Notes under the pieces: model-generated
Databases searched by the model: none
What the model was told of the DNA's origin: nothing
Seen by the model: only the letters and a program-made list of their open reading frames with translations
Assembly (NCBI GenBank): GCA_002421585.1
Contig: DIKD01000006.1
Location: 1-26,904, forward strand
Length of the DNA: 26,904 bases
Origin: Dehalococcoidia bacterium UBA5627
Lineage (GTDB): Bacteria > Chloroflexota > Dehalococcoidia > Dehalococcoidales > UBA5627
Direction: 5' to 3'
Translations under genes and position numbers: made by a program
In this document: in pieces, positions 1-26,904 of the stretch
How the letters are laid out: each line of letters starts with the position of its first letter
Numbering within the stretch: the first letter of the stretch is position 1

Positions 1-2
1 AG

Positions 3-878
3 TTGCATCAACAAATACTGGAAAATCCGGATGATATTCCTGTAGAGCTGGAATCCGGTTTATGTTATCCGGCAGGGTCTTTTTTAATTCCGTCCTTGTT
101 TTTACTTGTGGGGATAAGTGACCTGAGAATTATTTATATAATATTACTGGTACCTGTATTGCTTTATGTAATATGGTTATCCCCTGCCAAATACCGGCTT
201 TTACTGTCGGCAATTATATTAATAAGCCTGGAGTTGTGGAATTCCCTGGCATCGGGGGAAACCGGTTTTTTGTTATTCCCATTTTTACTGTTGGGTTGGG
301 TGTTATTTAAAAAACACTCTCTTGTTTCAGCAATTAGTATAGGATTAGCTGTAACAGTTAAACAAGTGGCATGGTTTTTTATGCCCTTTTATCTAATTTT
401 GATATATAAAACACAGGGTTTAAAAAAGGCGGTGCAATCTTTGTTAATCGTCCTCCTGATATTTGTTGCAACTAATTTGCCTTTTATAATCAGTGGCCAA
501 TATTTATGGTATGAATCGATAATTTCACCTATGACGGACAAATTTCCATTGGGAGTGGGAATAATAACTTTGGTTACCGGTGGATTAATAAACATTCAAT
601 CCTCTTTGGTTTTTACCATAATTGAATGCCTGATATTTATTGGCGGGATTATCTGGTACTATCTCAACTGTTATCGATATCCGCAGGCGGGTCCGCTTCT
701 TGCAGTATTACCGCTGTTTTTTGCCTGGCGCAGCATATGGCCTTACTTTTTCTATTTCGATATTATCATTATCGCTTCGATAATAATTAACGAGTATGCC
801 AAACAAACGCATCATCAGTATGATTTAGCACTAAAGGGAAGGAATAAAACCGATACAGAACTTTCAACGGAAATTTAA
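3..878 (+). CDS. Polytopic membrane protein, GT-C-like glycosyltransferase (GT87/DUF2029/COG5650-like); probably 5'-truncated by the window edge
   Basis: The frame is open from the window start and has many hydrophobic segments. Motifs YPAGSFL, GLAVTVKQ, TNLPFI and FAWRSIWPYF resemble GT87-type membrane glycosyltransferases. Confidence 0.6.
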   Translation: MHQQILENPDDIPVELESGLCYPAGSFLIPSLFLLVGISDLRIIYIILLVPVLLYVIWLSPAKYRLLLSAIILISLELWNSLASGETGFLLFPFLLLGWVLFKKHSLVSAISIGLAVTVKQVAWFFMPFYLILIYKTQGLKKAVQSLLIVLLIFVATNLPFIISGQYLWYESIISPMTDKFPLGVGIITLVTGGLINIQSSLVFTIIECLIFIGGIIWYYLNCYRYPQAGPLLAVLPLFFAWRSIWPYFFYFDIIIIASIIINEYAKQTHHQYDLALKGRNKTDTELSTEI

Positions 879-929
879 GTATTGTATAATTACTACTCTT
901 GTGATATCTTTGGGTGGGAAATATTTGAG

Positions 930-1574
930 ATGGAAATGTTATTTTCCTTTATATTAGGGGTTGCCGCTTTTTTACTTGGCGCTTGTCCTTTTTCGGTATG
1001 GATAGGTCGCAAGGCGCTTAACAAGGATATTACCAGATACGGTGACGGAAATCCGGGTTCCGCTAATGTGTTTCGTGCGGGGAATGTTACTCTGGGTATA
1101 ATAGCCCTTGTTCTGGATATTGCTAAAGGTGTTCCTTTTATATGGCTGGCATATTATGTAATGCATATGCCCTTTAGCAATCTTCTCTTTATAGGCATTT
1201 GTGCAATTCTTGGACATGCCTTTTCCCCATTTTTGAAATTCAAAGGAGGCAAAGCGATAGCGGTTACCTTTGGTGTATTGATTGCTCTTCCTCAATCTGA
1301 ATTATTGTTACTTTTTGCGATATTTACGTTATTAGGATTCTTATTCATAGAGCAAAACGCATGGATGGCAATGATGGGTCCAACCGGAAGTTCTATTTTT
1401 TTACTGCTTTATAGTGGATTCACTCTGGAATTGCTTTTTATTTTGTGCATTTTGGCACTTTTTATCTATAAGCATTTTAAAGAATTGACGGAAGCTCCTG
1501 TGTTTGGGGTAAATATTTTAAAATGGATGCGTTCTAGGGAAGATAAGACGAATATTAAGAAGCAGCAATTATAA
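930..1574 (+). CDS. PlsY-like (glycerol-3-phosphate acyltransferase family) membrane acyltransferase, divergent; possibly CruD-like
   Basis: Motifs GDGNPGSANVFRAG, LDIAKG and GHAFSPFLKFKGGKAIA. The start is moved from the ORF-track 882 to ATG 930, which follows GGGTGGGA. The stop overlaps the next ATG (TAATG). Confidence 0.8.
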   Translation: MEMLFSFILGVAAFLLGACPFSVWIGRKALNKDITRYGDGNPGSANVFRAGNVTLGIIALVLDIAKGVPFIWLAYYVMHMPFSNLLFIGICAILGHAFSPFLKFKGGKAIAVTFGVLIALPQSELLLLFAIFTLLGFLFIEQNAWMAMMGPTGSSIFLLLYSGFTLELLFILCILALFIYKHFKELTEAPVFGVNILKWMRSREDKTNIKKQQL

Positions 1575-2761
1575 TGTTTATTCAAATTGTCATAGCAGGG
1601 ATATTACTTTTAATACTGGTTAATCTTATCTTGAATTTAATATACTTAAAATCACCTTCACTTGAGAGTAAAATACCAGGGAATGCTCCGATGGTGTCCG
1701 TTCTGATTCCTGCCAGAAATGAAGAGGACAAAATAACACAATGTCTGGAAACACTACTGAAGCAGGATTACCCTGCTTATGAGATTCTGGTGCTGGATGA
1801 TGAATCCACCGATAGTACAGCCGGAATCGTTAAGCAGTTTGCCGCTAAAGATAACCGTTTGAGGCTTATTAGCGGATTACCTCTACCCGCCGGATGGTCG
1901 GGGAAAAATTATGCTTGCCATCAACTGGCAAAAGAAGCGAAGGGCGACTGGCTACTTTTCGTAGATGCCGATACTACTCATACGCTAAATATGTTAAGTG
2001 GTGTTATGTCATTGGCTCTCGAGATGAATACCTCCCTGCTCTCAGGATTTCCACGACAGATTGCAGATAGCCCGGTAATGAACATATTTACTCCGACCTG
2101 GTATTTTATATTGATGACATGGTGCCCTTTATGGTGGATTCAGCAATCGAAGAAAAATATGCCATCAATAGCTATTGGCCAGTTTATGCTGTTTTCACGG
2201 CGGGAATATTGGAGAATCGGTGGGCATGAAAGCGTTAAATCAAAAGTATTGGAAGATATATGGCTTGGTGTCGAAGTTAATAAACACGGCGGAAAACATA
2301 TCGCAGTGGATTTATCGGATGTGGTGTTTTGTAAGATGTATGATAATGTCAAGGGTATATGGAACGGATTGACGCGTTCTGTTTATGCTGTTGCCGAAAT
2401 TTCGGTTATTGCTCTTGTGGCACTGATTATTTTTGCTTTTATATGCTATTTAATACCTTTTTATTCTTTATGGCACGAATACTCGTTTACAGGCGTCGAT
2501 AAGCTGGTTGTGGCCATCATTATTTTTCAAATTGCTTCTATCTACCTGATGCGCTGGATGGCAGACCGCCGTTTTCACCAGAATTCAATTCTTTCTGTTG
2601 TATTGCATCCGGTCGGAATTATATTTCTCCTATTCGTTGTAGCTAATGCCGTTATACAAAAGCTTGCGCGTACCGGTATCAATTGGAAGGGAAGGCTGTA
2701 TACCGAAGAATCATCCGGTGATGAAAACGTTATAGAAACCGGTTCCGATAAAGCAATATGA
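1574..2761 (+). CDS. Family 2 glycosyltransferase, CrtQ/CruC/HpnB-like, membrane-anchored
   Basis: N-terminal TM helix; VSVLIPARNEE, LDDESTD, GWSGKNYACHQL, LLFVDADT (DxD), IGGHE..K..VLED; C-terminal TM helices and INWKGR. Confidence 0.85.
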   Translation: MFIQIVIAGILLLILVNLILNLIYLKSPSLESKIPGNAPMVSVLIPARNEEDKITQCLETLLKQDYPAYEILVLDDESTDSTAGIVKQFAAKDNRLRLISGLPLPAGWSGKNYACHQLAKEAKGDWLLFVDADTTHTLNMLSGVMSLALEMNTSLLSGFPRQIADSPVMNIFTPTWYFILMTWCPLWWIQQSKKNMPSIAIGQFMLFSRREYWRIGGHESVKSKVLEDIWLGVEVNKHGGKHIAVDLSDVVFCKMYDNVKGIWNGLTRSVYAVAEISVIALVALIIFAFICYLIPFYSLWHEYSFTGVDKLVVAIIIFQIASIYLMRWMADRRFHQNSILSVVLHPVGIIFLLFVVANAVIQKLARTGINWKGRLYTEESSGDENVIETGSDKAI

Positions 2762-2817
2762 TATCCTAAATTATTATCACTAATATACTCATAATGAATA
2801 ACTCCGATGCGTTTAGC

Positions 2818-2846
2818 TTGACAGGTTATACCTGAAGTTATACGAT
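2818..2846 (+). promoter_or_regulatory. Sigma70-type promoter for the kinase/regulator pair
   Basis: TTGACA (2818-2823), 17-nt spacer, TACGAT (2841-2846). Confidence 0.65.
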
Positions 2847-2920
2847 TAGACAGTAATTTTAATCTTATTATATTGCTTCAATTATATATTTCAAACCGGT
2901 TACATATTAAGGAGTTGTTG

Positions 2921-4855
2921 ATGCGTCAAATTCATGAAAACACCACGGATGACGTTGTGTCTTCGGAAGGAATAAACCCGGACAAAGGGAAAGCTTCATC
3001 TTCTGCAAGTCTGCAATATAGTATTATTAACGACTGGTATAAAGCAGTCCTCCAAAATGCCACGGAAGGATTCTTCCTTTCAGATTTAAATAGCAATATT
3101 TTGTATGTAAATGATGCCTATTGCAAGATGAGCGGCTATAGCAGAACGGAATTGTTATCCATGAACGCTACTGACCTTATCTTAAAAAAACCTGCAGAAG
3201 TTAAAAAATTCGAAAGCAACATTGAAAGAACTATTAGCAATGGTGAATCTTCTTTTGAAATCAAAAGCAGACGCAAAGATGGTAGCGTGATTGATCTTGC
3301 GGTTAGCTATAAGTATATGGATGTAGGTCCGGGTTTTATATTCTGTGTACACAGAGATATTACCGAACAAAAAGAGATAAATAAACAATTAATCGAATCC
3401 GAAGAAAGATATAATGCATTGGTGGCATTGGGGGGAAGGGTCGGTGAAGCCGTAGTAATAATGCAGGATATGGGGAACAACGAGGGTGTGCAAACTTTCG
3501 TAAGTGATGAATGGGTCAAAATTACCGGATACTCTATGGAAGAGTTACTGGGAATGCCGTTTTTTAACCTGCTTAAAGCCGAATATTATACTCCTTCATT
3601 GGACAGGCATCGCAGGAAATTAAAAGGTGAAACTATACCGGGACCTTTCGAAATGGAAATCATTAGAAAAGATGGGGTGGTAATCGACATCGAGTTTACC
3701 AGTGTTCATACTACTTATAAGGGCAAGCGGGCTAATGTGGCTTATATTAGGGATATCACAGAACGTAAGAGAGTAGAGAATGTCATTAAAGAATCCGAGA
3801 GTCGCTTACAAAGCGTGTTGTCTTCAATCGATGATTGGGTATATGTATTCGACAAAGAAGGGTGTTTTATTTCCTGCCATCCTGAACCGGCAAGAGATAT
3901 ATATGAACCAAAAGGCGATTTTATGGGGAAAAAGCATTCAGAGGTTATGCCGTTAAAAGTGGATAAACTATTTTGCACTGCTTTTAATAAAAATATACAA
4001 GGATTAGTGGCGGATTACGAATTTTCCAGAGATGTAAAAGGAAGGAAGAAATGGATAAACGTAAAGCTGTCACCGATGTTTATTGATGGGGAGTTTAACG
4101 GTTCTGTTGCTGTAATAAGAGATATCACACAACGCAAACAGGTTGAGCAAAAGCTTCGGGAATCGCACAAGCAATTACGTGCACTATCGGTACACCTGCA
4201 GTATATTAGGGAACAAGAGAGAAAGGATATTGCTCATAGAATTCATGAAGAGCTTGGACAGCTACTTACTGCCGTAAAAATGGATATATCATGGCTGCAA
4301 AAACAATTACTACACTGTAATGAAATCCCCGACAATAAAATGGTTGATATTCTCAAACTGATTGATATGTCTATACAAATAGTTAAAGGTGTTTCGGCGG
4401 AATTAAAGCCCGGTTTGTTGTATGAATTGGGTCTATTAGCCGCTATTGAGTGGCAAACTGAGGAATTTTTTAAGCTTACAGGAATTAAGTGCAATGTTTC
4501 TTCCATACCGGCTAAAATAGTGGTGGAACAGGAATTGGCGATTGCGCTCTTCAGTGTCTTCCAGGAGCTTATAACAAATGTATTCAAGCATGCCGAGGCT
4601 ACCTGTGTTGATATTGGATTAAGAAAACAGGGTAAAAAGATAACACTAACCGTCAATGACAACGGCAAGGGAATTACAGAAGAGCAAATCAATGCTCCGC
4701 GTTCCTTAGGATTAATCGGTATTCGCGAAAGAGTACAATATTGGGGCGGCACTGTTACTGTAATCGGTATTTCCGGCGAAGGGACACACGTAACAGTCAG
4801 TATTCCGCTTAATAAAAAGGGAGGATTAACTGCTAATGAAAGTCCTGATAACTGA
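2921..4855 (+). CDS. Cytoplasmic sensor histidine kinase with three PAS domains, HisKA_3 and HATPase
   Basis: Three PAS repeats ending in RDITEQK, RDITERK and RDITQRK; H-box ERKDIAHRIHEELGQ; ELITNVFKHA; DNGKG; LGLIGIRER. No TM segment. Start moved to ATG 2921 behind AAGGAG (ORF track gives TTG 2873). Confidence 0.92.
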   Translation: MRQIHENTTDDVVSSEGINPDKGKASSSASLQYSIINDWYKAVLQNATEGFFLSDLNSNILYVNDAYCKMSGYSRTELLSMNATDLILKKPAEVKKFESNIERTISNGESSFEIKSRRKDGSVIDLAVSYKYMDVGPGFIFCVHRDITEQKEINKQLIESEERYNALVALGGRVGEAVVIMQDMGNNEGVQTFVSDEWVKITGYSMEELLGMPFFNLLKAEYYTPSLDRHRRKLKGETIPGPFEMEIIRKDGVVIDIEFTSVHTTYKGKRANVAYIRDITERKRVENVIKESESRLQSVLSSIDDWVYVFDKEGCFISCHPEPARDIYEPKGDFMGKKHSEVMPLKVDKLFCTAFNKNIQGLVADYEFSRDVKGRKKWINVKLSPMFIDGEFNGSVAVIRDITQRKQVEQKLRESHKQLRALSVHLQYIREQERKDIAHRIHEELGQLLTAVKMDISWLQKQLLHCNEIPDNKMVDILKLIDMSIQIVKGVSAELKPGLLYELGLLAAIEWQTEEFFKLTGIKCNVSSIPAKIVVEQELAIALFSVFQELITNVFKHAEATCVDIGLRKQGKKITLTVNDNGKGITEEQINAPRSLGLIGIRERVQYWGGTVTVIGISGEGTHVTVSIPLNKKGGLTANESPDN

Positions 4856-5465
4856 TGACCATCCAATCGTGAGGCAGGGATTGCAGCAATTATTAAAGGA
4901 AACATTTGAAGCGATTGTTGTTGATGAAGCCGCTAACGGAACAGAGGCTTTGGGTAAAATAAAAACGGATAAATACGATATAGTGTTACTCGATATAGCT
5001 ATGCCGGGGATGAACGGACTGGAAGTTTTAAAAGAGATACAGAAATTTAATAAGACTTTGCCGGTGCTTATAATCAGCATCTATCCGGAAGACCAGTATG
5101 CATTGCGATGTCTGAAGGCGGGGGCTTCGGGGTATCTAACCAAGGACACCGCATCTGATGAACTGACACTCGCTGTTGAAAGGATACTCTCGGGTAAGAA
5201 GTACGTCAGCCCCAACCTTGCGGATAAATTAGCTCGTCATTTAAATGAGGGAACTCCCAAACTACCTCATGAATTACTGTCCGACCGCGAAGACCAAGTG
5301 ATGCGCTATATTGCTTCCGGCAAAACCGCGGCTGAAATTGCTGCCGAACTTAATTTAAGCGTTAAAACTATTAATACCTATCGAAACCGTATTATAAAGA
5401 AAATGCAGATAAAAAATAGCGCCGAACTGATACGCTATGCAGTGCAAAACCAACTGCTCAATTAG
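4836..5465 (+). CDS. NarL/UvrY-family response regulator (REC plus LuxR HTH)
   Basis: ITDDHPIVRQG, LLDIAMPG (phospho-Asp), GASGYLTKD, LSDREDQV, LNLSVKTINTYR. Overlaps the kinase 3' end by 20 bp. Confidence 0.95.
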   Translation: MKVLITDDHPIVRQGLQQLLKETFEAIVVDEAANGTEALGKIKTDKYDIVLLDIAMPGMNGLEVLKEIQKFNKTLPVLIISIYPEDQYALRCLKAGASGYLTKDTASDELTLAVERILSGKKYVSPNLADKLARHLNEGTPKLPHELLSDREDQVMRYIASGKTAAEIAAELNLSVKTINTYRNRIIKKMQIKNSAELIRYAVQNQLLN

Positions 5466-5492
5466 TAGAAGGAGAAATTACGTTTTATAAAA

Positions 5493-5565
<73 letters not shown>

Positions 5566-5584
5566 GTGAAATAGATTCGTAGCT

Positions 5585-5614
5585 ATTTTATCAGTAATCG
5601 ATAGTTATTATCAA
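5585..5614 (-). promoter_or_regulatory. Sigma70-type promoter for tRNA-Lys
   Basis: Minus strand TTGATA, 18-nt spacer, extended -10 TGaTAAAAT, about 20 nt upstream of the tRNA. Confidence 0.5.
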
Positions 5615-5677
5615 ATCGGTTATTATAGCTGCAAGTTTTATAAAGCATTTCTTATAAAAAGCGAGGGGGATGGCTTC

Positions 5678-7369
5678 ATGGACAATAATATAGACAAAGA
5701 TAATGAACTGGATATTGATGTAGATTCCTCGATTGATGACATCACCAACCTGAAAAACAGTATTGAAGAATTAAACCAGAAAGCGGATGAAGCCAATAGG
5801 TTGGACAGGTCCTCACGTCTATCTGCCGATGAGGCAATTAAAATTGCAATAGAAATTGTGGAACAGGCAAGAAATATCAGTAAAAGCAGTAAAAAAATAA
5901 CTGATGAGGCGCGTAAAGCTTCTATGGAAGCAATAAAAAAAGCGGAGAAGGTAACAAAAGAAGCAGAATCCAGTGCAAAGGAATATAAACAGGCATTTGA
6001 AAGGGCTATTTCTGAAGCTGAAAAAAGAGCTAAGTGGGCAAAGGAAACCGCTGAAGAAGCAATATCATCTACACATGAAATTATTGATGAAGACGATAAA
6101 ATTGTTAAAGAAGCGCGGGGCACAGTAAAGGAAGCAGTAAAAGAAGCTAATAATGCGGCAAAAAGGAATGAAAAAACAGCAAAATCAGCCGAAGAAATGT
6201 CAGAAGCAGCCATAAAGTTGGCTCAGGAAGCTATGGTTACTGCGGAAGAAACTGAAAACAAAGTAAAATTTCATGTAGATGAAGCTATGCGAGTATCAAA
6301 CGAAGCCCTTAACACCGCAGCGGAAATAAAAAAATCCAGCCGGATACTGGACCTGGAAACAATGAAGGCACTGCAGGAAGCTACCGAAAAGGCTGAGAAT
6401 GCTAAAAAAGCTGCCGAAGAAACCAATAGGTCATATCAAAAGGCTTTTCTGGAAGCGATAAAATCCGTTGAGGAAACCAACATCTGGGCTAAAACCACTA
6501 CGGATAACGCTTTATTAAATTCTAAGGAAGCAATAGAAAAATCTCAGGAAACTGCAAATAAATCGGCTGAATTATCGAAAGAAGCCATGGAGTTGTCCAA
6601 AAAAGCCATTGAGACTGTTAATGAAGTATTATTGGAGTTAGAACAGAAGTCCGTAGAAATAAAAAACAAATCGGATGAGGTTATTTTAAAGGGAGAACAG
6701 GCAAAGAAAAAAACCATGGAAGCTGCTGAATCAGCTATTGCTGAATCAGAAAAAGCGGTTGACACGATTGAGCTTATCAGTGAATCGGCAAAAATAAGAA
6801 TTGAAGAGTGGGTTAATAATTCCAAGGTTGCCATAAACAGCGCTGAAGAAAACGCTTTATCAGCACAAAAAATGGCTGCAAAGGTACAGTTGGAAGCTAA
6901 AGAGGCGATTTCCAAGGCTGAGCAGTTATGCAGGTTGTCGCAAGAGGCTGCGGATGAAGCAATTAAGGCTTCAAAAGAAGCGGCTGAAGCGTCTAAAAGG
7001 GCTGCGAGTGAAGCCGGGGAAATGTGGGTTGATGTATTTAAAGGATTACTGGGTGAAACCACACGGGCGAGTCTATATGCTAAACAGACCGTAGAACAGA
7101 CATCTGATTTTGTACAGGACCCGTCACAGGAAGTTGAATTCGAGCATTCAAAGAATAAAAGAAAAGCTGTAGAAAGTAATCGCAATATTTCTGAACCTGT
7201 TGATGATAGTGAAAAAACTGTTAATGATACCATTGATGAAATAGAGGATGTGCCTTCGGTTTCAGAGTTTTCGGAGAATAAAGCTCCGGGAAAAGAATTC
7301 CAGGAGAAAACCAAAGACAGATTGGACTCTTTAACAAAAATGCTAATGTCCGATTCCGATGAAGAATAG
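5678..7369 (+). CDS. Ala/Glu/Lys-rich long alpha-helical (coiled-coil) protein with 150-aa internal repeats; function unknown
   Basis: SD GAGGGGG 8 nt before the ATG. About 400 aa of proline-free helical sequence lie between acidic N- and C-terminal regions. Confidence 0.85.
   Translation: MDNNIDKDNELDIDVDSSIDDITNLKNSIEELNQKADEANRLDRSSRLSADEAIKIAIEIVEQARNISKSSKKITDEARKASMEAIKKAEKVTKEAESSAKEYKQAFERAISEAEKRAKWAKETAEEAISSTHEIIDEDDKIVKEARGTVKEAVKEANNAAKRNEKTAKSAEEMSEAAIKLAQEAMVTAEETENKVKFHVDEAMRVSNEALNTAAEIKKSSRILDLETMKALQEATEKAENAKKAAEETNRSYQKAFLEAIKSVEETNIWAKTTTDNALLNSKEAIEKSQETANKSAELSKEAMELSKKAIETVNEVLLELEQKSVEIKNKSDEVILKGEQAKKKTMEAAESAIAESEKAVDTIELISESAKIRIEEWVNNSKVAINSAEENALSAQKMAAKVQLEAKEAISKAEQLCRLSQEAADEAIKASKEAAEASKRAASEAGEMWVDVFKGLLGETTRASLYAKQTVEQTSDFVQDPSQEVEFEHSKNKRKAVESNRNISEPVDDSEKTVNDTIDEIEDVPSVSEFSENKAPGKEFQEKTKDRLDSLTKMLMSDSDEE
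5828..7012 (+). repeat. Degenerate tandem repeat with 450-bp (150-aa) period, two full copies and one partial
   Basis: Y103/Y253, F107/F257 and W120/W270 align without gaps (TGG at 6035 and 6485). ISKSSK/IKKSSR/ISESAK lie at aa 67/217/367 and RAISEAE/EAIKSVE/EAISKAE at aa 109/259/409. Confidence 0.75.
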
Positions 7370-7382
7370 TACTTAGGAAAAT

Positions 7383-7413
7383 ATAATGCCTTATCATTTT
7401 GATAAGGCATTAT
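7383..7413. terminator. Probable bidirectional intrinsic terminator between convergent genes
   Basis: Perfect 14-bp inverted repeat ATAATGCCTTATCA-ttt-TGATAAGGCATTAT with short T-rich tails on both strands. Confidence 0.75.
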
Positions 7414-7438
7414 TGTTTTAAATTATGTCAAATATCTT

Positions 7439-8611
7439 TTAGAACAGCGACGGAATATCCTTGAACGATTCTTCTATACCGCGATGGTCCCAGTCGATGC
7501 CGCCCTGCCTCTTCTTCGAGTTAGCAATGTATTCGATAGTTCTGGCAAAGTAATCCACCACTCTCTTGGAGTTAACCAGTTCGGAAAGAATCACAGTAAT
7601 ATCAATCATCCCTTTTCCTCTGGGGTAGTCACCGCTCCTGATTATTGCTTCGGTCGCCATCCCTTTAAGATCTCCGGATAATTCCTTTATCACATCCATA
7701 CTCATTGCGTCATGAGGACCCGTTGCTAAATATAAAGCTCTTCTGGCGTTGTTAGGATTGCATTTTAGAGATAAATCCCCAAGAGCTTCGGTCATTGCTT
7801 TTGTACCCTGCTCATTCTGGGCATCCTTATCTCTGAAATCGGTACTTTTGCCAAAAGGAATTCTAAAACCGGAAAGATCTTCTTTTCCATAACCTATTAC
7901 AGTCCAGCCGGATAGTGTTTGTATAATATCACCTGCATCAAGAACTTTTGAACCTATATACTTAGGCTGCGTTTCTTCACCGGCACATAACAAGTTATAA
8001 AACGGCCTGACAACCATATAATTAATTTTCGATAGATTATTTTTTAAGGAAACATTTTTCTTTATGAATCTCTGGTTATCTACTAAAAAGATAGCGTCTG
8101 CCGCAAGATATGTGGATTTAAGGCACGTTCCTACATTATAAATGGACCGACCTTCCGTAAGTTCCTCGTATTGGAAAGGAAGGACAACCATGTTATAGAC
8201 AGGTTTATCGTATCTCTCTTTAATTAAATGAGTTAACACGGATATCGCCCCGGAGCCGGTACCGCCTGCTGCAGAAGCTATTAGAAGAATAGCATCGGTT
8301 TCCGCAAATTTATCGGTGCCTCTGATGCTGTCTATTACTTTATCGCCGTCTTCGTTGGCGATATCAGCACCGACTTCATTCAGCTTACCGACCCCATGTC
8401 CGCCTGTTTTCTTGGCGCCGATAAGTATTCTATGGCGGAAGTCCGATTTAATATTAACAAGGCCGCTCAGGTCAGCTACATCTGTATTAACGGCAATAAC
8501 ATTGGTCAGTATATTTAAACCGCGCTGCGTATGCGCGACTTTACCCAAACGTGCGAACTCATCGGCAATTCTGCCTCCGCATTGTCCGCATCCTATAACA
8601 AGCAATTTCAT
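7439..8611 (-). CDS. Tubulin/FtsZ-superfamily GTPase of the CetZ-like (non-canonical FtsZ) type
   Basis: GCGQCGGRIAD, AVNTDVADL, GHGVGKLNEVGA, AAGGTGSG signature, FLVDNQ, LLCAGE, VLDAGDIIQTLSG. No FtsZ-type linker and C-terminal core peptide. SD AGGGGGG. Confidence 0.85.
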   Translation of the reverse strand: MKLLVIGCGQCGGRIADEFARLGKVAHTQRGLNILTNVIAVNTDVADLSGLVNIKSDFRHRILIGAKKTGGHGVGKLNEVGADIANEDGDKVIDSIRGTDKFAETDAILLIASAAGGTGSGAISVLTHLIKERYDKPVYNMVVLPFQYEELTEGRSIYNVGTCLKSTYLAADAIFLVDNQRFIKKNVSLKNNLSKINYMVVRPFYNLLCAGEETQPKYIGSKVLDAGDIIQTLSGWTVIGYGKEDLSGFRIPFGKSTDFRDKDAQNEQGTKAMTEALGDLSLKCNPNNARRALYLATGPHDAMSMDVIKELSGDLKGMATEAIIRSGDYPRGKGMIDITVILSELVNSKRVVDYFARTIEYIANSKKRQGGIDWDHRGIEESFKDIPSLF

Positions 8612-8702
8612 ATTGTCCCCCCTGTTGCTCAGGAAGCATCCTGATTAAACACCTTTATAGTTTATCATAAATAAGTTAACTAACCAACAAATTAATAAAT
8701 AA

Positions 8703-8730
8703 ATTGTATATAAATAACACCGGTTGTCAA
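8703..8730 (-). promoter_or_regulatory. Sigma70-type promoter for the CetZ-like gene
   Basis: Minus strand TTGACA (8730-8725, overlapping the upstream gene's stop), 16-nt spacer, TACAAT (8708-8703). Confidence 0.55.
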
Positions 8731-9956
8731 TGGTTCTCATAAAGGTTATGTAAATCGTCAAGATTTTTAATTCCCGAGGTTAGCTCTATAAAATCCCTAA
8801 CATCACCGGAACGGTCCCTTAAATCCCATAGCATATCTCCAATAGGGTTAACTGATGACGGACCACTGGCATATGTTCCGTAAAAAGCAAAATATGCCTG
8901 ATTGAGTCGCCGTATGTAATAACCGTTGGAAAGGATATACAACCTTCTTTCTTCCATATAGGCTTCGGCTTTTTCAATTTCCCCTTCCGCAAGATAATTG
9001 TCGACCGTAATGCGGATATTTCTCATTTCTTCATAATAATCAAAGTCATTACTTTCCGTATAAACAAAGATATTTTCTTTAAAATAAGAGGCATAATAGT
9101 TTTGATAAACCGTAGAGGCGATTTCATCACTGACAATGCCTGCTATCGTTTCATTTATTGTTGATATATGGCTGTCTTCATATATTCCCAGCAGGTTAAA
9201 TGCATATAAAAAACCTGTAGGCTTAAAAAACAAATATTGATGAAACCATTCCTCGATTGCTGTGTCTAGCGTGAATTCCAGCCCTGCATTGTTGGTAACA
9301 AACGAGGGAAAGGTAGCCATACCCCCTACTCTTAATACAATTGAAGAATATCCGAGTTCGTCTATTTCCGTTTCTATTTGAGTTATTTCATCAATAGTTA
9401 AATCCTGAACCAGAATTATTTCCCTCATCCGGTATATGTCATCTTTGGGTGACACAATTAAAAGATGCGGGGGGGATTCCAGCGAAAAATTAATAGGTGG
9501 AAATGGTATGTCAATTCCGATAATATCATTATATAAATATAAATCCAGTTGTTTTAATGTTTCTCTGATTTGCAGTTCAATTATTTTTTCCACCTTTTTC
9601 TTTTTGGATTCTCTGTCCTGCTTTAAAATATTCAATTGTTTTTGCATAGAAGATAATTCATCATTATCAATCTGGTCTTTATAATATAATATTTGAAACT
9701 CCAATGACGATATTTCTTCCAGTAAACTGAAAAAATCTACAACAAAACGGGGATCGTCGATTTTATAATCGTTATCGCCAAAGATAACCTGTTCTATTTC
9801 CGCTGTTAAAGTCCTGATTTCCCATTCAAATATGCTGAAACGATAAGGATTAATTATATTATTCAATGAACGGTCAAAATCATTTGCTGTTTGGCAGGAA
9901 CCAAACAATATACAAGCAATGAATAAAACTGAGCTAATAAGTACCTTGATTTTCAT
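8727..9956 (-). CDS. Putative lipoprotein, distant zincin/aminopeptidase-like protein with EExxH motif
   Basis: Signal peptide with lipobox-like LFGSC; AIEEWFHQYL followed by INETIAGIV, then RLNQAYFAFYGTY. Confidence 0.7.
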   Translation of the reverse strand: MKIKVLISSVLFIACILFGSCQTANDFDRSLNNIINPYRFSIFEWEIRTLTAEIEQVIFGDNDYKIDDPRFVVDFFSLLEEISSLEFQILYYKDQIDNDELSSMQKQLNILKQDRESKKKKVEKIIELQIRETLKQLDLYLYNDIIGIDIPFPPINFSLESPPHLLIVSPKDDIYRMREIILVQDLTIDEITQIETEIDELGYSSIVLRVGGMATFPSFVTNNAGLEFTLDTAIEEWFHQYLFFKPTGFLYAFNLLGIYEDSHISTINETIAGIVSDEIASTVYQNYYASYFKENIFVYTESNDFDYYEEMRNIRITVDNYLAEGEIEKAEAYMEERRLYILSNGYYIRRLNQAYFAFYGTYASGPSSVNPIGDMLWDLRDRSGDVRDFIELTSGIKNLDDLHNLYENH

Positions 9957-10075
9957 TATTAAGAGCTATGTTGGAAACAAATGCAATACTACTATATAAT
10001 TATATAATACGTGTTCTTATTATTATAACATCTAAACTCATCTTACACAGCGTATTATTCCGGAAATAAAAAATT

Positions 10076-10864
10076 ATGAAAGATTATTATAAAATTCTTG
10101 AAGTTTCTGAAACAGCAGACTCGCAACAAATAAAAAGTGCATTTAGAAAACTGGCTTTCCAATATCATCCCGATAAGAATCCGGGCAATGAAAAAGAAGC
10201 CGAAGCTAAATTTAAAGAGATTAACGAAGCATTTGCCGTACTTGGGGATGAGAGCAAGAGGGAGCAGTATGATATGGCAAGAAAGGGAGGGTTTGCCGGG
10301 GCTGGTCATCAAGGCTTTAATTTCTCCCAGCAGGATATTTTTAATGGAATGTTTACCAATCAAGCCTTCTACGAGGAATTGAATCGCATGTTTAGTCAGG
10401 CAGGATTAAGGTTTGACAGTGATTTTTTCGGACAGTCTTTTGCTAACGGGAATACCGTATTCAGATTCTATACCAATATGGGTAATACCAATACTGATTA
10501 TAGTCGGGCTTCTTCTCAAACCAATGCTTATAAACCGGGTTTAATGGAACGTGTGGCAACAAAATTAATTAACCGAATAACTCGATTTATACTAAAAAAA
10601 ATGTTCGGAATAGAATATAAACCTGATCTGAACGTTCAAACAGAGCTTGATATACTTCCGCAGGAAGCTTTGTACGGTGTTGAAAAGGAAATTACTTATC
10701 AAAGAGGAAAGAGTAAAAAGAAGCTTCTCCTAAAAATACCATCCGGGATTAAGTCAGGGACTAAAATCAGACTGACAGGGATGGGTTTGACCAAAAATAA
10801 ATTAAAAGGCGATCTTATTGTCCATATAAAAATTAAAGAACAATCTCCTTTGAATTCGGGGTAA
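10076..10864 (+). CDS. J-domain (DnaJ/CbpA-like) co-chaperone with no zinc finger and a shortened C-terminal domain
   Basis: [26 protein letters not shown]; G/F-rich linker; C-terminal [23 protein letters not shown]. Confidence 0.9.
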
Positions 10865-10921
10865 TATTCTTTAAACACTATGTGTAAGAAATCTGTGCAC
10901 ATCAATGTAATAAAAAGCCGA

Positions 10922-10951
10922 TTGATTAACTTCGTAATAATAGGGTAAAAT
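10922..10951 (+). promoter_or_regulatory. Sigma70-type promoter for tRNA-Arg and probably the por operon
   Basis: TTGATT (10922-10927), 18-nt spacer, TAAAAT (10946-10951), ending 8 nt before the tRNA. Confidence 0.55.
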
Positions 10952-10959
10952 GTGTTATT

Positions 10960-11032
10960 GCCCCTGTAGCTCAGTTGGATAGAGCACCAGCCTCCGGAGC
11001 TGGGAGCGAGAGTTCGAGTCTCTCCGGGGGCG
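10960..11032 (+). tRNA. tRNA-Arg (anticodon CCG)
   Basis: GCCCCTG acceptor stem pairs with CGGGGGC; anticodon arm CCAGC-CTCCGGA-GCTGG; T arm GAGAG-TTCGAGT-CTCTC. No encoded CCA. Confidence 0.97.
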
Positions 11033-11060
11033 GTTATATTAAGAAAGAGGGGTTGTACAG

Positions 11061-11642
11061 ATGGAATTAAACGAACCTATTGCAATCAGAATTCATGGCC
11101 GTGGAGGCCAGGGTGCTGTTACCCTTGCTGAAGTAGTGGCGCAAGCCGCTATCGGTGAAGGAAAATATGCACAGGCGTTTCCCAGTTTCGGACCGGAAAG
11201 AAGGGGTGCTCCGGTTCAGGCTTACATCAGAATCGATGATAATAAACCTATTAGAAACAGAGCAGGTGTAGTCTACCCCGACATTGTTGTTGTACTCGAC
11301 CCCGGTTTACTGAATATTGCAAATATCACCGCCGGCCTCAAGGAGGATGGCATACTTGTAATTAATACCCGTCAAGCATTGGATAGTATCGATATCAAAC
11401 TGGGTGATAATCAGAAACTGGCTGTAATAGACGCAACCAGTATTGCCAGAGAGACACTGGGTGTGCCGATTGTGAATACCACCATGATTGGAGCACTGGT
11501 TAAAGCCAAAGGCGTTGTTAATGTAGAATCGCTGCTTGAACCTTTAAACAAGAGGTTTGGTCGATTAGCAGAAAAAAATATAAGCGCTATGAAAAAGGCT
11601 TATGAAAATACTCTGGTTAAGGAGAAAAAAGCAATTGGGTAA
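11061..11642 (+). CDS. porC: Pyruvate/2-oxoacid:ferredoxin oxidoreductase gamma subunit
   Basis: IRIHGRGGQGAVT, AFPSFGPERRGAPV, PDIVVVLD, NTTMIGA. Confidence 0.93.
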   Translation: MELNEPIAIRIHGRGGQGAVTLAEVVAQAAIGEGKYAQAFPSFGPERRGAPVQAYIRIDDNKPIRNRAGVVYPDIVVVLDPGLLNIANITAGLKEDGILVINTRQALDSIDIKLGDNQKLAVIDATSIARETLGVPIVNTTMIGALVKAKGVVNVESLLEPLNKRFGRLAEKNISAMKKAYENTLVKEKKAIG

Positions 11643-11925
11643 ATCAGAAAACGAGCTGACCTGGAAAGAAATAGAGGTTGGTTGTATTGTCACAGAACCC
11701 GGTAACGCCAGTCAGTATAAAACCGGTGACTGGCGTTCGCAGAGACCCACCTATGACTTCAGTAAGTGTATTAAGTGCGGTATGTGCCAGATATTCTGCC
11801 CTGAAGGCTGCATAAATCAGAACGAAGAGGGCTATTTCGTTGCTGACCTCTTTTATTGCAAAGGATGCGGTATTTGCGCACATGAGTGTCCTACATTTGT
11901 AATAACTATGAAGGAGGAGGAATAA
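11635..11925 (+). CDS. porD: Pyruvate/2-oxoacid:ferredoxin oxidoreductase delta subunit (2x[4Fe-4S])
   Basis: KTGDWRSQRP, CIKCGMCQIFCP, YCKGCGICAHECP. The start is probably TTG 11635 behind AAGGAG (ORF track gives 11602). Confidence 0.92.
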   Translation: MGKSENELTWKEIEVGCIVTEPGNASQYKTGDWRSQRPTYDFSKCIKCGMCQIFCPEGCINQNEEGYFVADLFYCKGCGICAHECPTFVITMKEEE

Positions 11926-13106
11926 TGTCAAAAAGGGTTGGTATTGAAGTATCCATTGCCCTCGCAGATGTTGTAGGTATGGCCAATACTGATGTCGTTG
12001 CGGCTTATCCGATTACTCCTCAAACTCACATTGTTGAGCACCTTGCGGAACTGGTTGCCGATGGTGAACTGGATGCCGAATATATTCCGGTTGAGTCCGA
12101 ACACTCTGCAATGAGCGCTTGTATGGGTTCTGCCGCTGCCGGTGCCAGAACGTTTACTGCTACTGCCGGTCAGGGGCTTGAGTTGATGCATGAATGTTTA
12201 TATGTTGCCAGTGCAATGAGGCTTCCGGTAGTTATGGCAGTTGCCAACAGGGCACTATCCGCACCTATCAGTGTTTGGGGCGATCATTCCGATGTAATGG
12301 CTTGTAGGGATACCGGCTGGATTCAGATTTTTACCGAAAACGGGCAGGAAGTTGTTGATACTGCTTTATGTGCATTCCGCATTGCGGAAGATAACAATGT
12401 ATTATTACCGACAATGGTGCATCTGGATGGATTCCACTTGTCGCATGTTATCGAGCCTATTATGATGCCGGAACAAAGTCAGGTTGATGCTTTCCTCCCG
12501 CCTAATAAATATCCGTTCTTTTTAGACCCCGCCCGACCCCAGGCAATGGGCGATTTTGCTCCGCCCGCTATCTATACAGAGACCAAATGGGCACAGGAAG
12601 TAAACCTGCAAAAATCAAAAGAGACTATATTAAAAGCGTGGAAAGAATTTGCGGAAATTTTTGGCAGAGAATACAAACCGGTTGAAAGTTATCGTTGCGA
12701 GGACGCAAAAATCCTCTTGTTGACTATGGGAAGTTACAGTGAAACTGCAATGACGGCTATTGACGCAATGAGGGAAAAGGCTGAATGTGAAAACGTCGGT
12801 TTATTAAGGCTTCGTCTGTGGCGTCCTTTCCCGACGGATGAACTCAGAAAAGCAGTTGAAAACGCTGACGTATTAATAATCCTTGATAGAGCTTTATCTT
12901 TCGGTTCAGCCGGTGGTCCTGTTGGTATGGAAATTAAATCTGCTTTATATGATGTTTCCAAAAAACCGAAGATAGTTAACTTTGTCGGCGGTTTGGGCGG
13001 TCGAGACATAACCGTTGGCAACTTTGAAGAATTAATTAAAAAAGGTATAGACATTGCCGGAAACGGCAGTGAAAATGAATTTGAAATATTCGGGGTGAGG
13101 GAATAA
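11925..13106 (+). CDS. porA: Pyruvate/2-oxoacid:ferredoxin oxidoreductase alpha subunit
   Basis: AAYPITPQT, VESEHSAMSA, TATAGQGLELMHE, NRALSAP, LRLWRPFP, GLGGRDI. Start at ATG 11925, overlapping the porD stop, behind GGAGG. Confidence 0.95.
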   Translation: MSKRVGIEVSIALADVVGMANTDVVAAYPITPQTHIVEHLAELVADGELDAEYIPVESEHSAMSACMGSAAAGARTFTATAGQGLELMHECLYVASAMRLPVVMAVANRALSAPISVWGDHSDVMACRDTGWIQIFTENGQEVVDTALCAFRIAEDNNVLLPTMVHLDGFHLSHVIEPIMMPEQSQVDAFLPPNKYPFFLDPARPQAMGDFAPPAIYTETKWAQEVNLQKSKETILKAWKEFAEIFGREYKPVESYRCEDAKILLLTMGSYSETAMTAIDAMREKAECENVGLLRLRLWRPFPTDELRKAVENADVLIILDRALSFGSAGGPVGMEIKSALYDVSKKPKIVNFVGGLGGRDITVGNFEELIKKGIDIAGNGSENEFEIFGVRE

Positions 13107-14062
13107 TGGAAAATAGTACAATTTACGTTCCCAAGTTAATAACCAAAAAAGAAAATTTCGCACCGGGGCATCGCGCCTGTATCGGTTGCGGTGAAGCACT
13201 GGCGGTCAGATTAGCTTTTAAGTCCATAGGACAAAACGTTATTGTGGTAAATGCGACCGGTTGTGTTGAGATATTTACATCACAACTGCCGTATACTTCA
13301 TGGCGTGTTCCCTGGATTCATACCCTTTTTGAAAATACGGCGGCAGTAGCTTCCGGAATCGAATCCGCCCGAAAAGCGATGGTGCGTAAAGGAATAATAG
13401 AGGATAAAAACACAAAAATAGTAGCTATTGCAGGAGACGGCGGTACCATAGATATCGGTTTACAGGCGTTATCCGGCGCTATGGAAAGAGGACATGATTT
13501 CCTTTATATCTGTTTTGATAATGAAGCCTATATGAATACCGGTATTCAAAGGTCTTCTGCGACGCCGTTCGGAGCCTCAACAACCACTTCGCCGGCCGGA
13601 AAAGAAAGTATAGGTCAATTTGCATGGAAAAAGGATATGCCGGCTATCGCGGTAGCTCACAATATTCCTTATGTGGCTACTGCCAATCCCAGTTATCCGT
13701 TCGACTTGATGGAAAAGGTTAAAAAGGGATTGGCAGCAAAAGGGCCTGCATATATACAGGTATTATCAGCCTGCCCAACCGGTTGGGGTTGTGCCGGCGA
13801 ACTTTCCGTAAAGATCGGAAGACTTGCTGCCAAAACAGGAGTGTTTCCGTTATATGAAGTAGAGAACGGAAAATACAGAATTACGGTTGATTTCCCGAAA
13901 TTGCTTCCCATCACGGATTATACCAGCTTACAGAAGAGATTTCGTCATTTAAATCCAGAAATGCTGGAGCAGATTCAACAGAAAGTTATCGAGAAGTACG
14001 AAGAGCTTAAAGAAAAAGCCGAGATGAGCGGTTGCTGCTGCCAGGCAGGTACGGAGGAATAA
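13106..14062 (+). CDS. porB: Pyruvate/2-oxoacid:ferredoxin oxidoreductase beta subunit (TPP-binding)
   Basis: PGHRACIGCG, NATGC, GDGGTIDIGLQ, DNEAYMNTGIQRS, SACPTGW. C-terminal tail MSGCCCQAGTEE. Confidence 0.95.
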   Translation: MENSTIYVPKLITKKENFAPGHRACIGCGEALAVRLAFKSIGQNVIVVNATGCVEIFTSQLPYTSWRVPWIHTLFENTAAVASGIESARKAMVRKGIIEDKNTKIVAIAGDGGTIDIGLQALSGAMERGHDFLYICFDNEAYMNTGIQRSSATPFGASTTTSPAGKESIGQFAWKKDMPAIAVAHNIPYVATANPSYPFDLMEKVKKGLAAKGPAYIQVLSACPTGWGCAGELSVKIGRLAAKTGVFPLYEVENGKYRITVDFPKLLPITDYTSLQKRFRHLNPEMLEQIQQKVIEKYEELKEKAEMSGCCCQAGTEE

Positions 14063-14063
14063 G

Positions 14064-14438
14064 ATGAGAGAAATAATCAATGATACAAAAGACAGGTGTA
14101 TTCTTTGTAAAAAGTGTGTGGGTATATGCCGTAAAACAGTTGGAAGAGAAGCAATAAGTTATGTAGAAGATCAAAATGGGAATGGTTCGATTGTATTCGA
14201 TTTTGATAAATGTATTGTGTGCGGTTCATGTGACTATATATGTGCCGATAATGCTATAATTATAGAAGATATCGTGGATACCAGGGTAATGGTTACTCCC
14301 AGTGGCCGAAAAGAATTCAAGTTGAAACAGTGTGCGAAATGCGGTTACTATTGGGCACCCGAACAGCAGATTAAGTTCATGTCTGAACAGGCTAATTTGC
14401 CGCTGAGTGCCTTTGAGTTATGCTCGGATTGCAGATAA
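14064..14438 (+). CDS. Small 2x[4Fe-4S] dicluster protein with C-terminal CxxC...CxxC (rubredoxin/zinc-ribbon-like) module
   Basis: CILCKKCVGIC, CIVCGSCDYIC, CAKCG...CSDCR. Starts 1 nt after the porB stop, with SD GGAGG. Confidence 0.85.
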   Translation: MREIINDTKDRCILCKKCVGICRKTVGREAISYVEDQNGNGSIVFDFDKCIVCGSCDYICADNAIIIEDIVDTRVMVTPSGRKEFKLKQCAKCGYYWAPEQQIKFMSEQANLPLSAFELCSDCR

Positions 14439-14499
14439 TTCATTATATTTTATGTAAAATATGTGTTGATATTTGCTTCGTTTGATTAGCCTAAAACAA

Positions 14500-14572
14500 C
14501 GGGGTGTGGCGCAGTTGGTAGCGCGCAGCGTTTGGGACGCTGAGGTCGGAGGTTCGAGCCCTCTCACCCCGA
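14500..14572 (+). tRNA. tRNA-Pro (anticodon TGG)
   Basis: CGGGGTG/CACCCCG acceptor stem; anticodon arm CAGCG-TTTGGGA-CGCTG; T loop TTCGAGC. No encoded CCA. Confidence 0.97.
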
Positions 14573-14579
14573 TTTTAGT

Positions 14580-14605
14580 AGCGGTTTAACGGTAACTGCT
14601 TTTTT
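14580..14605 (+). terminator. Intrinsic terminator after tRNA-Pro
   Basis: Stem AGCGGTT/AACTGCT (one G-U pair) with a 7-nt loop, followed by a T run. Confidence 0.65.
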
Positions 14606-14653
14606 GGATTTTGTATTATCTTTGTTGATATTTTACCTTGGACCTGATTCGTA

Positions 14654-15040
14654 TTACCCGAATCTTTCCAAGAATTCCAAAAAGCGGGCACGTAATTCTT
14701 TGTATTCGTTAATGATCTTCTGCCCTTCGGCAGTCAGAATTGCCTGACCACCGCCGGCTCCACCCAGCATTTTAATTACCAGAGGCTTGGGAGCTAATCT
14801 GTTCATTTCTTCCACTTCAAGCCAGGCATTGCGATATCCCATTCCCATTTTTCGGGCAGCGGCAGCGATTGAGCCGAGGTTATCGATTTGCTCCAATAAC
14901 TCTACCCTGCCCCAACCCATGTAGACTTCGCCGTCTTTTTCAACCCAAACCTTGCCCTTGGCTTTATAGGGTGACTCCGTCGTCAAATCGCCTCTAAGCG
15001 ACACCTCGATGATATCATTATCTTTAGATTTTTTTCTCAT
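14654..15040 (-). CDS. modE: ModE-family winged-helix regulator, N-terminal domain only (no TOBE/molybdate-binding domains)
   Basis: GKVWVEKDG, GRVELLEQI, GSIAAAARKMGMGYRNAW, GGAGGGQAILT; only 128 aa. Confidence 0.85.
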   Translation of the reverse strand: MRKKSKDNDIIEVSLRGDLTTESPYKAKGKVWVEKDGEVYMGWGRVELLEQIDNLGSIAAAARKMGMGYRNAWLEVEEMNRLAPKPLVIKMLGGAGGGQAILTAEGQKIINEYKELRARFLEFLERFG

Positions 15041-15121
15041 ATGATTACTCTCTTCGACATTTTAACTTGTAGATTAGATTATTGCAACATTTCGGCCGTA
15101 ACTTACAGGGTATTGAGAGTG

Positions 15122-15150
15122 TTCACAATTTTATGTCTGCGTGCTATAAT
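15122..15150 (+). promoter_or_regulatory. Near-consensus sigma70-type promoter for the zinc-ribbon gene
   Basis: TTCACA (15122-15127), 17-nt spacer, extended -10 TGcTATAAT (hexamer 15145-15150). Confidence 0.7.
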
Positions 15151-15208
15151 AACCCCGAACGACCAGTCCAGATAGCTGAATAGGCAATTGGTAATACAGG
15201 AGAATAAA

Positions 15209-15652
15209 ATGAAGTGTTCATCTTGCGGAGGAGACATTGATAAATCTCGCTTCCCGGCGGACATTACTTTTTGCCCTTTTTGCGGGGACGAATTGCAAAG
15301 TAAAGAAGATGCAAACGGGATGCAGTTTTGTCCATATTGCGGTGAAAAACTCATTATTAAAGCTACTTTTTGTCCTCATTGCGGGAAAAAATTGTTGATT
15401 TCCGGAAAAGCTGAATCATCTCAAAGAGTAGAACCCAAGAAGATTATTCACCAAGCAGCTAAACCGGTCATAGAAAGTATCAAGGAAAATATAGGCCCTG
15501 AAAGAAAAATGCGAAAGCTTTATAAACAATGGATAGAGTATTCCAATTTACCGCCTGAAGAAATCCCCTCCATTAATAAGGATATAGAAGAGAGAAACAG
15601 GCCAAGAGACGAGGAAGTTTCAGGAAACGACTACCGCGATTTCGTTCAGTGA
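15209..15652 (+). CDS. Double zinc-ribbon domain protein
   Basis: Four CxxC pairs (CSSC, CPFC, CPYC, CPHC). Start moved to ATG 15209 behind CAGGAG. Confidence 0.8.
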   Translation: MKCSSCGGDIDKSRFPADITFCPFCGDELQSKEDANGMQFCPYCGEKLIIKATFCPHCGKKLLISGKAESSQRVEPKKIIHQAAKPVIESIKENIGPERKMRKLYKQWIEYSNLPPEEIPSINKDIEERNRPRDEEVSGNDYRDFVQ

Positions 15653-15703
15653 TGCTTGTATCTACATTGTAAAATGGATTAAATATTGCTCTATCTAGGA
15701 CAT

Positions 15704-16717
15704 TCAGTTAGGAAACCCGCTTGAGCGGTAGCAGTTCATATTTTTATCCACCAGCAGAGCTTCCGTACCGGGTAGGCTTTCTATCAAATTCAGAGCGTCA
15801 TTTTTGCCCATAATTATACAAGCTGTAGAGAGCGCATCGGCTTCTATGGTATCTTTAGCTATTACGGTTGCGCTGGCTAATTCTGTCGGAGATACCCCCG
15901 TTCTGGGGTCGATTATAAAGTTATATAAATAGTCGTCAGTAAAATAGGCTTCATAATCACCGGATGTCGAAATTGCCCAGTTACCTGAATCGATAACGGA
16001 GAGATAGCTTGAATTATCTCTGGGATTGGCTATACCGATGGTCCAAAGATTGCCGTCATTCTTAGTACCTCGGGGGTAGATCTCTCCGCCACCATTAATG
16101 AGCACATTAGCTATATCTCCCTGCCCCAGCAATGCGGCTGCTTTATCTACAATATATCCAACGGCTATGCTGTCCAGAGTAATATGCGCGCCCGATTTTT
16201 GCAGTGTAATATCATTTCCATTTATGTTAATTGCTTGATACCCTACCAGCGATTTTGCTTCAGCTATTGTTTCAAATTCCGGAGGGGCATTATTTCTATT
16301 AAAACTTTTTTGATTTAGTTCCAGAAGCGGGAGAGAGGTAACGTCAAAAAGACCACCCGTTACCTCTGAATACTGAATTGAAGTCTTCAAAATGGAAATC
16401 AGGTCGTCTGAAGCCCGATCAATATGTCCGGTCCGGTTGAGGCTGTAAAGTTCGCTTCTTGAGTCAAAACGATTGAAGACAGCGGATAAGCGACTTATTT
16501 CCTCAAAAGTATTTCTAACCATATTACGTGCATTCTTTTCATCTGTATCGACTGCCTTAATAGTAACGAATGTCCCCATTAAAACCTGGGTTTCCTCGTA
16601 TATTTTTAAATCAGGTTCAGCCAACAATTTATTGACACCAATAGCTCCCAGAGCTAATGCTCCCGCCCCTGCCGCAGTAAACTTTATAAAATCCCGGCGT
16701 GATAACCTGTTATTCAT
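15704..16717 (-). CDS. apbE: FAD:protein FMN transferase (ApbE/Ftp family) with twin-arginine signal peptide
   Basis: SRRDFIKF Tat motif; LMGTFV, GLFDVT, LDSIAVGYIVD, INGGGEI, ISTSGDY, IIDPRTG, ADALST. Start at ATG 16717 (alternative 16735). Confidence 0.92.
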   Translation of the reverse strand: MNNRLSRRDFIKFTAAGAGALALGAIGVNKLLAEPDLKIYEETQVLMGTFVTIKAVDTDEKNARNMVRNTFEEISRLSAVFNRFDSRSELYSLNRTGHIDRASDDLISILKTSIQYSEVTGGLFDVTSLPLLELNQKSFNRNNAPPEFETIAEAKSLVGYQAININGNDITLQKSGAHITLDSIAVGYIVDKAAALLGQGDIANVLINGGGEIYPRGTKNDGNLWTIGIANPRDNSSYLSVIDSGNWAISTSGDYEAYFTDDYLYNFIIDPRTGVSPTELASATVIAKDTIEADALSTACIIMGKNDALNLIESLPGTEALLVDKNMNCYRSSGFPN

Positions 16718-16838
16718 ATTAGATACCGTCCGCATTCATTTTTAGAGATATCACTATATTCTGCTCTATTAAAGCTATTATAACGATAACAAAAAAAATC
16801 ATCAAGAAAATCTGTTATAAAAATATATACCAATATTT

Positions 16839-16867
16839 TTGCCCTTTGTCCTGAGTATTAGTATAAT
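16839..16867 (+). promoter_or_regulatory. Sigma70-type promoter for moaB-moeA
   Basis: TTGCCC (16839-16844), 17-nt spacer, TATAAT (16862-16867). Confidence 0.6.
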
Positions 16868-16896
16868 GAATTACAAATTAAAGACAGGATAAAGAA

Positions 16897-17400
16897 ATGG
16901 GATATCAGGAACATAAACATCATGTGCCGGTTATTGTAAATTGTGCTGTAGTTATTATTTCCGGTTCAAGAACTGAACAGACAGATGAATCCGGAAAATA
17001 TCTAATGTCGCGCCTTAAGGAATGCGGGAATAATGTTACTGCGTATTCGATTATAAAAAATGATGCAAGCGCAATAATTGATACTATTGATAAAGTCTTC
17101 AAAGATGGTTCTACACAGGCAATAATTACCAGCGGTGGGACAGGCGCAAGCCATATGGATATCACCATCGAAACAGTATCTCCGTTATTGGCGAAAAAAA
17201 TGGATGGCTTCGGGGAACTATTCAGGAATCTCACCTATCAGGAGATAGGCACCGGAAGTATATTAAGCAGAGCAATGGCAGGGATTATTGAAGGAAAGGT
17301 TATTATCTCACTTCCTGGCTCCTTGGAGGCTGTTAAGTTGGCGATGGAAAATATAATCATCCCTGAACTATCTCATCTTGTAAGAGAGGCATCCAGATGA
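16897..17400 (+). CDS. moaB: Molybdopterin adenylyltransferase, MoaB/MogA family
   Basis: MGYQEHK N-terminus, TDESG, ITSGGTG..DITIE, GFGELFR, LSRA, SLPGS, PELSHL. Confidence 0.92.
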   Translation: MGYQEHKHHVPVIVNCAVVIISGSRTEQTDESGKYLMSRLKECGNNVTAYSIIKNDASAIIDTIDKVFKDGSTQAIITSGGTGASHMDITIETVSPLLAKKMDGFGELFRNLTYQEIGTGSILSRAMAGIIEGKVIISLPGSLEAVKLAMENIIIPELSHLVREASR

Positions 17401-18608
17401 ACATTTTTGAAACTCCCCCCTGCTATAATGAAGCCGATAGCTATGTTTATGCGGCTATAAAACCGGTATCAAGAATTGAGTCTGTTAATCCGGATAAAAG
17501 TCTTCACAGAGTACTGGCGGAAGACATTACTGCATTGAAAAGCATCCCCCCGTTCAATCGTGCTCTGAAGGATGGCTATGCCGTAAACGCAAAGGATACC
17601 GCCGGAATTTCTGCAGACAATCCGAAAATATTTGAAATTATCGATTATCTATATGCCGGGGGCGTATCCAAAAAATATGTTTCTGAAAATGAATGCGTAA
17701 GTATTACCACCGGTGCTATAATTCCGGGCGGTGCCGATGCTGTTGTTGAAATTGAAAAAACCGGCATTGAAAACGGCAGGTTATGTATATATGAATCTAT
17801 AGGTTACGGAGATAATATAGAATCTGAGGGGCAGGAAATAAAAAAAGGCAGGATTCTCCTAAAACAGGGAATCTTCTTAAACCCCTCCAGAATAGGATTA
17901 TTAGCGAGCCAGGGAATTTCTAAGGTAAGAGTTTATGAAAAACCGAAAGTCTCTATTATTTCAAACGGAGAAGAATTGAGTGGTATCGATGATATACTAA
18001 AAGACGGACAAATATACGATATCAATTCATATACTGTTGCCTCTATCATTGAGGAAAACGGCTGTTTGCCTCTAAAATTCGGGATAGTCGGTGATAATCC
18101 TTCGCAAATCAGGTATGTAATAGAAGAGGCTTTAAAGGTTTCAGATTTTGTATTCATTTCAGGCGGTTCTTCTAAAGGCGATAAAGATTTTCTTACTGAA
18201 ATACTACAAAAACTGGGCAGGATTCCGTCTTTCAAGATTAAGCAGGCAAACGGTAAATCCGGGATATTTGTTCTTTCCGAAGGTAAACCGATACTGGGGA
18301 CGCCCGGATTTCCTTCTTCATGTCTGATAAATGCCTACGTTCTGCTTGTACCGGCATTAAGAAAGATGGCACAGATTCCGTGCATTTATAATATGAACTA
18401 TACCGCAAAACTGAGTGAAAAAATAGATGTTTCAAGTAACGTTACAGGGCGTTTTTTACCTGTAAAAATTGAAGGCGACAGGGCTTTTCCGCTAGCAAAC
18501 GATGATAAAGGATTGGTCAATATTGCAAAAGCGGATGGTTATGTTATTTTAGATGACGAAACCGCAACCATCGAAGAAGGGGCTGCGGTTTGTGTAAACT
18601 TGTTTTAG
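17397..18608 (+). CDS. moeA: Molybdopterin molybdo/tungstotransferase MoeA family, with several degenerate motifs
   Basis: VLAEDI, PPFNRALKDGYAV, ITTGAIIPGGADAVV, SNGEEL, DINSY, SGGSSKGDKD, GTPGFP, ADGY. ATGA overlap with moaB. Confidence 0.88.
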   Translation: MNIFETPPCYNEADSYVYAAIKPVSRIESVNPDKSLHRVLAEDITALKSIPPFNRALKDGYAVNAKDTAGISADNPKIFEIIDYLYAGGVSKKYVSENECVSITTGAIIPGGADAVVEIEKTGIENGRLCIYESIGYGDNIESEGQEIKKGRILLKQGIFLNPSRIGLLASQGISKVRVYEKPKVSIISNGEELSGIDDILKDGQIYDINSYTVASIIEENGCLPLKFGIVGDNPSQIRYVIEEALKVSDFVFISGGSSKGDKDFLTEILQKLGRIPSFKIKQANGKSGIFVLSEGKPILGTPGFPSSCLINAYVLLVPALRKMAQIPCIYNMNYTAKLSEKIDVSSNVTGRFLPVKIEGDRAFPLANDDKGLVNIAKADGYVILDDETATIEEGAAVCVNLF

Positions 18609-18623
18609 GTTGTGTAGTAAACT

Positions 18624-19100
18624 CTACGGCCTGATATATGTTCCGCTTTTACCGCCGCTTTTCTTTTGCAGGCAAATACTTTCAATTGACATACCGCGGT
18701 CTATAGCTTTACACATATCATAAATAGTTAGAGCGCTTACGGCAGCGGCAGTCATTGCTTCCATTTCAACTCCGGTTTTTCCGGTGCTTTTCGCCATGGT
18801 TTTTATCTCGATGTAATCATTACCGATAAATTCAAAGTCAACAGCGATTTCGCTTACCAGTATAGTATGGCATAGAGGGATTAAATCAGGGGTTTTCTTT
18901 GCTCCCATAATACCGGCTATTCTGGCTGCTGCCAGAACATCGCCCTTTTTCATCTGGTTTTGCTTTATTTTTTCCAGCGTTTCGGGTTTCATTCTTACAC
19001 CGCCGGTAACAACAGCTTCACGAACAGTATCATCTTTGGGTGAAACATCGACCATTTTAGCTTCGCCCTTTTTATTTATATGGGTCAGTTCTTCAGTCAT
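18624..19100 (-). CDS. moaC: Cyclic pyranopterin monophosphate synthase
   Basis: LTHINKKGEAKMVDVS, KKGDVL, AKKTPDLIPLCH, TGVEMEAM, YDMCKA, KSGGKSG. Start moved to ATG 19100 behind GGAG/AGGA (ORF track gives 19133). Confidence 0.96.
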   Translation of the reverse strand: MTEELTHINKKGEAKMVDVSPKDDTVREAVVTGGVRMKPETLEKIKQNQMKKGDVLAAARIAGIMGAKKTPDLIPLCHTILVSEIAVDFEFIGNDYIEIKTMAKSTGKTGVEMEAMTAAAVSALTIYDMCKAIDRGMSIESICLQKKSGGKSGTYIRP

Positions 19101-19122
19101 AATCCTACTCCGATAAATATTA

Positions 19123-20106
19123 TTACCCGCCAATTTGCCACATTTGTCTCTTTTTCAAATCCATTTCGTCTGATTCAGGATGCTTTTCCTGTTTAATAGT
19201 TACCGCTTTTTTTATAACTTCCTCTAATTCTTCTATACCGGCACCTGCCCTCAATGGCCCTTTAATATCAATCTCGTCATCGCGGAGAAGACAGGGCATC
19301 AGACGGCCGTCGGCAGTAAGCCTAAATCTGTTACATTCGGAACAAAAGTTGTGACTCATAGCTCCTATAAATCCGACTGTGCCTTTTGAATTATCTAATT
19401 TATAATATTTTGCCGGTCCGTTTCCTGATGCAACGCCACAAGGTTCCAAATTTCCCAGACTATTTACAATCATATTTTTTATCTCATCGATTGCTATCAT
19501 CTTCTTCTTGTCTTCCGAGGAATCGGCAAAGGGCATGTATTCGATATAACGCACATTCCATCCGTTAGTGACGCTCTTTTTGGCAAAATCGATTATCTCA
19601 TCATCGTTGATGCCCTTAATAGGTACCATATTTATCTTTACCGGGTCCAAGCCTGCCTCAATTGCGGAATCAATACCTATCAGCACATCATCCAGATTAC
19701 CGCCGCCTGTAATATATTTGAACTTATCGGAATTAAAACTATCGAGACTGATGTTTACCCTGTTTAACCCAGCCTCAATTAGCTCATCGAGATATTTTTT
19801 CAAAAATACGCCGTTAGTTGTCAGGGATATGTCATTTATCCCTTCAATCAGATATAGAAGTTCTATCAATGCGCCGACATCCGGTCTGACCAGGGGTTCC
19901 CCACCGGTGATACGAAGGTTCTTAACACCCAGCCTGGCAGCCGCCTTCACAATTTTTTGAATTTCTTTATATCTTAATATATCGTCGTGATTTAAATGCG
20001 GCGCGAGGTGTGAATTGCAGTATATGCATCTCATATTGCAACGGTCGGTAATAGAAATACGCATATAATTGATATTACGATGATAAGCATCAAAAAGAGT
20101 TGTCAT
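19123..20106 (-). CDS. moaA: GTP 3',8-cyclase (radical SAM)
   Basis: RISITDRCNMRCIYC, LRITGGEP, NISLDS, FCSECNRFRLTADG..PCL, C-terminal MWQIGG. SD GGAGG. Confidence 0.97.
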   Translation of the reverse strand: MTTLFDAYHRNINYMRISITDRCNMRCIYCNSHLAPHLNHDDILRYKEIQKIVKAAARLGVKNLRITGGEPLVRPDVGALIELLYLIEGINDISLTTNGVFLKKYLDELIEAGLNRVNISLDSFNSDKFKYITGGGNLDDVLIGIDSAIEAGLDPVKINMVPIKGINDDEIIDFAKKSVTNGWNVRYIEYMPFADSSEDKKKMIAIDEIKNMIVNSLGNLEPCGVASGNGPAKYYKLDNSKGTVGFIGAMSHNFCSECNRFRLTADGRLMPCLLRDDEIDIKGPLRAGAGIEELEEVIKKAVTIKQEKHPESDEMDLKKRQMWQIGG

Positions 20107-20210
20107 GACGCCTCCGGCTTATTTTGATATTGATTGTTATTTTGCCTTACAAATGCTACTTAAATAAATACATCCCAAAGGAGGCATAATAAATCAACAA
20201 AAAATATTAT

Positions 20211-20312
20211 CCCCCCTTTCCAGACGCGGGCGGTATATAAGTTTCCCATATACCTTAACCGGCGGTAATCCATAAGCGTAAAGCTCTTAGGCACTTACAA
20301 CTCGAAGGGTTT
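20211..20312 (-). promoter_or_regulatory. Moco/tungsten-cofactor riboswitch (Moco RNA motif), P3-less variant, upstream of moaA-moaC
   Basis: The minus strand reads CCCUUCGAG, then the 11-nt tetraloop receptor CCUAAG/UAUGG (20291-20286, 20274-20270), a GAAA-capped hairpin GGUAUAU-GG-GAAA-CUU-AUAUACC, and the 3' CCCGCGUCUGGAAAGG motif. It sits in the moaA leader. Confidence 0.85.
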
Positions 20313-20353
20313 AGTTATTAATATCTTTTTAAGATTACCGAATACTTGTGTTT

Positions 20354-20382
20354 AATATACTATTATTAAGAAAACAAGTCAA
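20354..20382 (-). promoter_or_regulatory. Sigma70-type promoter for the riboswitch-moaA-moaC transcript
   Basis: Minus strand TTGACT (20382-20377), 17-nt spacer, TATATT (20359-20354). Confidence 0.6.
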
Positions 20383-20408
20383 CAATATACTGGAATGAAT
20401 ATACCCCA

Positions 20409-20436
20409 TTGAATGCAATATAGATTGTGATATAAT
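20409..20436 (+). promoter_or_regulatory. Sigma70-type promoter for the DegV gene
   Basis: TTGAAT (20409-20414), 16-nt spacer, extended -10 TGaTATAAT (hexamer 20431-20436). Confidence 0.5.
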
Positions 20437-20490
20437 ACAATCGCAACGATATATCCCCTGTATAATGTAGTCTTATTTGGGTGGTTTACC

Positions 20491-21396
20491 TTGAAACAGG
20501 TCTGTGTTATTACGGATAGTGTAGCGTGTTTAACCCATGAGCAGGCTAAAAAGCACAAAATAGAGATTGTCCCGATGAAAATACTCTACAATGGGATTAT
20601 GTACAGGGACGGAATCGACTTATCTTCAAAAGAAGCATATAGAATTCTGGGAAAAAGCCCGGATTCATTTTCTACTGCGCCCTCAAGCCCGATCGACTAT
20701 ATTGATATATTTACTGAAAAGGCGAGAAAAGGTTATGACATATTATGTATCTCTGTTTCCTCGCAGTTGAGTACTACATATAATGTAGCCAGAATTGCTG
20801 CCGATACTGTAAAGACGGAGGTACCAGACGCCCAAATTGAGATATTGGATTCAGCGACTGCCACGGCATCACAGGGGTTTATAGCGATGGAAGCGGCTAA
20901 AGTAGCTGCGCAAAACAAAGATTTGGTAAGTGTATTGAGTACGGCAAAAAATATAAGGGAAAGGGTTAATGTTTATCTGGTTCTTGATACTATTGAACAC
21001 GCCTATCGTACAGGTAGAATACCCAAAATAGCATCACAAATGGGTTCAGTGCTAGGTGTTAAGCCTTTAATAACAATAACTGACGGAGTGGTTCATTTTG
21101 TTAGCGCTGTAAGAAGCAGCAATCGCGGTGTTAGTAAAATGGTAGATAATATCAAACGTGATGTCGGCAGTAACAGTATTCATATGGCTGTAATGCATAC
21201 GGATATACCGGAAGAGGCAAACAAGCTCAAAAAGAGAGTGGAAAGAGAGTTTAATTGTAAGGAATTGTTTATTACAGAGGTTAGTCCGGTAATCGGGTAT
21301 TCTATCGGAAGAGGCACACTTGCCCTGGCTTATTATCAATTGCTATTTACCGGATTGCAGAGCAGCAAAGAAGCGGTCCTGGTACATTTCGAATAA
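20491..21396 (+). CDS. DegV-family (FakB-like) fatty-acid-binding protein
   Basis: VITDSVACL, YRDGIDL, STAPSS, SSQLSTTYNVA, LDSATATASQG, RTGRI, LGVKPLI, SPVIG. TTG start. Confidence 0.92.
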   Translation: MKQVCVITDSVACLTHEQAKKHKIEIVPMKILYNGIMYRDGIDLSSKEAYRILGKSPDSFSTAPSSPIDYIDIFTEKARKGYDILCISVSSQLSTTYNVARIAADTVKTEVPDAQIEILDSATATASQGFIAMEAAKVAAQNKDLVSVLSTAKNIRERVNVYLVLDTIEHAYRTGRIPKIASQMGSVLGVKPLITITDGVVHFVSAVRSSNRGVSKMVDNIKRDVGSNSIHMAVMHTDIPEEANKLKKRVEREFNCKELFITEVSPVIGYSIGRGTLALAYYQLLFTGLQSSKEAVLVHFE

Positions 21397-22047
21397 ACCC
21401 CAGTGTTGTAATTCTTTTTTTAAAGTACCCGGTGTAATTTCGCCCAGCGCAAGTTTATCAAATAATTCTTCTACTATTAATCGAGCATCATTCGGTATAC
21501 CCGAAGAATCAATATTTAATAAACCCATAGCCTCTAATTGGTTGAGATTATTATACAAGGAACTCTGAGTAAGTTCGTAAATGAATTTTAAAAGGGAAAC
21601 GTCCCAAAGGTCGTCCTGCCCTACTATGATGGCTGATAGATTTTCCTCTCTGCTTTCGATTTCTTCATTAAGTCTATCCACAACATTATGCAGGCATTCT
21701 GAAAGTATGGAGAGATTTTCCGATTGATTGCGATAAGAATAGTATATTCCGAGTGAGTCGGCGCCGTATAATTGGCCGATTTTGGAAAAATAATTCTTTG
21801 CTTCAGGGCTGAATCCTTCCAATCGGGACATATAATAGGGTGTTATTATTCTGGGTTTTTCCGCTATGACATAGCCCTGTCTTACTATCGTTTCGGTATT
21901 AGTTACTGCAAATTCGCTGTATATCGGTTCGGTAACCATATAATATTTGATATTAGTTTGCCCGAAAGTAGACAATTTCTGTTTTGGAAATCTTATTATT
22001 TTGGTATTGTCTGCCGCGTATCCTATTCTATCGTTGTAGGTACTCAT
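21343..22047 (-). CDS. Conserved-looking hypothetical protein
   Basis: Long ORF with protein-like composition (TFGQTNIKYY, LWDVSLLKFI, YQDRFF). Start at ATG 22047 (alternative GTG 22059). Follows the upstream gene closely. Confidence 0.75.
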   Translation of the reverse strand: MSTYNDRIGYAADNTKIIRFPKQKLSTFGQTNIKYYMVTEPIYSEFAVTNTETIVRQGYVIAEKPRIITPYYMSRLEGFSPEAKNYFSKIGQLYGADSLGIYYSYRNQSENLSILSECLHNVVDRLNEEIESREENLSAIIVGQDDLWDVSLLKFIYELTQSSLYNNLNQLEAMGLLNIDSSGIPNDARLIVEELFDKLALGEITPGTLKKELQHWGLFEMYQDRFFAALQSGK

Positions 22048-22069
22048 CTCATTTCTCACAACAACCGAT

Positions 22070-22660
22070 TTATTTTATTTCTTTCAGATTTTGTTTATAT
22101 TCATTCAGATAGTTGGTGTATTGACTATCGATTTGAACTAAAACTTTACTCCACTCTTCCTGGAACTGGGGCAAACTTTCAATATTTAGCTCGATATTGT
22201 TACCCGCTCCAACCTTTTGTGCAAGTGCCTGCTCAACTTTGTTCTGAAAATCGTTTTTTAGCAGTTCGTAGGATTGTTCTTTCTGTTGTTTACCCTGAGT
22301 ATTGTAATGTTCAAAGATATATTTAATCTTATCGAATACATCTGTTACTGCCTTTTTATCCTTTTTTATAAAAAGCAGGTTATTCATAGCTTTCTCATTA
22401 TTCTCTTTAAGAATATCGTTTTTAGGTAGGTTGATATTACTGATAAATACCTTCTCTGCACCTTGTAAAACGAACGGTCTTAATTTCTCATCATATTTCT
22501 CTATTCCGGATTTGATTTCCTTACCGTTATCCAGACATACTGCTGCCAGTTTCTCGCCTTCAGGTATGTATTTCCACTTTAATTGCTCTTCTTCAGAGGC
22601 CTCTTCGATTGCGGCAATCTTCTCCATAGCAATTTCGCGAAAGCTCTTGATATCTGCCAT
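22070..22660 (-). CDS. Helical hypothetical protein (N-terminus MADIKSFREIAMEK, reminiscent of DUF6657-type proteins)
   Basis: 196-aa ORF with ATG behind AAAGGA and charged helical composition. The family resemblance is from memory only. Confidence 0.7.
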   Translation of the reverse strand: MADIKSFREIAMEKIAAIEEASEEEQLKWKYIPEGEKLAAVCLDNGKEIKSGIEKYDEKLRPFVLQGAEKVFISNINLPKNDILKENNEKAMNNLLFIKKDKKAVTDVFDKIKYIFEHYNTQGKQQKEQSYELLKNDFQNKVEQALAQKVGAGNNIELNIESLPQFQEEWSKVLVQIDSQYTNYLNEYKQNLKEIK

Positions 22661-22840
22661 AATTCCAATCCTTTACAAGATATTCAGGGTAATGCTCTAT
22701 TTATACTATAACAAATAATTTCGTAATCATAAAGCTCATGTAAGAGTCCAATATGTTTCTGAACTTTTGCAGCTCAAGTAGACAGTTTTAATCCTGACAT
22801 AATTGATGTTATAATCTACGCAATATTGGAGGATGATGCA

Positions 22841-23746
22841 ATGTATTTCAATAATGCTCTCGAAGCCCTTGGGCATACACCATTGGTAGAACTGTCCGAT
22901 ATTGTAAAAAATAAAAAAGTTCATATATTAGCAAAACTCGAAGGACAAAATCTGGGTGGCAGCGCCAGTACTAAAGACCGCGTAGCGAAATATATGCTGG
23001 ATATGGCTGTAAAAACAGGACAGCTTAATAAGGATAAAACAATTATAGAAGCGACCAGCGGTAACACGGGAATATCGCTGGCTTGGCTGGGTAAAAAAAT
23101 GGGTTATAACGTCACAATCGTTATGCCGGAAAATATGAGTAAAGAAAGACAACAACTAATCAGAGTTTTCGGAGCCGAGCTTATTTTAACGGAAGCTGAC
23201 AAAGGGGTACTCGGTTCAATGAACACGGTTAAGGAAATGGTTTCTAAAAGCGATAAATATTTTATGCCCGACCAGTTTGCTAATCCGGCTAATCCGATAG
23301 CTCATTATGAAACTACCGGTGTCGAGATACTTGATGATTTTCCTTACGACAAAATAGACTACTTTATTGCCGGTATCGGAACAGGCGGAACCATTGTCGG
23401 GGTAACTAAAAGGCTAAGAGAAAAATTCCCTCAAGTAAAGACAATCGGAGTAGAACCGCCGCCCGGAGATTGCATTCAGGGGCTAAGATGTCTTGAAACA
23501 TTTATACCTCCCGTTTTGGATTTGAGTTTTGTTAGCGAGAGGGTATGCGTAACCAGCGGACAGTCCAATGAAGCTGTCAAAGCATTGTTGAGAACTGAAG
23601 GTATTTTTTGCGGGCAGTCCTCAGGCGCTTTGGTATATCAGGCAGTTAAAATTGCAAATAGTATTGAAGAAGGTAACATTGTCGTAGTACTTCCCGATGG
23701 TGGTTGGAAATACCTGAGCCTCGATTTCTGGACCGGACAGAGTTAA
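22841..23746 (+). CDS. cysM: PLP-dependent cysteine synthase family enzyme, CysM-like
   Basis: LGHTPLV, KLEGQN..GS..KDRVA, EATSGNTGISLA, QFANPAN, GIGTGGT, GQSSGA, PDGGWKYLS. Start moved to ATG 22841 behind GGAGG; extended -10 TGtTATAAT at 22807-22815. Confidence 0.85.
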   Translation: MYFNNALEALGHTPLVELSDIVKNKKVHILAKLEGQNLGGSASTKDRVAKYMLDMAVKTGQLNKDKTIIEATSGNTGISLAWLGKKMGYNVTIVMPENMSKERQQLIRVFGAELILTEADKGVLGSMNTVKEMVSKSDKYFMPDQFANPANPIAHYETTGVEILDDFPYDKIDYFIAGIGTGGTIVGVTKRLREKFPQVKTIGVEPPPGDCIQGLRCLETFIPPVLDLSFVSERVCVTSGQSNEAVKALLRTEGIFCGQSSGALVYQAVKIANSIEEGNIVVVLPDGGWKYLSLDFWTGQS

Positions 23747-23748
23747 TG

Positions 23749-25326
23749 CTATTTATTCTTTATTAACCAGTACTCAAGGCTATCTGCCAATGCCAGCCAG
23801 CTGGCTTCGATAATATTCGCGGAGCTCCCTACTGTATTCCAGTGGTCTGCGCCGTCGGTAGATTCTATAAGCACTCGCACCTGTGATGCGGTATTTTTCG
23901 AATCCAGTATGCGTACCTTATAGTCAACAAGCTGAATGCAGGAAAGCTGTGGATATGACTGTATCAGTGCTTTTCTCAAGGCTTTGTCCATAGCATTGAC
24001 CGGGCCGTTACCCTCTGATGCGGTATGCATTATTTGACCGTCAACTCGGACTTTTACCATTGCCTCGGAAAGTGCTTCATCGCTATTATGAGTAGTGGGG
24101 GAACGTCTACGGCTTTCTATTATTACCATGAAATCGACCAGTTCAAAAGGCGATTGATAATCTGACTGGGCTCTGTGAACCAACAGATCGAAGGATGCTT
24201 CTGCATTTTCATATTGAAAACCACGGCTTTCAAGGTCTTTCACTTTCTCCAGCAATTGTTGGGCCTCCTTCCCCTTGGTAGGTAGTGAAACACCGATTTG
24301 ACCGGCTCTGTGAACAATATTCGATCTGCCGGACAGTTCGGATATTAACATGCGTGATTTATTACCTACCAGTGCCGGGTCGATATGCTGGTAACTGCCT
24401 GACCACTTGCTTAAACCGGAAACATGCAATCCTGCCTTGTGACTGAAAGCACTGCTTCCGACATAAGGCAATGATGGGTTCGGGTTAAGATTAGCCGCTT
24501 CGTTAATATAACTGGCAACTTCAGAAAGTTTTGCCAGATTATTATCGCTGATGCAATCTATGCCCATTTTAAGTTTAAGATTGGGAATTATTGAACAAAG
24601 ATTGGCATTTCCGCATCTCTCTCCGAAACCGTTAATTGTACCCTGTACATGTGTAGCTCCGGCTTTCACTGCGGCAAGCGTAACTGCCACCGCAAGTTCA
24701 CTGTCATTATGAGCATGAATACCTATTGGTATTGAAGTTATCTCGCACACTTTTTTAACAGCGTCATAAGATTCATCCGGCAAAGTGCCTCCGTTTGTGT
24801 CGCATAATATCAGACAATCAGCTCCTGCTTTTTCGGAGGCGACAAGAACATCCAGCGCATATTGCTGATTATCCTTAAAACCATCGAAGAAATGTTCGGC
24901 GTCGATAAAAACGGATATCCCTTTGTTTTTCAGGTATCTGGTTGAATCAGTTATCATATTTATATTTTCTTCCAGGGTGGTTTCCAGCACCTGTGTTACC
25001 TGTCGGGCTGAACATTTTGAAACAAGTGTAACAATGCCGGTTTTAGCTTCAACAAGTGAAGCCAGTGTCGCGTCATCTTCCGCTTTTCCGTTTGCCCTTC
25101 TGGTGCTTCCAAAAGCAACCAGTTTGGCATTTTTAAAATTCAAATCATGTGCTTTATTAAAAAATTCGATATCTTTGGGATTCGAACCAGGCCATCCGCC
25201 TTCTATGTAATGAATCCCCAGTTCATCAAGTTTGCAGGCAATATTCAGCTTATCGACAACAGAAAAGGAAATACCTTCTTTTTGCGCTCCGTCTCTAAGT
25301 GTTGTGTCGTAAAGCTGTATAGACAT
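23749..25326 (-). CDS. cimA: Citramalate synthase (LeuA-related, DRE-TIM family)
   Basis: YDTTLRDGAQKEG, YIEGGWPGSNPKD, DAEHFFDG, CDTNGG, HAHND, GERCGNANL, HKAGLH, ELSGRSN, GNGPVNA. Confidence 0.92.
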   Translation of the reverse strand: MSIQLYDTTLRDGAQKEGISFSVVDKLNIACKLDELGIHYIEGGWPGSNPKDIEFFNKAHDLNFKNAKLVAFGSTRRANGKAEDDATLASLVEAKTGIVTLVSKCSARQVTQVLETTLEENINMITDSTRYLKNKGISVFIDAEHFFDGFKDNQQYALDVLVASEKAGADCLILCDTNGGTLPDESYDAVKKVCEITSIPIGIHAHNDSELAVAVTLAAVKAGATHVQGTINGFGERCGNANLCSIIPNLKLKMGIDCISDNNLAKLSEVASYINEAANLNPNPSLPYVGSSAFSHKAGLHVSGLSKWSGSYQHIDPALVGNKSRMLISELSGRSNIVHRAGQIGVSLPTKGKEAQQLLEKVKDLESRGFQYENAEASFDLLVHRAQSDYQSPFELVDFMVIIESRRRSPTTHNSDEALSEAMVKVRVDGQIMHTASEGNGPVNAMDKALRKALIQSYPQLSCIQLVDYKVRILDSKNTASQVRVLIESTDGADHWNTVGSSANIIEASWLALADSLEYWLIKNK

Positions 25327-25338
25327 GTAACTTTTACC

Positions 25339-26427
25339 TTATATCCTTTCGGCGATTAAATCACCCATCCGGCTTGTGGTTACTTTAGTTGAGCCTTGAC
25401 CCATTATATCATAAGTTGCGTAGTTTTCTGACAGCACATTATTAATGGCATCCTCAACCGCAGAAGCTTCCTTTGATAGCCCAAATGAATAATTCAACAT
25501 CATAGCCATGCTTAAAATAGTCGCAATCGGATTGGCGTCGTTTAGCCCTTTATGACGCGGCGCGCTGCCATGGCTGGGTTCGTACATTCCGAGTGTTCTT
25601 TCGCCTGCCTTGGGTACGCCAGCCAGACTGGCGGATGCCAGCATTCCCAGTGAACCGCCAAGCATTGATGCTTCATCGGTTAAAATATCCCCGAATGTAT
25701 TCTCGGTAACCAGTACATCAAGATATCTGGGATTCTGAATAATTCTCATTGCACAAGCGTCTACCAGCATATGCTCAAGTTCAACATCCGGGTATTCCTT
25801 TGAAATTTCCACGGCAACCTGTCTCCATAATCTTGAGGATTGGAGCACGTTGGCTTTATCTACCGATATCAACTTCTTTTTGCGTGTGCGGGCAATCTCG
25901 AAACCAACTCTGACTATACGCGCAATTTCACGTTCGGAATACAGCATCGAATCAACCGCCCACCTGCCGTCACTTTCCTCCCATCTCTTTTTTGGTTGCC
26001 CGAAATATAAACCGCCGGTTAGCTCTCTTACAAATATAAAATCGACATCCTTTAGCATCTGGGGTTTGAAATTGGTGTGGTCGAACAAGGATGGATAGGC
26101 ATGCACAGGCCTCAGGTTGGCAAATAAGCCCAGTTCCTTGCGAATTGCCAGTAAACCATCTTCCGGATGAATCGGCGCCTGTGGATCGTCAAATCTGGGG
26201 TCACCGACAGCGCCTAATAATACGGCGTCACTCTTTTTGCATTTATCGATAGTTTCCTGCGATAAAGCAGTTCCCTCTTCATCAATAGCTACGCCGCCTA
26301 TCAGCGCGTACTCACAATTAAACTCATGCCCGAATTTTTTGCCGACAGTATTCATTACTTTTACCGATTCATCGATGATTTCGGGGCCTATGCCGTCACC
26401 GGGCAAAACAACAATGTTAAACTTCAT
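25339..26427 (-). CDS. leuB: 3-isopropylmalate dehydrogenase
   Basis: LPGDGIGPEI, LFANLRP, RELTGGLYFG, SVDKANVL, ENTFGDILTDE, EPSHGSAP, ANPIATILS. Confidence 0.97.
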   Translation of the reverse strand: MKFNIVVLPGDGIGPEIIDESVKVMNTVGKKFGHEFNCEYALIGGVAIDEEGTALSQETIDKCKKSDAVLLGAVGDPRFDDPQAPIHPEDGLLAIRKELGLFANLRPVHAYPSLFDHTNFKPQMLKDVDFIFVRELTGGLYFGQPKKRWEESDGRWAVDSMLYSEREIARIVRVGFEIARTRKKKLISVDKANVLQSSRLWRQVAVEISKEYPDVELEHMLVDACAMRIIQNPRYLDVLVTENTFGDILTDEASMLGGSLGMLASASLAGVPKAGERTLGMYEPSHGSAPRHKGLNDANPIATILSMAMMLNYSFGLSKEASAVEDAINNVLSENYATYDIMGQGSTKVTTSRMGDLIAERI

Positions 26428-26904
26428 TTAACCCTTCTCCAATCTATTTCTTGTGTATTCGATAAGTCCGCCGGCTTTAATCAATTCCGCCATAAAATCC
26501 GGATAAGGCTCAGCGATAAACTCTTTTCCGTTATTTAAATTTCTAATCTTACCATTCGATAAGTCGACTTCCAGAATGTCTCCGCTGTTTGTGTTATCCA
26601 CAGCATCACTGCATTCCAGTACAGGTAACCCGATATTTATGGCGTTGCGGAAGAAAATGCGCGCAAAACTTTTAGCAATAACACAGGAAATACCGGAGGC
26701 TTTAATGGCTATCGGCGCATGTTCTCTGGAAGAACCACAGCCAAAATTGGTAGTGGCAACTATGATATCGCCGTTATTAACCTTACCGACAAATTCAAGG
26801 TCTATATCTTCCATACAATGCTTTGCAAGCTCGCACGGTTCGGAAACATTCAAAAAGCGTGCCGGAATAATAGCATCCGTGTCAACATTTTCCCCGTACT
26901 TAAA
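26428..26904 (-). CDS. leuD: 3-isopropylmalate dehydratase small subunit, 5'-truncated by the window edge
   Basis: The frame stays open to the window end: [18 protein letters not shown] precedes the ORF-track TTG start. Also [12 protein letters not shown] and [16 protein letters not shown]. Confidence 0.96.

Follow-up and report, generated by a model that had tools for sequence, protein, structure and literature searches.

The question raised by this locus, which lies in a window of 26,904 nucleotides (the whole stretch of DNA that was analysed), is what a long, repetitive helical protein, P0001, might be doing tail to tail with a gene for a CetZ-like member of the tubulin superfamily. Reading from sequence comparisons, we consider it somewhat better than an even bet (a probability of about 0.55) that P0001 is a cytoplasmic, elongated coiled-coil rod that serves as the dedicated partner of one CetZ-like clade in Dehalococcoidales and as a scaffold of the CetZ cytoskeleton. 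Most likely, it is a component, so far undescribed, of a tubulin-based bacterial cytoskeleton. The gene and its immediate surroundings are as follows.

5493..5565, minus strand: tRNA-Lys(CTT), found by ARAGORN, on the strand opposite to the P0001 gene
5663..5669, plus strand: Shine-Dalgarno-like GAGGGGG, 8 nt ahead of the ATG at 5678
5678..7369, plus strand: coding sequence of the 563-aa coiled-coil repeat protein P0001 (62 kDa, pI 4.8)
7383..7413, unstranded: bidirectional intrinsic terminator, a 14-bp hairpin free of mismatches, with T-runs on either strand
7439..8611, minus strand: CetZ-like tubulin-superfamily GTPase P0002, 390 aa, with Tubulin and CetZ_C domains, convergent with P0001

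The P0001 reading frame is a genuine gene under purifying selection. Orthologues are present in 10 of the 11 genomes of the genus, and dN/dS for the rod, taken from the L001-L003 comparisons, is 0.118 against an orthologue with 66% identity. Because the tRNA-Lys(CTT) gene lies between the upstream two-component genes and P0001, the latter is its own transcription unit, and because P0001 and the CetZ gene are convergent, with the terminator in common, and hence not co-transcribed, no co-regulation is implied by their arrangement. A search of sequencing runs listed one hydrocarbon-metagenome DNA run and no RNA run, which bears nothing on expression. The assignment of P0002 is based on Pfam matches to PF00091 (E 3e-31) and PF21011 (E 9.7e-19). 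Within P0001 itself, the following parts can be told apart.

5678..5752, plus strand: acidic, variable head, probably disordered, net charge -8 (aa 1-25)
5753..7027, plus strand: rod of 17 gap-free 25-residue units, each 7+7+11 (aa 26-450)
5828..6052, plus strand: block A, units 2-4 (aa 51-125), with the 'YFW unit' Y103-x3-F107 ... W120
6278..6502, plus strand: block B, units 8-10 (aa 201-275), a second copy of block A displaced by +150 residues and carrying Y253, F257 and W270
7010..7054, plus strand: conserved rod-end motif E-A-x-x-x-W-[IV]-x-V-F-x-E-L-L, here GEMWVDVFKGLLG (aa 445-459)
7118..7291, plus strand: acidic linker of variable sequence and length, predicted to be disordered, column identity 0.36-0.6 (aa 481-538)
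7292..7366, plus strand: conserved C-terminal amphipathic helix RLDSLTKML, then an acidic tail (aa 539-563)

An earlier note on this DNA had described the protein as built on an exact 150-residue period, and much of what it saw could be reproduced. The alignment of aa 51-200 with aa 201-350 is indeed gap-free, with 42 identities over 150 positions, 33 of which fall in the first 86, and the aromatic pairs that had been singled out (Y103/Y253, F107/F257 and W120/W270) are in place; across 11 orthologues Y103, F107, Y253 and F257 never vary and W120 hardly does. The lag of 150 also stands well clear of composition shuffles (z = 9.9, with a maximum of 4.7 in 2000 shuffles). As a base period, however, 150 residues had to be given up in favour of 25: lags of 25, 50, 75, 100, 125, 175 and 225 reach much the same significance (z 7.7-9.8, with 9.8 at lag 25), and since multiples of 25 score much like 150, the base unit is 25 residues (7+7+11), of which 150 is a harmonic. 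About 17 units stand in register in aa 26-450, a single phase runs across aa 11-470, and hydrophobic periodicity gives one peak, at 3.570 (= 25/7), with a power of 557 versus a shuffle maximum of 116. The mixed 7- and 11-residue spacings already remarked in the helical core are borne out by this unit. Power at 3.53 is at background, and P0001 is therefore not a canonical heptad coiled coil (period 3.5 = 7/2), nor is it a Scy-type 51-residue ('penindecad') repeat, as lag 51 is absent from the 25 top-scoring lags. It is a coiled coil in the broad sense, a mix of heptads and hendecads in a continuous amphipathic helix with a conserved apolar stripe and phase-preserving indels only.

Once the common 25-mer profile is subtracted, specific likeness remains only for units 2-4 versus units 8-10; aa 51-125 and 201-275 form the best 3-unit block pair across all offsets (permutation p = 0.0027), and unit offset 6 taken whole gives p = 0.006, or 0.064 when corrected. 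One old 75-residue block duplication overlies the 25-residue frame, with no continuing 150-residue period, and the 150-residue likeness follows from that frame together with the duplicated block and its aromatic YFW landmark, of which many relatives of P0001 have one rather than two. The third partial copy once placed from aa 351 does lie in register, but through the shared frame only and with no block-specific signal.

Each rod unit has a core of small Ala/Ser residues at positions 3, 7, 10, 14, 18, 21 and 25, with Ile/Leu/Val/Met on its flanks at positions 4, 11, 17 and 24, and conservation is highest at the small-residue core positions (0.81, versus 0.73 on the surface). The helical core is free of proline, as had been observed (in P0001 this residue occurs only at 482, 507, 526 and 537), and glycine is found in the rod (aa 26-450) only as G148, G339 and G447. 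Beyond the rod, the segment EMWVDVFKGLLG, the acidic linker and the helix at the end are all present, as previously described, and all are conserved. The rod-end motif is helical in both AF2 models, and a conserved W378 sits exactly 72 residues N-terminal of W450 in P0001 and in most other members checked (L018, L019, L025, L024). The C-terminal motif, R-L-[DE]-x-L-[AT]-[KR]-M-[YF], was seen in 45 of 84 family sequences and fragments, its R and L being invariant in a 28-row alignment. In the AF2 models P0001 is predicted to be all helix apart from the disordered linker, with a confident terminal helix (pLDDT 80-89 at aa 539-560); the full-length monomer is of low confidence (pLDDT 57, pTM 0.19).

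The family is rare, with 67 matches among 1.84 billion representatives, and the impression that it belongs to no recognised family was correct, as no match was obtained in Pfam, PHROG, NCBIfam or PDB. In 11 members there was no Pfam match at E <= 1 to the MCP signalling domain (PF00015), MCP matches to PDB profiles having E 0.6-0.7, nor to Phasin_2 (PF09361). For phage tape-measure proteins there was no PHROG or Pfam match either, and the context of P0001 is chromosomal, beside CetZ. Comparison with a family of small helical ORFs gave an hhalign probability of 7%, and homology is not supported. All members have in common the repeat rod, a W-x-x-V-F rod end, an acidic disordered linker and a C-terminal helix with acidic tail; P0001 has the 25-residue rod, the W-x-x-V-F end, the disordered linker, the C-terminal helix and the convergent clade CetZ that define the family. 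Rod length varies about 2.5-fold across the family, from ~340 to ~845 residues, and is strictly conserved only inside the genus (gap-free over ~440 residues in 10 species), so that the strict length conservation once taken as a sign of a ruler holds within the genus only, and there is no universal ruler. Register shifts between members are nearly all of +11 or -11 residues and keep the helical phase, as expected for a continuous coiled coil, and an 11-residue deletion is seen in one family.

Evidence on function comes from the neighbouring gene. At every locus of the genus and in more than a dozen other families, covering each family that has it, the P0001-type gene is convergent with CetZ, and this pair persists while the remaining neighbourhood genes change. 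All 25 CetZ genes adjoining a P0001-type gene form one clade (support 100/99), the adjacency label changes 3 times on the CetZ tree versus 20.9 times in shuffles, and the gene was never found alongside the other CetZ paralogue clades. In a second sample of 201 genomes drawn evenly from the class, three of which overlap the first set, a convergent P0001-type gene is carried by 13 of 13 genomes whose best CetZ-like gene reaches at least 622 bits with the adjacent-clade profile, and an adjacent convergent copy by 0 of the 21 with only weaker-scoring CetZ-like genes, although related genomes are not independent and such co-occurrence counts overstate the support for linkage. No full member of the P0001 family was found in nine genomes with CetZ solely outside the clade; one of these nine, G007 (98% complete), belongs to the same genus. 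An in-clade CetZ without an adjoining P0001-type copy occurs in three genomes: in G021 and G023 the copy is on another short contig, and in G017 (84% complete) none was found. No other gene is as tightly linked to this one bacterial CetZ clade as that of the P0001 family. The pair also occurs in cultured Dehalococcoides mccartyi, with a 441-aa orthologue, P0082, next to its CetZ gene; for this organism, proteomics has been reported on btf_0551 (PMC8163811), which, judged by position, is probably the other CetZ paralogue of that organism; no coiled-coil gene lies near it. Complex prediction with CetZ (23-row alignment) and the C-terminal 134 residues of P0001 (28-row alignment) gave scores of 0.05, 0.43 and 0.10, the mark being 0.32, a result that counts neither for nor against binding.

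The cytoskeletal or scaffold role proposed by the earlier note is thus plausible, and the strict linkage to the CetZ gene backs it. The accompanying idea that a 150-residue unit fixes the axial stagger was not upheld, as the unit is of 25 residues, 150 reflects one block duplication, and charge is without long-range periodicity at 25 or 12.5 residues. As we picture it, a short acidic head would precede an uninterrupted rod of ~425 residues, its 17 units of two heptads and one hendecad each giving 3.57 residues per turn; rods might oligomerise through the Ala/Ser/Ile stripe, and contact with CetZ polymers or their anchor might be made by the C-terminal helix on its tether or else by the conserved rod ends. 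In this way P0001 could bundle, space or tether the CetZ cytoskeleton beneath the membrane of wall-less, disc-shaped cells. A more elaborate version, which we put forward tentatively and would ourselves not bet on, is a two-part cytoskeleton in Dehalococcoidales (which have no peptidoglycan wall), where a CetZ polymer would be joined by the 25-residue-repeat rod, docked by its C-terminal helix, and the rod, through a length that is genus-specific and free of indels, would dictate how the CetZ array is spaced or curved at the disc rim. Subunits of FtsZ/CetZ-type protofilaments are spaced roughly 43-44 Å apart. A tropomyosin-like lattice with one unit per CetZ subunit is unlikely, as 25 helix residues span ~37 Å compared with that spacing.

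Among the alternatives, the one that survives best, though we regard it as unlikely, is that P0001 self-assembles as an intermediate-filament-like protein, comparable to crescentin, FilP and Scy, associating laterally and head to tail via its rod ends and serving the same process as CetZ, cell shape, with no binding to CetZ. Such a protein would be well suited by the head-rod-tail layout with conserved motifs at both rod ends, by the long uninterrupted non-heptad coiled coil, and by the strict rod length within the genus. In myosin rods, long-range charge periodicity drives staggered assembly; in P0001, charge periodicity at 25 or 12.5 residues is weak or absent, a myosin-like charge stagger was dropped on this account, and self-assembly would be left without the means to set its stagger. 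Furthermore, the conserved terminal helix on its disordered tether resembles a docking peptide for another protein more than a filament contact, and a merely shared process does not usually produce so strict a pattern of joint presence and joint absence with one CetZ clade.

Less probable still is that the chain folds back as a long antiparallel helical bundle, like EzrA, spectrin or a chemoreceptor hairpin, with turns near aa 190 and 343 and arms of ~150 residues, and acts as a compact regulator of CetZ assembly. The AF2 monomer does break its helix at 189-195 and has low-confidence zones at 175-198 and 331-354, ~150 residues apart; the midpoint of the YFW blocks (~aa 186) falls at the first break, where an antiparallel fold would pair the Y/F of one block with the W of the other; and a small-residue core of Ala and Ser, as found here, is typical of tightly packed antiparallel bundles. 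Confidence in that monomer is low, however, and AF2 often gives single coiled-coil chains a folded-back shape. Moreover, the 25-residue phase is unbroken through both putative turns, the rod has no Gly/Pro-rich loops, many relatives have a single YFW unit, and rod length varies ~2.5-fold, all of which argue against a folded-back bundle. Finally, it is highly improbable that P0001 is a non-cytoskeletal, hydrophilic amphipathic-helix protein (a phasin-, LEA- or apolipoprotein-like coating, or a stress protein) with CetZ beside it by accident, since the likenesses that speak for this are weak and compositional (an Atlas neighbour cluster in which 12% of members carry Phasin_2, and, in single family members, matches to ApoLp-III and Alanine_zipper at E 0.017-0.023), none reaches the family threshold, and the linkage to the CetZ clade outlasts complete turnover of the other neighbours and includes co-loss.

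In the literature searched, CetZ is associated with archaeal cell shape and motility, bacterial CetZ is barely noted, and no structural or binding partner of CetZ is described. As the most tightly linked gene of its clade, the P0001 family is where a search for CetZ-associated proteins should obviously begin, and the pair in cultured D. mccartyi makes the idea testable. If the two-part cytoskeleton outlined above were real, P0001 would be the first structural partner to be defined for any CetZ, and would have its counterpart in the crosslinkers associated with microtubules. Its rod is also an unusually clean natural 7+7+11 coiled coil, in one phase over ~460 residues and with indels in steps of 11, which could help in understanding and designing non-heptad coiled coils.

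Several known systems invite comparison. Unknown genes beside divergent archaeal tubulin-like genes often hold coiled-coil regions, and CetZ-like proteins of Chloroflexota-Dehalococcoidia have been listed (Santana-Molina et al. 2023, PMC9871819); those coiled-coil neighbours are archaeal and are described as mutually unrelated, and the Dehalococcoidales family, with its 25-residue unit and clade-specific linkage, does not figure there. The likeness to Scy and FilP of Streptomyces suggested by the earlier note holds as far as all are cytoplasmic bacterial proteins with a long non-heptad coiled coil, a short head and tail and a proposed scaffold role, in which regularly inserted hendecads raise the periodicity above 3.5 residues per turn. 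It does not extend to the period, as the Scy unit has 51 residues and that of P0001 has 25 (7+7+11; 3.571 per turn), and the libraries used revealed no relationship in sequence. Scy and FilP, moreover, partner with DivIVA at the hyphal tips, whereas the P0001 family is tied to a tubulin-superfamily gene. With crescentin and other intermediate-filament-like proteins P0001 shares the head-rod-tail plan, the conservation of motifs at the rod ends and perhaps a role in cell shape, but its rod is a strictly periodic repeat without linkers or segment breaks, and its tail is a tethered conserved helix with an acidic end. Partners of tubulin-family filaments usually dock through a terminal helix, short and conserved, that is carried on a flexible linker. 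Like ZapB, EzrA and SepF (with FtsZ), TubY (with TubZ) and PRC1-like proteins (with tubulin), P0001 is helical, non-enzymatic and genetically tied to a tubulin-superfamily polymer; it shows no homology to them in Pfam, NCBIfam or PDB searches, is far longer and more regular than any of these, and has as its candidate partner a CetZ-like protein.

P0001, the 563-residue coiled-coil repeat protein, starts at an ATG preceded 8 nt upstream by a ribosome-binding site (GAGGGGG), and 72 bp lie between the end of its gene and the stop codon of the convergent CetZ-like gene. The features of this region are as follows.

5493-5565, minus strand: tRNA-Lys(CTT) gene, between a two-component system and the coiled-coil gene
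5678-7369, plus strand: ORF of P0001, 563 residues
5638-6213 and 6544-7410, minus strand: long antisense ORFs overlapping the conserved P0001 gene
7383-7413, both strands: perfect 14-bp hairpin (inverted repeat) between P0001 and the CetZ-like gene, bordered by T-runs on each strand
7439-8611, minus strand: CetZ-like tubulin-superfamily GTPase gene (Tubulin 3e-31, CetZ_C 9.7e-19)

The two-component system beyond the tRNA consists of a histidine kinase and a LuxR-type regulator, and the hairpin is a bidirectional terminator serving both convergent genes. Because 10 of the genus's 11 genomes have an orthologue (identity 56-87%) and the dN/dS of the rod is 0.118 against a 66%-identical orthologue, P0001 is a real, constrained protein; the antisense ORFs probably arise only from the codon bias of its gene. 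P0001 is acidic, with a pI of 4.8, and neither a signal peptide nor a membrane span was found in it. A predicted 409-aa lipoprotein with no Pfam family is encoded at 8727-9956, upstream of CetZ and on the same strand; besides this genus, a single other family keeps it at that place.

The earlier note had described P0001 as built on an exact, gap-free 150-residue period, and its alignment of aa 51-200 with aa 201-350 is accurate in every count, with 42 identities in 150 positions (33 within the first 86) and with Y103/Y253, F107/F257 and W120/W270 matched as stated. Lag 150 is also highly significant against 2000 composition shuffles (z = 9.9, the largest value at any lag in any shuffle being 4.7). 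Lags 25, 75 and 50, however, score practically the same (z = 9.8, 9.75 and 9.6), with 100, 125, 175 and 225 close behind; stacking the sequence in 25-residue rows yields 17 units with a clear consensus over aa 26-450, and Fourier analysis of hydrophobicity gives a single sharp peak, at 3.570 residues, or 25/7 (power 557, compared to 116 or less in shuffles). The 150-residue period is therefore a harmonic of the 25-residue unit, in which two heptads and then a hendecad put the apolar positions at 3/4, 7, 10/11, 14, 17/18, 21 and 24/25. Net charge had neither a 25- nor a 12.5-residue periodicity.

Part of the likeness between the two stretches does go beyond the common unit. When unit profiles were built from ten genus orthologues and the common 25-mer profile was subtracted, the only offset left with a positive residual correlation was that of six units (p = 0.006; 0.064 after correction for nine offsets), and this signal was limited to units 2-4 versus 8-10, chiefly unit 4 versus unit 10 (r = 0.41). 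These are the best of all non-overlapping three-unit block pairs (permutation p = 0.0027), and we therefore conclude that aa 201-275 arose by duplication of a single 75-residue block (aa 51-125); no such likeness extends to the third partial copy that had been proposed. The block bears the landmark Y-x3-F-x2-A-x(8-10)-[W/F/Y], which occurs twice in this genus and once in several other families, including Dehalococcoides mccartyi.

Members of the P0001 family have a long, regular, non-heptad rod of coiled-coil type whose ends are conserved, and a conserved helix on a tether. In P0001 the rod (aa 26-450) has no proline, and an AF2 model from an 11-row alignment, although of low confidence (pLDDT 57, pTM 0.19), is helical over aa 18-457 with one short break. 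A second model, built from a 28-row alignment for the C-terminal 134 residues, continues the helix to aa 480, followed by disorder (481-538) and a confident helix at 539-560 (pLDDT 80-89). Core columns, occupied by small residues, are the best conserved (mean identity 0.81, versus 0.73 for surface columns). Ten genus orthologues align without a gap across about 440 residues, and a member from another family differs from them by one 11-residue deletion. Among 14 members in which the 25-mer phase was tracked, P0001 holds a single phase over aa 11-470, and phase changes in the others are mostly of +11 or -11, indels that preserve the hydrophobic phase of the helix and are of the kind tolerated by a continuous coiled coil. 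All members share one plan, in which the repeat rod terminates in E-A-x-x-x-W-[IV]-x-V-F-x-E-L-L after which come an acidic linker that varies between members, a terminal helix with the motif R-L-[DE]-x-L-[AT]-[KR]-M-[YF] and, last, acidic residues. Rod length ranges from about 340 residues in D. mccartyi to about 845 in proteins of 900-910 aa (L081:1377-4079 and L082:1385-4117, both loci of family f10, genus g31), which carry the same rod-end and C-terminal motifs.

As in the earlier note, no family could be recognised: searches of Pfam, NCBIfam, PHROG and the PDB gave no match, which also excludes, at the sequence level, the chemoreceptor-like and phage tape-measure identities that the note had named as refuting its reading. 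When 1.84 billion representative proteins were searched with a profile, just 67 matched, mostly short C-terminal fragments, and the Atlas neighbours of P0001 are unnamed Chloroflexota clusters.

In Dehalococcoidales, the order to which this organism belongs, genomes each carry several CetZ-like paralogues in addition to FtsZ, and the coiled-coil gene is linked to one CetZ clade exclusively. Across the order, the only pair kept is the coiled-coil gene converging on CetZ, all other neighbours changing. A tree of 71 CetZ-like proteins places all 25 copies that have the coiled-coil gene on their 3' side together in a single clade (support 100/99), which includes only three further copies; in two of these genomes (G021 and G023) a coiled-coil copy sits on another short contig, and in the third (G017, 84% complete) it was not found. 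Other paralogue clades never adjoin the gene, and no full family member was found in the nine genomes whose CetZ copies all lie outside the clade. One of the nine, G007, a 98% complete genome of this same genus, lacks both the coiled-coil gene and its CetZ clade and keeps the other paralogues, one of which has an in-frame TAG (G007:C49:76917-78086). A second sample, drawn evenly from the class, comprised 201 genomes, of which three overlap the first set; here the family is present in 13, each time convergent beside the best-scoring CetZ (at least 622 bits), and in none of 21 with only lower-scoring CetZ-like genes. Because the compared genomes are related, all these linkage counts are descriptive and not a statistical test. 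Cultured D. mccartyi also has the pair, the partner being an unannotated 441-aa gene and the linked CetZ being named "Tubulin-like protein CetZ" or FtsZ in public sources. There, the gene divergent from CetZ encodes a 588-aa SMC_N/AAA_23 protein (L078/L080:2051-3817), which other families do not keep at this place.

Between the coiled-coil gene and CetZ, many other families of the order have a further small ORF for a helical protein of 141-189 aa, co-directional with the coiled-coil gene (L028:5019-5459, L025:2400-2876, L024:6860-7315, L026:5056-5577, L023:4934-5359, L030:5768-6337 and L051:3912-4466, for example). The small protein bears the motif A-Y-x-A-Y-x-E-A-Q-K-E-V-A, and Q-A-W-K-I-F forms its C-terminal end. 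A search of 40 related genomes detected it in 14, corresponding to 14 of the 29 other families, but in none of the 11 of this genus, nor in G014, G018, G020, G026 and G029; homology with the large coiled-coil protein was not demonstrable.

CetZ-like proteins of Chloroflexota-Dehalococcoidia have been mentioned before, in a study that noted coiled-coil genes near some archaeal tubulin-like genes and does not describe the P0001 family (PMC9871819), and no such partner is recorded in a survey of the genes around archaeal cetZ (PMC9856176). Our literature search returned no paper pairing "25-residue repeat" with coiled coils. In a D. mccartyi proteome, a tubulin-like protein, judged by position probably the other paralogue, is commoner in disc-shaped than in barrel-shaped cells (PMC8163811). 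New here are the anatomy of the 25-residue unit, the rule of ±11 phase shifts, the motifs at the rod end and C-terminus, the clade test and a genus without the second small helical gene.

The reading we favour, at a probability of roughly 55%, is that the rods would oligomerise via their Ala/Ser/Ile stripe, that the C-terminal helix or the rod ends would contact CetZ polymers or their anchor, and that the assembly would organise or give shape to the CetZ cytoskeleton near the membrane in these cells, which lack a wall. Such rods might instead build an independent polymer similar to intermediate filaments, which we consider unlikely. More doubtful still is a bundle, hinted at by the weak AF2 model, in which the chain folds back on itself into arms of about 150 residues, and it is improbable that P0001 is an amphipathic-helix protein with no relation to the cytoskeleton. 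The earlier idea of a scaffold survives in part, as a bacterial coiled-coil-rich protein here tied to CetZ-type tubulin, but with a unit of 25 residues rather than 150.

Subunit spacing in filaments of the FtsZ/CetZ type is usually about 43-44 Å, and because the 25-residue unit (about 37 Å) mismatches it, a tropomyosin-like lattice is not favoured. As for the CetZ-like proteins themselves (7439-8611 and paralogues including G000:C90:13336-14502 and G000:C37:3847-4899), a small divergent clade has N-[IL]-P as its ending, and the clade beside the coiled-coil gene deviates only in the segment just before the C-terminal motif. That motif, D-[IV]-P-[ST]-L-L at the extreme C-terminus of nearly all sequences in the order's three main paralogue clades, is reminiscent of the C-terminal peptide of FtsZ.

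Follow-up and report, generated by a model that had tools for sequence, protein, structure and literature searches.

Does the chromosome of a bacterium carry a genuine CetZ-like tubulin, and if so, does it serve cell shape or cell division? The question is raised by one gene in the window, meaning the whole analysed stretch of 26,904 nucleotides (contig DIKD01000006.1 of Dehalococcoidia bacterium UBA5627), which had been described from the letters alone as a CetZ-like tubulin homologue in a bacterial chromosome. CetZ is still called archaea-specific in abstracts of current papers and in reviews. CetZ-like proteins in Chloroflexota-Dehalococcoidia have nevertheless been mentioned already, in one sentence (Santana-Molina et al. 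2023, PMC9871819); these are the same proteins as here, and that survey is silent on their paralogue groups, tail, partner gene, wall-loss distribution and function. The gene and the parts of its product are as follows.

7439 to 8611, minus strand: CetZ-like tubulin-superfamily GTPase gene, an intact open reading frame of 390 amino acids
8060 to 8605, minus strand: N-terminal GTP-binding domain, residues 3-184, a PF00091 match with the T1 loop GCGQCGG and the T4 signature
8249 to 8269, minus strand: T4 tubulin signature AGGTGSG, residues 115-121, from the translation
7541 to 8050, minus strand: CetZ_C domain (PF21011), residues 188-357, with the same coordinates in the genome scan
7922 to 7945, minus strand: T7 loop running into H8 (VLDAGDII, residues 223-230), in which D225 and D228 are acidic
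7442 to 7462, minus strand: docking-type C-terminal tail KDIPSLF, residues 384-390, preceded by a low-confidence linker

The likeness to CetZ rather than FtsZ, first suggested by the order of short motifs, proved to be far beyond chance. All of these motifs (AVNTDVADL, RILIGAKKTGGHGVGKLNEVGA, FLVDN, LLCAGE and VLDAGDIIQTLSG) are present in the translation. Two Pfam domains pass their cut-offs: Tubulin (PF00091) matches residues 3-184 at 3e-31, and CetZ_C matches with 67.9 bits where 21.6 are required (1e-18, profile positions 3-177 of 180), while no Pfam match to FtsZ_C (PF12327) was found in the protein. A phmmer search of the PDB gave CetZ1 at 1e-40 and CetZ2 at 6e-31, the best FtsZ at about 1e-8 and TubZ at 1e-5. 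The AlphaFold2 model (pLDDT 91.1, pTM 0.90, with a dip in pLDDT at residues 375-377) retrieved with Foldseek first CetZ1 4b46 (TM 0.92, rmsd 2.3), second CetZ2 4b45 (TM 0.91) and third the Methanosaeta CetZ 3zid, at about 30% identity to the CetZ structures, with FtsZ structures ranking below them at an rmsd of about 3.5. With bacterial FtsZ, that of this genome included, the protein has the superfamily and the GTPase domain in common, but the identity is 24%, is restricted to the N-terminal 244 residues and comes without FtsZ_C, and the gene does not lie beside ftsA. The ftsZ equivalog model TIGR00065 gave 55.1 bits, against a cut-off of 295.2 and 416 bits for the real FtsZ of the genome; this score, the missing FtsZ_C and the 100/100 split in the tree described below set the protein apart from FtsZ.

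Its two-domain fold is that of CetZ, and its GTP pocket is complete; there, G7, G9, G12, G116 and G119 vary little or not at all in two alignments of relatives. The T4 signature stands at residues 115-121, as had been read, and occurs as AGGTGSG in 18 of 29 clade members; haloarchaeal CetZ rows have GGGTGSG and the FtsZ of this genome GGGTGTG. Acidic T7 residues complete the active site of the neighbouring subunit in FtsZ, tubulin and CetZ. The pair of aspartates noticed in the T7-like loop holds up in the phmmer alignment, where D225 is paired with D215 of CetZ1 (VVDSSEII) and D228 with E218, which we take to be the residue mutated in the published GTPase-defective CetZ1, and the pattern xDxGDI is kept across the clade of the window protein. 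The gene is almost certainly a CetZ-like one encoding an intact GTPase, with an activity predicted from sequence. The archaeal proteins CetZ1 and CetZ2 of Haloferax volcanii and the Methanosaeta CetZ share with it the two-domain architecture and fold, a tubulin-type T4, the acidic residues of T7, a C-terminal domain followed by a long helix, a tail that is short and hydrophobic at the C-terminus, and the occurrence of several paralogues per genome beside FtsZ. It differs from archaeal CetZ in its bacterial host, in a T4 beginning with Ala and in the FtsZ-like D-I-P core of its tail, and from CetZ1 in a shorter loop at the place of the long M-loop.

Around the gene lie its own predicted promoter and terminator and a convergent partner gene.

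8703 to 8730, minus strand: predicted sigma-70-like promoter TTGACA-16-TACAAT, 11 of 12 consensus positions, a consensus match only
8616 to 8622, minus strand: Shine-Dalgarno-like GGGGGGA, lying before the ATG at a distance of 4 nt
7383 to 7413, found on both strands: bidirectional terminator-like hairpin (stem of 14 bp) in the gap separating the two convergent genes
5678 to 7369, plus strand: convergent partner gene for a 563-amino-acid Ala/Glu/Lys-rich helical protein

The predicted promoter, read from 8730 to 8703, is the best site of the region and its -35 element shares bases with the stop codon of the preceding gene, in line with the claim of an own promoter made earlier. The CetZ-like gene is under strong purifying selection, with a dN/dS of 0.013-0.031 against close orthologues. 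The only sequencing run listed as possible RNA consists of DNA contigs, from a relative about 92% identical.

The host genome is a fragmented MAG of 123 contigs, 81% complete with 2.25% contamination, and rRNA was not found in the assembly. Such fragmentation would suit an artefact, either a gene in decay or an archaeal contig binned wrongly with bacterial ones. Against this, bacterial genes on the 26.9-kb contig itself include PlsY, DegV and a HisKA_3/NarL pair, contig GC is unimodal, and the unbroken frame is subject to purifying selection. Of 25 other genomes of the order, 23 have an orthologue, and the artefact reading, which had a vanishingly small probability at most, is refuted because closed single-contig genomes of the order are among these. 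The placement in a bacterial chromosome is thereby borne out. The records of the relatives are named Dehalococcoidales or Dehalococcoidia bacteria and, as had been guessed, are annotated only generically. The family is near-universal in the order in this sample, whereas its distribution in Santana-Molina et al. 2023 was sparse.

A filament for DNA segregation of the TubZ or PhuZ type, belonging to a plasmid, a phage or an integrated element, was also considered, TubZ-type proteins being the best-known bacterial tubulin relatives other than FtsZ and in that respect like the window protein. One related CetZ_C cluster (P0145) does sit amid transposases and a group II intron. The similarity to TubZ is however very weak (1e-5 against 1e-40 for CetZ1), a search of 50,697 phage records yielded no match at E<=1, and the plasmid matches (n=32) were all haloarchaeal. 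The context is moreover one of housekeeping genes in the chromosomal core genome, conserved in closed chromosomes, with no adjacent gene for a DNA-binding adaptor and no TubR-like partner. Such an identity is near refuted and we consider it very improbable.

The phylogeny proposed with the sequence-only reading was computed with the FtsZ copies of this genome as the only outgroup and without tubulin, TubZ, PhuZ or archaeal FtsZ rows. The expected separation from FtsZ was recovered with branch support of 100/100, but the protein did not fall within the clade of haloarchaeal CetZ anchors. It belongs to a 39-row clade (100/99) free of these anchors, whose members are bacterial wherever gene context was readable. 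The haloarchaeal anchors share with a second Dehalococcoidia group a 52-row common ancestor (64/84) with the window protein outside, placing that second group closer to the archaeal proteins than the clade of the window protein. When both Dehalococcoidia groups were constrained to one clade the AU test gave a p-AU of 0.31, so that one or two acquisitions are compatible with the data.

A separate canonical ftsZ, which had been suggested as a check, is present: the genome carries a canonical ftsA-ftsZ pair on a different contig (C12), a second ftsZ and two further CetZ-like paralogues. The contig of the second ftsZ has a GC of 0.458, and contamination as its source was rejected because two copies also occur in closed relatives, which have one or two canonical ftsZ genes. 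The three CetZ-like paralogues are ancient duplicates, and across the order genomes of some 1.5 Mb have 2-4 CetZ-like genes and, beside these, FtsZ in one or two copies. No dcw context surrounds the window gene, as stated from the sequence. Around it lie the genes for the helical protein and a lipoprotein, a DnaJ-like gene, PFOR and an HK/RR pair.

The absence of an FtsZ C-terminal peptide, also stated from the sequence, was on the other hand not upheld. The protein ends in ...FKDIPSLF, a tail like that peptide, and 117 of 120 close homologues show the loose motif D[IVML]Px-hydrophobic-hydrophobic within their final 15 residues. All three CetZ-like paralogues end in a conserved D-I/V-P-S/T-L-L/F tail. 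Among 1229 long open frames of the genome only 4, FtsZ and the three CetZ-like proteins, carry within their last 20 residues the strict motif (S/T at position four), which was defined after the sequences had been viewed. In this order the C-terminal peptides of FtsZ take the form (D/E)(V/I/M)PSF(L/F/I/M)R, apart from one copy with EIPAFLR, and have a D-x-P-S/T-hydrophobic-hydrophobic core in common with the CetZ-like tail; unlike the FtsZ peptide, the latter lacks a basic extension and ends the protein. The LESLF tail of CetZ1, alike to KDIPSLF as a short hydrophobic tail, is needed for rod formation and has been suggested to touch the neighbouring subunit, not an adaptor (bioRxiv 10.1101/2024.04.08.588506). 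FtsA is put forward as candidate receptor because the tail mimics the FtsZ peptide of the genome and because, of FtsA and SepF, only FtsA was found in this genome; the absence of SepF is provisional since the genome is 81% complete. On these sequence features we regard FtsA as a possible but doubtful receptor. A predicted complex of FtsA (L001:2520-3704) and tail residues 341-390 scored 0.00, with no controls alongside, and weighs neither for nor against it.

The common tail core would equally suit an accessory of division, in which the CetZ-like proteins assemble with or next to the Z-ring, share the FtsA site of FtsZ and constrict or position the division site instead of shaping the cell. 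Archaeal FtsZ1 and FtsZ2 divide the labour in division and provide a model for this, and wall-less cells, which do without septal peptidoglycan synthesis, may need additional constriction machinery. The CetZ-like gene is however unlinked to ftsA-ftsZ or mraZ-mraW, has its own predicted promoter and terminator and its own conserved helical partner, and the genomes G014 and G341 have one FtsZ yet retain 2-3 CetZ-like genes. The nearest characterised relatives, CetZ1 and CetZ2, affect shape and motility and not division according to published abstracts. A role as division accessory, the chief rival to a shape role, seems unlikely, though by no means far-fetched.

The helical partner sets the locus apart from archaeal CetZ, for which no conserved coiled-coil-type partner gene has been described. 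A convergent Ala/Glu/Lys-rich open frame of 450-920 amino acids lies downstream of the orthologue at 61 of 79 related loci, and the pair also occurs in a closed genome (G055). The partner in the window has an acidic tail and, in its C-terminal part, the conserved motif R-L/M-x-x-L-A/T-R/K-M-Y/F, which recurs in 61/61 of such frames. A Pfam search of the protein gave no family, and an Atlas search only Chloroflexota clusters of hypothetical proteins. The constancy of this partner bears on another proposal, made for some archaeal CetZs, that the filaments are a scaffold positioning other envelope machines such as S-layer insertion, type IV pili or respiratory complexes. [quoted passage not shown] Yet that lipoprotein gene was found at just 7 of the 79 related loci, and beside the orthologues no envelope or pilus gene is conserved, only the helical partner, which makes the scaffold an improbable explanation.

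Loss of the cell wall gives a correlate of a different kind. MreB, FtsW/RodA and a PBP transpeptidase were not found in this genome, the absence of MreB being provisional at 81% completeness, and the host is apparently peptidoglycan-less. Among 401 genomes of the class, FtsW/RodA was lacking in 84 of the 85 that were positive for CetZ_C and present in 168 of the 316 that were negative; 148 genomes negative for the wall genes were also without CetZ_C. The exclusion of FtsW/RodA and CetZ_C may go back to one ancient loss of the wall in just one clade (PMC10608941), and the pattern would then represent few independent events. In D. mccartyi BTF08 an 'FtsZ/Tubulin GTPase' other than FtsZ reached high abundance, or was quantified at all, only in pure cultures with disc-shaped cells and not in co-culture cells of barrel shape, where FtsZ dropped together with it. 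The barrel-shaped cells have ring-shaped septa (PMC8163811), and the joint fall of the two proteins in such cells favours the division accessory. By gene spacing, the signal probably concerns another paralogue and not the orthologue of the window gene. The BTF08 loci tied to these proteomic data are presumably btf_0551 and btf_0548.

With these correlations, from the FtsW/RodA exclusion and the proteomics of the BTF08 paralogue, the shape-determining role put forward from the sequence remains the best guess. From family knowledge, the GTPase would polymerise head-to-tail on GTP and hydrolyse it in the polymer, and the window protein likely forms cytoskeletal polymers by analogy with its relatives. 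Its globular core appears to be followed by a long helix and then, after a short flexible linker, by the invariant D-I-P-S-L-F/L peptide, through which the filaments would probably be docked to a membrane-associated receptor, with FtsA as the candidate. The protein may act with the convergently encoded helical protein. Its sequence thus suggests a second, membrane-docked cytoskeleton that probably stands beside the normal FtsZ division system. A non-division, envelope-associated cytoskeleton of this kind would set or stabilise the shape of a wall-less, S-layer-bounded cell, analogous to CetZ1 of Haloferax. By this analogy a shape or envelope role rather than division is tentatively preferred, at slightly less than even confidence, and the complete reading, a functional CetZ-like GTPase acting as a shape or envelope cytoskeleton beside a canonical FtsA-FtsZ division pair, is held just as tentatively. 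A functional study of any member of this bacterial clade was not found in the literature, in agreement with the sequence-only reading.

For the evolution of the tubulin superfamily, the locus places a strongly supported clade, bacterial where context is readable, beside the archaeal CetZs. The order, which includes the environmentally and biotechnologically important organohalide-respiring Dehalococcoides and Dehalogenimonas, carries CetZ-like genes despite the archaea-specific label. A wider and rather unlikely scenario is that the Dehalococcoidales and related wall-less Dehalococcoidia, after losing peptidoglycan and MreB, built a dedicated CetZ cytoskeleton of 2-3 paralogues and 1-2 helical partners, docked to the membrane at the FtsA receptor of FtsZ by a convergent or retained D-I-P-S-L-L, and that this system, and not the S-layer alone, generates the disc shape and its switches. 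If true, this would give bacteria their first known tubulin-based shape system. To the disc shape of wall-less, MreB-less cells, the family, its helical partner and its FtsZ-like tail offer a directly testable route.

The CetZ-like gene of the window is an intact open reading frame, and every motif quoted in the sequence-only reading was recovered in its translation. The features of the gene and its product are listed here.

7439-8611, minus strand: CetZ-like open reading frame, intact, 390 codons (translation)
8730 to 8703, minus strand: sigma-70-like promoter TTGACA-16-TACAAT, 11 of 12 consensus positions, the best site of the region
4 nt upstream of the ATG: Shine-Dalgarno sequence GGGGGGA (sequence reading)
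7383-7413, both strands: terminator-like 14-bp hairpin between the window gene and the convergent gene 5678-7369
Residues 3-184: Tubulin GTPase domain (Pfam, 3e-31)
Residues 115-121: tubulin signature AGGTGSG
Residues 188-357: CetZ_C domain (Pfam, 67.9 bits against a cut-off of 21.6)
Residues 223-230: VLDAGDII

The promoter previously proposed at 8703-8730 is borne out as a consensus match, its -35 element overlapping the stop codon of the upstream gene, and since the gene has a putative promoter of its own, a Shine-Dalgarno sequence and a two-way terminator-like hairpin it looks monocistronic from its sequence. Compared with six close orthologues dN was 0.04-0.06, and dN/dS was 0.013-0.031 for the four orthologue pairs with finite dS, dS being near saturation and the ratio rough. 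Directly upstream (8727-9956, minus strand) lies a gene, kept only in 7 close relatives among the 79 related loci, for a 409-aa protein that belongs to no Pfam or NCBIfam family and whose signal peptide (...LFGSC) is of the lipoprotein type.

The resemblance to CetZ rather than FtsZ was upheld at the level of domains, sequence and fold. No FtsZ_C domain was found in the window protein by Pfam search, and against the NCBIfam ftsZ equivalog it reached 55 bits, the cut-off being 295. A search of all PDB sequences gave Haloferax CetZ1 (4b46) as the top, full-length match at 1e-40, followed by CetZ2 (4b45, 6e-31) and Methanosaeta CetZ (3zid, 1e-13), while FtsZs began at about 1e-8, M. jannaschii FtsZ lying at about 5e-6. 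A Halogeometricum CetZ-type protein was 31% identical over 376 residues (3e-41), and the host's own FtsZ 24% over the N-terminal 244 residues only (1e-8). The AlphaFold2 model, with a 57-sequence alignment as input, was confident (pLDDT 91.1, pTM 0.90) and weak only at residues 253-256 and 375-377. In Foldseek it was closest to CetZ1 (TM 0.92, rmsd 2.3 Å), then CetZ2 (0.91) and Methanosaeta CetZ, and all FtsZ structures ranked below the CetZs with an rmsd of about 3.5 Å. D225 and D228 align with D215 and E218 of CetZ1, so by alignment the catalytic T7 acid is kept. TubZ and PhuZ are excluded at the sequence level, since a search of 50,697 phage records gave no match with the threshold relaxed to E<=1, the 32 plasmid matches were all haloarchaeal, and TubZ appeared at 1e-5 in the PDB search.

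An exhaustive search of representatives returned 984 relatives at E<=0.001, of which 65 reached E<=1e-30. A 101-row IQ-TREE phylogeny was built from the host's three CetZ-like paralogues, 22 copies from 12 Dehalococcoidia genomes, three named haloarchaeal proteins and 70 full-length representatives, with the host's FtsZ copies as outgroup. The split between the FtsZ and CetZ sides had 100/100 support along a branch of length 2.65. The window protein groups with one row each from genomes G014, G055 and G098 in a four-row orthologue group (100/99), and the three paralogues descend from an ancestor with 23 tips (96/89) within a 29-row Dehalococcoidia-type clade (100/98), itself nested in a 39-row clade (100/99). 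One outer member of the latter was placeable, P0139, with bacterial neighbours MacB/FtsX and two FtsH; another outer cluster, P0145, has transposon- and intron-rich surroundings. This P0145/P0280 cluster has a 418-aa CetZ_C protein with, in every case, an uncharacterised protein of about 325 aa after it. In one sample the pair occurs twice, surrounded by genes of IS66, IS605/TnpB, a resolvase and a group II intron, so that a CetZ-like module that is mobile is suggested.

The haloarchaeal anchors sit outside the 39-row clade, together with a second Dehalococcoidia CetZ group and further representatives. The earlier description as an archaeal-type CetZ stands as to the CetZ side of the tree and is qualified as to the haloarchaeal group. 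Members of the second group are 30-34% identical to the window protein, score 120-138 bits for CetZ_C (100-138 bits with genomes G009 (C24:2000-7200, L105), G259, G272, G382, G112 and G132), carry GGGTGSG as T4 and lack the D-I-P tail motif. G009 has two second-group genes in tandem with a window-type gene. The AU test did not reject a tree that holds all Dehalococcoidia copies together (p 0.31), and these copies may stem from one acquisition or two. The window protein is securely a member of a distinct clade in the CetZ-like branch, bacterial where its context is readable, and by phylogeny or host it is not a canonical CetZ.

Also encoded on the window contig are PlsY and DegV, a PAS/HisKA_3 kinase paired with a NarL-type regulator, PFOR and a DnaJ-like protein, along with genes for molybdenum cofactor and leucine. 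Homologues that are 66-93% identical bear the names Dehalococcoidales, Dehalococcoidia or Chloroflexota bacterium, and the 79 related loci, one of them 99% identical, are all from such MAGs except two likely mis-binned records. The host assembly is 1.23 Mb, 81% complete and unimodal in contig GC. Separate from its three CetZ_C genes (that of the window and those on contigs C90 and C37), it has an ftsA-ftsZ pair on contig C12, with ftsA directly upstream and the canonical ftsZ scoring 416 bits. A second canonical ftsZ, on C67:3-1004 (L002; 349 bits), shares 62% identity with the one beside ftsA and has its own C-terminal peptide, ELDIPTIIRQ. Truncation of the C37 paralogue was rejected: it is full length, and the 36-base N run at L006:1974-2009, just after the T1 loop, represents either a gap in the assembly or masked sequence. 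On C121 (L003:1294-2196) an FtsZ-like gene of 300 aa and divergent sequence, with Tubulin and FtsZ_C domains, a degenerate T4 loop and no C-terminal peptide, is flanked by genes for a HARE-HTH protein and a family-less 318-aa protein (792-1244 and 2246-3202); the three may form a small module of their own or a mobile element.

Dual FtsZ is unusual among bacteria, and the two ftsZ genes of the host, G055 and G098 mirror the archaeal FtsZ1/FtsZ2 arrangement. A binning artefact is ruled out as the source of the multi-copy state because it recurs in closed or near-closed genomes: G055 and G098 (both closed) have two canonical ftsZ each plus two or three CetZ-like genes, near-closed G014 one ftsZ and three CetZ-likes, and closed G341 one and two. 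SepF, genuine MreB, FtsW/RodA and PBP transpeptidases were not found in the 81% complete host genome, in agreement with the published finding that Dehalococcoidales have lost dcw and peptidoglycan genes (PMC10608941). The host is a bacterium with an FtsZ of its own and apparently no wall.

The observation of the sequence-only reading is real overall; what did not hold was the claimed lack of an FtsZ C-terminal peptide, as an FtsZ-like D-I/V-P-S/T tail is present in all three paralogues (KDIPSLF, KDIPTLL, KDVPTLL). The loose motif D[IVML]Px-hydrophobic-hydrophobic occurs in the last 15 residues of 117/120 close homologues and is also retained in remoter clade members. In the host, 1229 stop-closed frames reach 150 codons or more. 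The strict motif D[IVML]P[ST][FLIMV][FLIMV], defined after the sequences had been seen, is present at any position in only six of them, and just four have it within their final 20 residues: the three CetZ-likes and FtsZ (ELDMPSFFRR...). Eight FtsZ copies from five relatives carry (D/E)(V/I/M)PSF(L/F/I/M)R, one copy having EIPAFLR. Each FtsZ peptide is followed by a basic extension, which the CetZ-like tails lack, and the haloarchaeal CetZ ends, ...ESLF, DSLF or PLF, have no proline core, unlike window-type tails. Mutation of LESLF in CetZ1 abolishes rod development (bioRxiv 10.1101/2024.04.08.588506). With an FtsZ-like tail, SepF not found and FtsA present, an amphipathic segment at its C-terminus, FtsA would be the obvious candidate receptor.

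Downstream of the orthologue a convergent Ala/Glu/Lys-rich frame (38-54% of residues, 450-920 aa) was found at 61/79 loci, holding down to 58% CetZ-like identity and also in closed G055. All 61 partner proteins carry R-[LM]-x-x-L-[ATS]-[RK]-M-[YFL] near the C-terminus, then an acidic tail. The window's 563-aa partner has no Pfam or NCBIfam family, and its Atlas neighbours are only Chloroflexota hypothetical proteins. A second helical gene of about 160 aa (...AYAAY...EVA...YK...) lies between the two at 45/79 loci, for example L032 and L045, and is part of the module across most of the order; in the host genome it was not found, either beside the window gene or, by tblastn, elsewhere. Just past the partner gene (2873-5465, plus strand), a PAS-PAS-HisKA_3 histidine kinase gene overlaps that of a NarL/LuxR-type response regulator by 20 nt, a pair adjoining the module only in the closest relatives (6-8/79 loci).

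Of the order's 25 other genomes 23 carry CetZ_C (1-4 copies per genome), and it was found in 85/401 genomes and 50/222 genera of the class, and in 0/266 sampled genomes of other Chloroflexota classes. Cross-tabulated genome by genome over the 401, FtsW/RodA occurs in 1/85 CetZ_C-positive genomes and in 168/316 negative ones, 148 having neither gene. Apart from the single exception, congeneric MAG G365, no family code in both tallies combines the two. As wall loss is thought to be a single event (PMC10608941), this exclusion represents few independent events. The G365 FtsW is the sole one found among the order's 26 genomes, the host included; its RodA/FtsW and PBP2 pair lies on a 3.4-kb contig (C2:1-3434, L115) with no counterpart in the host, and this contig is probably mis-binned. 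If the pair were real, the genus would retain an elongasome remnant.

Chloroflexota-Dehalococcoidia are listed among CetZ-like sequences, matched by a CetZ C-terminal HMM, in Santana-Molina et al. 2023 (PMC9871819). CetZ was confidently identified only in Euryarchaeota by Brown and Duggin 2023 (PMC9856176), and is still termed archaea-specific in recent abstracts. Cells of D. mccartyi BTF08 are disc-shaped when grown pure and barrel-shaped in co-culture, and its 'FtsZ/Tubulin GTPase' btf_0551, FtsZ btf_0595 and nearby hypothetical btf_0548 were abundant or quantified only in pure culture (PMC8163811). Given the spacing of about 48 kb between a C90-type paralogue and an ftsZ in G055, assumed to be Dehalococcoides, btf_0551 is probably the C90-type paralogue rather than the window orthologue. 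A division accessory is the main rival for the role of the window protein; the best-supported model is a GTP-dependent, membrane-docked shape or envelope cytoskeleton.

Follow-up and report, generated by a model that had tools for sequence, protein, structure and literature searches.

How does a Moco RNA control moaA when its aptamer ends far upstream of the start codon? In the E. coli moaABCDE riboswitch the Shine-Dalgarno (SD) sequence is inside P1. The element in the window (the whole stretch of 26,904 nt that was analysed) is of the same aptamer family, is linked to the same pathway and has GGAAAGG as part of P1, but here about 105 nt separate GGAAAGG from the AUG, a different sequence is the SD, and a separate expression platform is found downstream. 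The original prediction was that a strand released from the aptamer tail by cofactor binding pairs with the distant SD and start codon and shuts off translation. Its letters, coordinates and pair counts were all correct on re-check. Comparison of related leaders leads us to a different mechanism, to which we give a probability of about 0.7: a Moco/Tuco-class riboswitch that lacks P3 and has an expression platform of the classical terminator/antiterminator type.

The moaA-moaC locus and its aptamer

The regulated unit (18624 to 20106, minus strand, as are all leader features below) consists of moaA (20106-19123, ATG at 20106-20104) and moaC (19133-18624) directly downstream, with moeA convergent and a DegV gene divergent to them. 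The source is a Dehalococcoidales MAG (genome 1.23 Mb, 81% complete). A promoter-like site is located at 20382-20354 (TTGACT, 17 nt spacer, TATATT); the equivalent site in the congener G007 scores 11/12. The moaA SD GGAGG (20115-20111) and the start codon together read GGAGGCGUCAUG (20115-20104) and form the 3' side of the distant pairing, called helix B below. An AU-rich spacer (20161-20116) separates the SD from the terminator described in the next section. It is poorly conserved, and conservation of the leaders collapses after about column 165 of alignment A1. A snoRNA match at 20068-20134 was rejected as spurious (23.5 bits vs 45).

The covariance model RF01055 (Moco/Tuco RNA motif, model positions 1-135) matches 20319-20197, and its 48.2 bits exceed the gathering score of 36. 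The model positions of P3 are deleted in the Rfam alignment, as in the P3-less, putatively Tuco-sensing subgroup. The hallmarks CCUAAG...UAUGG, GGGAAAC and UGGAAAGG are present in the cmscan alignment, and so are the P4 GAAA tetraloop, the P2 receptor bulge and the conserved junction GGAAAGG; position 20223 is C where the aptamer core has a conserved U. Closure of P1 by the aptamer tail with a 5' CCCUU had been proposed, and in the Rfam alignment CCCUUC (20309-20304) is indeed the P1 5' strand, with GGGGGG (20216-20211) as its 3' strand. The Moco/Tuco biosynthesis genes moaA and moaC lie downstream, the genomic position expected of this motif. Judged by its sequence, the element upstream of moaA-moaC is a real P3-less Moco RNA, and Moco/Tuco binding is predicted.

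The switch strand as probable antiterminator and terminator arm

The aptamer tail AAAGGGGGGAUAAUA (20219-20205) pairs across the loop UUUUUUGUUGAUU (20204-20192) with the switch strand UAUUAUGCCUCCUUU (20191-20177), and we refer to this pairing as helix A. The 14 of 15 pairs claimed for it, one of them a G-U (G20214-U20182), were confirmed, with a G.G mismatch at 20211/20185. The fold (-16.6 kcal/mol, z -4.6) is beyond chance, none of 200 shuffles being as good. For comparison we took the orthologous moaA leaders from the ten further genomes in the genus in which this P3-less aptamer occurs. Helix A is 90.7% paired across these 10 congeners. In the window the 5' arm is extended outwards (20227-20205 in total): GCGUCU (20227-20222) pairs with GGAUGU (20175-20170). 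This outer helix is created by the changes at 20223 and 20172 together and is found in the window only. The extended hairpin folds at -24.5 kcal/mol (z -6.4) in the window and at -12.6 to -18.5 kcal/mol in the congeners. Whole-leader minimum free energy (MFE) folds did not recover the aptamer. They placed 20203-20181 in an AU-rich helix with the spacer; its AGGCA reads AGACA in G011 and G001, and we rejected this helix as not conserved.

The nearest partner of the switch strand, overlooked in the original list of its partners, is the adjacent stretch 20175-20168. Nine of the 10 congeners share the long leader; the leader of G010 is short and has no platform. Eight of these nine (8 of 10 congeneric leaders) read (A/G)CCUCC, a tetraloop (UUCG, UUUG, UGCG or UCCG), GGAGGUAU and then, directly, UUUGUUU. 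The resulting hairpin of 8 bp has -12.0 to -12.9 kcal/mol in 8 of 10 leaders, is called by a terminator scan in locus L043 (334-353) and in alignment A1 is paired to 97.5%. All 10 aligned leaders keep the U tract (UUAUUU, 20167-20162, in the window), and the following ~50 nt are not conserved. The stem is imperfect in G005/L033 (-6.9 kcal/mol) and in L055 (-6.5 kcal/mol) as well as in the window, which counts against a terminator. Two-sided stem changes in the terminator stem were absent within the genus (alignment A1), also a point against it, so the covariation seen for the terminator is confined to non-orthologous loci of the order. These were sampled as 28 further Moco loci, from 27 other genomes (one genome per family) and from the second copy in this genome, L001. 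The tail GGAAAGGAG, CACCUCC, a loop, GGAGGUG and then 5 or more U among 8 positions occur in this order in at least 16 of the 28. At stem positions -7, -6 and -5 both partners vary among them (G-C/A-U, C-G/U-A and A-U/G-C). Other sampled loci, including L001, have the SD inside P1 in the E. coli manner. The hairpin plus U tract of the congeners is best read as an intrinsic terminator. Since the strands hardly vary in the genus, own-versus-swapped duplex tests cannot support either helix A or the terminator there.

The left arm of the terminator in the relatives is the switch strand itself (20187-20180 in the window), which makes helix A a candidate antiterminator: it is an alternative helix that joins the P1 3' strand to the terminator 5' arm. 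In the termination and ligand response that we infer, the P1 3' strand and the tail (20219-20205) would pair with 20191-20177 in the absence of cofactor, and RNA polymerase would continue into moaA-moaC. With cofactor bound, P1 (20309-20304 with 20216-20211) would retain the tail, 20187-20180 would pair with the adjacent 20175-20168 ahead of the U-rich tract, and transcription would end ~55 nt before the SD. The earlier view of helix A as the ligand-free ON structure holds, the tail being able to close P1 or to pair with 20191-20177. Release of the switch strand onto the SD and AUG as the OFF state is probably wrong, since the relatives pair this strand with the adjacent GGAGGUAU; the comparative evidence points to termination, an outcome that the original prediction had named as one that would speak against it. 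In the eight intact congeners, folds of the transcript up to the U tract put only -1.1 to +3.2 kcal/mol between helix A and P1 plus terminator, as close as a switch requires, and ligand binding could plausibly tip the balance.

Intrinsic-terminator expression platforms have been described for the Moco RNA motif (Regulski et al. 2008, PMC2408646), so the claim of an architecture new to this class fails. The same founding paper reported both platform types, terminator and SD-in-P1, sometimes in one organism; this genome likewise has an SD-in-P1 copy. The window element resembles the terminator-type Moco RNAs of that study in aptamer class (here the P3-less subgroup), in the Moco-biosynthesis genes downstream and in a stem-loop, weak in this copy, before a U tract. 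It differs from them in a C.U mismatch in the stem, in uncompensated private changes of the aptamer and in an SD ~55 nt past the terminator.

In the window, the 3' arm of the terminator is GGAUGUAU (20175-20168, beginning with GGAUGU) in place of the congeners' sequence, the loop is UUUG (20179-20176), and U20172 faces C20183 as the C.U mismatch. The hairpin has only -5.4 kcal/mol (z -1.7, equalled by 16 of 200 shuffles), and the terminator scan made no call at 20187-20168. In favour of termination, hairpin-plus-U sites number 24 in the window, against 16.9 +/- 3.6 in shuffles. The weakness of the window's own copy argues against the terminator reading; the mismatch at U20172 is the reason why the first analysis missed the terminator and the scan gave no call. 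What had looked like an attractive translational relay is probably an ordinary antiterminator/terminator switch masked by a single substitution. A single copy can mislead, and the congeners settle the reading.

U20172 appears genuine: over 20108-20350 the window has an identical counterpart in an independent Logan contig from the likely source run, and position 20172 is G in a co-occurring relative and in contigs of three other runs. The likely source sample contains two related strains at this locus: contig depth is ~17 for the window type and ~45 for a G011-like type, and 13 of 140 bases differ. A pattern scan of metagenome contigs matched copies of G001, G008 and G005 only.

Four window positions carry private changes at columns that are otherwise invariant: 20305 (a P1 G-C turned into G-U), 20264 (a P2 pair broken), 20223 (the core C mentioned above) and 20172 (the terminator stem broken). 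All four are uncompensated and favour the ON state, towards helix A. The energy difference between the two forms is +6.1 kcal/mol in the window and +11.6 kcal/mol in G005. The sole unusual feature of the window copy is this lineage-specific weakening of the OFF state; with the balance shifted to helix A by the four substitutions, the copy is probably leaky, retuned or decaying.

Alternative explanations

The same substitutions could mean that the window element is a relic in decay, has lost its switching and leaves moaA constitutive. We regard this as unlikely, if deserving of attention. All four changes are weakening ones that fall in P1, in P2, in the loop of the conserved core or in the terminator, the aptamer has the lowest Rfam score among the moaA-leader aptamers of the genus, and the extended helix A is more stable than in any congener. 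Loss also recurs nearby, in the form of a leader without an Rfam match (L054), the G010 leader without a platform and sister lineages without a moaA riboswitch. The aptamer nevertheless remains 12 bits above the gathering score and all helices are still able to form, and the number of private changes is ordinary (G008 has 9 and G005 has 6). Weakening here and riboswitch loss in neighbouring lineages make up a small natural series for riboswitch retuning or loss in reduced Dehalococcoidales genomes.

It is rather doubtful that the distant pairing of the original prediction operates, alone or as a second layer, with P1 holding the tail and 20191-20180 covering the SD and AUG (20115-20104) in read-through transcripts so that translation is blocked. 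With the terminator crippled in the window lineage, SD pairing could then be the main OFF route. The E. coli thiM TPP type is a translational anti-SD/anti-anti-SD platform. The window is like it in its three-strand logic, an aptamer strand competing for a CCUCC-type strand that is able to cover the SD. It is unlike it in having a terminator arm in between, and in an SD complementarity no better than that of many other genes. The 11 of 12 pairs claimed for helix B are real (two G-U, one C.U mismatch), but any CCUCC can pair with any GGAGG, and for a CCUCC strand facing an SD the match is not beyond chance: the duplex has -15.1 kcal/mol, the 163 start regions with a GGAGG SD in this genome average -12.8 +/- 2.0 kcal/mol, and 13.5% of them pair with the switch strand at least as well.

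Comparison within the genus gives helix B some support. It is 90.9% paired in the 10 congeners, and one pair is two-sided (GC in 6, AU in 2 and unpaired in 2; columns 141/222 of alignment A1), with a third A-U in L055. This one weakly covarying pair is all that the covariation search yielded for helix B, and its score is matched by 18 of 500 shuffles, a frequency inside the false-positive range that the tool itself quotes. The A-U cases may also represent a single event: the moaA tree (330 nt) has no clear branching, so independent events cannot be counted. In the genus, the strand pairs better with its own SD region than with swapped ones (-13.3 vs -12.5 kcal/mol; 1023 of 20000 permutations as good), but in the 16 terminator-bearing leaders of the order, for which start calls are crude, the arm shows no specificity for its own SD (-9.2 vs -9.3 kcal/mol). 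Translation alone is reason enough for the SD, the AUG and their spacing to be conserved.

Constrained folds, also proposed at the outset, favour the distant pairing and stand against the terminator reading. With the tail blocked, equilibrium folds of the window place the strand on the SD with a probability of 0.59, against 0.01 for the weak terminator, and the unpaired SD falls from 0.56 to 0.13; helix B is also favoured with the tail blocked in L033, L036, L042 and L043. The local terminator hairpin, however, forms ~60 nt before the SD is synthesised. By these folds helix B is thermodynamically possible in read-through RNA; that it acts there as a second layer seems quite doubtful, and the distant SD pairing is probably generic and incidental. 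A version for the whole genus, in which the CCUCC arm of the terminator would double as a long-range anti-SD, is improbable. Termination would come first and occlusion of the moaA SD and AUG would follow in read-through transcripts, helix B being the main OFF route in lineages with a crippled terminator (window, G005, L055). If functional, distal SD pairing would add a modest case of dual control to a class with little-tested mechanisms.

Control by a small leader ORF (SD-like GGGGGG, start UUG at 20201-20199, 14 residues, LLIYYASFGMYLFK) was rejected as highly improbable: an ORF in the same frame follows the G run by 10-13 nt in the window, G011, G008, G001, G002 and G007, but the start codon is absent there in G005, G004, G009 and G010, G006 is frameshifted with its RNA helices retained, and the similarity of the peptides is due to the conserved helix strands.

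Related loci

The terminator/antiterminator platform preferred here for the moaA leader is not the only arrangement in this genome. The second Moco RNA (L001:1280-1660; G000 contig C58:2793-2925, minus strand; 57.8 bits) has P3. The AUG of a hydrophobic ORF of 37 codons comes 5 nt after the GGAAAAGGAGG of this RNA, and behind that ORF lies a gene for a 262-aa SBP_bac_11 (ModA/TupA-like) binding protein. L001 is an E. coli-type SD-in-P1 platform before a tiny ORF. In G010 (L039:199-362; aptamer 49.8 bits) only ~27 nt separate the G run from the moaA SD, and the leader contains neither the CCUCC strand nor the terminator, so that it has no recognisable expression platform.

Twelve MoaA homologues were looked up, which gave two new leaders (L054 and L055), eight loci without a riboswitch and two matches without DNA. 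In L054 (400-715), from a relative of G005, the leader before an intact moaA is homologous to the riboswitch and carries numerous changes in the core (UUGAAAGAGGGG, CCGGAC). RF01055 does not match it at E <= 0.01, and it has the look of a riboswitch relic. The Moco aptamer is absent from the eight moaA loci L056-L063 (60-75% protein identity). These sister lineages keep the gene order DegV / moaA-moaC / moeA and share, immediately before the SD, a conserved AUCUAUGGUAGAAU that may be the -10 region of a promoter. Elsewhere in the window, at 7383-7413, a 14-bp palindromic hairpin without mismatches lies between convergent genes; with U tracts on either strand, it looks like a bidirectional terminator.
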